Shown here: in pieces, positions 1-43,658 of the stretch
Layout of the letters: every line of letters begins with the position of its first letter
Position numbering within the stretch: the stretch's first letter is position 1
DNA from: Limisphaerales bacterium
GTDB taxonomy: Bacteria; Verrucomicrobiota; Verrucomicrobiia; Limisphaerales; SXTU01
Length of the DNA stretch: 43,658 nucleotides
Reading direction: 5' to 3'
NCBI GenBank assembly: GCA_041666725.1
Contig: JBAYGL010000001.1
Span: 1 to 43,658, forward strand
Notes under the pieces: generated by a model
What the model was told of the DNA's origin: nothing
The model's input: only the letters and a program-made list of their open reading frames with translations
Database searches by the model: none
Position numbers and translations under genes: made by a program

Positions 1-520
1 CCCACGCCACGCCCGGCGGCAGCGGGCGCAGGAACAACACGCCCTGCGCAATGTATTCCGTGACCCAGTGGAGCTTCGGGAACTGGCTGGCCGTGAGCAG
101 CTCCTTCGGGCGGTGCGCGAACTGCGCGCCCGGAGCGCGTTCGACTTCGCAGCCGAGGAAGGTCGCCTGTCCGCGGACGTCCGCCGCCGGGCCCAGCTTC
201 ACCCGGCCGAACATCACGACGAGGTTGCGGGTGACCGTGCCGTTGATGACAACATCGCTGCCAAGGCATGTGAAATCCCTGTGGACCAGTCCGTCCAGCG
301 TCCCGCGTCCCAGCACCACCACCGCGTTGTCGGCCTCCTCGCCCGCGCCGAGCTTCAAGTCGGTCAGGATGCGGACCATGTCCTCGGCCGTGGCCCCGGG
401 CTCCGGCCCGGCGGAATGGGATGGCCTGCCGGTGTCCTGGGCGGACCCGAGCGACGTGAGCAGCGGCAGAAGCGCGGCGGCAAACAGCAGCCGGCGCAAT
501 CGGTGAACAGCGGGGATCAT
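1..520 (-). CDS. hypothetical secreted protein, N-terminal part only (gene runs off the left edge)
   Basis: Manual minus-strand translation from ATG (cat at 518-520) gives MIPAVHRLRRLLFAAALLPLLTSLGSAQDTGRPSH..., a signal-peptide-like N-terminus. I saw no in-frame stop down to position 1, which explains its absence from the ORF track. It starts 10 nt after the anti-sigma stop, so it is likely the third gene of that operon. Confidence 0.5.
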   Translation of the reverse strand, partial: MIPAVHRLRRLLFAAALLPLLTSLGSAQDTGRPSHSAGPEPGATAEDMVRILTDLKLGAGEEADNAVVVLGRGTLDGLVHRDFTCLGSDVVINGTVTRNLVVMFGRVKLGPAADVRGQATFLGCEVERAPGAQFAHRPKELLTASQFPKLHWVTEYIAQGVLFLRPLPPGVAW

Positions 521-530
521 GGTGAAAAAC

Positions 531-974
531 TTACCGGCGTTGCAGGGTGTAGCGGAAGAAAACCGTCCCGAGCGCGATGGTGCAGAGATACGAGGCCGCG
601 AGCAGCACCCCGCCCGAGATCAGGGCCGCAGCCGGCACTGAACGGCCCATCACCATCAATGCGTTGCCAAGCGTGCCTGCCACGCCCCACGCCTCCGCCG
701 CCGAACCGGCCAGGCGCAGCAGAACATCCAGATTCATGACCAGCAGGGTGATGCCCCCGAGCGTGGCCACCGCCAGCCCGGCCGCCAGTCCGGACAACCG
801 GCGCGCCGCGCGCGGCCACTCGAACCAGCTCCGTTCCCACCAGGCGGGCCGCCCGGCGGCCGCGAGCGCGGCGATCACCCGTGGCAGCAGCTCGGCGGGG
901 GCGCTGTGCAGTGGAAGTTGCCGCAGCTCGTGGTGAAGTGCGGAGGTCAGCTGATCTTCAGGTTCCGGATGCAT
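531..974 (-). CDS. putative anti-sigma factor (membrane protein)
   Basis: Internal ATG (cat 972-974) of ORF 531..1049(-): MHPEPEDQLTSALHHELRQLPLHSAPAELLPRVIAAL..., followed by hydrophobic segments. It overlaps the upstream ECF sigma gene end by 17 nt, suggesting translational coupling. The call rests on position and topology only. Confidence 0.6.
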   Translation of the reverse strand: MHPEPEDQLTSALHHELRQLPLHSAPAELLPRVIAALAAAGRPAWWERSWFEWPRAARRLSGLAAGLAVATLGGITLLVMNLDVLLRLAGSAAEAWGVAGTLGNALMVMGRSVPAAALISGGVLLAASYLCTIALGTVFFRYTLQRR

Positions 975-1554
975 GTTTGGACGGGGCTTGGGTTGAGGGG
1001 GTCGCGTGGCGCGGGGTGAGTTCGCCTTCGGCGCTGAGTTGCAGCGCACGGCGGAGCGCGTCGCGTCCGCGATGGATGTCGGTCTTCACCTTGCCGAGGG
1101 AGATGCGGAGCTGCCGGGCGATGTCTTCGTAGCTCATCTCCTCGAAGTGGTAGAGCACCAGCGGCACGCGCTGTTGCACGGGCAGCCGTTGCAATGCCCG
1201 TTCCAGCATGGCGCGTCGTGCGTCGGCGTCGTGCTGGGCCGGGTCGGCGGCGGGGGCGGGCAGGGAGGCGCTGAACTCCTCGCCGGTGGCGGGGTTGTCC
1301 AGCTCGGAGAAGAACCGCCAGCGGGCGCGGTAGCGTTCGAGGTGGTTGAGGCAGAGGTTGCGGGCGACCGTCCTGAGCCAGCCGGCGGCGCGCTCGTTGT
1401 CGCGAAGCTCGGCGAAGTGTGCGTGCGCCCGGAGGAAGACCTCCTGCGACACGTCGGCCGCGTCGGCCTCGCGGGCGAGCAGGCGGACGGCAATCGAAAA
1501 GACCATGTCCTGGTGGCGGCGCATGAATGCTTCGAACTCGCTGATGTCTGTCAT
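958..1554 (-). CDS. ECF-type RNA polymerase sigma-70 family factor
   Basis: C-terminal part of ORF-track entry 958..3558(-), with ATG at 1552-1554: MTDISEFEAFMRRHQDMVFSIAVRLL.... Region 2-like DVSQEVFLRAHAHF and region 4 HTH MSYEDIARQLRISLGKVKTDIHRGRDAL are present. About 198 aa, a typical ECF size. Confidence 0.9.
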   Translation of the reverse strand: MTDISEFEAFMRRHQDMVFSIAVRLLAREADAADVSQEVFLRAHAHFAELRDNERAAGWLRTVARNLCLNHLERYRARWRFFSELDNPATGEEFSASLPAPAADPAQHDADARRAMLERALQRLPVQQRVPLVLYHFEEMSYEDIARQLRISLGKVKTDIHRGRDALRRALQLSAEGELTPRHATPSTQAPSKHASGT

Positions 1555-1635
1555 GGCGGCCCCGACCCGGTGTCCGGGGCACTCTAACTGAACAACCCGC
1601 AGAGGGGGGAGAAGTTTCAGCTCCCGTCTGACTTC

Positions 1636-1699
1636 TGCTCGTAATCCTGCTCCGGTCCTTGCTCCCGGGAGAGCAAGAGCAGGATTAGGATTGCGAGCA
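1636..1699. repeat. imperfect hairpin of the hexamer-periodic AGGATT/ACGAGC family (family E), copy 1
   Basis: tgctcgtaatcctgc...ccggga...gcaggattaggattgcgagca. The outer and inner arm segments are complementary. It lies in the divergent spacer between the sigma gene and the helicase. Related copies are at 18754-18835 and 27002-27093. Confidence 0.65.
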
Positions 1700-1749
1700 C
1701 GAGGGAAGAATGCCGTTACTCTTTCGCGGGCTTGGCTTAATCTCCCGCC

Positions 1750-4512
1750 GTGTCTTCCCACGAGGAACAATCCGCCGGCCCGCCGGCCTTCAACCAGGTC
1801 ACGGTCCCGGACCTGTGGCAGCAGCAGGCTGTCACCGCGTTGCGCGCGGGCAAGGACGTGGTCGTTCACGCGCCGACCGGCTCGGGCAAGACGCTTGTCT
1901 TCGAACTGTGGTCGAACTTCGGCAAGCCGCACGGGCAGGCCATCTACACCGTGCCGACGCGCGCGCTGGCGAACGACAAGCTCGCCGAGTGGCGAGCGCG
2001 CGGCTGGCATGTGGGCATCGCCACCGGCGACCTGAGCGAGAATCTCGACGCGCCCATCCTCGTCGCCACGCTCGAGACGCAGAAATACCGGCTCATACGC
2101 GGCGACGGCCCGGCGCTGCTGGTGATCGACGAGTATCAGATGCTCGCCGACGGCGACCGTGGCCTGAACTACGAACTCGCCATCGCGATGGCCCCGCCGC
2201 AGACGCGCCTGCTGCTCCTGAGCGGCAGCGTGGAGAACCCGCACCACATCGTGAAGTGGCTGGAGCGGCTCGGACGCAAGGCGCAGCTCGTCCGGCACCT
2301 GCACCGGCCCGTGCCGCTGGAGGAAGTCCACGCCAACGACCTGAGCGTCCACGTCCCCAGCGAGGTGAAGGGCTACTGGCCGCGTCTCGTGGCAAAGGCG
2401 CTCGCCGACGACCTGGGGCCGGTTCTGATTTTCGCGCCCCGTCGCAAGGAGACGGAAGCCCTCGCCGGCGAACTTGCGCGGTTCCTCCCGAATCACAACC
2501 CGCTCACACTCACAACAGAGCAGAAGACGCTCGTCGGCGAGAAGGTCGCGCGGATGTTGCGCTGCCGTGTCGCATATCACCACAGCGGCTTGAGCTACGG
2601 TGCGCGCGCCGGAGTCATCGAGCCGCTGACCAAGGCGGGGCAGTTGCGCGTCGTGGTCGCCACCATGGGGCTGGCGGCGGGCATCAACTTCTCGCTGCGC
2701 AGCGTTGCGCTGGCGGCGGATTCGTATCGGCGCGATGGCGTGGAGATACCGATCCGGCCTGATGAAATTTTGCAGATGTTCGGACGTGCGGGCCGGCGTG
2801 GAATCGACGAGGTGGGTTACGTGCTGGTGTCGGCCAACGGTGTCCGCCTGATTGACGGTCGTCCGGCCTTTCTCGCGCGGTCGGGCCTTGTGGATTGGAG
2901 CGCGCTCCTGGGGATAATGGGCGCGGCGGCGCAGGCGGGGCTGGACCCGTTCGGCGAGGCGGTGCGCGTGCAGGAACGGCTGTTCACGACGAAGCCGATC
3001 CTGCTGGGCGTGGAAGGCGCGCTGAAAAATCCCGACACGCCCTGCGGCCTCAAGACTGACGGTGAACGCGCCCGGCATGTGCGCAAGATGGTGCGGCAGT
3101 TTCTGAACAGCCGGGGCGAATGGGAGGCGTGGCCCGCGCTCAGGGACGTGCCGGCGGAGCGCGTGCAGGTGATGGAGCCGCTCGGCGAAGGCGTGCTGGC
3201 CATGTTGAAGATGAGCGGGCCGGTCGCCGCCCGCCGGCGCGCGACGACGGCGGACGTGCTCGGTGCGGCCTTGGTGGGGCGAGACTCTGTCGAGCCCCGT
3301 TCCCAGCGCAGCGAGGCGAGTGGAGCGAGCATCTCGGCAGAACCTCACGACCAAGATGCTCGCTTTGCTCGCGCCGACTCCGTCGGCAGTCAGGGCTCGA
3401 CAGAGTCTCGCCCTGCCGAGTCCACGATTCACCTCCGGCCTGCGCTTGCAGTTGAGTCCGCCGTCGAGAAACTCGGCGAAGGCGGGACGCTGGTGAAGCT
3501 GCCGGACGGGACGTTCGCCCGTTCGCTCGCGGTGGCGGACGTGTTGAACGGCCGGCAAATCCTGCTCGCGAAGTGGGTGCGCAAACTGACGGACTGGAAC
3601 GCCCGGCAGACTTCATTGCAGAGCTGGCGCGAACTGGTCGTGCCCGCGCTGGAAAAGTGTTTCTCGGCCGAGAAGACGCCGGTGCTGGCCGTCGAGTATC
3701 CGAAGGCGACGCGGTTGAAGGATGAGTTCGCCGAGCATGTGCCGGAGGTTGGCCTCGGGCCTGTGCGTGCCGTGGTATCGCTCGGCCAGCTCACGCTCAA
3801 GGCCTGTGTGGACGCCCACGGCGTCGCGCTGTGGAAGCCGCCGGAGCGCGAGGTCTTCCCGGAGGACTGCGCGCGCTGCCCCTGCGTGCCGCTCTGCAAA
3901 CAGCTCCCCACCGGCACCGGCGTTGCCACGATCTGGCGGCGGCTCGGCCTCGTGGACGCGGCGGGGGTGCCGACGCGGCGCGGGCGCATCGTGAGCTTCT
4001 TCCACTCCGGCGACGGCCTCGCGGTCGCCGCGGCGCTGGAAGACGAGTCGCTGCCCATCGAGGAATTGAGCTACGAACTGGCGAACCTGCACGCGGGCCA
4101 CCGCTTCGCGAAGGGTGACGCACGCTGGGACGGGCGCATCGCGCTGGCCTGCCAGCGGCTCTTTGGCCCGCAGACTTTCACCGGTTATCTGGACAACGGT
4201 GTGCCGCCGGAATACGGCGCGGGTGCCGAGGAGATCGCGGCGGACGTGCATCGCGACCCGCTGGGTAAGAACGGCTGGACGACGGACTTTCTGGGCATCG
4301 GGGACATTGACCGGATGATCATCGAATGGCGCAGCGTGCTGCGGCAGATCGCGCACGCACCGGACCTGGAATGGCCCCGCTGGCAGGCGCTGAAGGACCG
4401 CGCCAAGGCCATCCTGCGCGAGACCGACTCGCCGACGCTGACGGACCTGCCGCCGCTGGAACACGCGCAGACCAGGCGCGTGAACCACCAGCTCTCGCTT
4501 CGGCGGCACTGA
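1750..4512 (+). CDS. Ski2-like (HelY-type) DEAD/DEAH-box SF2 helicase with ~500-aa C-terminal extension
   Basis: GTG start at 1750. Motifs: I APTGSGKT, II DEYQ, III SGS, ATMGLAAGINF, VI QMFGRAGRRG. The C-terminal half has a Cys cluster (CARCPCVPLC). It contains an in-frame palindromic element at 3274-3416. Confidence 0.85.
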   Translation: MSSHEEQSAGPPAFNQVTVPDLWQQQAVTALRAGKDVVVHAPTGSGKTLVFELWSNFGKPHGQAIYTVPTRALANDKLAEWRARGWHVGIATGDLSENLDAPILVATLETQKYRLIRGDGPALLVIDEYQMLADGDRGLNYELAIAMAPPQTRLLLLSGSVENPHHIVKWLERLGRKAQLVRHLHRPVPLEEVHANDLSVHVPSEVKGYWPRLVAKALADDLGPVLIFAPRRKETEALAGELARFLPNHNPLTLTTEQKTLVGEKVARMLRCRVAYHHSGLSYGARAGVIEPLTKAGQLRVVVATMGLAAGINFSLRSVALAADSYRRDGVEIPIRPDEILQMFGRAGRRGIDEVGYVLVSANGVRLIDGRPAFLARSGLVDWSALLGIMGAAAQAGLDPFGEAVRVQERLFTTKPILLGVEGALKNPDTPCGLKTDGERARHVRKMVRQFLNSRGEWEAWPALRDVPAERVQVMEPLGEGVLAMLKMSGPVAARRRATTADVLGAALVGRDSVEPRSQRSEASGASISAEPHDQDARFARADSVGSQGSTESRPAESTIHLRPALAVESAVEKLGEGGTLVKLPDGTFARSLAVADVLNGRQILLAKWVRKLTDWNARQTSLQSWRELVVPALEKCFSAEKTPVLAVEYPKATRLKDEFAEHVPEVGLGPVRAVVSLGQLTLKACVDAHGVALWKPPEREVFPEDCARCPCVPLCKQLPTGTGVATIWRRLGLVDAAGVPTRRGRIVSFFHSGDGLAVAAALEDESLPIEELSYELANLHAGHRFAKGDARWDGRIALACQRLFGPQTFTGYLDNGVPPEYGAGAEEIAADVHRDPLGKNGWTTDFLGIGDIDRMIIEWRSVLRQIAHAPDLEWPRWQALKDRAKAILRETDSPTLTDLPPLEHAQTRRVNHQLSLRRH
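3274..3416. repeat. family A palindromic element (GTRGGGCGAGACTCYGTCGAGCCC...) located inside the helicase ORF
   Basis: Perfect 21-bp inverted repeat 3277-3297 / 3393-3413 (gggcgagactctgtcgagccc / gggctcgacagagtctcgccc), plus inner 11-bp arms 3324-3334 / 3354-3364. A second copy of the same family is intergenic at 22786-23121. Confidence 0.85.
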
Positions 4513-4647
4513 GCCGCGTCAATCCCGCCGGACCTGTGCCGGCCGGCACCAGACCCGCCTGCGGTGGAATCATTGTGAACGGCAGGACCGGGCCCCGCGT
4601 TTTGAAAAAAGTCTTCCGCCCCGCCGTCGCAAGTCTATGCTCGCCGC

Positions 4648-5166
4648 ATGGGAATGCGACGAGAGGCGCGGGAACGCGCCGTTCAGTTCCTCTTTCAATG
4701 CGATTTGAACGCCCCGGACAAACTGGACGAGGCGCTTGATCACTTTTGGGATTCACAACGCCGCGCCGCGCTCGCGCAGGCATCGGATGGCAAGGCCACC
4801 TGGGGCGAGCAGGTTGAGCTGCCGCCGCCCACCACCGGCGAGGCCGCGATCCGGCTCTTTGCCGATCCGCTCATCAAGGGCACGCTCCAGCACCGCGCCG
4901 AGGCCGACGCGGTCATCGAGAAACACGCGAAAAACTGGAACATCTCCCGCATGGCCGCCGTGGACCGGAACATCCTCCGGCTCGCCATCTTCGAGATGCT
5001 GCACCGCGACGACATCCCGCCCGTGGTCAGCATCAACGAGGCCGTGGACATCGCGAAGAAATTCTCCACCGACGACAGCGGCAAGTTCGTAAACGGCATC
5101 CTCGACAAGGTGCGCGGGGAACTCATGCGCCCCGCGCGCGGCCCGGTGCCCCCGCACAAGCCCTAG
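4648..5166 (+). CDS. nusB: transcription antitermination factor NusB
   Basis: ATG at 4648. RREARERAVQFLFQ..., NWNISRMAAVDRNILRLAIFEML and SINEAVDIAKKFSTDDSGKFVNGILDKV are typical NusB motifs. Confidence 0.9.
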   Translation: MGMRREARERAVQFLFQCDLNAPDKLDEALDHFWDSQRRAALAQASDGKATWGEQVELPPPTTGEAAIRLFADPLIKGTLQHRAEADAVIEKHAKNWNISRMAAVDRNILRLAIFEMLHRDDIPPVVSINEAVDIAKKFSTDDSGKFVNGILDKVRGELMRPARGPVPPHKP

Positions 5167-5172
5167 GCCGCC

Positions 5173-6012
5173 ATGTTCGCCGACCTGCACATGCACACGA
5201 CCTTCTCGGACGGGACGTTCTCCCCCGAAGAGATGGCGCGGGCGGCGCACCAGCACCGCCTTGCCTGCGTGGCGCTCACCGACCACGACACCATCGCCGG
5301 CTGCGCGCGCATGGCCGCCGAGTGCGCGCGGCTTGGCATCGAGTTCATCAATGCGACGGAGCTGACGGGCGAGATTGACGGCGTGGAGGTGCACATCCTC
5401 GGTTACTTTCTGGACCCGGCGGACGAGGGTTTTCTCGCGAGCCTGGTGAAGTTCCAGCACGCACGGCAGCAGCGCATCCACGAGATGGCGGCACGCCTGC
5501 AGGCGCAGGGCGTTCCGCTCCAGGCCGAGGCGGTGTTCGCCATCGCCAAGTGCGAGTCGCCGGGCCGTCCGCACGTCGCGCGCGCTCTCGTGCAGGCGGG
5601 CCTTTGCACCTCAATGGACGAGGCCTTTGAGCGCTTCCTCAAGAAGCACCGGCCCGCGTGGGTGCCGAAGTTCAAGATTTCCGCCCGCGAGGCCATCAAG
5701 CTGATCCATCAGGCCGGCGGCGCTGCGGTGATCGCGCATCCCGCGCTCAACAAGAGCGACGAGATCATCCCGTCGCTCGTCGCCGCGGGCGTGGACGGGA
5801 TCGAATGCTTTCACACGCGCCACTCCACCGCCGCCTGCGAGCACTACATGCTCATGGCCGAGCAATACGGCCTGGCCATCACCGGCGGGTCCGACTGCCA
5901 CGGCATGAACAAGGGCCGCCCGCTCATGGGCGGCATCAAGCTGCCGGTCATCCACGTCCGCCAGCTTGAGGAGCGCGCCCGCCGCCTCCGCGAAAAATCG
6001 CTGACGGCGTGA
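5173..6012 (+). CDS. PHP-domain metal-dependent phosphoesterase (TrpH/YciV-like)
   Basis: MFADLHMHTTFSDGT (HxH motif), ALTDHDT, CFHTRH and GGSDCHG are PHP motifs. It starts 7 nt after the nusB stop. Confidence 0.85.
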   Translation: MFADLHMHTTFSDGTFSPEEMARAAHQHRLACVALTDHDTIAGCARMAAECARLGIEFINATELTGEIDGVEVHILGYFLDPADEGFLASLVKFQHARQQRIHEMAARLQAQGVPLQAEAVFAIAKCESPGRPHVARALVQAGLCTSMDEAFERFLKKHRPAWVPKFKISAREAIKLIHQAGGAAVIAHPALNKSDEIIPSLVAAGVDGIECFHTRHSTAACEHYMLMAEQYGLAITGGSDCHGMNKGRPLMGGIKLPVIHVRQLEERARRLREKSLTA

Positions 6013-6073
6013 CGGCCGGTTCCCCGGCTGAACCGTCCGCGCCGCTCCAACGCAAACAGCACCACCTCACCGC

Positions 6074-6988
6074 ATGGGATTGTTCTCCAAAATCAAGGAA
6101 GGCCTGCACAAGACCGCCGCCAAGCTCGGCCACGAAATCAAACGCATTGTCAGCGGTTCACCCAAGCTGACGGGCAAGACGCTTGAGGAACTGGAGCACG
6201 CGCTGCTCGGTGCCGACCTCGGCATGGCGATGACCCAGCAGATCCTGTCCGCCGTAAAGAAAGCATACGAATCGCAGGGCACCGCCGGTCTGGATGTCTT
6301 CGCCATCGCGGCGCGGGAGGTGGAACACAGCCTGTCCGCCACCAACTCCACGCTCCACCGCCAGCCGGGGGGCTTGACCGTCGTCTCCGTCGTCGGCGTC
6401 AACGGCACGGGCAAGACCACCACCACCGCCAAACTCGCGCATCTCTTACAGGGCCAAGGCAAGCCCGTCGTCCTCGCCGCCTGCGACACGTTCCGCGCCG
6501 CCGCCATTGAGCAGCTCAAGCTCTGGGGCGCGCGCCTCAAGGTCGAGGTCATCGCCGGTGCCTACAACGCCGACCCTGCCGCCGTCGCGCACGACGCCAT
6601 CACCGCTGCGACCGCACGCGGTGCGAATTATCTGATCGTGGACACCGCCGGCCGTCTGCACACCAAGAGCAACCTGATGAAGGAATTGCAGAAGGTGCAC
6701 CGCGTGATGGGCAAGCAGCTCCCCGGTGCGCCGCATGAAGTGCTGCTCGTCCTCGACGCCACCACCGGCATGAACGCCCTCCAGCAGGCGCGCGAGTTTC
6801 ACAAGGCCGTTACGCTCACCGGCCTCGTCATCACCAAGCTCGACGGCACGAGCAAGGGCGGGATGGTCGTGGCGATACAGAAAGAGCTGGGCCTGCCCAT
6901 CAAGTTCATCGGCGTCGGTGAGCAGCCCGACGACCTCCAGCCCTTCGACGCGAAGCAGTTCGCCGAGGCGCTTTTCAGCGAGAAGTGA
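6074..6988 (+). CDS. ftsY: signal recognition particle receptor FtsY
   Basis: SRP GTPase motifs [15 protein letters not shown] (G1), DTAGRLH (G3) and [10 protein letters not shown] (G4), with C-terminal [12 protein letters not shown]. Confidence 0.93.
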
Positions 6989-8003
6989 CCGGTCGGTTCA
7001 CTGCGTTCATAGCAGATTCCCCGCGCAGCAACCGCTCCAAGTCCGCGCACACCGCCTCGAACGTCCGCGTCTGCGCCTCGTAGGTGAACGAGCCGACGTG
7101 TGGCAGCAGGATGACGTTGTCCAAGTCCTCGAAGCCCGCCTCGTTTGGTGTCCACGCTTCAGCGTGTTCGGGAGCGCCAGTCCGCCTGAAGGCGGGACAC
7201 CGAACTTTAGGCGGCTCAATCTCACGCACGTCCAGCGCGGCACCGGCGAGGTGGCCGCCTTGCAACGCCGCGAGCAACGCCGTTTCATCCACCACGCCGC
7301 CGCGTGAGGTGTTCACGAAGAACGCGCCGCGCTTCATCGTGGCGAAGGTGCGCTCGTTGAACATCCGCTTCGTCTCCGGCGTGAGCGGCGAGTGCGTGGT
7401 GACGAAGTCGGCCTGGGCCAGGGCCTCTTCCAGCTTCGTGCAAAGCGTCGCCCCTGTTTCAGCCAACGTGACATCGCCCGGCTTCACGAACGGGTCGAAC
7501 ACGACGAGCCGCATCCCGAAGACCGCCGCACGCTTCGCCACGAGCCTGCCGATGCGGCCGAACCCGCAGATCGCCAGTGTCTTGCCCGCGAGTTCGATGC
7601 CCGTGCAGCCGCGCCGGTCCCAGCCGCCGGCCTTCGTTGAGCGGTCGGCCTGGGGAATCTTCCGTGCGAGCGCAAGCAGCAGACCGAGCGTGAGCTCCGC
7701 CACGCTGACCGCGTTCGCATCCAGCGGCGCGGTGACCGTGATGCCGCGTTCCGTCGCTGTCTTCAGGTCAATGTTGTCCAGCCCGACGCCCACGCGACCG
7801 ATCCCTATGAGCTTCGGTGCAGCGGCGAGCACGTCCGCCGTGAGCTGCGTCTGGTTGCGCACCATGACCGTGCGTGCGTCGGCCAAAGCGGCCTTCAACT
7901 TAGCCGCGTCCTTCCACAAAGCCGGCTCGCGCACGACGGAGAACTTCGCAGCCAGCACGTCAATCGCCGGCGCTTGCAGGTCTTCGGTGATGAGGATGTC
8001 CAT
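6975..8003 (-). CDS. D-isomer-specific 2-hydroxyacid dehydrogenase / phosphoglycerate dehydrogenase-like (no ACT domain)
   Basis: I prefer the ATG at 8001-8003 (MDILITEDLQ...) because the track's N-terminal extension MDTELRHAKAWTPNF is encoded by REP units. NAD fold GFGRIGRLVA, catalytic motifs NTSRGG, DVREIEP and LLPHVGS. Contains an in-frame REP doublet at 7143-7205. The 3' end overlaps ftsY by 14 nt (convergent). Confidence 0.8.
   Translation of the reverse strand: MDILITEDLQAPAIDVLAAKFSVVREPALWKDAAKLKAALADARTVMVRNQTQLTADVLAAAPKLIGIGRVGVGLDNIDLKTATERGITVTAPLDANAVSVAELTLGLLLALARKIPQADRSTKAGGWDRRGCTGIELAGKTLAICGFGRIGRLVAKRAAVFGMRLVVFDPFVKPGDVTLAETGATLCTKLEEALAQADFVTTHSPLTPETKRMFNERTFATMKRGAFFVNTSRGGVVDETALLAALQGGHLAGAALDVREIEPPKVRCPAFRRTGAPEHAEAWTPNEAGFEDLDNVILLPHVGSFTYEAQTRTFEAVCADLERLLRGESAMNAVNRPVTSR
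7143..7205. repeat. REP doublet (REPIN-like, two inverted 24-nt units) inside the dehydrogenase CDS
   Basis: Unit 7143-7166 is GTTTGGTGTCCACGCTTCAGCGTG. Unit 7182-7205 is the reverse complement of GTTCGGTGTCCCGCCTTCAGGCGG. The architecture matches the intergenic doublet at 39038-39097. Confidence 0.85.
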
Positions 8004-8006
8004 AAA

Positions 8007-8098
8007 GTTCGGTGTCCACGCTTTAGCGTGTCTTAGTTCGGTGTCCACCCTTCAGGGTGTCAGGCATACCGGAACACGCTAAAGCGTGGACACCAAAC
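8007..8098. repeat. REP cluster (three units) immediately downstream of the RAYT gene
   Basis: 8007-8030 GTTCGGTGTCCACGCTTTAGCGTG (forward), 8036-8059 GTTCGGTGTCCACCCTTCAGGGTG (forward), 8075-8098 CACGCTAAAGCGTGGACACCAAAC (inverted). Confidence 0.9.
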
Positions 8099-8101
8099 AA
8101 A

Positions 8102-8719
8102 TCACATCTCCGGCTCATCCCACCCTTTCCCGTATTCCAGAATTGGATATGCCTTCCATGTTTGCTCGGCGAACTCACGCCCCATTCCGGCCAGGTATTC
8201 CTGTGCGCTGGAGAACGGCCAGTCCTGCCAGCGCTCAACGTAGCCATGACGAACCGGATTGTGATGAACGTAGTTTAGCGTCGCCCAGAAATGGGCATCG
8301 TTCCTCATGTAACGCTCCGCCGCCCCGCACCAGACCTGCCGGCCGCGCTGCTGTTCCTCGCCGTTCCACTGGAAGGAAGTCTTTCCGTGGAGTTTCCCCA
8401 ATGCTCCGAGCAGTCCGGGAATGTCGCTGCTTTCAACCAGCAGGTGGTAGTGATTCGGCAGCACGCACCAGGCGTGGACCTGGGCACGACTGGCCTCCAG
8501 CAAGGTCAGCACCATTCCCGAGAATGACTCCATCCGCTCCCCGCTCGAACCAATCCACGGCTGGTGTTCGTAGCAGGCGGCCGTGACGTGATAGCGCGTA
8601 TGCTCCCCGGCACGGTGAGGTGGACGATGCCAGGGCAGACCCTGGTTTTTGCGCCACGCCATGAGTTGCTCCCTTTGATCGAGAGCAAGCTTGCGCCAAA
8701 GATAGGCTGGATTGGACAT
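8102..8719 (-). CDS. rayT: REP-associated tyrosine transposase (RAYT; IS200/IS605-like HUH enzyme)
   Basis: ATG at 8717-8719 (MSNPAYLWRKL...). The longer track ORF would overlap thrC. HUH motif in LPNHYHLLV and a catalytic-Tyr region ATLNYVHHNPVRHGYV. About 205 aa, flanked on both sides by REP units. Confidence 0.85.
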   Translation of the reverse strand: MSNPAYLWRKLALDQREQLMAWRKNQGLPWHRPPHRAGEHTRYHVTAACYEHQPWIGSSGERMESFSGMVLTLLEASRAQVHAWCVLPNHYHLLVESSDIPGLLGALGKLHGKTSFQWNGEEQQRGRQVWCGAAERYMRNDAHFWATLNYVHHNPVRHGYVERWQDWPFSSAQEYLAGMGREFAEQTWKAYPILEYGKGWDEPEM

Positions 8720-8733
8720 GAGCGCGTCTCGGA

Positions 8734-8781
8734 CACCCTGAAGGGTGGACACCAAACGCTCGGCGTCCACGCTTGAGCGTG
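8734..8781. repeat. REP pair upstream of the RAYT gene
   Basis: 8734-8757 CACCCTGAAGGGTGGACACCAAAC (inverted unit) and 8758-8781 GCTCGGCGTCCACGCTTGAGCGTG (degenerate forward unit). It ends 2 nt before the thrC stop codon. Confidence 0.85.
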
Positions 8782-8783
8782 AA

Positions 8784-10004
8784 TCAAATCTTCTCCCATT
8801 CAATCGGCTTCGTGCAGTCCACGCGCGGCAACTGTTCGCGCACGGCCTCGGGATATTTCTGCGCTGCGCCCGTGTTGAACACGACGATGCGTTCGCCCGG
8901 CTTGATCTTGCCTTCCTTGAGCAACACCTCCAACGCGCCGAAGCAGACGGCGGTTTCCGGGCAGAGCGCGATGCCTTCGCGTGAGGACGCGAGTTGCATC
9001 CACTTGGGAATGTCCGCCTCGGGCGTCGCCAGCGCCACCCCGCCGCTCGCGCGCACGGCATCGAGGATCATGAAGTCGCCGACCGCCGCCGGCACGCGGA
9101 TGCCGCTGGCGATGGTTGCGGCATTTTCAAACTTCTTCGCGAAACGGTCGCCTCTCCTGAACGCCTCCGCAATCGGCGCGCAGCCGGTGCTCTGGCAGGA
9201 AATCATGCGCGGCTTCTTCGACGATTTCAGCCAGCCGAGCGCCTCAAGCTCCTGAAATGCCTTCCACATGCCGATGAGTCCGGTGCCGCCGCCGGTCGGG
9301 TAGAGAATCACGTCGGGCAGCTCCCAGTCGAACTGCTCGGCGAGTTCGAGGCCCATCGTCTTCTTGCCCTCGATGCGATACGGCTCCTTGAGCGTGCTCA
9401 CGTCGAACCAGCCCTTCTTCGTCTTGCCCTCGCCGACGATGCGTCCGCAGTCGGTGATGAGGCCGTTGACGAGGAAGGTTTTCGCGCCCGCGAGGAAGCA
9501 CTCCTTCTGGTTGATGACCGGCGTGTCCTCGGGCATGAACACATACGCCTCCATGCCCGCGCGCGCCGCGTAGGCGGCCATCGCCCCGCCCGCGTTGCCG
9601 GCGGTGGGACAGGCGACGCGCCTGGTCCCGAACTCGTTCGCCATCGAGATGGCCATCGTCATGCCGCGCGCCTTGAAGCTGCCGGTTGGGAGGCGGCTCT
9701 CGTCCTTCACGTAGAGATGTTGCACGCCAAAATGCGCCGCCAGTCGCTTTGTTTCGAGGATCGGCGTGATGGTCTCCACCAGCGAAACAATCTTCGAGGG
9801 GTCGCGCACCGGGAGCATTTCGAGATACCGCCAGATGGTCGGTGGACGACCCGCGAGCTCTTTCTTCGGAAACTTCTTCTTGAGCGTGTCGAGGTCGTAT
9901 TTGACCCACAGCGGCTTCTGGCAGGCGGGGCAGAGGTTGTGGACCTTGTCCGCATCGTAACGCGTGATGCAGTTGGCGCATTCCAAGTGGGTGACGAAAT
10001 TCAT
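8784..10004 (-). CDS. thrC: threonine synthase
   Basis: N-terminal zinc-ribbon-like CANC...CPAC, PLP-lysine motif PTGSFKARGM, and GNAGGAMAAYAA. 406 aa. Confidence 0.92.
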   Translation of the reverse strand: MNFVTHLECANCITRYDADKVHNLCPACQKPLWVKYDLDTLKKKFPKKELAGRPPTIWRYLEMLPVRDPSKIVSLVETITPILETKRLAAHFGVQHLYVKDESRLPTGSFKARGMTMAISMANEFGTRRVACPTAGNAGGAMAAYAARAGMEAYVFMPEDTPVINQKECFLAGAKTFLVNGLITDCGRIVGEGKTKKGWFDVSTLKEPYRIEGKKTMGLELAEQFDWELPDVILYPTGGGTGLIGMWKAFQELEALGWLKSSKKPRMISCQSTGCAPIAEAFRRGDRFAKKFENAATIASGIRVPAAVGDFMILDAVRASGGVALATPEADIPKWMQLASSREGIALCPETAVCFGALEVLLKEGKIKPGERIVVFNTGAAQKYPEAVREQLPRVDCTKPIEWEKI

Positions 10005-10070
10005 GCGCGGATGTTTGAGAGTCGGGCGATCGGAGTCGAGTGCAAACCGGGCGCATATTGCTGCCCCGAA

Positions 10071-10177
10071 GGAGCGCGGCGTTCACGCCGCAGAAGAGTG
10101 GGTTGCACAGAAACCGATCGTATTTGCCGGGGCGTTTCGTTTACTCGCAGCCTTCTGCGGCGTGAACGCCGCGCTCC
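10071..10177. repeat. family D palindromic element (perfect 26-bp arms, 55-nt loop)
   Basis: 10071-10096 ggagcgcggcgttcacgccgcagaag is the exact reverse complement of 10152-10177 cttctgcggcgtgaacgccgcgctcc. It lies in the divergent thrC/mlaE spacer. A degenerate copy is at 14732-14828. Confidence 0.9.
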
Positions 10178-10248
10178 GGGACAGTGTGCGAATGCGCCGT
10201 GTGAAACCCCGAAAACTATTGTCCCACGCCCCGTCCGCCGCCTAAGCT

Positions 10249-11115
10249 GTGGATGTGGAAAACGAGCCTGCCAAGCCATCTGCGGCCGTGCTCGCGCAGG
10301 GTGTGCCGGAGCTGCCCCTGTCGCAGAGTTACCTGAATTTCGTCGGGCGGCAGATTTTCCGGTTCATCCAGGCCGTTCAGGGTGTGGGAGCCTTCGCCCT
10401 GATCACGCTTGGGGTGACTTGCACGAAGTTCAACACGTCGTGGCGGGTCATCCACCCGCTCATCCGGTCTCAGATTGACCGCGCGGGGGTGCGGTTGCTG
10501 CCGGGCGTCGTGTTTCTCGGCCTCGCGCTGGGGCTGGTGATCGTGGGGCAGACGGTTTCCATGCTCAACAAGTTCGGCGCGGGGCAGTATGCCGGCACGG
10601 TGATGGTCACGGTCCTTGTCCGCGAGATCGGCCCGCTGGCCGCGGCGCTGCTGGTGCTGGCCCGCGTGGGCACGGCCATCGTGATCGAACTGGGCCTGAG
10701 CCGCGCACAGGGCGAGGTGGAGGCGCTCGAGGCGCTGGGCATCGACCCGGTGCATTATCTCGTGATGCCGCGCGTCATCGGGCTGGGGGCGGCGATTTTT
10801 TCGCTGACGGTCTATCTCCTCATCGTGACGCTTTTGAGCGGCTACCTGTTTGTGTTTGTCCAGGACGTGCCGCTGACGCCTGCGGATTACTTCGGCCAGA
10901 TCGCGCAGGCGCTGGTGTGGCAGGATTTCGCATTGCTGGGCCTCAAGACCCTGGTGTTCGGCGCGATCATCGCGGTGGTCACCTGCTACCACGGCCTCGC
11001 GCAACGGCTCCGGCTGGAGCAGGTTTCGGACGCGACCACCAGCGCGGTGTCACAAAGCGTGGTGGGCTGCGTCCTGGCGGACGCGCTGTTCATTGTTGTT
11101 TATCTCCTGATGTAG
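10249..11115 (+). CDS. mlaE: MlaE-family ABC transporter permease
   Basis: GTG start, so the exact start is uncertain. REIGPLAAALLVLARVGTAIVIELGLSRAQGEVEALEALGIDPVHYLVMPRVIG is the characteristic MlaE/Ttg2B core. Multiple TM segments. Confidence 0.85.
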   Translation: MDVENEPAKPSAAVLAQGVPELPLSQSYLNFVGRQIFRFIQAVQGVGAFALITLGVTCTKFNTSWRVIHPLIRSQIDRAGVRLLPGVVFLGLALGLVIVGQTVSMLNKFGAGQYAGTVMVTVLVREIGPLAAALLVLARVGTAIVIELGLSRAQGEVEALEALGIDPVHYLVMPRVIGLGAAIFSLTVYLLIVTLLSGYLFVFVQDVPLTPADYFGQIAQALVWQDFALLGLKTLVFGAIIAVVTCYHGLAQRLRLEQVSDATTSAVSQSVVGCVLADALFIVVYLLM

Positions 11116-11116
11116 C

Positions 11117-11902
11117 ATGGGTTCTCCGTCTGAAAGCGTCGTTGCCGCACCGCTCGTCGAGCTGGTGGCTGCGAATGTTGTTTCGGCGCAGGATTCGGAT
11201 GCGGTGCTGGTGGAGCACGTGAACTGGCGGCTGCTGCCGGGGGAATACTGGTCCGTGGGCGGTCTGCAATGGGCGGGCAAGAGCGACTGGCTCACGACGG
11301 TGGCGGGATTGCAACGCCCGGCGACGTGGCACCATTTCCTCTTTGGCGAAGAGACCGCGCTGCTGTCGCAGCCCGAACTGGTGGCCACGAGGCTCCGGGT
11401 GGGGCTGGTGTTTGAAAACGGCGGACGCCTCTTCACCCGGATGACCGTCGGGGAAAACGTCGCGCTGCCCCTGCGCTATCACCGCAATTGCCCGGCGAGG
11501 GAAACGCGCGAGGCGGTGGCCGCCGTGCTGGAACTTGCCGGTCTGACCGAACTGGGAGGGCAGATGACCGGCCAGCTCAACCGCAGCTGGCGGCAGCGCG
11601 TCGCGCTGGCCCGTGCGCTGGCCCTCCAGCCCGAGGTGCTGCTGCTGGACAACCCCCTGGCCGGCCTGGACCCGCGCCAGACGCGCTGGTGGCTCGACAC
11701 GCTGGATGCGCTCAACGCCGGCCACGCATGGCTCAATCACCGTCCGCTGGCGTTGGTAGCGACGACGGATGACCTGGCTCCGTGGCGGGCGCGGGCGCGG
11801 CAGTTCGCGCTCCTGGAGGGCCGGCGGTGGATTGCGCTGGGCGGACGGGACGATCTCTCCGCCAGCGGTGATCCGGCCCTGCGTGAATTCCTCGCCGCAT
11901 GA
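11117..11902 (+). CDS. MlaF-like ABC nucleotide-binding protein with degenerate catalytic motifs
   Basis: ATG 2 nt after the mlaE stop. Walker A-like GLQWAGKS. Q-loop position reads E (VFENGG). Signature LSGGx reads LNRSW. Walker B reads LLLLDNP (D-N instead of D-E). H-loop position reads LVATTDD. Confidence 0.75.
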   Translation: MGSPSESVVAAPLVELVAANVVSAQDSDAVLVEHVNWRLLPGEYWSVGGLQWAGKSDWLTTVAGLQRPATWHHFLFGEETALLSQPELVATRLRVGLVFENGGRLFTRMTVGENVALPLRYHRNCPARETREAVAAVLELAGLTELGGQMTGQLNRSWRQRVALARALALQPEVLLLDNPLAGLDPRQTRWWLDTLDALNAGHAWLNHRPLALVATTDDLAPWRARARQFALLEGRRWIALGGRDDLSASGDPALREFLAA

Positions 11903-11974
11903 AATCTCGCAACCATTTTCGGCCGGCTCCGGCACCCCGTATTCGCCGCTCAACCTTTCCCACTTGATTCTCCC

Positions 11975-13192
11975 ATGGCGCTGCAAGACCTCACCCCCCA
12001 GCTCCGCACCCGCCTCGGCCGTGTCGAGCGCGCCGTCGGCGTGTTTGTCATCGTCGCCACGCTGCTGCTGGCATCGGGCTTTGCCTACTACCTTTACCAC
12101 ACCGCCCGCGCGAAGGGGTGGTTCGATCTCAAGGCTCCGTTCCACACCTACGTGGACAGCGCCGCAGGCTTCAAGACGGGCGACAAGGTGAAGCTGATGG
12201 GCTTCGAAGCTGGCGAGATCACCGACATCAAGCCCATGCCGCCTGACTCCGAGGAATACTTCGAGCGCCACTTTGTCTACGTGGAGTTCGTCGTCCGCAG
12301 CCACGCCATCGGCTATGTCTGGAATGATTCCCGCGTGCGGGTCAACGCGGGCGACCTGCTCGGCGGACGCTATCTGGAACTCCTCCCCGGGGGCTGGAAC
12401 GGTTACACCAACCGGGACGGTTCCAAGAAATCCCTCCGCGCCGCCTACCAGATCAAGGACAAGGTCATCACCGCCGTGTGGCATGACCAGACCGGGGACT
12501 ACACAAACTGGAGCGTCGGCTCGACGCCGTATTTCATCGTTGCCGACGAATCCCTCGCGCTGACCCAGCGCGCGGAAAAGCTCATCTCCCAGGCCGAGGC
12601 CGCGCTGCCCAACTTCCTCAGCCTCACCAACCAGGTCGCCGCGCTGCTCTCCACCGGCGCGCGCACCCTCACCAATCTCGACGCCCGCGTCGCCGAGCTG
12701 CGGCCCGTCGTCAGCAACGCGAACTTCCTCGTGGCCGGCCTCCATCCCGTCAGCTCGAACGTCCACCGCATCACCGCCAACCTCACCAACCCCGCCGGCT
12801 CGCTGGGCGCCTGGCTTCTGCCCACGAACCTGAACTCCTCCGCCGAGCAGACGTTGTTTTCCGTCCGCGCCACGCTCACCGACGCGCGCGCCACCTTCAG
12901 CAACGCCAACGCCACGCTGGCCGACACCCGCCGCCTGATGCAGACCTCCGACGGCGCAATTGCGCACGCCGACACCAACATCACCATGCTCGCGCTGAAC
13001 CTCGACCGCTCGCTCTCCAACCTGGCCGGCCTGACGAGCAACCTCAACGCCCAGGTCGAGGGCAACACCAACCTCGTGACGGAAATCTCGGCGGCCATCG
13101 TCCACACGGACCAGCTGGTGCAGGGCCTCAAGCGGCACTGGCTGCTGCGCTCCGCGTTCAAGGAGAAGCCCCCGGCAAAGCCCGGGAAGTGA
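11975..13192 (+). CDS. MCE/MlaD-family protein with long C-terminal helical extension
   Basis: N-terminal TM (VGVFVIVATLLLASGFAYYLY), an MCE-domain-like GFKTGDKVKLMGFEAGEITDIKP, and a long Asn/Leu/Thr-rich C-terminal region. Confidence 0.8.
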   Translation: MALQDLTPQLRTRLGRVERAVGVFVIVATLLLASGFAYYLYHTARAKGWFDLKAPFHTYVDSAAGFKTGDKVKLMGFEAGEITDIKPMPPDSEEYFERHFVYVEFVVRSHAIGYVWNDSRVRVNAGDLLGGRYLELLPGGWNGYTNRDGSKKSLRAAYQIKDKVITAVWHDQTGDYTNWSVGSTPYFIVADESLALTQRAEKLISQAEAALPNFLSLTNQVAALLSTGARTLTNLDARVAELRPVVSNANFLVAGLHPVSSNVHRITANLTNPAGSLGAWLLPTNLNSSAEQTLFSVRATLTDARATFSNANATLADTRRLMQTSDGAIAHADTNITMLALNLDRSLSNLAGLTSNLNAQVEGNTNLVTEISAAIVHTDQLVQGLKRHWLLRSAFKEKPPAKPGK

Positions 13193-13440
13193 ACACCTTC
13201 AAATCAGGGCTGGTGCATCACATCATAAGCGCGATGCGCGGATTCGCTTCTTCAGACCCCGCCCCTCCAAGGGCCGCAAACAAGGCCAAGGCGGGAAAAA
13301 AAACTGTTGTCATGGCGCTCTCCTTTGCTAGCCTCCGCCCCAATGCACCGCTTTTGGTGTTTGGGCAAACGGTTTTTGCCCGCAAGCAAAACGCAAAAGT
13401 AATACACAACAGTAACAACTCGCAGGAGGAACAAACACAA

Positions 13441-14658
13441 ATGAAACTCAATCAATGGACACTCGGGCTGGCCGCAGCAGGCGTGATCAGCTTCGGCGCT
13501 GTTGCTCAAGCGGACGAGAAACCGTCACACCAAGTGCTCACGGCCGTCTCTTCCACCGCCCTGAGCGGCTACGTCAGCACCTCGGCCCACTGGAACCCCG
13601 GCACGGCAGCCGGAGCCCCGGGTTACTCCTACGGTGGTGCCAAGAACGACGGCTTCAATCTGAACGTCGTTGACATCACCATCAGCAAGCCGCTCGACGA
13701 AGGTGAGTGGGCCGCTGGTTACACTGCCGAACTCTGGATGGGTCCGGATGCGGCTGGTCTGGGTAACGTGACTGGCGGTAGCAGCCTTGCCATCAAGCAG
13801 GCCAACGTCGCGCTCAATGCCCCGGTCGGCAACGGTATCGTATTCAAGATGGGCATTTTCGATTGCCCCGTCGGATACGAGGCGGCCAACGCGACTGACA
13901 ACCCCAACTACACCCGTTCTTACGGCTATACCGTCGAGCCCACCTCGCTGACTGGATTGCTCGCGACCTACAAAGTGTGCGAGAGCTTCAGCGTGACGGC
14001 TGTTATTGCCAACGAACTCGCTGCGACGGTTAACGGTCGCGCCAGTGGCGTGCAGTCTCAGAAGACCTATTGCCTCGCTGGCACCGTCACGGCTCCTGAC
14101 AGCTGGGGCTTCTTGAAGGGCGCGGCGGTCACCGCCGGTGCCATTGACGGCATCAGCACTGGCCTCGCTAACGCCGGTGTGGCTCCTGATGCCACGCTCA
14201 TCTACTTGGGCGCCACCATTCCGACGCCTTGGGAAACGCTCAAAGTTGGAGCCTCGTGGGATCACGTCAATCTCGCAGGAAACACTCTCACGGGTAAGAT
14301 CGGCGATACGGATTCCTTCGCGCTCTACACATCGTTCAGCGGTATCGAGAAGTTGAAAATCAACACCCGCCTCGAATACTACGACAACAACACCGGGATC
14401 GTTGCCCTCGGCGGACCTGGTGTGGTTCCCGGCAACGGTGCTGCATCGGGCAACGCCAAGGCTGAAATTCTCGCAGCCACCCTCACGCTCGACTACTCGC
14501 TGTGGGCGAATGTCATCACCCGCCTCGAATATCGTTGGGATCATGATCTCAGCGCTGGCCGCAACCTGCCGGGCAACGCCAACAGCGGCGCAGTTCCCGC
14601 CACGGCTGGCAACAACAACGCTCAGCTGATCGCGCTGAACGTCATCTACAAGTTCTAA
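13441..14658 (+). CDS. putative outer-membrane beta-barrel porin
   Basis: I prefer the ATG at 13441, preceded by AGGAGG at 13424-13429. Signal peptide MKLNQWTLGLAAAGVISFGAVAQA, alternating beta-strand-like sequence, and a C-terminal ...LIALNVIYKF ending in aromatic Phe. It looks more A/T-rich than its neighbours. Confidence 0.7.
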   Translation: MKLNQWTLGLAAAGVISFGAVAQADEKPSHQVLTAVSSTALSGYVSTSAHWNPGTAAGAPGYSYGGAKNDGFNLNVVDITISKPLDEGEWAAGYTAELWMGPDAAGLGNVTGGSSLAIKQANVALNAPVGNGIVFKMGIFDCPVGYEAANATDNPNYTRSYGYTVEPTSLTGLLATYKVCESFSVTAVIANELAATVNGRASGVQSQKTYCLAGTVTAPDSWGFLKGAAVTAGAIDGISTGLANAGVAPDATLIYLGATIPTPWETLKVGASWDHVNLAGNTLTGKIGDTDSFALYTSFSGIEKLKINTRLEYYDNNTGIVALGGPGVVPGNGAASGNAKAEILAATLTLDYSLWANVITRLEYRWDHDLSAGRNLPGNANSGAVPATAGNNNAQLIALNVIYKF

Positions 14659-14680
14659 TCTGAGCCTTGCTCAGAGCACA

Positions 14681-14709
14681 CCCCTCCCGGGCAACCGGGA
14701 GGGGTTTTT
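14681..14709 (+). terminator. rho-independent terminator after the porin gene
   Basis: Perfect 10-bp GC-rich stem cccctcccgg / ccgggagggg with loop gcaa, followed by ttttt. Confidence 0.85.
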
Positions 14710-14731
14710 CGTTATGATCGTAAACGCTTCA

Positions 14732-14828
14732 GGGGCGCGGTGTTCACGCCGCAGAAAGCCCCGGGAGTAAAAGTGCGCTGTAATCACCACTGACTGCCGC
14801 ACGCTTCTGCGGCATGAATGCCGCACTC
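14732..14828. repeat. family D palindromic element, degenerate copy
   Basis: ggggcgcggtgttcacgccgcagaaagc ... gcttctgcggcatgaatgccgcactc. The arms are related to the 10071-10177 element. It lies upstream of the peroxidase gene. Confidence 0.65.
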
Positions 14829-14882
14829 TTCGCCGGCGGTTGCCGTCCGCTTCGGCGTTCGGGTTGAATCACTCGCCGGCTC

Positions 14883-15911
14883 GTGCGTCCGAATGGCGTG
14901 AAGATCAATTTTCTGAAAAACACGGGATCAATCATCCCTCTCATCACTCTCCTCGTCGCCTTCAGCGCGTCCATCGGGGCCGTTGCACAGACCGCACCAC
15001 AAGTGCGCAAGGCGGCCAGGGATGCGCTGCTGGAGCCCCTGCCAGACAGGATGCCCGGCGCGGAGAAGGACACCGCCGCCCTGATCGCCCTGGGTAAAAA
15101 GCTCTACCTGGACAAGCGCCTGTCTGTGAACGATTCCCAGTCCTGCAACTCCTGCCACAACGTCGAGGGGAAGGGCGGCGGCGTGGACAACCAGCCGACT
15201 TCGCCCGGCGCATTCGGCAAGCGCGGCGGGCGCAACTCGCCGACGGTGCTCAACGCCGGACTGCAACTCGCCCAGTTCTGGGATGGCCGCGCCGCCGATC
15301 TGGTCGCCCAGGCCAAGGGGCCGGTGCTCAACCCGATCGAGATGGCCATGCCCGGCGAGGCGGAGGTGGTGAAGAAATTGAGCGCTGCCAGGGATTATCC
15401 GCCGCTCTTCAAACAGGCGTTCCCCGAATCCGGAGGGAAGATCACCTATGACAACATCGCCCGCGCCATCGCCGCCTTCGAGCGCACGCTCATCACCCGC
15501 GACCGGTTCGATGATCTGCTCAGGGGCGATGACCGGGCGTTGACCCCGCTGGAAATCAAGGGGGCGGATCTCTTTTTGAAGACCGGATGCACCACCTGCC
15601 ACAACGGCCCCCTCATCGGCGGGGGCAGCTACCAGAAGCTCGGCCTTGTGAATCCCTACGAAAACAGCGGCGATCTGGGCCGGTTCGAGGTTACGAAGGA
15701 CAACGACGACAAGCTCAAGTTCAAGGTGCCCACGCTGCGCAACATCGCGATCACCGGGCCCTACTTCCACGATGGCAGGCTCACCGCACTGCCCGCCGCC
15801 GTGAAGAAGATGGCGTGGCTCCAGCTGGGCAGGGAGCTCAAGGACGACGAGGCCGGTGCGATCACCGCCTTCCTCGGCGCGCTCACCGACAAGGCGCGTG
15901 CCGCGAGGTGA
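14883..15911 (+). CDS. di-haem cytochrome c peroxidase (CcpA/MauG family)
   Basis: Two CxxCH haem motifs (CNSCH, CTTCH), FWDGRA, and PTLRNIAITGPYFHDG. GTG start at 14883; an alternative GTG at 14898 is possible. A signal peptide is present. Confidence 0.9.
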   Translation: MRPNGVKINFLKNTGSIIPLITLLVAFSASIGAVAQTAPQVRKAARDALLEPLPDRMPGAEKDTAALIALGKKLYLDKRLSVNDSQSCNSCHNVEGKGGGVDNQPTSPGAFGKRGGRNSPTVLNAGLQLAQFWDGRAADLVAQAKGPVLNPIEMAMPGEAEVVKKLSAARDYPPLFKQAFPESGGKITYDNIARAIAAFERTLITRDRFDDLLRGDDRALTPLEIKGADLFLKTGCTTCHNGPLIGGGSYQKLGLVNPYENSGDLGRFEVTKDNDDKLKFKVPTLRNIAITGPYFHDGRLTALPAAVKKMAWLQLGRELKDDEAGAITAFLGALTDKARAAR

Positions 15912-16057
15912 CCGCCGTCCCTGAGCCGCCACAAGTCGTCGAAAGACTCCGCCTCACGCCTGGCGCGCGTGGCGTTGTTCCGGCAGAGAAGCACGAAAAT
16001 GTCGTGCCTGACCACAATGTGCGATGCGTCTCTTTCCCCGTTTTCAGGTTTATGGAT

Positions 16058-16086
16058 TTGACACCCGCAGACACGCTCCTTAGCGT
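16058..16086 (+). promoter_or_regulatory. candidate sigma-70-type promoter for the Pro-rich protein / thioredoxin cluster
   Basis: TTGACA (16058-16063), a 17-nt spacer, then TAGCGT (16081-16086), 22 nt upstream of the ATG at 16108. This is a pattern match only. Confidence 0.3.
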
Positions 16087-16107
16087 CACGGGCCGAAACA
16101 CTCGCAT

Positions 16108-16998
16108 ATGGCCGACAACTTGAAATCACCTGTGGGCGCGGTCCCTCCCCCCGCCGCCGCAGGGTCCAAGGTCCAGCCCAAGAAGGAAACCGTCCGCATC
16201 AGCCTTCCGCCCAAGGCCGGAGCCAAGGAAACAGTCCGGATCGATCTGCCCCCGCGCACGGGCCCGGCGGCCGTTCCTCCGCCTGCCCCGGCTCCATCTG
16301 CGCCGAAGCCCGCTCCATCCCTTGCTCCAAAACCCGCGGCACCGGCAGCTCCCGCGGCTTCAGCGCCTCCTCCTGCGGGATCGAAGCAAACCGTCCGGCT
16401 CTCGCTTCCACCCAAACCTTCCGCCGGAAAGGAAACCGTCCGGCTCGAACTCCCCCCCAAGCCCGGTGCTGGCGGCGCAAAGCCGGGTGCTGCTTCCGGC
16501 GGCAAGGAGATCAAGCTGGTTGTCCCGCAGGTGGACGAGTCCGTGGAAAGCGCCGCGATTCCCGATGCCGCTGACGTCGAAGCCGAAGCGCCGACGATGG
16601 ATTCCTCGCAGGCGCAGCCGGTCGCAGCCGCGCCACCCGCGAAATCAGGTGGTTTTTTTGGATTGAAGAAGGGGCCGCCCAGCAGCAAGCCCGCCGCCCC
16701 TGCCGCCGCCCCTGCACAGGGCAAGTCACCAGCAGCGGCTTCCTCGGTCGCCGGATCTGGCAAGGTTGCCCAGGCCCCGGCTTCCGCGCTTCCCGACTCG
16801 ACGCCGTCCGCGATGGCGCTCCCTGCGAAGAAGGCGCTGCCCAAGCCGGAGATGACTTCCGCGCCGTCGGCTGGTGGTGGAGTGATCGTCCGCAGGGCTG
16901 GCTGGCCGGATTACACGCTGGCGATCCTCGCGCTGGGCACCGGCATCGCCGCCGTCGTGCGGCTGCTCATGATTCTCGGCGTTTTCGGCGGTGAATGA
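16108..16998 (+). CDS. Pro/Ala-rich protein with four K(E/Q)TVR(I/L)xLPP(K/R) repeats and a C-terminal TM anchor
   Basis: ATG at 16108. Repeats lie at 16183-16215, 16225-16257, 16384-16416 and 16429-16461. The single hydrophobic helix is at the extreme C-terminus (YTLAILALGTGIAAVVRLLMILGVF). I recognise no family. Confidence 0.65.
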   Translation: MADNLKSPVGAVPPPAAAGSKVQPKKETVRISLPPKAGAKETVRIDLPPRTGPAAVPPPAPAPSAPKPAPSLAPKPAAPAAPAASAPPPAGSKQTVRLSLPPKPSAGKETVRLELPPKPGAGGAKPGAASGGKEIKLVVPQVDESVESAAIPDAADVEAEAPTMDSSQAQPVAAAPPAKSGGFFGLKKGPPSSKPAAPAAAPAQGKSPAAASSVAGSGKVAQAPASALPDSTPSAMALPAKKALPKPEMTSAPSAGGGVIVRRAGWPDYTLAILALGTGIAAVVRLLMILGVFGGE

Positions 16999-17035
16999 TT
17001 TCACCGCGCACATTCAACCCGTCCAACTGATTCCC

Positions 17036-17368
17036 ATGGCTGAAGGCAACATCATCAACGTCACGGAGACCTCGTTCGAAGCCGACGTCCTCAAGTCCGC
17101 CACCCCCGTCCTCGTGGACTTCTGGGCCGAGTGGTGCGGCCCCTGCAAGATGCTCCTGCCCGTGCTCAACGAGCTTTCCACCGAGTATGCCGGCAAGGTG
17201 AAGATCGCGAAGATCAACGTGGACCAGCACCAGCAGCTTGCCGCCAAATACGAGATTCAGAGCATCCCGGCGCTGCTCTTCTTCAAGGGCGGCCAGGTCG
17301 TTGCCCAGGTCGTCGGCGTGCGCTCCAAGAAGGATTTGAAGGCGCAGCTCGACCAGTTGGTTGCTTAA
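17036..17368 (+). CDS. trxA: thioredoxin
   Basis: ATG at 17036 (MAEGNIINVTETSF...). Canonical VDFWAEWCGPCK active site and cis-Pro region SIPALLFF. 110 aa. Confidence 0.9.
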   Translation: MAEGNIINVTETSFEADVLKSATPVLVDFWAEWCGPCKMLLPVLNELSTEYAGKVKIAKINVDQHQQLAAKYEIQSIPALLFFKGGQVVAQVVGVRSKKDLKAQLDQLVA

Positions 17369-17379
17369 GTCTCACCATC

Positions 17380-17709
17380 ATGGCTGCCGGGAATCTTATC
17401 GAAGTCTCTGAGGCTTCCTTTGAAGCTGAAGTTTTGAAGTCGGCGACGCCGGTTGTTGTGGATTTTACAAGTGCGGATTGTGGTCCTTGCAGGATGCTCA
17501 CCCCGACGCTGAACGAGTTGGCCACCGAATACGCCGGCAAGGTCAAAATTGCCAAGGTAGATGTTCATCAGAACACGGCGTTGGCTTCGCAATTTGGTGT
17601 CACCGCCATGCCGACGCTGTTGTTCATCAAAGGCGGCAAGGTCGTCGCACAAACGGTGGGATTGCGCTCCAAGAAGGACTTGAAGACGCAGCTCGACCAG
17701 ATCGTGTGA
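17380..17709 (+). CDS. thioredoxin paralogue with atypical active-site context (SADCGPCR)
   Basis: ATG at 17380 (MAAGNLIEVSEASF...). Colinear with the upstream trxA and roughly two-thirds identical by eye. CGPC is retained, but both flanking Trp residues are replaced (FWAEWC becomes FTSADC). Confidence 0.85.
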   Translation: MAAGNLIEVSEASFEAEVLKSATPVVVDFTSADCGPCRMLTPTLNELATEYAGKVKIAKVDVHQNTALASQFGVTAMPTLLFIKGGKVVAQTVGLRSKKDLKTQLDQIV

Positions 17710-17727
17710 TACGCATGGGGAGGTAAC

Positions 17728-18741
17728 ATGGCCCTCCTCATCACCCCGCGCGCCCTCGCCCACCGCGGCGAGTTCTACTACCAGCTCTCGTCGATGATCC
17801 GGGCCGGGCTGCCGCTCATCGGCGCGCTCCAGACGCTGGAAAAAAGCCCCCCCTCCTACTCCTACCGCAAGCCCGTCGCGCGGATGCTGGCGGAACTCAA
17901 GAACCGCAACACGTTCACCGGCGCCCTGGCCACCCTGGGTGACTGGCTGCCCGTCTTCGACAAGGCGCTGCTCGAAGCGGGGGAGAAGTCCGGCCGCCTC
18001 GACGAGTGTTTCCGGCTTCTTGCCAGCTACTACGAGGAGCGCGCCAAGCTCGCCCGCGAGGTCATCGGGCAGTTGATCTACCCGGTGGGCATCCTTCACT
18101 TCGCGCTGCTCATCTTTCCAGTCAGCCTGCTCGTGGAGGCGGTTTTGCGCGACCAATGGACGCCGCTCCTCCTGAACAAGGCGGCTGCCTTCGGCACCCT
18201 CTACGGGCTTGGGATCGCGCTCGTGCTGGTCAACAGCGGCTCGCGCGCGCATTGGTGGCGCGCGACGACGGAGCAGTTCCTCAGGTTTGTCCCCGTGCTT
18301 GGCAGCGCCCGCCGGAACCTCGCCATTGCGAGGCTTACTTCCGCGTTGGAGGCGCTCTTTTCGGCAGGCGTGGACATCGTGGATGCCTGGGAGCTCGCTG
18401 CTCGCGCCAGCGGCTCACCCGCCATTGCCCGCGAGGTGATGAAGTGGCGGCCGCAGGTCGAGACCGAGCAGCGGACCCCGGGGGAAATTCTCGCGGACGG
18501 GAGCGCCTTCCCCGCCATGTTCACGAGCCTCTACCGCACAGGGGAAATCAGCGGCCAGCTCGACGACACCCTCAAGCGTCTCCACGAATACAGCCGCGTC
18601 GAGGGCCACCGGCAGATGCAGATGTTCACCAAGGCCATGACCACGGGCGTCATCCTCTTGATCATGGTTGCGATCGGCTACCAGGTGGTCCTGTTCTGGA
18701 CCGACTATTTCAAGAACATCAGCAACGCGATCGGGCAGTGA
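17728..18741 (+). CDS. type II secretion / type IV pilus platform protein, GspF/PilC family (compact, 337 aa)
   Basis: GGAGG lies 7 nt upstream of the ATG. Two T2SS-F-type repeats with the diagnostic LLEAGEKSGRLDECFRLLASYYEE and LYRTGEISGQLDDTLKRLHEY segments. TM helices are present. Confidence 0.8.
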   Translation: MALLITPRALAHRGEFYYQLSSMIRAGLPLIGALQTLEKSPPSYSYRKPVARMLAELKNRNTFTGALATLGDWLPVFDKALLEAGEKSGRLDECFRLLASYYEERAKLAREVIGQLIYPVGILHFALLIFPVSLLVEAVLRDQWTPLLLNKAAAFGTLYGLGIALVLVNSGSRAHWWRATTEQFLRFVPVLGSARRNLAIARLTSALEALFSAGVDIVDAWELAARASGSPAIAREVMKWRPQVETEQRTPGEILADGSAFPAMFTSLYRTGEISGQLDDTLKRLHEYSRVEGHRQMQMFTKAMTTGVILLIMVAIGYQVVLFWTDYFKNISNAIGQ

Positions 18742-18753
18742 AGTCGATGGAGG

Positions 18754-18835
18754 GGAGCAGGATTAGGATCAGGATTACGAGCAGGAGCCGAAAGCAGGAA
18801 CCTCCTGCTCCTGATCTTGATCCTAATCCTGCTCC
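18754..18835. repeat. family E hexamer-periodic hairpin, copy 2
   Basis: Arms 18754-18787 (ggagcaggattaggatcaggattacgagcaggag) and 18802-18835 are complementary at 31 of 34 positions. It lies between the GspF-like gene and the aminotransferase gene. Confidence 0.85.
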
Positions 18836-18871
18836 TTCCCTTTTCGCCCGCGTTCAGCCTACTCTCTACCC

Positions 18872-20023
18872 ATGACCGTTTCCGAAATCCTCTCGGACGA
18901 GCGCCTCCGCCAGGACGAATTCCCCGTCTGCCGCAGCAAGGCCTACCTCGCCCACGCCGGCGTCGCGCCCCTCGCCCGCTGCGCCGCCGACGCCATCGGG
19001 CACTACGGCTTCATGGCCGCGCAGGACGATCAGGAAACGTGGCTTCCGAAGCTCCACCGCGCCGCGCGCGAGTCCGCCGCGAAGCTCCTCGTCGGCGCGC
19101 AGGCGGATGAAATCGCCTTCGTCGGCCCCACCTCGCTCGCGTTGAGCATGGTTGCCGGCGGGCTCACCTTCCGCCGCAATGACAACATCGTCATCTATCA
19201 CGACGATTTCCCATCGAACGTCTATCCGTGGATGGCGCTCGCGGCGCATGGCGTGAAGGTCCGCTACCTCAACACCCGCGAGCTGGGCCGCATCCGCCCC
19301 GTGGACGTGCTCGGCCAGGTGGATGAGAGCACACGCCTCGTCGCGCTCGCTTCGGCGCACTTCATCGCGGGCTGGCGCATTGACCTCGACGCCATCGGCA
19401 AGGCTCTCCGTCAGCGCGGCATCCTCTTCTGCGTGGACGCGATGCAGACGCTCGGCGCGTTTCCCGTGTCCGTCGCGAACGTGGACTTCCTTGCCGCTGA
19501 CGGGCACAAGTGGCTCCTCTCGCCCTGCGCCGCCGGCATCTTCTACGTGCGCAAGGAACTGCAGGACAAGCTGCGGCCCATCGCGCTCGGCTGGAACAAT
19601 GTCCGCTGCCCGAACTACACCGCGCAGGACGAACTCGCCTACCACACCGGCGCGCGACGCTTCGAGATGGGGACGCACAACGTCACCGGCATCGTCGGCC
19701 TGAAGGCTTCGATGGACATGCTTGCCGAGGTCGGCGTGGAGAACATCGCCGCCGAGCTGTTGCGCAAGCGCGCGTGGCTCGTGCCCGCGTTGCAGGCCAA
19801 AGGCTGGACCGTCCTCAATGCCGCCGCTCCGCCGGAGAATTGCGCGGGCATCATCAGCATCACGCGGGATGACGTGGATATGGTCGCCGTCCACGCCCGC
19901 CTCACCGAAGCCGGCGTCATCACGTCGTTGCGTGCGGACCGTTCGGGCAAGAATTACATCCGCCTCTCGCCGCACTTCTACAACACGGATGCGGAGCTGA
20001 ATCGCGCGGTGGAACTGCTGTGA
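18872..20023 (+). CDS. class V aminotransferase-fold PLP-dependent enzyme
   Basis: PLP-lysine context FLAADGHKWLLSP. Size (383 aa) and layout are typical of the cysteine desulfurase / SufS-CsdA-like fold. The specific activity is not assignable. Confidence 0.8.
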   Translation: MTVSEILSDERLRQDEFPVCRSKAYLAHAGVAPLARCAADAIGHYGFMAAQDDQETWLPKLHRAARESAAKLLVGAQADEIAFVGPTSLALSMVAGGLTFRRNDNIVIYHDDFPSNVYPWMALAAHGVKVRYLNTRELGRIRPVDVLGQVDESTRLVALASAHFIAGWRIDLDAIGKALRQRGILFCVDAMQTLGAFPVSVANVDFLAADGHKWLLSPCAAGIFYVRKELQDKLRPIALGWNNVRCPNYTAQDELAYHTGARRFEMGTHNVTGIVGLKASMDMLAEVGVENIAAELLRKRAWLVPALQAKGWTVLNAAAPPENCAGIISITRDDVDMVAVHARLTEAGVITSLRADRSGKNYIRLSPHFYNTDAELNRAVELL

Positions 20024-20032
20024 GCCGTTTTT

Positions 20033-20102
20033 GTAGGAGACGACGTGAGGAGTCTCACTTGTTTCTCGGGGAAAGTGAGAGACTCCTCACGTCGTCTCCT
20101 AC
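20033..20102. repeat. family C palindromic element (GTAGGAGACGACGTGAGGAGTCTC...), copy 1
   Basis: gtaggagacgacgtgaggagtctcactt ... aagtgagagactcctcacgtcgtctcctac. Near-perfect ~28-bp arms with a 2-nt bulge. It starts 10 nt after the aminotransferase stop. Confidence 0.9.
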
Positions 20103-20195
20103 CACGGGACGCGCGACCCTGCCTTGGGTCAGCAGCAGTTCGAGCGCGCCCTGACGAACTCACGGAACACGCATTACTCATTACCCTCTCCTTCC

Positions 20196-20987
20196 ATGAC
20201 CATCAAAGACACCGAGTTCGCCGACATTCCCACGCCGGACGGCCCGATGCGCACCTACGTCTTCCGCCCCGCGGCTGAGGGCAAGTATCCCGGCATCCTG
20301 CTCTACTCTGAGATTTTCCAAGTCACCGGTCCCATCCGCCGCACCGCCGCGTTGCTGGCGGGCCACGGCTTCATCGTCGCCGTGCCGGAGATTTACCACG
20401 AGTTTCTCCCTGCCGGCACCGTGCTCGCCTACGACCAGGCTGGTGCGGACAAGGGCAACGAGTTGAAGACCACCAAGGAGCTGGCCAGCTACGACACGGA
20501 CTCCCGCGCCGTGCTGGACTTCCTCCGCGCGCATCCGCTCTGCACGGGCAGGCTCGGCGTGATGGGCATCTGCATCGGCGGACACCTGAGTTTCCGCGCG
20601 AGCATGAACCCCGGCGTGCTGGCCGGCGTGTGCTTCTACGCGACGGACATCCACAAGCGCGGCCTCGGCAAAGGCAAGTGCGACAACACGCTCGACCGCG
20701 TCCCGGAACTCACCGCCGAGATGCTGATGATCTGGGGCCGCCAGGACCCGCACGTCCCGCGCGAAGGCCGCGCGCTGCTCCACAACGCGATGGCCGACGC
20801 GAACCTGAACTTCACCTGGCACGAGTTCAACGGCCAGCACGCCTTCCTCCGCGACGAAGGCCACCGCTACGACCCCGCGCTCGCGCTCACCTGCTACGGC
20901 CTCGTCGTCGAACTTTTCAAGCGCAAGCTCGGCGAAGGCGATTTGCCTGCGAAGGTTGCAGGCGGCCCGGCGGAGTCGAAGCACTGA
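20196..20987 (+). CDS. dienelactone hydrolase family protein
   Basis: I prefer the ATG at 20196 (MTIKDTEFADIPTPDGPMRTYVFRP). Nucleophile elbow with Cys (VMGICIGGH) and C-terminal FNGQHAF. 263 aa. Confidence 0.85.
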   Translation: MTIKDTEFADIPTPDGPMRTYVFRPAAEGKYPGILLYSEIFQVTGPIRRTAALLAGHGFIVAVPEIYHEFLPAGTVLAYDQAGADKGNELKTTKELASYDTDSRAVLDFLRAHPLCTGRLGVMGICIGGHLSFRASMNPGVLAGVCFYATDIHKRGLGKGKCDNTLDRVPELTAEMLMIWGRQDPHVPREGRALLHNAMADANLNFTWHEFNGQHAFLRDEGHRYDPALALTCYGLVVELFKRKLGEGDLPAKVAGGPAESKH

Positions 20988-20996
20988 CCGAATCTC

Positions 20997-21088
20997 GTAG
21001 GAGACGACGTGAGGAGTCTCTGACTAACGCGGAACGCGGAAGCCGGAACGCGGAGCAAAAATTAGAAACTCCTCGCGTTGTCTCCTGC
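20997..21088. repeat. family C palindromic element, copy 2 (right arm degenerate, loop with GGAACGCGGA repeats)
   Basis: Left arm 20997-21020 is identical to the copy 1 head. The right arm 21065-21088 (gaaactcctcgcgttgtctcctgc) carries about 5 mismatches. Confidence 0.75.
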
Positions 21089-21139
21089 CCGATGAAACTC
21101 GCGGCTTCCCGCAGGGGTGTGAGACGGTAGATTTCTCCC

Positions 21140-22774
21140 ATGTCCAAGTCACTGCTCCACGACTTGCTTTGCCCGCTCGCTGCGTGCGTCGCCAGCTGCG
21201 CCGCCGCGCAGACCGTCCCCGTCTATGGCGACATCACGGACGCCGCGACGGGGAAGCCCGTCGCCGCGCGGCTTTACTTGCGCGGTGATGCGGACGGCAA
21301 GTGGCATTTCCCCAAGTCCGTCCCGCCGTTCGGCTCCGCCGTGCGCTACGAGCGCAAGAGCGGGTTCAACACGAACTGCGTCGAGTTCCACACCACGCTC
21401 TCGGCTCACCAGTGGGTCGCGGAGCTGCCGCCGGGGCGCTACACCGCCGTCGTGGAGCGCGGGAAGGAGTATCTGCCGCTGACGAATCGCTTCACGGTCG
21501 CGGGCAAGCCGGTCGAGGTGAAGCTGCCGCTCAAACGCTGGGTGAACATGGCCGGGCGCGGGTGGTTCAGCGGCGACGCCCACAACCATCGCGCGCCCGC
21601 CGAACTGGAATCCGCCATGCTCGCCGAGGACGTGAACGTCGCGCTGCCGATGATCGACTGGACCACGGTGGACACCGTGCCGCCCGCGCTCAGTGACAAG
21701 AACATGAAGGGTAACTTCGGCGCGAAACCGGTCGTGGTGGACCCGACGCATGTTTGGTTCCCGCGCAACACGGAATACGAAATCTTCCGCTCGGGCGGAA
21801 AGGTCCACACGCTCGGCGCGTTGCTCGTCGTCGGGCACAAGGAGCGCTCCGACATCCCCGTGTTCCCGCTGCGGCGTGTGTCCGAGCGCGCGCACGCGGA
21901 GGGTGGGCTGATTGACCTGGAGAAGCACAACTGGCCGTGGTCCGTGGCCATCGTGCCGGTGCTCAAGCCGGACCTCTTCGAGCTGGCGAACAACCACCAC
22001 TGGCGCGTCGAGTATGGCGTGCGCAACTGGGCGGTGCCTGCGCCGAAGTGGATGAAGCTCGCCGAGCGCGGACTGGGCAATGGCACCGGCACGGACACGG
22101 AACTGGCGTGGACGCACTACGGCTTTGAGACCTACTACGCGCTGCTGAACTGCGGCTTCCGCCTCAAGCCCACGGCGGGCACGGCGAACGGGGTGCATCC
22201 CGTGCCGCTGGGTTTCAGCCGAGTGTATGTGCATTGCGAAGGCGGCTTCAGCTACGAGAAGTGGATGAAGGGGCTGGGGGAGGGGAAGAGTTTTGTGACG
22301 ACGGGACCGATGCTCATTGCGAAGGTGAACGGGCAGCAGTCCGGTCAAATCTTGAAGCTAGGGACTGCAGCGAAGCGAAAGCTCAAGGTGGACGTGGAAG
22401 CCGCGGCTTCAGAGCCGCTCAATCCGGTTGAAGTCATCGTCAACGGCGAACGCAAAATGACAATGTGGTGGTTTAACCGCCAACTTCACCAAGGAATCGG
22501 AAGTGTGGAAATTGAGATGGAGAATTCCGGTTGGGTCGCCTTGCGTTGCTTCCAGAAACAGCCCGATGGCCGCGTCCGCTTCGCCCACACCGCGCCGTGG
22601 TGGGTGGAAATCGAGGGCAAGCCGCTCCGGCCCCGGCGCGAGCAGGCGGACTGGTTCGTCCAGCGCACCGAGGAGGAAATCGCCCGCAACACCGGCGTCC
22701 TCCCGGCGGAGGCCCTGGCCGAATTCCACGAAGCCCTCGCCGCGTGGAAGAAAATCCAGGCGACGGCTCGGTGA
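21140..22774 (+). CDS. secreted hypothetical protein, possibly a PHP/CehA-McbA-like metallohydrolase
   Basis: Signal-peptide-like N-terminus (LLCPLAACVASCAAAQ), an N-terminal beta-sandwich-like region, then SGDAHNHR, resembling the first PHP HxH motif. The function call is weak. Confidence 0.5.
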   Translation: MSKSLLHDLLCPLAACVASCAAAQTVPVYGDITDAATGKPVAARLYLRGDADGKWHFPKSVPPFGSAVRYERKSGFNTNCVEFHTTLSAHQWVAELPPGRYTAVVERGKEYLPLTNRFTVAGKPVEVKLPLKRWVNMAGRGWFSGDAHNHRAPAELESAMLAEDVNVALPMIDWTTVDTVPPALSDKNMKGNFGAKPVVVDPTHVWFPRNTEYEIFRSGGKVHTLGALLVVGHKERSDIPVFPLRRVSERAHAEGGLIDLEKHNWPWSVAIVPVLKPDLFELANNHHWRVEYGVRNWAVPAPKWMKLAERGLGNGTGTDTELAWTHYGFETYYALLNCGFRLKPTAGTANGVHPVPLGFSRVYVHCEGGFSYEKWMKGLGEGKSFVTTGPMLIAKVNGQQSGQILKLGTAAKRKLKVDVEAAASEPLNPVEVIVNGERKMTMWWFNRQLHQGIGSVEIEMENSGWVALRCFQKQPDGRVRFAHTAPWWVEIEGKPLRPRREQADWFVQRTEEEIARNTGVLPAEALAEFHEALAAWKKIQATAR

Positions 22775-22785
22775 GCCGGGTGCCG

Positions 22786-23121
22786 GTAGGGCGAGACTCC
22801 GTCGAGCCCCATTGCGAGCGCAGCGAGGCGAGCAGAGCGAGCATCTCCCATCCGGCCTGCCCTTCCCTGAGCCAATGCAGCAGTTGAAGGCCGCACTACT
22901 TTAACGCAGAGACGCGGAGAACGCAGAGGAACGCAGAGTTCGGCCGAACATGCCGGTTCATTCCTGGGTCTCCTCGCCGGTCGCTTCTCTGCGAAGCTTT
23001 GCGTTCTCCGCGTCTCTGCGTTGAGAATGCGCGCTCTATTTCCTACCGCGTCGCTGGCTGAGATGCTCGCTTCGCTCGCACCGCTGCGCGGTTTCGACGG
23101 CTCGACGGAGTCTCGCCCTAC
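22786..23121. repeat. family A palindromic element, intergenic copy with a foreign palindrome nested in its loop
   Basis: The ~60-nt arms 22786-22847 (gtagggcgagactccgtcgagcccc...gagcgagcatctc) and 23060-23121 (gagatgctcgc...ggctcgacggagtctcgccctac) are complementary. The 212-nt centre carries family F. Confidence 0.85.
22903..23022. repeat. family F palindromic element (AACGCAGAGACGCGGAGAACGC...)
   Basis: Perfect 22-bp inverted repeat 22903-22924 / 23001-23022 with internal ~9-nt periodicity (aacgcagag / acgcggag / aacgcagag). Confidence 0.85.
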
Positions 23122-23252
23122 CGGGCTTGGTCGGCACAGTTTGCTGAAAATTTCTTTGAACAATTGGCTCAAACTTTGTCTAAATCGCCGGAAACCTTGA
23201 CAGGCCATGCACAATACGCGCCGTCACATGACCGGGCAGCCGGAGCAGCCAC

Positions 23253-24200
23253 ATGATTAAAGTCGAAAATCTGACCAAGACGTTCGGGCCGAAGGTGGCC
23301 GTGAACGACGTTTCTTTCACCGTCGAGCGCGGCGAGGTGCTGGGCTTCCTCGGGCCAAACGGCGCGGGCAAGTCCACCACCATGCGCATGGTCACGGGCT
23401 TCCTCCCGCCCACCGCCGGACGCGTCACCATCGGCACGCACGACATGCTGGAAGACCCCGTGCCGGCCAAGCGCCTCATCGGCTACCTGCCGGAGTCCGC
23501 GCCGTGCTACAGCGACATGACGGTGATTGGCTTCCTGTCGTTTGCCGCCGAGATTCGCGGCCTGCGCGGCGACGCCATCAAGAAGGCGGTGCATCGCGCG
23601 GTCGAAATGTGCTTCCTCGAAAACGTCCTGCACCAGAGCGTGGACACGCTCTCCAAGGGCTACCGCCACCGCACCTGCTTCGCGCAGTCCATCATCCACG
23701 ACCCGGAAATCCTCGTCATGGACGAGCCGACCGACGGCTTGGACCCGAACCAGAAGCACGAAATCCGGCAGCTCATCAAGCGCATGGGCGAGAAGAAGGC
23801 CATCATCTTCAGCACGCACATCCTCGAAGAAGTCGAGGCCGCCTGCACGCGGGCCATCATCATTGACCTTGGCAAGGTCGTCGCCAACGGCACGCCGCAG
23901 GAACTCAAGCGCAAGGCCCCGAATGCCGGCGCGATCCTGCTGCGCGTCAGCGGCGTCGCCGCCGAGGCTGTGACTGGCAAGCTCCGCGCGGTGGACGGCG
24001 CAGATCGCGTGCAGCTTGTGAAGGAAGAGAACGGCACCGTGACGGCACGGATCTTCCCGAAGTCGTCGTCGAACGGCGAGTTCAGCAAGGCCGTCGGTGC
24101 CGCCGCACAAGGCTGGCGTGTCGAGGAGCTGCACATCGAGGAAGGCAAGCTGGACGAGTATTTCCGCAGCATCACCGCGTCGGACACCTTGAAGAAGTAG
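23253..24200 (+). CDS. ABC transporter ATP-binding protein (ABC-2 / GldA-like)
   Basis: Walker A GPNGAGKSTT, signature LSKGYRHR, Walker B ILVMDEPTDGLD, H-loop FSTHIL. Confidence 0.9.
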   Translation: MIKVENLTKTFGPKVAVNDVSFTVERGEVLGFLGPNGAGKSTTMRMVTGFLPPTAGRVTIGTHDMLEDPVPAKRLIGYLPESAPCYSDMTVIGFLSFAAEIRGLRGDAIKKAVHRAVEMCFLENVLHQSVDTLSKGYRHRTCFAQSIIHDPEILVMDEPTDGLDPNQKHEIRQLIKRMGEKKAIIFSTHILEEVEAACTRAIIIDLGKVVANGTPQELKRKAPNAGAILLRVSGVAAEAVTGKLRAVDGADRVQLVKEENGTVTARIFPKSSSNGEFSKAVGAAAQGWRVEELHIEEGKLDEYFRSITASDTLKK

Positions 24201-24224
24201 GGCGGTTCGGAACCACTTTTTACC

Positions 24225-24974
24225 ATGAGCAATTCACTGGGCAACATCACCACCATCGCGAAGCGCGAACTGAGCGCTTACTTCGCGTCGCCGGTGGCTT
24301 ACGTGTTCATCGTCATCTTCCTCCTGCTGACCGGGTTCTTCACCTTCATGGTCGGCGGGTTCTTCGAGCGGAACGAGGCGAACCTCGTCTCGTTCTTCCT
24401 CTGGCATCCGTGGCTGTATCTCTTCCTCGTGCCGGCCGTCGGCATGCGCGTGTGGTCGGAGGAGCGGCGGCAGGGCACGATTGAATTGCTGATGACCATG
24501 CCCATCACTCCGTGGCAGGCCATCATGGGCAAGTTCCTCGCGAGCTGGGCGTTTCTCGCGCTGGCGCTGGTCCTCACGTTCCCCGTGGTGGTGACGGTGA
24601 AGTATCTCGGCAACCCGGACCTCGGCGTCATCGCGGGCAGCTACATCGGGAGCTTCCTGCTCGCGGGCGCTTACCTGGCCATCACCTGCCTGACTTCCGC
24701 GCTGACCCGCAACCAGGTCATCGCCTTCATCATCTCGGTGGTCATCTGCCTCTTCCTCATCCTCGCGGGCTGGCCGCCGGTGACGAGCATCCTGACGAAG
24801 GCCCTGCCGGACAACCGCTGGATTGTCGAGCTGGTCTCGGCCTTCAGCGTGATGACGCACTTCGAGGACTTCCAGCGCGGCGTGGTGGACTCGCGGCACC
24901 TGCTGTTCTTCCTGTCGGTGATTGGCTTCTCGCTCTTCAGCACCAGCGTCGCGCTGCGCAGCCTGCGGTCCTAA
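24225..24974 (+). CDS. ABC-2 family transporter permease (GldF-like)
   Basis: About six hydrophobic segments, an N-terminal RELSAYFASPVAYVF motif typical of ABC-2 permeases, and the operon position after the ATPase. Confidence 0.85.
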   Translation: MSNSLGNITTIAKRELSAYFASPVAYVFIVIFLLLTGFFTFMVGGFFERNEANLVSFFLWHPWLYLFLVPAVGMRVWSEERRQGTIELLMTMPITPWQAIMGKFLASWAFLALALVLTFPVVVTVKYLGNPDLGVIAGSYIGSFLLAGAYLAITCLTSALTRNQVIAFIISVVICLFLILAGWPPVTSILTKALPDNRWIVELVSAFSVMTHFEDFQRGVVDSRHLLFFLSVIGFSLFSTSVALRSLRS

Positions 24975-24981
24975 GACAACG

Positions 24982-25073
24982 AACCACTGACCTGCACTAA
25001 TGGACACTAATCCGAACCAAGTTCCGACCTGCTGGCCTCTCCCATTAGTGCCAGTCAGTGCAGGTTAGTGGTT
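24982..25073. repeat. family H palindromic element (AACCACTGACCTGCACTAAT...)
   Basis: Arms 24982-25011 and 25044-25073 are imperfectly complementary. It lies between the permease and the GldG-like gene. Confidence 0.75.
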
Positions 25074-25089
25074 TGAAAACTTTCCGAGC

Positions 25090-26991
25090 ATGAAACAAAA
25101 GAAACTCGAAACGCTGCTCTACTCCGCCGCCGGCATTGCCGCCATGGCGCTCATCCTTGTGGCCGTGAACTACATCGCTGCGACGTTCCGGTCGCGCGTG
25201 GACCTCACCGCCGACAAGCTCTACACGCTCTCCGACGGCACCAAGAAAATCGTCGGCAAGCTGGATACGAAGGTCAAAATCCGCCTCTACTACTCGCAGC
25301 GCGACAATGCGATGCCGGTCTTCCTCAAGACCTACGCGCAGCGCGTCGAGGATCTGCTCACCGAGCTGCGCCAGCAGTCCAAGTTCATCGAGATAGAGAA
25401 GCTCGACCCGCAGCCGGACTCCGATGCCGAGGACTCCGCGAACCTCGACGGCGTCGAAGGCCAGCCCACGCAGACGGGCGAGAAGATTTACCTCGGCATC
25501 TCCATCAACTGCCTCGACCAGAAGGTCGCGCTGCCGTTCCTCTCGCCGGAGCGCGAGAAGCTGCTGGAGTATGACCTCGCCCGCGCCATCGCGCGCGTCG
25601 CGAACCCGACCAAGGCCGTCGTCGGCGTGATGAGCGCGCTCCCCATTTTCGGAACGCCGATGAATCCCATGATGATGCGGATGGGCCAGCAGGGTGGCCA
25701 GCAGCCCGCGTGGTATCTCGTCAGCGAGTTGAAAAACGACTTCGACGTGAAGCAGATCGAGATGAACGCCACCGAGATTCCGGCGGATGTGAAGGTGCTG
25801 CTCGTCGTCCACCCGCGCGACATCACGGACGCGACGCAGTTCGCGATTGACCAGTTCGTGCTGCGCGGCGGCAAGCTCATCGCCTATCTCGACCCCGTTT
25901 CCTATGTGGACCAGCAGCGGCAGGGCGGCAACCCGATGATGGGTGGCGGCCCGCCGACGAGTTCCTCGCTGGACAAGCTGCTTTCTGCGTGGGGCATCGG
26001 CTTCGACAAGACCAAGTGCGTCGCGGACATGAAGTATTCCACGCGCATGGGCCGCGGCCAGCGGGTGGAGCAGCAGCCCGCCGTGCTCTCGCTCACCGCT
26101 GATGCGATTGACCGCAACGACATCGCCGCGAGCCAGGTGGACAGCCTGATGGTGGGCTTCGGCGGCGCGTTCACCGGTTCGCCGGTCGAGGGTTTGAAGA
26201 AGACCGACCTCATCAAGTCCACGACGCAATCGCAGCTCGTCGAGGGGTTCCTCGCACAGATGTCCGGCGAGGCCATCGTGAAGGACTTCAAGCCCAGCAG
26301 CACGGAATACGCGCTGGCCATCAAGCTCAGCGGCAAGTTCAAGACCGCGTTCCCCAACGGCAGGCCCGATGCCCCGCCCGCGCCCGGCGAGGAGAAGAAG
26401 GACGCGCCGAAGGGCGACGCGCTCAAGGAATCCAAGGGGGACAACCACGTCATCCTGGTCGCCGACGCCGACATGCTCGCCGACCAGTTCTGCGTGCAGG
26501 TGCAGGACTTCTTCGGTCAGCGCGTGGTCATCCCGCGCAACGGCAACGTGAACCTTGCGCAGAACTTCGTGGAGCAGATGGCCGGCGACACCGCGCTGAT
26601 GAACACCCGCAGCCGGGCGATTGTGCAGCGGCAGTTCACCCGCGTGCGTGACATGCAGTTGAAGGCGGAAGATTCCTACCGCGCGAAAATCAAGGGTCTT
26701 GAAGACAGCCTCCAGGAGACGCAGAAGAAGCTGAACGACCTCCAGCGCAACAAGGAAAAGGGCCAGCGCTTCGTGCTCTCGCCCGAGCAGCAGAAGGAGC
26801 TGGAGAACTTCCGCAAGCAGGAGGCGAGCGTGAAGGTCGAGCTGAAGCTGCTCCGCCGCGATTTGCGCCAGGAAGTTGAATCCATGGAGAACCGGCTCAA
26901 GTGGATGAACATCGCCGGGATGCCGTTCCTCGTGACCATCGGCGGCATCGGCCTGGCCGTCTTCAAACGCAAACGCACGGCGGCCCGATGA
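25090..26991 (+). CDS. GldG-family ABC-transporter auxiliary protein
   Basis: N-terminal TM, a large extracytoplasmic domain, a C-terminal coiled-coil (KIKGLEDSLQETQKKLNDLQRNKE...) and a final TM (IAGMPFLVTIGGIGLAVF). The gene order ATPase-permease-GldG is typical of this family. Confidence 0.75.
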   Translation: MKQKKLETLLYSAAGIAAMALILVAVNYIAATFRSRVDLTADKLYTLSDGTKKIVGKLDTKVKIRLYYSQRDNAMPVFLKTYAQRVEDLLTELRQQSKFIEIEKLDPQPDSDAEDSANLDGVEGQPTQTGEKIYLGISINCLDQKVALPFLSPEREKLLEYDLARAIARVANPTKAVVGVMSALPIFGTPMNPMMMRMGQQGGQQPAWYLVSELKNDFDVKQIEMNATEIPADVKVLLVVHPRDITDATQFAIDQFVLRGGKLIAYLDPVSYVDQQRQGGNPMMGGGPPTSSSLDKLLSAWGIGFDKTKCVADMKYSTRMGRGQRVEQQPAVLSLTADAIDRNDIAASQVDSLMVGFGGAFTGSPVEGLKKTDLIKSTTQSQLVEGFLAQMSGEAIVKDFKPSSTEYALAIKLSGKFKTAFPNGRPDAPPAPGEEKKDAPKGDALKESKGDNHVILVADADMLADQFCVQVQDFFGQRVVIPRNGNVNLAQNFVEQMAGDTALMNTRSRAIVQRQFTRVRDMQLKAEDSYRAKIKGLEDSLQETQKKLNDLQRNKEKGQRFVLSPEQQKELENFRKQEASVKVELKLLRRDLRQEVESMENRLKWMNIAGMPFLVTIGGIGLAVFKRKRTAAR

Positions 26992-27001
26992 AGACCGGGA
27001 C

Positions 27002-27093
27002 GATTAAGATTAAGAGTAGGATTACGAGCAAGAAGCCAACGCTCGTAGTCACCGCTTCGGTTCTTAATCCTAATCTTACTCTTACTCTTAATC
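27002..27093. repeat. family E hexamer-periodic hairpin, copy 3
   Basis: gattaa|gattaa|gagtag|gattac|gagcaa... is complementary (about 28 of 33 positions) to 27061-27093 ttcttaatcctaatcttactcttactcttaatc. It fills the GldG / DUF4340 spacer. Confidence 0.85.
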
Positions 27094-27106
27094 CTCTTCT
27101 GAAATC

Positions 27107-28288
27107 ATGAACCGCAAGCAGTTCCTCATTCTCCTCGTGCTCGTGGCCGTCATCGGCGGCGCGGGCCTGCTCGTCAACAAGCAGCGCCAGGGCGACTGGC
27201 AGCAGTCCTCCTCCGGCGGCGGCCAGAAGCTCGCCGGCTCGCTGGACGTGAACGCCGTCGCCAGCGTCAGCATCAAGTCCGGCGCGGGCGGACTCACCCT
27301 CGCCAAGCAGGGCGATGCGTGGGTGGTGAAGGAGCGCGGCGATTACGCGGCCAACTTCGGCACCATCGCCGACCTCATCCGCAAGTTCGCCGACGTGAAG
27401 GCCGTGCAGACCGAGCAGGTCGGCGCATCCCAGTATGCGCGCCTTGAGTTGCAGGCTCCCGGCGACGGCGAAGGCAAAGGCACGCTCGTCGAGTTGAAGG
27501 GCAAGGATGGGAAGGCGCTCAAGTCCGTCGTGCTCGGCAAGAAGCAGACGAAGAAGTCCGAGGGCGGGCCGTTCGGTGGCGGGGACTTCCCCGTGGGCCG
27601 CTGGGTGCGCGACACTGCGAGCAAGGACACCGTCATCGTGACCAGCGAGCAGTTCGCGGACGCCGAGCCGAAGCCGGAGAACTGGCTGGAGAAGGATTTC
27701 CTGAAGGTCGAGAAGCTCAAGTCCGTGGCGGTCAGCTACGCGACCAATGCCGCAAGCGGATGGAAGGTCACGCGCGAAACCGAAGGCGCGGAGTGGAAAC
27801 TCGCCGGCCTCAAGCCCAACGAGCAGGTGGACACGAACAAGCTCACCGCCATCGGCAGCCCGCTGAGCTCGCCGAGCTTCGCTGATGTGGTCGCCGCCCC
27901 GAAGCCGGACAAGCTCGGCCTCGACAAGCCCGCGACGCTCACGCTGGAGACGTTCGACGGCTTCACCTACACCGCGAAGGCCGGCATTGCGAGCGGCGAC
28001 AACTATCCCTTCACCATCGCCGTCGCCGGCAACTTCCCGAAGGCCCGCACGCCCGGCAAGGACGAGAAGCCTGAAGACAAAGACAAGCTGGACAAGGAAT
28101 TCGCCGAGTCGCAGAAGAAGCTTGCGGACAAGCTCGCCGCCGACTCGAAGTTCGCCAAATGGACCTACCTCGTTTCCAAATGGACCGTGGACAGCGTGCT
28201 CAAGACACGGGCCGAACTGTTGGTGGAGAAAAAAGAGGAGTCCAAGCCCGCCGAGCCGAAGGCCGAGTCGAAGCCGCAGGCCAAGTAA
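27107..28288 (+). CDS. DUF4340-like protein (N-terminal TM, usual partner of GldG-type systems)
   Basis: MNRKQFLILLVLVAVIGGAGLLV anchor, repeated beta-rich modules and a Lys/Glu/Pro-rich tail. The family assignment comes from recollection of this operon type. Confidence 0.6.
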   Translation: MNRKQFLILLVLVAVIGGAGLLVNKQRQGDWQQSSSGGGQKLAGSLDVNAVASVSIKSGAGGLTLAKQGDAWVVKERGDYAANFGTIADLIRKFADVKAVQTEQVGASQYARLELQAPGDGEGKGTLVELKGKDGKALKSVVLGKKQTKKSEGGPFGGGDFPVGRWVRDTASKDTVIVTSEQFADAEPKPENWLEKDFLKVEKLKSVAVSYATNAASGWKVTRETEGAEWKLAGLKPNEQVDTNKLTAIGSPLSSPSFADVVAAPKPDKLGLDKPATLTLETFDGFTYTAKAGIASGDNYPFTIAVAGNFPKARTPGKDEKPEDKDKLDKEFAESQKKLADKLAADSKFAKWTYLVSKWTVDSVLKTRAELLVEKKEESKPAEPKAESKPQAK

Positions 28289-28555
28289 CCGGCGCGGTTT
28301 TGCGGCGCGTCAGCGGACCCGGGCGATTGCCGGGACGCAGGCGACCACCACCAGGGTCGAAGCCGGCACTGCTTTTCCACAGAGATGCACGGTCTTTTGG
28401 GGTGATCCACGTCTCCCGCCTTCTCAGGCCACGTCCCGACACCCGCGAGAGTCTGCACGTCGCAAATTTCCGTTGCGCGGGCTGCTCGCTTGGGCTCAGG
28501 ATGCCGCTGCTTAGAACAGGCGTTGCCCTACCGCCCCGCTCGCCACGGAATCCTT

Positions 28556-30046
28556 ATGAAGCAGGAAAAGAAACCGACCCGTCGCGCCCCAAAAGGGCCC
28601 CTATCCACGTCCGTTGCCGTTGCCAAGCCCTCGCCGGAACCTCCTGCGAAGAGCAAGCGCATCGCCAAGACCGCCACGGAGGCGCAGCCCCAGGCCGCGC
28701 CCAAACCCGAGCTGGCCACCAAGGTCAGGCGGCCCGTGCGCGTCGCCGCCACGGCCATGAAGTCGAGGCGTCCCGCCGTTGCGCGCAAGACCCGCCAGCC
28801 CAAGCTTGAAATTCCCGCCGTGTTGCTCGCGGGTGACACCGCCGCCCAGGCCGGGGTGAGCGGTCCAGGCCAGCGTTACGCGTTGGGTCCCGCCACGCCG
28901 CCCGCGCACGCCGGCCCCGCCGAGGAGCGCGGCGAACTCCCCGAATCCTACGGCACGGCGAAAATCTGGCTCACCGCCCGCGATCCGCAGTGGCTCTACG
29001 CGCACTGGGATTTGACCGCGGCGCAGCAGCGCGAACACAACGCGGAATCCGATGACGGCCATCTGATCGTCCGCGTGTTCGAGAAGGAAATCCTCGGCGA
29101 GCCGGTCGTCACGCAGCACGTTCACCCGGAATCGAGGAACTGGTTCATCCACGTCGGGCGGGGCGGGACGAAGTTCGTTGCGCAGCTTGGTTATTTTGAC
29201 CGGCGGGAGCGGTGGCAGACCGTCGCCGTTTCCGCGGCCACCATCACGCCTCCGGACAGTGTGTCCGACGACGTGAGCGCCGAGTTCGCCACGCTGCCGG
29301 TGGAGATTCCCTTCGATCAGCTCGTCGAGATGGTCAAGACTGTCGTGAGCCAGCATGTGCCGTTGATGGAGGCGCTGGCGCAGTTGCGCGCCGAGGGACA
29401 CACAAACCTTCCCACGGCCGACACCTTCGCGCCGCCACGGGTCGGGCCGGTTGGCCGGTCCAAGGCAGCCGCATCCGCCACGCCCGCCGGTCCCGCTCCG
29501 GTCCCGGGTTGGACGCCGGAGCAGGCCCGGGCGCTCGCGGAAGTCGTCACGATGGATGAAGTGCGGCGCGTGTGGATTGGTTCGCTGGAAATCACCGAAC
29601 TCGTCCGCCGCCATCTGGTGAAACAACTCTCCGAGCAGGCCGCGGCGCAGCTCGCGGCCGGCCAGGGTTCGCTCGGGCCCGGATCGCCCAGCAGCCCGTT
29701 TGGCGCGTTGGGCAGCCTGTCCGGACCCATCGCCGGCGGGGAGAAGGCGCGCGGTTTCTGGTTCAACGTGAACGCGGAACTGATCATTTACGGCGCGACC
29801 GAACCCGATGCCACGGTGACCATCGGCGGACGCCGCATTCGTTTGCGGCCCGACGGCACATTCGGTTACCGCTTCGCGCTTCCGGACGGGAAGTTTGACC
29901 TGCCGGCCATCGCCACGTCCGCCGCGGGTGATGACACCCGTGCCGCTGAACTGAGCTTCCGCCGCCGGACATCCTACCACGGGGATGTGGGGGCTCACCC
30001 GCAGGACCCGGGTCTCAAGCCCCCGGTCTCCGAGCACCTGGCCTGA
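28556..30046 (+). CDS. DUF4912-like protein
   Basis: I prefer the ATG at 28556 (the track start at 28490 is TTG). Basic and Pro-rich N-terminus, then LPESYGTAKIWLTARDPQWLYAHWDL, which matches my recollection of the DUF4912 signature. Confidence 0.55.
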   Translation: MKQEKKPTRRAPKGPLSTSVAVAKPSPEPPAKSKRIAKTATEAQPQAAPKPELATKVRRPVRVAATAMKSRRPAVARKTRQPKLEIPAVLLAGDTAAQAGVSGPGQRYALGPATPPAHAGPAEERGELPESYGTAKIWLTARDPQWLYAHWDLTAAQQREHNAESDDGHLIVRVFEKEILGEPVVTQHVHPESRNWFIHVGRGGTKFVAQLGYFDRRERWQTVAVSAATITPPDSVSDDVSAEFATLPVEIPFDQLVEMVKTVVSQHVPLMEALAQLRAEGHTNLPTADTFAPPRVGPVGRSKAAASATPAGPAPVPGWTPEQARALAEVVTMDEVRRVWIGSLEITELVRRHLVKQLSEQAAAQLAAGQGSLGPGSPSSPFGALGSLSGPIAGGEKARGFWFNVNAELIIYGATEPDATVTIGGRRIRLRPDGTFGYRFALPDGKFDLPAIATSAAGDDTRAAELSFRRRTSYHGDVGAHPQDPGLKPPVSEHLA

Positions 30047-30143
30047 GGCCTGGGGTGGGTTTTTCATTGAGACGCGGGGCAGGATTCGTTATCACGGTGC
30101 ATCGCCCTCGCTGCGGCTGGGCAACGCGCACACTTACCGGATC

Positions 30144-30419
30144 ATGAAAGACATCCTGCAACGCTTCAGTCTGGACAGCGTAAAGATCAACAGCCAGACG
30201 ATCAGCATCGCGGTGCTGCTGTATATCGTCGTGCTGGGCTGCACGATCTGGAGCATCAACCTCCAGCCGTTCAACAAGAAGGAAAAGTCCTTCTGGACCC
30301 TCATCGTCGTCTGCCTGGGTCCTTTCGGCATCCTCTTCTACCTCCCGACAGCCTGGCGGAATGCAGCCACGGGCTCGCTGTCCTTCTGGCGCAGGCCCAA
30401 GCGGGGCCGGCCGCAATAA
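30144..30419 (+). CDS. small membrane protein with PLDc_N-like (cardiolipin synthase N-terminal) motif
   Basis: ATG at 30144. Two TM helices. FWTLIVVCLGPFGILFYLP resembles the PLDc_N motif. It is visibly more A/T-rich than its surroundings. Confidence 0.6.
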   Translation: MKDILQRFSLDSVKINSQTISIAVLLYIVVLGCTIWSINLQPFNKKEKSFWTLIVVCLGPFGILFYLPTAWRNAATGSLSFWRRPKRGRPQ

Positions 30420-30439
30420 CTCCGCCGCGCGCCCCTCAC

Positions 30440-32104
30440 ATGCGTCTCTCCAAGCGCCGCTGGAAGGCCCTGCTGGGCGGCGCGCTTGCACTGGTGGGCG
30501 CCGCCTCGGCCCGTGCTCAGTTTTCCAGCCAGACCACGGGCACGGCCAATCCGACGTTCCGGCCCGGCGGTTTGCGCGAGGGCCTGACGACCACCTCGCT
30601 GAATGAGAAAGCCGACGCCGAGCTGGGCGGGGCCGGAACGGTGGAGTCCAGCCTGGTGCGCGACGCGGAGGCGGCGCAGCAGTCCTTCTTCCGAACTTTT
30701 CAGGACGGCATCGTGCGAATCCCCAAGCTGGGCTACGGCCAGGGGCAGTTCCGTGTGGCGGCACCGTTGGGTCCGACGGCCGGGCTGCCGCTCTTCGGTT
30801 TCGCCGGCAAGCCGGAGGATGCCGAGTTCAAGCTGGGCAACTTCTACCTCGATGTTTTTTCCCTGAGCGCGTCGGCGCTGGTCAGCGACAACATCAATCT
30901 GGTCGAGGTCGGCAGGAAGACCGATGTGATCGCCGTGGTGAGGTTGCAGGCCGGGGTGATCTTCCAGATCAACGAGGCCATGCGGCTCTCCGCCGCCGGC
31001 ACGGCGGTGTGGCTGCCGTTGAAGGATGAAATCGGTTTCACCGATCCGTTGGCGGATTACGCCTTCAGCCTGGCGCCGATTTTCCAGTCGCAGTTCACCT
31101 ACGACATTCCGTTCAACAAGGTGGATTTCCAGGTGGTGGAGGATTTCACGGTGCAGAGCGGCGGGTTTGGCACGGGGCGCGCCTTCGATTTGCTGGACCG
31201 CCAGGCCAACGGTCTGGAGGACACCGCGGGCCGCTACTCCTACCGGGACACGCAGTCGCAGGGGCCGACGGACCGCCGCTTCCGCTCCTCGCCGTCCTTC
31301 CGAAACCAGCTCGGCGTGAATGCCAGCACGCTGCTGCCCACGGTGACACGGCTGACGTTTGGCTACTCGCACGAAAACATCTGGCAGGCGCGCGACAGCC
31401 TGGGGCAGCAGAGCAGTTCCGATTCGTTCACCGGCGAACTGCGCTCCGAGCGGGAGAACCAGCGCTTCAAGCCGTTCTTCAGCTACAACGCCCGCCACCA
31501 GAACAACCGGTTTGGTTACGATTCCTCGGCGCGGGGCGGTTTCACCGGGCCCATTACGCCCTATCTCGATCTGCGCGCCGACATGGGCTACTACCTTGCA
31601 GGAGACGAAACGGGCGAGGGCTACACCTGGAACGTGGGGCTGCTGCACCGGCCTCGTGAGCGCTTTGAACACGATTTGAGCTACCAGCGATCCATCACCT
31701 ACCCGGATCGCTCGCTGCTGACCCTGGTCGGCTACCATGCGCAGCTTCAGGCCAGCCCGGACATCATCCTGGAGGCCGCCGCCCAGGAGCAGAACATCGA
31801 GCCGGTGGACAACCCGAACAATTCTTTCGGCGGCAAGCAATTCCGAACGGAGGGCCGCCTCAGCTACCGGGTGCTTGACCGCATCGTGTCCCGGCTTGGA
31901 TATGCGTGGACGCACAGCGTGGGCCGGGCCGGGGCTCCGACGCTGCGTTTCGACATGCACACGATCCGCTGGGAGCTGGTGATCGCGCATACGACCACCT
32001 TCGAGTCGTCATTTCTCTACCAGCACGAAATTCGCGATTCGAACCGTTTGCTGGACAGTTATGTGGAAAACGTCGCCTCGCTCACGCTGACGCGGAAGTT
32101 TTAG
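30440..32104 (+). CDS. putative outer-membrane beta-barrel protein of the polysaccharide export locus
   Basis: Signal peptide (ALLGGALALVGAASARAQ), alternating aromatic/polar beta-strand pattern throughout, and a C-terminal ...SLTLTRKF. Confidence 0.65.
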   Translation: MRLSKRRWKALLGGALALVGAASARAQFSSQTTGTANPTFRPGGLREGLTTTSLNEKADAELGGAGTVESSLVRDAEAAQQSFFRTFQDGIVRIPKLGYGQGQFRVAAPLGPTAGLPLFGFAGKPEDAEFKLGNFYLDVFSLSASALVSDNINLVEVGRKTDVIAVVRLQAGVIFQINEAMRLSAAGTAVWLPLKDEIGFTDPLADYAFSLAPIFQSQFTYDIPFNKVDFQVVEDFTVQSGGFGTGRAFDLLDRQANGLEDTAGRYSYRDTQSQGPTDRRFRSSPSFRNQLGVNASTLLPTVTRLTFGYSHENIWQARDSLGQQSSSDSFTGELRSERENQRFKPFFSYNARHQNNRFGYDSSARGGFTGPITPYLDLRADMGYYLAGDETGEGYTWNVGLLHRPRERFEHDLSYQRSITYPDRSLLTLVGYHAQLQASPDIILEAAAQEQNIEPVDNPNNSFGGKQFRTEGRLSYRVLDRIVSRLGYAWTHSVGRAGAPTLRFDMHTIRWELVIAHTTTFESSFLYQHEIRDSNRLLDSYVENVASLTLTRKF

Positions 32105-32229
32105 CCGGAGCGAACGAAGGTGCGGCCAAAAATGTTTTTGCCAACCGGCCCTATTCTGTGGCATGAAGCGCGGCAACTTGAGCTAACCCGGAATCCAGAA
32201 GCGCTTTGGACCGTGGCGGGCTCGCAACA

Positions 32230-34545
32230 ATGACCAGTCAAACCTTGCGCGCGGCGTGTGCACTGACACTCCTTCTCTCGGCCCATGTCTGGCTGGGGGC
32301 GGCCGAGCCGTCCCCGTCGCCGGCGCAGGTGGAAACGGTTCGCCGGCAGTATTTTCAAGCGCTCCAGAAAGGTGACTTCGCCGCTGCTGACCGTTACGAC
32401 AACGAGTTGAAGGCTTTGGAAGCGCGGCTGGGCGCGGTGGGTGGGAGCGCCTCCGGCGCAAGCGGCGGGGCGCCTGTTCCAACTTTCTTTTCCGCGCCGC
32501 CCGGCAGCGCGGCGTCAGCTCCTGCGGCCACTTCCTCCGTCTTTGCTCCGCCGGGTGTCACTGCCACGACCATCGCCCCGCCGGCTTTTTCGTCTGCTCC
32601 GAAATACCCGCCCGCTCCAAAGACTGCCGTTCCCACCCCGGTGCTGCCCTCCACCCGTGGCAACAATTCCGCTTTCTCTCCCGCTCCAGCCGCAGCCTCT
32701 TCGTTCACGCCCGCCGTCGATTCGCGTTCGACTTCCCCGGCCTTTGGTCTTCCCGCCGCCACTCCGCTGCCCGTGGAAGAGCCGCGCCCGGCGGACCTTC
32801 CGCCCGTGGTGATCGAGCTGCGCGCGGCGCAGGCCGAGCTGTCCAAGCTCGAGGAATTCCGCATGGCCGAAAGCCTCACCTCCCGCCGCAGCGCGACCAT
32901 GACGTTTGAGTCGCCCCGCGCCGGTTTGGTGTCTCCGCCCTCGGCCGTCATGGCACCGTCTTCGTTTTCTCCTGCCGCGAGCCCCGGCACCATGTCGGGT
33001 GACCCTTCCCGCCGGCTTGACGATCTCTCCCGCCGCAAGTCCGAGCTTCAGTCTGAAGCCGAGCAGCTGGCCCGGGGCAGCTCTGACTGGGAAACCCGTT
33101 ACGCCGCCGCGAAGGCGGAAGTCGCGCGTCTCGAAGCCGAGAACAAGGCCCGCGAACGCCTGCAGGGCATCCGCGCCGAAGTCTCCCGGCTGGACTCGGA
33201 CTCCGCGCGTCTGATGCAGGACACCGAGGCGGGGCGCGTTGATCAAAGCCGCCGGGCGCGGGAAGCGCTCTCGCTGGCCGGCCAGCCCGCCACCGTGACG
33301 GCGGTGGTGCGCGACAGGCCGGTGGTGGCGACCTCGGCTGATTCGATGTCCGCCGGTTCGGAGCGCAAGGGCCCGCCGCAGTTCCTGCCCGTGGGCACTT
33401 CCCGTCCGGCCACCATGATGGGCGGTGACGGCAACATTGTCCGCACCGGGCGTTCCGGCGGCGACGTGCTTGCCCTTCAGCGCGACTTGGACCGGCTTGA
33501 CGAGCGGCGGGAGATCATCCTCCGGGAGATTGACGAAGTGCAGCTCAAGTTCAACCTCGCCCAGCGCGAGATGGCCACGGCGGGCCGCACTGGCGTGCAG
33601 TCGGACATCGACCGTTGGAGCAGGGAAACCGGGGCGCTGGACTCGCGTTACAAGGCGGCCACGGCGGAACTCGCGCGGATTGACGCCGAGCGCTCGGGGA
33701 AGATTTCCGCGATGAAGGGAGCCGTGAGCGGCGGCGATCCCGACATGGTCAACCCCGGCGATTCCGTCCGCCTCATCGTGGCCGAGGACGATTCCTACAA
33801 CGCGATTTATCCGGTCAAGCGCGACGGCAACATCACCGTCAAGGGCGTGGGCCGCGTTCCCGTGGCGGGGAAGGGCATCATGGAGGCCGAGGCCGCCGTC
33901 AAGGCGATGCTGGAGGAGACGCAGCTGACCAAGGCCACGGTGACGCTTGAATTCGTCGGCGAGCGCCGGACCACCGGCGGCGATCCTCTTCCGTCCACCG
34001 ACCAGACCGTCATCATCTATCTCGCGGGCGAGTTCATCACGCCCGGCCCGCTCAAGATTCCCGAGGGCGTCGCCCCCACGCTCATCACCACGATCATCCG
34101 TTCCGGCGGCATCACCCCTTCCGGCGACCTCACGCGCACGAAGCTCCTGCGCATTGAGAACGGCCAGGGCGCGGTCGAGGAAGTCAACGTCGCCGCGATC
34201 CTCTCCGGCAACATCCCGCCCACGGACATCGCGCTGAACCCGGGCGACATCATCATGATCCCGGCCTTTGCGCCCGTGGTCTATGTGACCGGCAACGTGA
34301 ACAAGCCCGGCACGCTGCGCCTCTTCCAGGACGAGACCCTCACCGGCTACGCCGCGATCCTGCGCGCAGGCGGGTTTTCGCGTTTCGCCAACTTGAAGAA
34401 ATGCACCGTGGTCCGCGATCTGGGCAACGGCGAGAAGGTGCAGATGCCGCTCAACGTGAAGGAAATTCAGAAGGGCCTGGCTCCTGACATTGTCCTGCAG
34501 GGCAAGGACATCGTTGTCGTGCCGGAAAGCTTCTTCAGCTTCTGA
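32230..34545 (+). CDS. outer-membrane polysaccharide export (OPX/Wza-family) protein with ~500-aa N-terminal extension
   Basis: I prefer the ATG at 32230 (MTSQTLRAACALTLLLSAHVWLG). The C-terminal ~260 aa carry a Poly_export-like region (PGDSVRLIVAEDDSYNAIYPVKRDGNITVKGVGRVPVAGK) and SLBB-like regions (ALNPGDIIMIP, LQGKDIVVVP). The N-terminal part is Pro/Ala/Ser-rich and coiled-coil-like. Confidence 0.8.
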   Translation: MTSQTLRAACALTLLLSAHVWLGAAEPSPSPAQVETVRRQYFQALQKGDFAAADRYDNELKALEARLGAVGGSASGASGGAPVPTFFSAPPGSAASAPAATSSVFAPPGVTATTIAPPAFSSAPKYPPAPKTAVPTPVLPSTRGNNSAFSPAPAAASSFTPAVDSRSTSPAFGLPAATPLPVEEPRPADLPPVVIELRAAQAELSKLEEFRMAESLTSRRSATMTFESPRAGLVSPPSAVMAPSSFSPAASPGTMSGDPSRRLDDLSRRKSELQSEAEQLARGSSDWETRYAAAKAEVARLEAENKARERLQGIRAEVSRLDSDSARLMQDTEAGRVDQSRRAREALSLAGQPATVTAVVRDRPVVATSADSMSAGSERKGPPQFLPVGTSRPATMMGGDGNIVRTGRSGGDVLALQRDLDRLDERREIILREIDEVQLKFNLAQREMATAGRTGVQSDIDRWSRETGALDSRYKAATAELARIDAERSGKISAMKGAVSGGDPDMVNPGDSVRLIVAEDDSYNAIYPVKRDGNITVKGVGRVPVAGKGIMEAEAAVKAMLEETQLTKATVTLEFVGERRTTGGDPLPSTDQTVIIYLAGEFITPGPLKIPEGVAPTLITTIIRSGGITPSGDLTRTKLLRIENGQGAVEEVNVAAILSGNIPPTDIALNPGDIIMIPAFAPVVYVTGNVNKPGTLRLFQDETLTGYAAILRAGGFSRFANLKKCTVVRDLGNGEKVQMPLNVKEIQKGLAPDIVLQGKDIVVVPESFFSF

Positions 34546-34580
34546 CGGCCCGGTGGCGACGATGAAACAGTAACTGACCG

Positions 34581-36782
34581 ATGATCCCGGGCGCACAAAA
34601 ACGCAAAGCCGACTTCACGGACGTGGTGATGTATGTCGCCATCGCCACGAAGCACGCGCGCCTGATCATCCTGCTCTTCACCCTCTCGCTGGCGGCGGGG
34701 CTGGTGTTCTACATCTTCAGCCGGCCGGTTTACTACTCGAAGAGCGTCATCCGCTACACGGCCATCGGGACGGGGACGCCCCAGTTGGAAGGCCAGCTGT
34801 CTGGCGAACGCTCCGCCGACCGCTTTTCGGACGACAGGTTCCTGAAGGAGTTCGACGCCGAGCACATCTGCCTGCGCGTGGACAAGCGGCTGGGCGACGA
34901 ACTCGGCGCGGCGCGGGCGGGCAAGAGCGGCCGCAAGCAGGTGCGTGCCACCTGGACCAGCGACCACAACATCGAACTGAACGTCTGGTCCTACATTCCC
35001 TCGTGGGTGACCGCGTATCCCCAGGTCATGCTCGAGGAATTCCAGAAGGAGCGTGAGGAGCGTGCAAAGCTTCAGTTCCTCGCCCAGTCCAACAAATTTT
35101 CCGCGACAATTGAGGATCTGACCCGCAGATGGCAGGCGCAGCAGATGGTCGAGAACAGCGTCAACACGAAGTTTGATCCGGACAGGCTGAAGTATGAGCT
35201 GGAGCAGTTGCAGGTGGTGCCCCGGCAGCTGGAGCTGTTCAAGCAGCGCTGGCAGGAGTGGAGCCGGGTCCGCCAGAAGCTGCTAAATCCGATTTACACG
35301 GTGACCGAGCGGTTGGATTTCCTTTCCTCCGTTGACTACAACGTCGAGGGCAACACTCTCGTGGAGGTGGACCGGGAGACCAAGGAACGTCTTCCCCAGA
35401 GCATGCGCCCCTCCAACGGAACGGTCATCATACGCCCCCAGACCCGGTCCGATGGGGACGTGGTGTATGAACTGGAACGGAGCCGGCGCGAGCTGGACCG
35501 CAAAATCAAGGAAGCCTCGCTCATCTACCGGCCTTCCAATCCCAAGATGCAGACCCTCATCAAGCAAAAGGCCGCGATCGACCGGCTCATGACCGAGGAA
35601 CTGCACAAGGCTGAGGCCAAATTTGAAATTCACGGGCGCTTTCTGGCTTCAAAGCTGCAGGCATTGCAGGAACAGGAGCCGGTCTGGAAGGAGAAGCAAA
35701 AGAGCTACGAGAAATTCCTTCAGGAGAAAAGCATGATTACGCAAGGGCAGACCCGCTACGACCTGATGATCGCGGAAATGCAGAAGCGTCTGACGGAGGC
35801 CGAGCTGGCCATCCGCAACGAGCGCGTCACCCTGTCTTTCCTCAGTTTCGACCTGCCCATCCGGGATGAAATCCCCATCTCGCCGAACCGGCTTAAGATC
35901 GTCCTCATGTCCCTGGGCCTCGGCCTCGGCCTTGCCCTGGGCATTCCGTTCCTCCTCGAGTTCATGGACCAGACGGTCACCAACATGGAGAAGATGGAGG
36001 AGACGACCGGCATGCGCGGCCTCGGCCTGGTGCCCGACTTCGAGGACGATGTCGCCGAGGCCTACCCGCTCATCTTTGACGGAGATGGCGTGGATAATCC
36101 GGACTTCATCGAGAACTTCCGGGTCATCCGCACCAACCTGCTGTCCAGCGCCGCCACGTCGAAATTTCCCCAGGTCATCATGGTTACGAGCTCCTCGCCG
36201 AAGGAGGGCAAGACGGTCGTGGCCTCGAACCTCGCCATGTCCTTCGCACATACGGGCGAGAAGACGCTCATCATTGACGCCAACCTCCGCCGCGGCATCC
36301 AGCACCATCTATTCGGCAGCCGCTCCTCGCCCGGCCTGAGCAACATCCTTGTCGAGAAATACGACGTCGAGGACGCCTGCCGGCCGACCACGATGGAGAA
36401 CCTCCACATCCTTCCGTGCGGAGATCAACTCGAGGGCGACATCGAGCAGCTCGGCTCCCTGCTGTTCACCGGGGCCATTGACAAGCTCCGCAAGCGCTAC
36501 CAGCGCATCATCGTGGACTCGGCACCGGTGCTCGGTCTGGCCGAGACGAGCGTCATGCAGGCGGCCATGGACGGCGTCATCCTCGTCATCTGGACCGGCC
36601 AGACGCCCACGCGCGCCGTCCGCACCGCGATTGACATCCTCAACGACAACCACGCGAATTTCTACGGCTTCGTGCTCAACCGCCTCGACCTGATGGCGAC
36701 GATGAACCGGTTCCACTACTACTACTACACGAACCACTACTACAACCGGTATCAGACCCTCACCCGTCCGCCGCAGGCTTGA
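34581..36782 (+). CDS. polysaccharide co-polymerase / tyrosine autokinase (Wzc/GumC-like)
   Basis: Two TMs flank a coiled-coil periplasmic domain. The C-terminal kinase has Walker A SSSPKEGKT and Walker B-like IIVDSAP. A terminal Tyr cluster FHYYYYTNHYYNRY lies at 36717-36752. Confidence 0.85.
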   Translation: MIPGAQKRKADFTDVVMYVAIATKHARLIILLFTLSLAAGLVFYIFSRPVYYSKSVIRYTAIGTGTPQLEGQLSGERSADRFSDDRFLKEFDAEHICLRVDKRLGDELGAARAGKSGRKQVRATWTSDHNIELNVWSYIPSWVTAYPQVMLEEFQKEREERAKLQFLAQSNKFSATIEDLTRRWQAQQMVENSVNTKFDPDRLKYELEQLQVVPRQLELFKQRWQEWSRVRQKLLNPIYTVTERLDFLSSVDYNVEGNTLVEVDRETKERLPQSMRPSNGTVIIRPQTRSDGDVVYELERSRRELDRKIKEASLIYRPSNPKMQTLIKQKAAIDRLMTEELHKAEAKFEIHGRFLASKLQALQEQEPVWKEKQKSYEKFLQEKSMITQGQTRYDLMIAEMQKRLTEAELAIRNERVTLSFLSFDLPIRDEIPISPNRLKIVLMSLGLGLGLALGIPFLLEFMDQTVTNMEKMEETTGMRGLGLVPDFEDDVAEAYPLIFDGDGVDNPDFIENFRVIRTNLLSSAATSKFPQVIMVTSSSPKEGKTVVASNLAMSFAHTGEKTLIIDANLRRGIQHHLFGSRSSPGLSNILVEKYDVEDACRPTTMENLHILPCGDQLEGDIEQLGSLLFTGAIDKLRKRYQRIIVDSAPVLGLAETSVMQAAMDGVILVIWTGQTPTRAVRTAIDILNDNHANFYGFVLNRLDLMATMNRFHYYYYTNHYYNRYQTLTRPPQA

Positions 36783-36794
36783 GGATCATCCCGC

Positions 36795-37760
36795 ATGAGC
36801 GCGGCGCCCTCGCAGAACTTTTCCCCCACGCCCCCCGGCGTCTCGGTCGTCATCCCCGCCTACAACTACGCCCGCTTCCTCCCGTCCGCCGTCGAGTCGT
36901 GCCTGAGACAGGATTACGCGAATTTCGAGATCGTGGTCGTGGACGACGGTTCGAAGGACAACACCCGTGAGGTGATGGCCAGATATGGCGCGCCCGTGCG
37001 CTATGTTTACCAGGACAACGCCGGCCTCTCCGCCGCGCGCAACACCGGCATCCGCGAGGCGAAGTTTGAATTCGTCGCCTTCCTCGACGCCGATGACCTG
37101 CTGCTGCCCACGCATTTGAGCGACAGCATGGAGGCCTTCGCGAAACTTCCGCCGGACTACGCGCTCGTCGCCTGTGATGACGTGCTGGTGGACGTGGACG
37201 GACGACCGCTCCCGTTCACCGTCCATGTCCCCGTGCTCCCGCGTGAAGTCACCTTGAAGGACATCCTCATGCGCACGCGCTTCTCGCCCACCGGCGCGGT
37301 CGCGCGCAAGGAGGTCTTCGCCCTCTGCGGCGGCTTCGACACCGCGCTGCGCAGCACGGAGGACCGCGACATGTGGATCCGCATCGCCGCCAGGCGGCGC
37401 ATCTGGCATCAGGGCAGGGTGCTCGTCGAGATACGGAAGCACGGCAACAACATGAGCAACAACGCCGACCGGATGAAGAACAACATGTCCGTCGTGCTCA
37501 GGAAGGCCTATGACGCCGAAGTTGTGCCGAAGTCGAACCTCTGCTTCTGGCTCCAGGTCTTCAGCTACTGGCGCTACCAGACCTCGCTCATTTACAACGG
37601 CATCAGGCAGCCGCCGCGCGCCTTCCGGGACCTCTTCATATCCGTCCTGCTCTGGCCGTTCTTCGTGAACCCGGCCGCGAACGGCAACCCGCCGCTTTTC
37701 CGTCTTCGCTCCTTCGTCCGCTACACGCTCAATGCCCTTCGTGGCGAAGTGAAGCCGTGA
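36795..37760 (+). CDS. family 2 glycosyltransferase
   Basis: VSVVIPAYNYARFL, EIVVVDDGSKDNT and FLDADD (DxD) are GT2/GT-A motifs. Confidence 0.88.
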   Translation: MSAAPSQNFSPTPPGVSVVIPAYNYARFLPSAVESCLRQDYANFEIVVVDDGSKDNTREVMARYGAPVRYVYQDNAGLSAARNTGIREAKFEFVAFLDADDLLLPTHLSDSMEAFAKLPPDYALVACDDVLVDVDGRPLPFTVHVPVLPREVTLKDILMRTRFSPTGAVARKEVFALCGGFDTALRSTEDRDMWIRIAARRRIWHQGRVLVEIRKHGNNMSNNADRMKNNMSVVLRKAYDAEVVPKSNLCFWLQVFSYWRYQTSLIYNGIRQPPRAFRDLFISVLLWPFFVNPAANGNPPLFRLRSFVRYTLNALRGEVKP

Positions 37761-37765
37761 ACTGG

Positions 37766-37877
37766 AAGCTCCAAGCTCCAAGCTCCAAGCTCCAAAGAAG
37801 CTCCAATTCTCAAGCTCCAATTGCCAGCCTCACCTTGAACCTGCCGGCACCGCTTGCCTGGTTGGGGCTTGGAGCTT
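37766..37877. repeat. heptamer-periodic AAGCTCC array (family G) with a short inverted partner
   Basis: AAGCTCC occurs four times in tandem (37766-37793), followed by more units and variants (aattctc, aattgcc) to 37825. The inverted copy gcttggagctt lies at 37867-37877. Confidence 0.85.
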
Positions 37878-37892
37878 TGCCCCCTCGCTAAG

Positions 37893-39017
37893 ATGCCCGT
37901 GCGCAAGCTCAAGATTCTCCACGTCGTCTTCTCGCTTGACCCGGGCGGGATGGAGAACGGCATCGTGAACGTCGCGCGGCGGCTGCCGCCGGACGAGTTT
38001 GAAGTCCACGTCTGCTGCCTTGAACGCGGTGGCGCGTTCGTCGAACGCCTGCCGCATCCGGAGAACGCCGTCGTGCTCAACAAGCCGCCCGGCTTCTCGG
38101 CACGCGCCGCGTCCGGCCTCGCGCGCCACGCCGCCCGCATCGACGCGGACCTGCTGCATCCCCACAACCTCGGCCCGCTGACCTACGCCGCGCTCGCCTC
38201 CGGCTTCGGCCTGTGGAAGCCCGTCCTGCAGGGCGAGCACGGTGTCTTTCAAGGCGACCAAGGCAGCCCTGCCCGCCTCCGCCAGCGCCAGCGGCTCTAC
38301 CGGGCCTGCCGGAAGGTCCACACCGTCTCCGAGTCGTTGCGCCGCTATCTCATCGAGCACGGCTTCCCGGCGGAGAAAATCACCGCGATCCTCAACGGCG
38401 TGGACACCGAGCGCTTCCAGCCGGTGGACAAGGCCGCGGTGCGCGCGCAGCTCGGCCTGCCGGCACAGGGCCGGTTCATCGGCATTGTCGGGCGGTTCGA
38501 TCCGAACAAGAAGCACCTCCTGCTCATCGAAGCGTTCAATCGTGTCGCCGCGCAACTTCCCGGAGCCCGCCTCGTGATCGTTGGAGACAAGGGCTCGGAG
38601 AAGGAGAAGATTCAGGCCGCCGTTGCCGCGAGTCCCGCGCGCGACCGCATTCATGTCGCCGGCTTCCAGCCGAACCCGACACCCTGGTATCAGGCGTTCG
38701 ACCTGCTGGCCGCGCCGTCGATCTTCGAAGGCTTGTCCAACGCCGTGCTGGAGGCGATGGCCTGCGGCGTGCCGTGTCTCGCGCACACTGCCTGTGGCAA
38801 CGCCGAGGTCATCACCAGCGGCTCCGACGGCTTCCTTGCCGCGCTGGACTCGGTGGATTTGCTGGCGGCGGAGTTGCATCGCGTGCTGGCAGACCCGTCG
38901 GAGCTGGCCGCCACCGGCGAGCGCGCGCGCGCCCGGGTGGTGCGTGACTTCAGCATGGACGCGATGGTCCGCAACTACGCGCGCATCTACCGCGAGGTGG
39001 CGGGCTGGCCGGCCTGA
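37893..39017 (+). CDS. family 4 (GT-B, group 1) glycosyltransferase
   Basis: I prefer the ATG at 37893 (MPVRKLKILHVVFSLDPGGMENG). C-terminal FEGLSNAVLEAMACGVP (E-x7-E region). Confidence 0.85.
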   Translation: MPVRKLKILHVVFSLDPGGMENGIVNVARRLPPDEFEVHVCCLERGGAFVERLPHPENAVVLNKPPGFSARAASGLARHAARIDADLLHPHNLGPLTYAALASGFGLWKPVLQGEHGVFQGDQGSPARLRQRQRLYRACRKVHTVSESLRRYLIEHGFPAEKITAILNGVDTERFQPVDKAAVRAQLGLPAQGRFIGIVGRFDPNKKHLLLIEAFNRVAAQLPGARLVIVGDKGSEKEKIQAAVAASPARDRIHVAGFQPNPTPWYQAFDLLAAPSIFEGLSNAVLEAMACGVPCLAHTACGNAEVITSGSDGFLAALDSVDLLAAELHRVLADPSELAATGERARARVVRDFSMDAMVRNYARIYREVAGWPA

Positions 39018-39037
39018 GCGTCCGCGCGCCGGAGTCC

Positions 39038-39097
39038 GTTCGGTGTCCACGCTTTAGCGTGCCGTCGCCCAGACACGCTGAAGCGTGGACACCAAAC
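39038..39097. repeat. REP doublet (REPIN-like), intergenic
   Basis: 39038-39061 GTTCGGTGTCCACGCTTTAGCGTG and the inverted unit 39074-39097 CACGCTGAAGCGTGGACACCAAAC. It lies between the GT4 gene and the protease gene. Confidence 0.9.
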
Positions 39098-39228
39098 GGA
39101 GCTTGCGTTCCGCACCTTTGAACAATCCCCGCGTCCGCCAGTCCATTACCGTGACCGTCTGCCCGTCGGCGGCACCGGACTTCCGGGTTGATTCCGCCCC
39201 GCCGTCGGGCAGATTCTCGACAACATCT

Positions 39229-41403
39229 ATGAAACGAATCCTCTCCGCGAGCCTGGCGCTGGCGTTGATTTCGAGCGCGGCCCTCGGGGTCGAGTTCACG
39301 CGTGAGCAGGCGGGGCGCATCGCCCGGTCGGTCGGCGACCTGCTGGATCGTGCGCATTACAAAGGTGTGCGGCTGGACGACGCCATTGCGTCATCGCATC
39401 TCCGGAACTATCTCGACGTGCTGGATTACAACCACATGGTCTTCCTCCAGACCGACGTGGACGAGTTCACGGAGAAATACCGGAAGAAGCTCGACGATCT
39501 CACGAGGTCGGCCGACGCCACCCCGGCCTACGTGATTTTCGAACGCTATCTGAAGCGGCTGGACGCCAGCGTGGTGCATGTGAACAACCTGTTGAAGGAG
39601 CCGCACGATTTCGCCAGGGATGAAAAGTTCATCGCACAGCGCAACAAGCTGCCCTGGCCCAGGAACGAGGCCGAGGCGCATGAACTCTGGCGGCAGCGCG
39701 TGAAGTTTGAGCTGCTGAACGGAAAGCTTGCCGATGAGAAGCCCGAGAAGACCGCCGAGAAGATCGCGCACCGCTATGTCCGCCTCCAGAAGAACATGAA
39801 GCAGTTCGACTCCAGCGAGATTTTGCAGCACTACCTTTCAGCGCTCGGACACGCCTTTGATCCGCATTCCGACTACATGGCCCCGGCGGACGCGAAGAAC
39901 TTCGACATCCACAGCGTGAAGCTCAAGCTCAACGGCATCGGCGCGCTGCTGCAGCAGGACCCCGATGACGAAGATTACACCAAGATCAAGAGCCTCACGC
40001 CCGGCGGTCCGGCGGAGCTGGGCAAACAGCTCAAGCCCGGCGACAAGATCGTCGCCGTTGCCCAGGGTGCCGCCGAGCCGGTGGATTGCGTCGGCATGCG
40101 GCTCAACGAGGTTGTGGACATGATCCGCGGTCAGAAGGGCACCGAGGTCCGGCTCACGATCATCCCGGCGGATGCGGTCAGCCCTTCCGAGCGGAAGGTA
40201 ATCCGCATCATCCGCGACGAGATCAAACTCACGGAGCAATATGCCTTTGCCCGGATCATCGAGCATGTTTCCGGGGATGGAAAGAAACAGCGGCTCGGCG
40301 TGATTGACCTGCCGCAGTTTTATCAAAAGTGCGCCGCCGACGTGGCGAAACTCCTGTTCCGCCTTGAGCGGGAGAAGGTGGACGGCGTGATCCTTGACCT
40401 CCGTCGCAACGGCGGCGGGCTGCTCAACGAAGCCGTCGAACTGACCGGCCTGTTCATCAAAAAGGGCCCCGTTGTCCAGGTGCGGAACCCGAAGCAGATC
40501 GAAGTCCTGGAAGATGAGGATGCCCGCGTGACCTACGACGGCCCGTTGACGGTCCTCGTCGGACACCACAGCGCCTCGGCATCGGAAATTGTCGCCGCCG
40601 CCTTGCAGGATTACGGGCGCGCTCTCATCGTCGGAGACGTGTCCACGCACGGCAAGGGCACGGTGCAGACGCTTTACCCGCTCGGGCAGTGGATGGGCCG
40701 CCGCCAGGTGGAGGATCCCGGCCAGCTCAAGTTCACCATCTCGAAATTCTATCGCGTCGCCGGCGGCACCACGCAGAAGCACGGCGTCACGCCCGACGTC
40801 ATCCTGCCCAACGTGCTCGACCAGCTCGAGACCGGCGAGGCGTTCCTGCCCAACGTCCTCGAGGCGGACAACATTCCGCCCGCGAAATACCAGCGCACGG
40901 ACCGGATCAACGGGGGCCTCGATGAGTTGCGCAAGAACTCGGCCGACCGCATGGCGAAGGACAAGGACTTTGCCTACGTCCGCGAGGACATCGAACTGGT
41001 GAAGAAGCAGCGCGCGGACAAGACCATTTCCCTGAACGAGTCGCAGCGCCGGCAGGAGAAGAAGGACGCCGAAGCCCGCACCGAGGCGCGCAAGCAGGAG
41101 CGTGACGCGCGCAAGCCCGACGAGGACAAGGTGTATCTCGTCAAGACGGAGACCGTGGACAAGAACCTGCCGATCATCGCCGTGCAGGCGCCCAAGCCCA
41201 AGTCCAAGGAGAAGAGCGACCCCGCCAAGAAGCCGTCCGCCAAGCACGCTGATGACATGGATGAGGACGAAAACACCACCGATTCCGGCAAGGCGGTCAT
41301 TGATGTCTATCTCCGCGAGACGTTGAACGTCCTTGGCGACTACGTCCGGCAGCAGGCCATGAAGGGACGCGGTGAAATCGTCTCCGTGCCCGCCAAACCG
41401 TAG
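39229..41403 (+). CDS. prc: carboxy-terminal processing (tail-specific) protease, S41 family
   Basis: I prefer the ATG at 39229 (MKRILSASLALALISSAALG); the upstream MDTKRS... extension is REP-encoded. PDZ region (GGPAELGKQLKPGDKIVAV), LDLRRNGGG, catalytic Ser region HHSASASEIVAAAL, and Lys region THGKGTVQ. Confidence 0.88.
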   Translation: MKRILSASLALALISSAALGVEFTREQAGRIARSVGDLLDRAHYKGVRLDDAIASSHLRNYLDVLDYNHMVFLQTDVDEFTEKYRKKLDDLTRSADATPAYVIFERYLKRLDASVVHVNNLLKEPHDFARDEKFIAQRNKLPWPRNEAEAHELWRQRVKFELLNGKLADEKPEKTAEKIAHRYVRLQKNMKQFDSSEILQHYLSALGHAFDPHSDYMAPADAKNFDIHSVKLKLNGIGALLQQDPDDEDYTKIKSLTPGGPAELGKQLKPGDKIVAVAQGAAEPVDCVGMRLNEVVDMIRGQKGTEVRLTIIPADAVSPSERKVIRIIRDEIKLTEQYAFARIIEHVSGDGKKQRLGVIDLPQFYQKCAADVAKLLFRLEREKVDGVILDLRRNGGGLLNEAVELTGLFIKKGPVVQVRNPKQIEVLEDEDARVTYDGPLTVLVGHHSASASEIVAAALQDYGRALIVGDVSTHGKGTVQTLYPLGQWMGRRQVEDPGQLKFTISKFYRVAGGTTQKHGVTPDVILPNVLDQLETGEAFLPNVLEADNIPPAKYQRTDRINGGLDELRKNSADRMAKDKDFAYVREDIELVKKQRADKTISLNESQRRQEKKDAEARTEARKQERDARKPDEDKVYLVKTETVDKNLPIIAVQAPKPKSKEKSDPAKKPSAKHADDMDEDENTTDSGKAVIDVYLRETLNVLGDYVRQQAMKGRGEIVSVPAKP

Positions 41404-41438
41404 GCCGCACCGCGCGCCCGCTTCATTTGCATGACCCC

Positions 41439-41469
41439 GGCTCAGGGCTTTCCCTGAGCCAATTTCTTT
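41439..41469 (+). terminator. rho-independent terminator after prc
   Basis: 9-bp stem ggctcaggg / ccctgagcc with loop cttt, followed by the T-rich aatttcttt. Confidence 0.7.
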
Positions 41470-41520
41470 GCCCCGACCGCAACTTTCTCCTACCGTCGCC
41501 GTTCAAGTCTCTGTAGCTGA

Positions 41521-43272
41521 ATGGCCTTTGTCTCCATCAAGAACGTCTTCGCCCGCGCCGCCCTGGCGACGCCGGAGCAGTTTGACGCCTGGTCCAGGCT
41601 CTGGCGTGCGGCGGTGGACGGCGGTTCGCCCGAGCCGCTCATTGCCTTCATGGCGCGCGAGGCTGGCCTGACCGAGGAGGCCTTTCTGGAGAAACTGGCG
41701 GCGGCGCTCGAATGGCCGTTCGTCAATCTGAAGCTTCTCGACATCCCGGTCGAGGCGCGCGGGCGCATCTCCACCAAGGTCGCATTCCAGCACGGTGTCA
41801 TCCCGACGAGCTTCGCCGACGGCGTGCTGACCGTCGCGGTGAGCAACCCCTTCGATACCGCGCTGCTCAACGCCGTGCAATTTGACGCGCACTGCCCGGT
41901 GAAGTTCGCGCTCGCGCCGCACGCCGAGGTGGAGAAGGCGTTGAAGAAGTATTACGGCGTCGGTGCCGAGACGCTCGACGAGATGTCCGAGAACGAGCCG
42001 CTCGAACTCGAGCTTGCGAGCGACAAGGAGATCACCGAGGGCGATCAGGAGGCCAGCGTCATCAAGTTCGTCAATCAGATCGTCTGGGAGGCCTTCAAGG
42101 CCCGCGCCACGGACATTCACTTCGAGCCGGCGGAGGATGAGCTGCGCATCCGCAACCGCATTGACGGCATCCTGCACCAGATTCCGCTGCCGCCGCAGCT
42201 CAAGCGCTTCCAGGCCGCCATCATCTCGCGCATCAAGGTGATGTCCGGCATGAACATCGCCGAGAAACGCCTCCCGCAGGACGGCCGCATCAACGTCCGC
42301 ATCAAGGGCGAGGAGATCGACATCCGCGTCTCCACGGTGCCGACCGTCTATGGCGAAAGCGTCTCGCTCCGCCTCCTGTTGCGCGGGAAAATCTTCCTCA
42401 GCCTGGACAAGCTCGGCTTCACGCCCGCGGAGGAGACGGCCATCCGCGACATCATCTACAAGCCGCACGGCATCATGCTCGTCACCGGGCCGACCGGCTC
42501 GGGCAAGTCCACGACGCTCTACGCCTTCCTCAGCTCCATCAACTCGGTCCACAAGCGCATCATCACCATCGAGGAGCCGGTGGAATACGAGCTGAAGGGC
42601 ATCAACCAGATTGCCGTGCGTTCGGACATCGGGCTGACGTTCGCGATGGGGCTGCGCCACATCCTGCGCCAGGACCCGAACGTCGTGATGGTCGGCGAAA
42701 TCCGCGACCAGGAGACGGCGGAGATCGCCATCCGCGCCGCCCTCACGGGTCACCTCGTCTTCAGCACGCTGCACACGAACGACGCGCCCAGCGCCTTCAC
42801 GCGCTTGATCGACATGGGCATCGAGCCGTTTCTCGTCGCGTCGTCCGTCGAGGCCATCATGGCGCAACGCCTGGTCCGCACCATCTGCCCGAAGTGCAAG
42901 GTCGAGCAGCACGTGGAGCGAGACTACCTCATGCGCATCGGATTCCCGGCCGACGAAGTGGCGGCGACGAAGTTCATGCGCGGCGCGGGCTGCGAGGAGT
43001 GCCGGATGCTCGGCTACCAGGGCCGGCAGGGCATTCACGAACTGCTCCTCGTCACCGAGGCGCTCCGCCCGCTCATCATGAACCGCGCCCCCGCCTCGAC
43101 CATCGCCCAGCGCGCCCAGCAGGACGGCATGAGGACGCTGCGCACCGACGGCTGGAAAAAAGTCCAGACCGGCATCACGACGATCGAGGAAGTTCTGCGC
43201 GTGACCCAGACCGAGGAGCATCTCAAGGCGCTGATGGATGACACCGGGACGATGTTCCTGACGAAGAAATGA
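41521..43272 (+). CDS. GspE/PilB-family type II secretion / type IV pilus assembly ATPase
   Basis: N-terminal T2SSE_N/MshEN-like domain, Walker A GPTGSGKST, Walker B region VMVGEIRD, His box FSTLHTNDA, and a tetracysteine motif CPKC...CEEC. Confidence 0.9.
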   Translation: MAFVSIKNVFARAALATPEQFDAWSRLWRAAVDGGSPEPLIAFMAREAGLTEEAFLEKLAAALEWPFVNLKLLDIPVEARGRISTKVAFQHGVIPTSFADGVLTVAVSNPFDTALLNAVQFDAHCPVKFALAPHAEVEKALKKYYGVGAETLDEMSENEPLELELASDKEITEGDQEASVIKFVNQIVWEAFKARATDIHFEPAEDELRIRNRIDGILHQIPLPPQLKRFQAAIISRIKVMSGMNIAEKRLPQDGRINVRIKGEEIDIRVSTVPTVYGESVSLRLLLRGKIFLSLDKLGFTPAEETAIRDIIYKPHGIMLVTGPTGSGKSTTLYAFLSSINSVHKRIITIEEPVEYELKGINQIAVRSDIGLTFAMGLRHILRQDPNVVMVGEIRDQETAEIAIRAALTGHLVFSTLHTNDAPSAFTRLIDMGIEPFLVASSVEAIMAQRLVRTICPKCKVEQHVERDYLMRIGFPADEVAATKFMRGAGCEECRMLGYQGRQGIHELLLVTEALRPLIMNRAPASTIAQRAQQDGMRTLRTDGWKKVQTGITTIEEVLRVTQTEEHLKALMDDTGTMFLTKK

Positions 43273-43322
43273 GGCGATGAGCAATAGACTCCAATCCACA
43301 TTCCGGCTGGTGCCCGAGCCGT

Positions 43323-43598
43323 GTGTTGCGTGTTGCGTGTTGCGTGAGCAAACGCGGGCGCGCTCTGGCTCCCTCTCCCTTCATCGGATGAGGGGAGAGG
43401 GCCGGGGTGAGGGGTTCCGTGCGTCGGCGCAAGTGGCCGCACCCCTCATCCGGCCTGCGGCCACCTTCTCCGCTCGCTCCGCGAAGGGAGAAGGCGCGCG
43501 TCGTAGCCCCCGGTTGGCAGTCCGCCGACTTCCATCGGGAATTGGCATCCGTCCCCAGACTCCAGACGCCGGAACCCGCTTCTCGTGAAGCCTTCTCC
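43323..43598. repeat. repeat-dense terminal region: GTGTTGC heptamers plus several short GC-rich hairpins
   Basis: GTGTTGC x3 at 43323-43343. Hairpin ccctctcccttcatc / gatgaggggagaggg at 43371-43401. tgagggg / cccctca at 43408-43448. ccttctcc / ggagaagg at 43464-43494, with another ccttctcc at 43591-43598. Confidence 0.75.
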
Positions 43599-43658
43599 CC
43601 CCAACGCCTGCAACGTCCTCGACCTCGCCACCGACCGGCGGCGGCTCTGGTGTTTCGA

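Follow-up and report, generated by a model that had tools for sequence, protein, structure and literature searches.

The locus described here raises the question of how an "extragenic" palindromic repeat can lie within the coding sequence of an enzyme, between two of its catalytic residues, in a gene that has stayed open. In the window, i.e. the whole stretch of 43,658 nt that was analysed, a REP doublet (REPIN) of 63 nt is located at 7143-7205 on the minus strand, in frame within a dehydrogenase gene. The coding strand, read from 7205 to 7143, is GTTCGGTGTCCCGCCTTCAGGCGG-ACTGGCGCTCCC-GAACACGCTGAAGCGTGGACACCAAAC, and its 21 codons are translated as VRCPAFRRTGAPEHAEAWTPN, preceded by DVREIEPPK and followed by EAGFEDLDNVILLPHVGS. 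This agrees with the original prediction of 63 nt or 21 codons in frame in the ORF 6975-8003 (minus strand), between DVREIEP and LLPHVGS. Taken as a whole, the locus is very probably best explained by a single REPIN insertion, read through as a loop of an enzyme that remained functional, in an allele that was spread by recombination.

The doublet is composed of three consecutive sections: (i) REP arm 1 at 7143-7169 (plus strand), GTTTGGTGTCCACGCTTCAGCGTGTTC, with the standard ACGC/GCGT stem and a perfect match to the family core; (ii) a variable spacer at 7170-7181, encoding TGAP in the window and PDAP or PDAA in other alleles; (iii) REP arm 2 at 7182-7205 (minus strand), GTTCGGTGTCCCGCCTTCAGGCGG on that strand, carrying a rare compensated CGCC/GGCG stem variant and missed by the REP core pattern. 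As RNA, the 63 nt fold at -27.8 kcal/mol (z = -2.9). The whole doublet (64 nt) shows 83% complementarity with its intergenic counterpart at 8035-8098. No direct repeat indicative of a target-site duplication was found in its flanks (...CCTAAA / GAGGCG...).

The REP core GGTGTCCACGCTTNAGCGTG, searched with up to three mismatches, gives eight matches in the window, at positions 7147, 8011, 8040, 8075, 8734, 8762, 39042 and 39074, compared with none in 100 shuffles; the family is thus present far beyond chance, at four loci. Three units lie at 8007-8098 (8007-8030 and 8036-8059 on the plus strand, 8074-8098 on the minus strand), between the start of the dehydrogenase gene and the stop of a RAYT gene. 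Two more are found at 8732-8781 (8732-8757, minus; 8758-8781, plus), in the gap that separates the start of the RAYT gene from the stop of thrC (8784), so that REPs of the same family stand on both sides of the RAYT gene. A further intergenic REPIN of the family of the in-gene doublet occupies 60 nt at 39038-39097. Core matches at all these loci bear out the assignment of 7143-7205 as an inverted doublet of the family that flanks the RAYT gene and recurs at 39038-39097. The RAYT gene itself (8102-8719, minus strand) encodes 205 aa from MSNPAYLW, with the HUH motif NHYHLLV and the tyrosine motif YVHHNPV. It is recognised by the NCBIfam model NF047646 (REP_Tyr_transpos; E 9.2e-23) at 80.7 bits, barely over the cutoff of 80; Pfam gives no match at default settings and Y1_Tnp is weak (7e-4).

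The family was surveyed in about 870 kb of MAG DNA from Verrucomicrobiota, where the matches listed comprise at least 112 REP stretches and at least 211 REP units, only a handful of them within verified genes. None of the loci compared is more than about 90% identical to the window, whose affinity is to Limisphaerales/Pedosphaera-like verrucomicrobia. At least 46 inverted doublets are present among the matches listed, most commonly 63 nt long (17 of the 46) and with spacers that are all different. Over all DNA compared, the inner 4-nt stems are perfectly complementary in 223 of 237 units and the hairpin covaries in at least six variants: ACGC/GCGT (150), ACCC/GGGT (44) and CGGC/GCCG (14), and the rarer CGCC/GGCG (6), AGCC/GGCT (5) and ATGC/GCAT (3). 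Five of the six listed occurrences of CGCC/GGCG, over all DNA compared, fall in the dehydrogenase insert. The family therefore displays a compensated stem-loop, dispersed and mostly extragenic copies, inverted doublets with a spacer, and a RAYT gene flanked by its REPs. The type A unit, i.e. that of the window insert, starts with GTT(C/T)GG and lacks the GTAG tetranucleotide that marks the hairpin foot in the best-studied RAYT substrates, and neither a target-site rule nor a duplication was seen in the flanks of the 46 doublets among the matches listed. Because the GTAG tag and a target-site rule are both missing, mobilisation and insertion of the in-gene REPIN by a RAYT is treated here as an assumption.

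In related MAGs, in-frame REPs of the type A family were confirmed by Pfam in hsdS, hsdM (two cases), hsdR, priA and a gene for a Wzy_C protein. They come from a screen of stop-to-stop ORFs spanning the 211 REP units among the matches listed, which gave 113 candidate spanning ORFs. Most of these candidates were rejected as antisense or as spurious, Arg-rich frames, and five (L051, L104, L056:5695-7374, L100 and L026) were discarded since their true start lies downstream of the REPs.

The host gene (6975-8003, minus strand) starts at the ATG at 8003 (MDILITEDL) and encodes a PHGDH-like D-2-hydroxyacid dehydrogenase of 342 aa, as indicated by Pfam, PDB and 120 orthologues. Its domains are 2-Hacid_dh_C (PF02826, 3.5e-56) and 2-Hacid_dh (PF00389, 7.6e-29). 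The scores of 302.9 bits with TIGR01327 (PGDH; cutoff 454) and 227.3 bits with NF008759 (cutoff 404) lie under the curated cutoffs, by which the PHGDH-like gene product is not assignable as a SerA equivalog. The catalytic residues R234, E263 and H302 do not vary among 32 orthologues, and the insert is placed between Glu263 (DVREIEPP) and His302 (LLPHVGS). The fold matches PHGDH structures (E 8e-32); human PHGDH aligns to residues 23-268 and 292-331 of the query, where 23 query residues face only 2. In the AF2 model the mean pLDDT is 84.9, falling to about 50 over residues 261-290 and high on either side. The insert is accordingly predicted to form a loop of low confidence, the remainder of the PHGDH-like model being confident, as the structural part of the original proposal had expected, and the low pLDDT together with the variability of the segment among orthologues suggests a surface or disordered location.

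Relatives without the insert segment are abundant, which was the expectation for orthologues. The spacing from EP to (V/I)I(L)PH is 11-12 residues in 101 of the 120 best homologues, 32-33 in seven and 56 in one; in the window protein it is 32. At metagenome loci it is 10-13 in 67 cases and 32 in one. The scan of metagenome orthologues yielded only one further type A allele, L123. Empty-site orthologues align to the window only outside about 7135-7209. The proposed size of the insert, 63 nt or 21 codons whose removal restores roughly the expected spacing, holds for the element itself; the net gain over empty orthologues is nevertheless 20 codons (342 vs 322 aa), or 60 nt and not 63, one neighbouring codon having been lost (KERSAFE to K[insert]EAGFE). 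It follows that the insertion was imperfectly clean, or that a 3-nt deletion occurred afterwards. The insert of the window, with identical junctions (type A), is present in L002, L003, L009, L123, P0002 and P0003, which come from different samples; at least five other independent assemblies besides the window thus carry it.

A series of steps probably accounts for these alleles. The element would be a non-autonomous REPIN, an inverted doublet of a kind that RAYT tyrosine transposases mobilise, inserted once, in the ancestor of the allele, into the DNA for the short loop between E263 and H302. Read through, it would add a loop of about 20 residues, probably disordered; the enzyme would have kept its function, the filled allele would have persisted across a dS of about 0.5, and it apparently moved between related lineages through homologous recombination. 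The modal 63 nt make up exactly 21 codons, and no stop occurs in the frame that is read, so the ORF stayed open. A pre-adaptation of the family to coding was considered and rejected: 21 of 45 doublets are multiples of 3 in length and 3-4 of the 6 frames are stop-free, so about a quarter of random insertions of the family would leave an ORF open, which is unremarkable.

Whether the inserted segment is simply a tolerated protein loop can be judged from the comparison of its parts among type A alleles. The REP arms differ at 0-2 of 51 nt, with none of 17 third codon positions changed, and in arm 1 the differences are limited to the hairpin-loop base (G/A) and a near-terminal base (AAC/AGC). The spacer differs at 2-6 of 12 nt (17-50% diverged), and flanking third codon positions are diverged by 28-35%. 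The arms are thus conserved at synonymous sites as well, in contrast to the drifting spacer, and the element evolves in the manner of a REPIN, unlike a neutral peptide loop. Gene conversion from other REPIN copies was rejected as the cause, the arm 2 variant being nearly private to this locus, and a recent origin of the whole insert was rejected in view of the divergence of the spacer. The proposal of a tolerated loop consequently stands as far as the predicted loop is concerned, but the element is not merely passive, given the nucleotide-level conservation of the arms.

Such conservation might mean that the in-gene hairpin or peptide has been co-opted, i.e. kept for a role and not merely tolerated. 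In addition to the synonymous conservation of the arms, the small hairpin is preserved through compensatory changes, the filled region with its flanks has a folding energy of -41.9 kcal/mol, compared with -3.0 at the empty site, and the filled allele has persisted and apparently spread. Among the candidate roles, an mRNA or ssDNA structure might regulate expression, decay or pausing of translation, the element might be a binding site of the RAYT, or the peptide might serve as a new loop of the protein. Conserved arms with a freely changing spacer are nonetheless also found in the intergenic copies, as in REPINs generally (PMC3116915), and for this reason the arm conservation need not mean a gene-specific role. 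Most orthologues, moreover, carry no insert at all, and the encoded peptide differs between alleles in its spacer part. Co-option is therefore rated as rather unlikely, and the single insertion that was read through and spread by recombination is retained as the preferred explanation.

The same loop has received at least three other palindromic elements, all unrelated to type A, in other orthologues. Type B is a GTAG-type REPIN found in L004, L005 and P0005, which in L004 and L005 carries CTGTAGCGGCG...CGCCGCTACAG; type C is an inverted array of 14/19-nt units in L007; type D is a fourth palindromic insert, in L008. Types A-D share one 4-codon interval and all four keep the reading frame. No GTAG-type copies were found in the window, so the type A and type B families reside in different genomes. 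In the window and in L004 alike, the palindromic family that occupies the dehydrogenase gene recurs immediately upstream of it. A bolder reading of these data, in which the in-gene REPIN is dual-coding and under purifying selection at the nucleic-acid level, at a site colonised independently by several unrelated palindromic families, is considered unlikely. If it were true, a mechanism would direct hairpin-forming elements to this point of the gene, or the hairpin or loop would be useful there; between the Glu of the NAD domain and the catalytic His it might, for instance, pause translation, mark a site of mRNA processing or let the RAYT dock within the coding sequence.

The distribution of the type A insert does not follow the gene tree. 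In the NJ tree the window clusters with the empty alleles L001, L122 and L124 (100% bootstrap) and L002 with the empty alleles L125-128 (93% bootstrap). When informative sites are coded A where the window agrees with other insert-bearing alleles and E where it agrees with empty alleles, the blocks EAEEEEEE-AAAAAA-EEEEEEEEE are obtained, with a permutation p of about 0.001-0.004 for 23 sites and few alleles; at many of the A sites the window has the state found in outgroups. This arrangement suggests that the insert-bearing allele was spread by recombination. All type A alleles share the flank EAGFEDLD, whereas empty alleles have the outgroup-like ERSAFETMD; on this basis, the idea that an ancestral insertion was precisely excised several times was rejected as the source of the polyphyly. 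The private CGCC/GGCG arm and the common EAGFEDLD flank point instead to a single origin of type A.

Polyphyly could also be produced at a targeted hot spot, if the same REPIN were inserted independently, several times, at a preferred RAYT/REPIN target, with no single insertion and no recombination. The accumulation of types B, C and D in the same 4-codon interval, and the copies of the in-gene family just upstream of the same gene in the window and L004, agree with this explanation. It is disfavoured because independent insertions of a master copy would not recreate the rare arm variant, the identical junctions and the derived flank codons that all type A alleles possess. One target specificity is also unlikely to serve unrelated element families, the REPIN flanks show no conserved target, and a permissive loop acting as a selection filter is the simpler account of the recurrence. 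Repeated targeting is therefore distinctly improbable, and the single insertion spread by recombination remains preferred.

An inactivated gene, open only as decay has not yet produced a stop codon, was also considered, given that the insert lies between two catalytic residues and that the TIGR01327 score below the cutoff leaves the function possibly dispensable. The dN/dS between insert-bearing alleles is 0.12-0.19 at a dS of 0.53-0.55, a range similar to that of empty alleles (0.10-0.14), which indicates purifying selection on the filled genes. The ORF is open in six or more independent assemblies, with the catalytic residues invariant, and all four insert types are frame-preserving. The claim that the ORF stays open and is neither an artefact nor a pseudogene is upheld on account of this selection, and a pseudogene is a very remote prospect; from the selection signatures, the insert is probably translated and the enzyme active. 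An assembly or sequencing artefact, or a chimeric contig pasting an intergenic REP into the gene, has a negligible probability: REP repeats can mislead assemblers and the comparison sequences are mostly metagenome assemblies, but the insertion and its junctions are identical in independent assemblies (JGI, Logan, other samples) while spacer and flanks have diverged between them.

The in-frame dehydrogenase REPIN belongs to a class already described in 2013. The catalogue of intragenic GTAG/CGTC REPs by Di Nocera, De Gregorio and Rocco (2013, BMC Genomics 14:522; PMC3733652) reports REP dimers encoding 20-30 residues, most abundant in the verrucomicrobium Opitutus terrae, different REPs at about one site in Xanthomonas recB, and many hosts among DNA replication or repair genes. 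The likeness consists in short RAYT-type palindromes lying wholly within ORFs of known proteins, and the in-frame REP in priA found in the present survey accords with the replication and repair hosts. The differences are that the catalogued elements are GTAG/CGTC-tagged and the type A family is untagged, with the 5' end GTTYGG, and that their hosts are often replication or repair genes, whereas the host here is a metabolic dehydrogenase.

Other systems are related more loosely. Rickettsia palindromic elements (RPE; Ogata et al. 2000, cited in PMC3733652 and PMC3184786) are in-frame palindromes of about 105-146 bp (PMC3184786) in genes that are probably functional. They share with the present element the addition of a peptide to a gene that probably stays functional, and the analogy made earlier is apt as a way of working. 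The element resides in frame in a functional ORF but falls outside the 105-146 bp range of the Rickettsia elements: RPEs occur in an obligate intracellular alphaproteobacterium with no known dedicated transposase, in contrast to 63 nt in a free-living Limisphaerales-type verrucomicrobium with a RAYT 900 bp away. The REPIN-RAYT system of Pseudomonas fluorescens SBW25 (Bertels and Rainey 2011; PMC3116915) has inverted REP doublets with conserved arms, a less conserved spacer, a predicted hairpin, compensatory changes and a RAYT gene that stands between REPs of its own family; each of these features recurs here. However, SBW25 REPINs were described as extragenic and measure 71 or 110 bp, while the copy here is intragenic, in frame, 63 nt long and unrelated in sequence. 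Intragenic MITEs and small mobile repeats fused to ORFs (Delihas 2007, 2011; PMC3184786) are similar as small non-autonomous repeats with an open frame fused internally into coding sequence. MITEs, in contrast, have terminal inverted repeats and target-site duplications and derive from insertion sequences; here the flanks (AAA / GAG) show no target-site duplication, and the enzyme that accompanies the element is a RAYT, an HUH tyrosine transposase.

The case is a well-controlled addition to the short list of "extragenic" palindromes within working genes, the controls on hand being empty-site orthologues, several diverged filled alleles and an adjoining cognate RAYT. Beyond the 2013 catalogue it offers empty-site orthologues, selection tests, synonymous-site conservation and one loop with several unrelated elements. 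Four unrelated inserts in a single 4-codon interval mark this loop of the D-2-hydroxyacid dehydrogenase fold as naturally permissive for insertions, which could serve protein engineering. An intragenic REPIN is also a tool, in that synonymous sites give a built-in control for protein-level constraint. The contrast of 0 of 17 third-position changes in the arms with about 30% divergence in the flanks separates DNA or RNA constraint from protein constraint, and such a separation is relevant to the forces that maintain REPINs in the long term.

On the coding (minus) strand of the PHGDH-like dehydrogenase gene (6975-8003), positions 7205 to 7143 read GTTCGGTGTCCCGCCTTCAGGCGG / ACTGGCGCTCCC / GAACACGCTGAAGCGTGGACACCAAAC, that is, two inverted REP units with a 12-nt spacer, 63 nt or 21 codons in total, translated as VRCPAFRRTGAPEHAEAWTPN. 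With up to 3 mismatches allowed, the REP core GGTGTCCACGCTTNAGCGTG has eight matches in the window versus none in 100 dinucleotide-preserving shuffles: one in the dehydrogenase gene (7147), three directly upstream of it (8011-8094), two at 8734-8781 and two at 39042-39093. This pattern misses the second in-gene arm, a stem variant; the whole in-gene doublet (64 nt) and the intergenic one at 8035-8098 are 83% complementary. Between two of the REP groups lies an ORF (8102-8719, minus strand) predicted to encode a REP-associated tyrosine transposase (RAYT); its match to NCBIfam NF047646 (E 9.2e-23) scores 80.7 bits, barely above the cutoff of 80, and the Pfam Y1_Tnp match is weak.

The dehydrogenase possesses both D-2-hydroxyacid dehydrogenase domains and is closest in similarity to PHGDH structures; it is named “PHGDH-like” because its score is below the SerA equivalog cutoffs. 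The original description of a REP doublet inside this gene is borne out at the coordinates given. The 3' end of the gene overlaps that of the convergent ftsY (6074-6988, plus strand) by 14 nt at 6975-6988, as it does in the homologous loci L001 and L004.

Comparison with orthologues indicates that the segment is missing from empty alleles, those without the insert. Among the best 120 protein-database homologues, 94 have 12 residues between the EP of DVRExEP and the (V/I)I(L)PH strand, 7 have 11, 7 have 32-33 and one has 56; in metagenome orthologous loci the spacing is 10-13 residues in 67 and 32 in one. In the alignment to human PHGDH, covering query residues 23-268 and 292-331, 23 query residues face 2. 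The empty sequence EPPKER-SAFETMDNVILLPH corresponds to EPPK-VRCPAFRRTGAPEHAEAWTPN-EAGFEDLDNVILLPH in the window, and at the DNA level AAR followed by GAG CGC AGC GCC TTC becomes AAA, the 63 nt, and GAG GCG GGC TTC. The change is best described as a 63-nt insertion with the loss of one adjacent codon; the predicted absence of 21 residues from orthologues stands for the segment itself, and the protein grows by 20 residues net, from 322 to 342 aa. Megablast alignments of the window to empty loci stop at about 7135 and restart at about 7205-7210.

An assembly artefact is ruled out, as the insert recurs, identically joined and oriented, in independent assemblies: L002 (JGI 3300042199), L003 (Logan SRR31037541), L009 (JGI 3300050184) and L123 (Ga0172367). 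The database proteins P0002 and P0003 also carry it, and one metagenome yielded both the filled L123 and the empty allele L122. A pseudogene is very unlikely, given the pairwise dN/dS of 0.12-0.19 among filled alleles (dS 0.53-0.55), a range comparable to the 0.10-0.14 of empty alleles, and the residues R234, E263, H302 and D258, invariant in 32 orthologues. The AlphaFold2 model from the orthologue alignment (mean pLDDT 84.9) matches PHGDH crystal structures at E 8e-32; the three 10-residue blocks over 261-290 average 55, 51 and 49, with confident flanks on both sides. We infer that the gene is functional, with the insert probably translated into a flexible loop, which supports the interpretation originally proposed.

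Every filled allele shows the private arm variant together with the same junctions and the derived EAGFEDLD flank, which argues for a single insertion. In a neighbour-joining tree (codon bootstrap, insert columns left out), the window groups with the empty alleles L001, L122 and L124 at 100%, L002 groups with the empty alleles L125-128 at 93%, and L009 stands apart. Sites at which the window agrees with one group only were then classed as A (agreement with other filled alleles) or E (with empty alleles), leaving out the alignment-ambiguous zone around the insert. The A sites occupy gene positions 489-750 and the E sites 31-470 and 934-1014, in the order EAEEEEEE-AAAAAA-EEEEEEEEE (permutation p = 0.001 for run length, 0.004 for number of runs). 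The simplest reading, held with moderate confidence since alleles are few and at several A sites the shared state is ancestral, would be that a stretch of some 0.4-0.5 kb bearing the insert moved by homologous recombination.

Across three filled alleles (window, L002 and L009), the two arms (51 nt) show 0-2 differences and their 17 third codon positions none, versus 43-54 differences (28-35%) at 153 flanking third positions; the 12-nt spacer shows 2-6. By our calculation, a divergence of about 31% would leave all 17 unchanged with a probability of about 0.002 per pair. The diverged spacer excludes a recent origin of the entire element. Other copies are unlikely to have supplied the arms by gene conversion, because the CGCC/GGCG variant of arm 2 is nearly limited to this insert (5 of 6 occurrences in all DNA compared). 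The arms thus appear to be constrained as nucleic acid and, with arms kept and spacer free, the in-gene copy evolves as intergenic REPINs do. Candidates for what keeps the arms are recognition by the RAYT, RNA or ssDNA structure, or another factor.

An exact-pattern scan, with one genome per species, listed at least 112 stretches, nearly all from Verrucomicrobiota, Limisphaerales or Pedosphaera MAGs. Among the matches listed, in 870 kb of DNA, there are 211 REP units and 46 inverted doublets, with a sharp length mode at 63 nt (17/46; 62-64 nt in 26/46); the spacers differ in every doublet, and around the 46 neither a conserved flank nor a target-site duplication can be seen. The inner 4-bp stem of the unit has at least six variants and is perfectly complementary in 223 of 237 units, which is strong covariation in support of a small hairpin. 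A typical doublet has 3-4 of 6 frames free of stops, and 21 of 45 lengths are multiples of three, so about a quarter of random coding insertions would leave the reading frame intact; what truly filters them is the protein's tolerance of the insert.

Most family doublets (L010-L121) are heterodimers with an ACGC/GCGT stem in one arm and ACCC/GGGT in the other, so that each arm is able to fold its own small hairpin and the two inner stems cannot pair together. The in-gene copy obeys this rule with ACGC and CGCC, where CGCC derives from ACCC by two compensated changes. In L018 four REP units flank a RAYT homologue in the same layout as that of the window. This verrucomicrobial REP also turns up in MAGs bearing the labels Akkermansia muciniphila, Klebsiella sp., Bifidobacteriaceae, Candidatus Sulfotelmatobacter, Pyrinomonadaceae or Thermoguttaceae (e.g. 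L012, L016, L018, L043, L050, L083), which are probably mislabelled or contaminated bins.

Screening of stop-to-stop ORFs across REP units in Verrucomicrobiota MAG loci, followed by Pfam, left six places with in-frame REPs among the matches listed, flanked on either side by Pfam domains or conserved sequence: (i) hsdS, between two target-recognition domains (L048:1777-3543); (ii, iii) hsdM, in two cases (L048:3915-5942, L053:1-2256); (iv) hsdR, in the SWI2/SNF2 ATPase domain between the DEAH and FTATP motifs (L056:102-2966); (v) priA, between the 3'BD and helicase domains (L107:4578-7058); (vi) a Wzy_C membrane protein (L113:536-3094). Three subunits of type I restriction-modification are thereby affected. 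Many other candidate ORFs were spurious or had REPs upstream of the true start codon.

Besides the REP doublet (type A), other inserts occupy the same 4-codon interval in other dehydrogenase orthologues. Type B (P0005, P0006/L004, P0028/L005) is a GTAG-tagged inverted doublet, CTGTAGCGGCGCTCTGCGAGCGCC...GGCGGTCACAGACCGCCGCTACAG, and a genuine repeat family, as L004, L002 and L123 hold another copy between thrC and the dehydrogenase. Type C (P0044/L007, +44 aa) consists of four 14-nt units facing four 19-nt units in a long hairpin, and type D (P0093/L008, +24 aa) is partly palindromic. All four types keep the frame, and the orthologue alignment contains no comparable internal indel elsewhere in the protein. 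A rough, uncomputed estimate, which assumes equal likelihood and tolerance of insertions along the 322 codons, puts the probability of four hits within a single stretch of about 5 codons on the order of 1e-6. The elements are mutually unrelated and the REPIN flanks lack a target motif; rather than a targeting mechanism, a permissive loop through which selection filters insertions is therefore favoured.

The RAYT with its flanking REPs (about 780 nt, 8004-8783), between thrC (stop at 8784) and the dehydrogenase, is limited to the window's lineage among L001, L122, L124, L125, L002, L123, L004 and L009. In relatives this spacer is 59-140 nt long, and the palindromic element in it changes from lineage to lineage: a GTAGTCGCAGG... 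doublet in L122 and L124, the type B doublet in L002, L123 and L004, a CACGAAGGCACGAAGG-type hairpin in L001 and L125, yet another element in L009.

Distinct palindromic repeat families are unusually numerous in the window. A second family, of perfect inverted repeats with a GTAG tag (GTAGGAGACGACGTGAGGAGTCTC), occupies 20033-20102 and 20997-21025 and brackets a non-transposase ORF (20124-20987) with a weak YghX-family hydrolase match. A third (GGAGCGCGGCGTTCACGCCGCAGAAG) has perfect 26-nt arms (10071-10096 and 10152-10177), 55 nt apart, just past the 5' end of thrC, with a related copy 4.6 kb off (14731-14756). Further inverted-repeat families, at 3267-3423, 22783-22847, 23057-23124, 1632-1703, 18754-18835 and 22903-23022, include GGTAGGGCGAGACTCCGTCGAGCC with 26-nt perfect arms, GGAGCAGGATTAGGAT... 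palindromes and AACGCAGAGACGCGGAGAACGCAGAG hairpins. Two 99-nt segments (17263-17361 and 17607-17705) that lie 344 nt apart and share 80% identity are probably signs of adjacent paralogous genes.

The class of intragenic REPs is already known. REPs wholly inside ORFs of known proteins were catalogued by Di Nocera et al. 2013 (PMC3733652), more than half being dimers or groups encoding 20-30 residues; Xanthomonas recB carries different REPs at about one site, and such inserts were argued to be probably neutral. Older analogues are the Rickettsia palindromic elements (RPEs; Ogata 2000, as cited in PMC3733652 and PMC3184786) and intragenic MITE-like repeats (Delihas; PMC3184786). In Pseudomonas, REPINs are defined by inverted doublets whose arms are conserved and whose spacer is loose, by compensatory changes and by a flanked RAYT (PMC3116915), and the family described here matches on all these features. 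The in-gene doublet belongs with intragenic REPs, of the REPIN-RAYT kind by anatomy, rather than with GTAG-class REPs (the unit has no GTAG tag), MITEs (no target-site duplication) or RPEs; the likeness to RPEs first suggested holds for the way the insert works, whereas size and taxon differ. What this locus adds to the known class is a clean comparison of empty and filled alleles, synonymous-site constraint on the arms, and a single enzyme loop in which several unrelated palindromic elements have settled.

Follow-up and report, generated by a model that had tools for sequence, protein, structure and literature searches.

The region 8004-8783 of the 43.7-kb window (by which the whole stretch of DNA analysed is meant) separates two minus-strand genes and contains a single ORF, 8102-8719, also on the minus strand. 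Downstream of this ORF lies a gene for a D-3-phosphoglycerate dehydrogenase-like protein (6975-8003, minus strand), whose PDB matches were to PHGDH (E = 6e-67) and whose homologues carry the domains PF00389 and PF02826. The upstream neighbour, a conserved gene of the PALP family (threonine-synthase-like; 8784-10004, minus strand), was identified by the PF00291 genes that adjoin the counterpart of the ORF or of the dehydrogenase gene in four related loci (L082, L085, L086 and L090).

For this ORF the earlier note had claimed the HUH motif (NHYHLL) and the tyrosine motif (YVHHNPVRHG) of REP-associated tyrosine transposases (RAYTs). Both were found in the 205-residue product, the first within LPNHYHLL (H90 encoded by 8450-8452, H92 by 8444-8446) and the second within NYVHHNPVRHG (Y150 encoded by 8270-8272). 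Among 39 homologues sharing 57-91% identity, both motifs were retained and H90, H92, Y150, N154 and P155 were invariant. Loss of the catalytic His or Tyr on alignment, which had been named as speaking against the claim, was not observed: H90, H92 and Y150 are intact. The protein scored 80.7 bits (E = 9e-23) against the NCBIfam equivalog model NF047646 (REP_Tyr_transpos), a marginal pass of the cut-off of 80, and 20.1 bits against Pfam Y1_Tnp, under the gathering score of 23. Its best sequence match in the PDB, obtained with phmmer, was 4ER8, the E. coli TnpAREP (E = 2.6e-5 over 96 residues). In the alignment with 4ER8, N89-H90-Y91-H92 coincided with the HMH of the E. coli protein and Y150 with Y115 (position counted from the alignment), indicating that Y150, which lies within a Y-x3-N-P helix, is the single catalytic tyrosine. 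The AlphaFold (AF2) model of the protein had a mean pLDDT of 76.6, and a Foldseek search with this model returned 4ER8 first (E = 2.4e-6, TM 0.56/0.67, 18% identity in the alignment), followed by the TnpA proteins of ISDra2 and IS608 (IS200/IS605). The 4ER8 structure is that of TnpAREP (YafM) bound to a REP hairpin.

A look-up of the exact protein gave no recorded match. About 2,250 homologues of the protein were detected in metagenomes, the named ones being Verrucomicrobiae, and a search of 72,556 plasmids for the RAYT family gave only two matches, both weak. Multiple near-identical autonomous copies and an accompanying tnpB gene, by which an IS200/IS605 element is recognized, were not encountered: the window contains one copy of the gene, no sampled genome had two in the loci sampled, and no tnpB adjoins the gene among the window ORFs.

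REP units in the window were located with a covariance model, for which units collected independently in other genomes had been used. Exactly nine units were obtained at E <= 1e-8, the next-best match scoring 15.9 bits. This is the same set, with the same positions and the same three stem types, that the earlier note had described, including the three units downstream and the two upstream of the RAYT gene; the other four form two distant doublets. On the downstream side, the outermost unit (8007-8030, plus strand, stem CACGC, 41.8 bits) has its 5' end 3 nt from the dehydrogenase start codon. It is followed by the plus-strand unit 8036-8059 (stem CACCC, 41.2 bits) and the minus-strand unit 8075-8098 (stem CACGC, 41.6 bits), which are inverted partners in the heterotypic doublet 8036-8098; the latter unit, in the orientation of the gene, starts 3 nt past the RAYT stop codon. 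On the upstream side, the minus-strand unit 8734-8757 (stem CACCC, 41.0 bits), also in gene orientation, ends 14 nt ahead of the RAYT start codon and stands head-to-head with a degenerate plus-strand unit at 8758-8781 (GCTCGGCGTCC, stem CACGC, loop TTGA), which scored 29.6 bits as against about 41 for the remaining units. The two REPs nearest to the RAYT gene thus both point in the gene's direction. The first distant doublet, 7143-7205 (units 7143-7166, plus, and 7182-7205, minus; stems CACGC and CCGCC), is 63 nt long and lies within the dehydrogenase gene. The second, 39038-39097 (units 39038-39061, plus, and 39074-39097, minus; both stems CACGC), is intergenic and begins 20 nt after the stop codon of a glycosyltransferase gene.

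All nine stems are perfectly complementary (CACGC/GCGTG in six units, CACCC/GGGTG in two, CCGCC/GGCGG in one). The 5' part GTTYGGTGTCC, said in the earlier note to be constant in all nine units, was constant in eight; 8758-8781 deviates from it by two changes. The motif had eight exact matches in the window and 12 with at most one mismatch, compared with 1.66 expected from shuffled sequences (none of 100 shuffles reached 12). No GTAG-type REP was found in the window, and no Rfam family matched the REP. As single-stranded DNA, a lone REP folds at -4.4 kcal/mol. The bases adjoining the stem are TGTC and not the 5' GTAG or GTGG tetranucleotide found at the hairpin foot of cognate REPs of RAYTs. 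This difference does not exclude membership of the RAYT family, because the tag is a feature of most described REPs, not of the protein family. By its sequence, predicted fold, invariant catalytic residues and flanking REPs, the ORF 8102-8719 is an intact RAYT gene.

The distribution of the REP outside the window was determined by scanning one genome per species with a doublet pattern in which both stems were unconstrained. (The pattern leaves out T/T doublets, and base frequencies at REP position 4 in doublets are therefore biased.) At least 81 stretches matched; MAGs of Verrucomicrobiota, Limisphaerales or Pedosphaera accounted for about 75. About five matches (Microbacterium, Actinoallomurus, Poribacteria) were rejected as chance, as they contained the 11-mers without the REP stem or loop. 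A census was then made of every unit with the 5' anchor and the loop in those loci and in the window, stems not being used for selection; it comprised 197 units, drawn from about 35 related genomes. The REP also occurs, with different flanks, on further contigs of similar depth from the source sample. The "joints" reported from sequencing runs as possible excision products of the locus turned out, in assembled contigs, to be other REPIN copies elsewhere in the sample and not deletions.

Two further observations had been named in advance as counting against a RAYT with its own repeats, namely absence of REP enrichment elsewhere and many RAYT copies of IS-like behaviour. Neither was seen: the REP recurs across related genomes as well as on other contigs from the source sample, and RAYT genes are far rarer than REPs in the sampled loci, with 83 doublets and five RAYT genes in 636 kb (about 17 to 1). 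All five RAYT orthologues in unrelated loci, and those in L088-L093, have REPs on both sides.

In the census, a perfect 5-bp stem was present in 169 of the 197 units, as against 45 expected if the 3' arms were dealt randomly. At least eight complementary stem types occurred: CACGC, CACCC, CCGCC, CCGGC, CAGCC and the rare types CATGC, CACCG and CGTGC. Among the 59 distinct units, 92% of the cells were paired compared with 68% on shuffling, and the covariation score was 0.527 compared with 0.139 (none of 500 shuffles reached the observed value), a control that ignores the relations by descent among REP copies. When the partner columns were slid, pairing was 25-52%. The paired variation of the stem, noticed originally in the nine window units, is thus real and general, but it became solid only with the wider census, because nine units alone provide weak statistics.

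Covariation was confined to the three central pairs of the stem. Both end pairs of the stem (the outer C-G and the one that closes the loop, likewise C-G) were conserved in sequence, as were the loop, TTYA, and the 5' tail of 10 nt, GTTYGGTGTC. A pyrimidine followed the stem directly on its 3' side in 97% of the units, and the next base was a pyrimidine in 86%. The first of these holds the stem at five pairs, because a G in this place would pair with C10. The two 3' pyrimidines may correspond to CT, the cleavage site of the tested TnpAREPs. On the 5' side of the units a fixed dinucleotide that could mark a cleavage or target site was sought, and only a weak preference for C at -1 (57%) was seen. 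No T-run follows the stem in the census units, and the single stem mismatches were six G.T/T.G, six A.C/C.A and four A.G, with wobbles not in excess over A-C. The REP consists, then, of the 10-nt tail GTTYGGTGTC, a 5-bp stem with three covarying central pairs, a TTYA loop and two 3' pyrimidines. The earlier proposal that structure and not sequence is selected holds for the three central pairs; it does not hold for the outer pairs, the loop, the tail or the 3' pyrimidines. Several stem types coexist per genome and around one RAYT gene, indicating that the variants do not each have an enzyme of their own. The same five types recur in many genomes.

The majority of the units (166 of 197) were arranged in 83 convergent doublets with a modal length of 62-63 nt, which is the REPIN arrangement. 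Folded as single-stranded DNA, the window doublets form one long hairpin with energies of -16 to -25 kcal/mol and z-scores of -3.2 to -7.9 (8036-8098, -16 to -18.5 kcal/mol; 39038-39097, -24 to -25 kcal/mol). Of 498 variable doublet positions, 475 were paired locally, compared with 288 if they were placed in the long hairpin. Local pairing is therefore kept and long-hairpin pairing is not, indicating that it is the small hairpin to which the constraint applies. Homotypic doublets were scarce: eight were found, whereas 24.1 +/- 3.6 were expected from re-pairing within genomes (none of 5,000 permutations was as low), and the two arms were identical in only one of the 83 doublets. It is possible that heterotypic doublets arose by descent from heterotypic founders, but many different stem combinations are present. 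Long stop-free frames "spanned" 39 of the 83 doublets, a count that is no measure of intragenic doublets and is uninformative because spurious long ORFs are common in GC-rich DNA.

Paired variants could also be a product of mutation and copying: a few founders would have been perfected by template-switch correction or gene conversion and then amplified, and the counts would not be independent. Copies of a replicating repeat are indeed related by descent, which lies outside the shuffle control, and the recurrence of the same five stem types in many genomes is consistent with old inherited types. In addition, two orthologous sites flanking the RAYT have CACCC-TTCA in one lineage and CACGC-TTTA in the other, a joint difference of stem and loop that looks as if one copy had been replaced by another and not changed stepwise. 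However, the at least eight distinct perfect stems, rare ones included, stand on an otherwise constant background, and only 8% of the cells are unpaired although the sampled units are old enough to differ elsewhere. The pairing is moreover that of the small hairpin and not of the long one, and in other REPtrons stem mismatches lower cleavage (PMC8266576). We regard copying without selection on the stem as an unlikely source of the covariation.

A selecting agent other than the RAYT was also considered, either an RNA-level role of the hairpin (stabilization of mRNA 3' ends, termination) or a DNA-binding host factor. Covariation by itself cannot separate DNA from RNA; the doublet 39038-39097 is close behind a stop codon, and in other bacteria most REPs follow genes and are considered to function at the transcript level (PMC3733652). 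But the most conserved parts of the unit, the unpaired 10-nt 5' tail and the loop, are those needed by an HUH substrate and not by a simple stabilizer hairpin. The missing T-run, the missing Rfam match, the occurrence of units in both orientations and of one doublet inside a coding sequence, and the equal numbers of G-T wobbles and A-C mismatches (six and six) argue in the same direction, and selection by such an agent in place of the RAYT appears quite improbable. An RNA-level role could, for all that, coexist with a role for the RAYT. It is the analogy with tested REPtrons (PMC3479197, PMC8266576), rather than covariation alone, that points to the RAYT, working on single-stranded DNA, as the probable source of this selection.

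The doublet 7143-7205 occupies exactly 63 nt of the dehydrogenase ORF in frame and encodes 21 extra residues. Correspondingly, in the alignment with human PHGDH (6PLF) the protein has some 21 additional residues between EPP and FExxDNVILLPH. The insert is missing from most close orthologues, which have 320-322 residues, and present in several others, of 340-342 residues. Three other orthologues have a different insert of about 21 residues, which at the DNA level is a GTAG-type doublet located within the same four codons. The filled and the empty orthologous sites, compared in this way, show that the whole doublet was inserted as a 63-nt unit. In the structural model of the dehydrogenase the inserted segment has low pLDDT and the remainder is well folded, which fits a tolerated surface loop. 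Intragenic REPs have been described before, including in the verrucomicrobium Opitutus terrae, as has the case of recB in Xanthomonas, where related species carry different REPs in nearly the same position (PMC3733652).

The history of the RAYT locus was followed in related contigs. The order PALP gene, REP, RAYT gene, further REPs, dehydrogenase gene recurs in three contig sets, with RAYT identities of 91% (L088), 80% (L089) and 72% (L090-L093, with identities of 81% for the PALP gene and 67% for the dehydrogenase gene); the divergence of the RAYT tracks that of the neighbouring genes. The REP next to the RAYT start codon is of one type (stem CACCC) in all three sets, and its position too is shared in L088, L089 and L090. 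The gene order, conserved down to 72% RAYT identity, and this shared REP suggest long vertical residence of the gene at the site. More distant RAYT orthologues (67-70% identity) lie in other loci and are still flanked by REPs.

In three other close relatives the PALP and dehydrogenase genes adjoin each other, 58-67 nt apart, without a RAYT gene. In L082 and L085 the spacer is filled by a GTAG-type doublet, built from a classical REP that is unrelated to the one described here (GTAGCGGCGCTCTGTGAGCGCC...). The limits of the replaced segment coincide with the 5' ends, facing outward, of the terminal REPs. The dehydrogenase of L082 is 97.6% identical to that of the RAYT-bearing L089, suggesting that the presence or absence of the RAYT gene is recent, or was exchanged via recombination. 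E. coli strains are known that have lost a REPtron through deletion (PMC3733652). An autonomous IS200/IS605 insertion sequence, with the flanking hairpins as its ends and the other REPs as solo ends or MITE derivatives of an active element, would account for the direct orientation of the two REPs closest to the gene (like LE and RE of IS608), for the fold shared with the IS608 and ISDra2 TnpA proteins and for the absence of the whole REP-RAYT-REP block from close relatives, with ends exactly at outward-facing REP 5' ends as expected from excision or insertion of a unit, but it is very unlikely in view of the long residence of the gene between the same two neighbours, diverging in step with them down to 72% identity, the lack of tnpB, the absence of a second copy from both the window and all sampled genomes, the RAYT-specific best matches, the roughly 17-fold excess of doublets over the gene and the two weak plasmid matches.

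We consider it highly probable that the locus is a REPtron, in which one vertically inherited RAYT gene, encoding a domesticated HUH/Y1 enzyme of the IS200/IS605 superfamily, is located amid its cognate REPs, which are dispersed mostly as REPINs (the genome-wide number of REPs and the single RAYT copy being extrapolated). By analogy with TnpAREP of E. coli, S. maltophilia and Marinomonas, the enzyme would bind REPs folded in single-stranded DNA, the replication fork being the probable place. It would read the 5' tail, the loop and the pairs at the stem ends base-specifically and the middle of the stem by shape, and would cleave nearby, with the conserved pyrimidines just 3' of the stem as candidate site. 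Through a 5'-phosphotyrosine intermediate REPINs might occasionally be moved or copied, and one such event may have placed the 63-nt REPIN in frame in the neighbouring dehydrogenase gene.

Several parts of this scheme have precedents. TnpAREP binds and cleaves the folded single-stranded REP, carries out strand transfer via a phosphotyrosine intermediate and reads the 5' tetranucleotide base-specifically (PMC3479197). Cleavage of small perfect-palindrome REPs was lowered or lost when the stem held a mismatch and depended on one loop base, but was scarcely affected by complementary block swaps (PMC8266576). These results match the conservation pattern of the Limisphaerales REP. In E. coli, however, randomizing the stem with its shape kept abolished binding (PMC3479197), indicating that reading of the stem by "shape only" is not universal. 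In addition, the tested TnpAREPs need a GTAG or GTGG tag for cleavage, whereas the REP described here has neither.

The system fits the known REPtron/REPIN-RAYT picture and does not overturn current views. It extends that picture to uncultured Limisphaerales and to a REP without the GTAG tag. The points of specialist interest are the non-GTAG 5' motif, the several stem variants per RAYT and the systematically heterotypic doublets. The 197 units amount to a natural mutational scan, in which the positions free to vary if paired can be told from the fixed ones, and give concrete predictions of the features that a divergent RAYT recognizes. The insertion and replacement of REPINs could be studied cleanly in the dehydrogenase gene and at the RAYT locus, where filled and empty sites are both available. 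A bolder reading, put forward tentatively because we hold it to be possible but doubtful, is that one RAYT services at least five co-resident stem variants kept across many Limisphaerales genomes, that doublets are almost obligatorily heterotypic, and that unrelated REPIN families settle again at previously occupied sites, intergenic as well as intragenic. If this were true, heterotypic pairing would suggest a rule that operates at the level of the doublet, either avoidance of perfect long palindromes or a functional asymmetry for mobilization like that of y and z REPs.

Among known systems, the Group 3 REPtrons of Stenotrophomonas maltophilia, Marinomonas and Pseudomonas (PMC8266576, PMC3686654) share with the present one a short REP with a perfect stem, a small conserved loop and a conserved 5' motif, a RAYT gene flanked by its own REPs and an N-terminal extension of the protein relative to the core model. 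Their REP classes also differ by paired stem changes (CCACGC in SM4 and CCACCC in SM5 of S. maltophilia), and in the Group 3 systems tested cleavage was hurt by mismatches and tolerated complementary swaps (PMC8266576). They differ in having an 8-bp stem, compared with 5 bp and a TTYA loop here, a GTAG/GTGG 5' motif in place of GTTYGGTGTC, and one REP class per RAYT, whereas several stem types surround one RAYT here; the host here belongs to the Verrucomicrobiota. Judged by the description in PMC8266576, the RAYT itself resembles Group 3 in its small perfect-palindrome REP type and its N-terminal extension; its solved relative, 4ER8, belongs to Group 2 of the same grouping (Bertels et al. 2017) and is the only one solved.

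The E. coli REPtron (TnpAREP and BIMEs; PMC3333891, PMC3479197) provides the best match in sequence and fold, with the HUH and Tyr residues aligned. Its BIMEs contain inverted REP pairs of differing types (y and z), comparable to the heterotypic doublets, and it is deleted in some strains, comparable to the presence and absence observed here. Protein identity is low, however, and the REPs of E. coli are longer; their palindrome is imperfect and includes an essential bulge, and they carry the GTAG tag. The REPINs of Pseudomonas fluorescens SBW25 (PMC3116915) and REPIN-RAYT systems (PMC5581495) are alike in their fixed-length inverted doublets that form a long hairpin, their low-copy, vertically inherited RAYT and the occurrence of singlets too; in SBW25 compensation acts across the long hairpin (PMC3116915), whereas here it acts within each REP and the arms of a doublet are usually unlike. 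IS608 and ISDra2 share the Y1 HUH fold, subterminal hairpins in direct orientation around the transposase gene and, presumably, the single-stranded DNA chemistry. Unlike IS200/IS605 elements, the present RAYT is syntenic, single-copy in the sampled loci and without tnpB, and its repeats are dispersed without the gene. Finally, the intragenic REPs of Opitutus terrae (PMC3733652) and the Rickettsia palindromic elements are likewise in-frame palindromic inserts that leave the genes open, but here the same dehydrogenase loop holds two unrelated families, the GTTYGG type and the GTAG type, in close relatives.

The block consisting of the RAYT gene and its flanking REPs (window 8004-8783) was compared with the corresponding locus in six contigs of relatives (L082, L085, L086, L088, L089 and L090). 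Some very close relatives carry the block and others lack it: the dehydrogenase genes of L089, in which the block is present, and L082, from which it is absent, are 97.6% identical. A distant relative also has the REP-RAYT-REP block at the same locus. The boundaries of the segment missing in the block-less relatives coincide with the outward-facing 5' ends of the REPs. The relatives were ranked differently by identity of the PALP gene and by identity of the dehydrogenase gene, and this discordance in the sequences hints at recombination around the RAYT locus. In the contig of another relative (L091, 2873-3866) the dehydrogenase gene adjoining the RAYT is truncated and encodes 143 residues; it is separated from the RAYT by an oppositely oriented ORF of 181 aa.

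The phosphoglycerate-dehydrogenase-like gene of the window (ORF 6975-8003, minus strand) itself contains an in-frame REP doublet of 63 nt (7143-7205), which lengthens the loop connecting EPP to FExxDNVILLPH in the protein by approximately 21 residues. This insert is absent from most close orthologues of the dehydrogenase, and the inserted segment was predicted with low confidence in the structural model. In close relatives the same four codons hold a doublet of a second REP family (GTAGCGGCGCTCTGYGAGCGCC..., GTAG-type), which is unrelated to the REP of the window. A GTAG-type doublet also fills the spacer between the PALP and dehydrogenase genes of close relatives, the place occupied by the RAYT in the window. 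GTAG-type doublets were located at 3091-3157 and 2237-2287 in L085 and at 1771-1821 in L082; no copy was found within the window.

In nearly all of the 83 doublets collected from the window and from the loci found by pattern scan in other genomes (L001-L081), the two REPs have different stems. Position 4 of the tail is usually C in one REP and T in its partner, so that in the long hairpin this position forms a G-T wobble on one strand and a C-A mismatch on the other. The Limisphaerales-type REP was also encountered in MAG records named Akkermansia muciniphila or Klebsiella sp. (L002, L052, L064, L076; L002 has the RAYT as well), which are probably mislabelled or contaminated bins. Five actinobacterial and Poribacteria matches (L040, L045, L068, L077, L080) were rejected as REP doublets: they are symmetric 11-mer inverted repeats lacking the REP stem and loop. 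Three of them come from Microbacterium species, where the repeats might represent a conserved site of another kind.

When the 3' flanks of all REP units were inspected, the two bases following the stem were pyrimidines in 97% and 86%, respectively. TCC, TTC and CTC are the typical readings here (e.g. window 8031-8033 and 8060-8062), and a G-rich stretch comes next. The pyrimidines 3' of the stem are a possible cleavage site.
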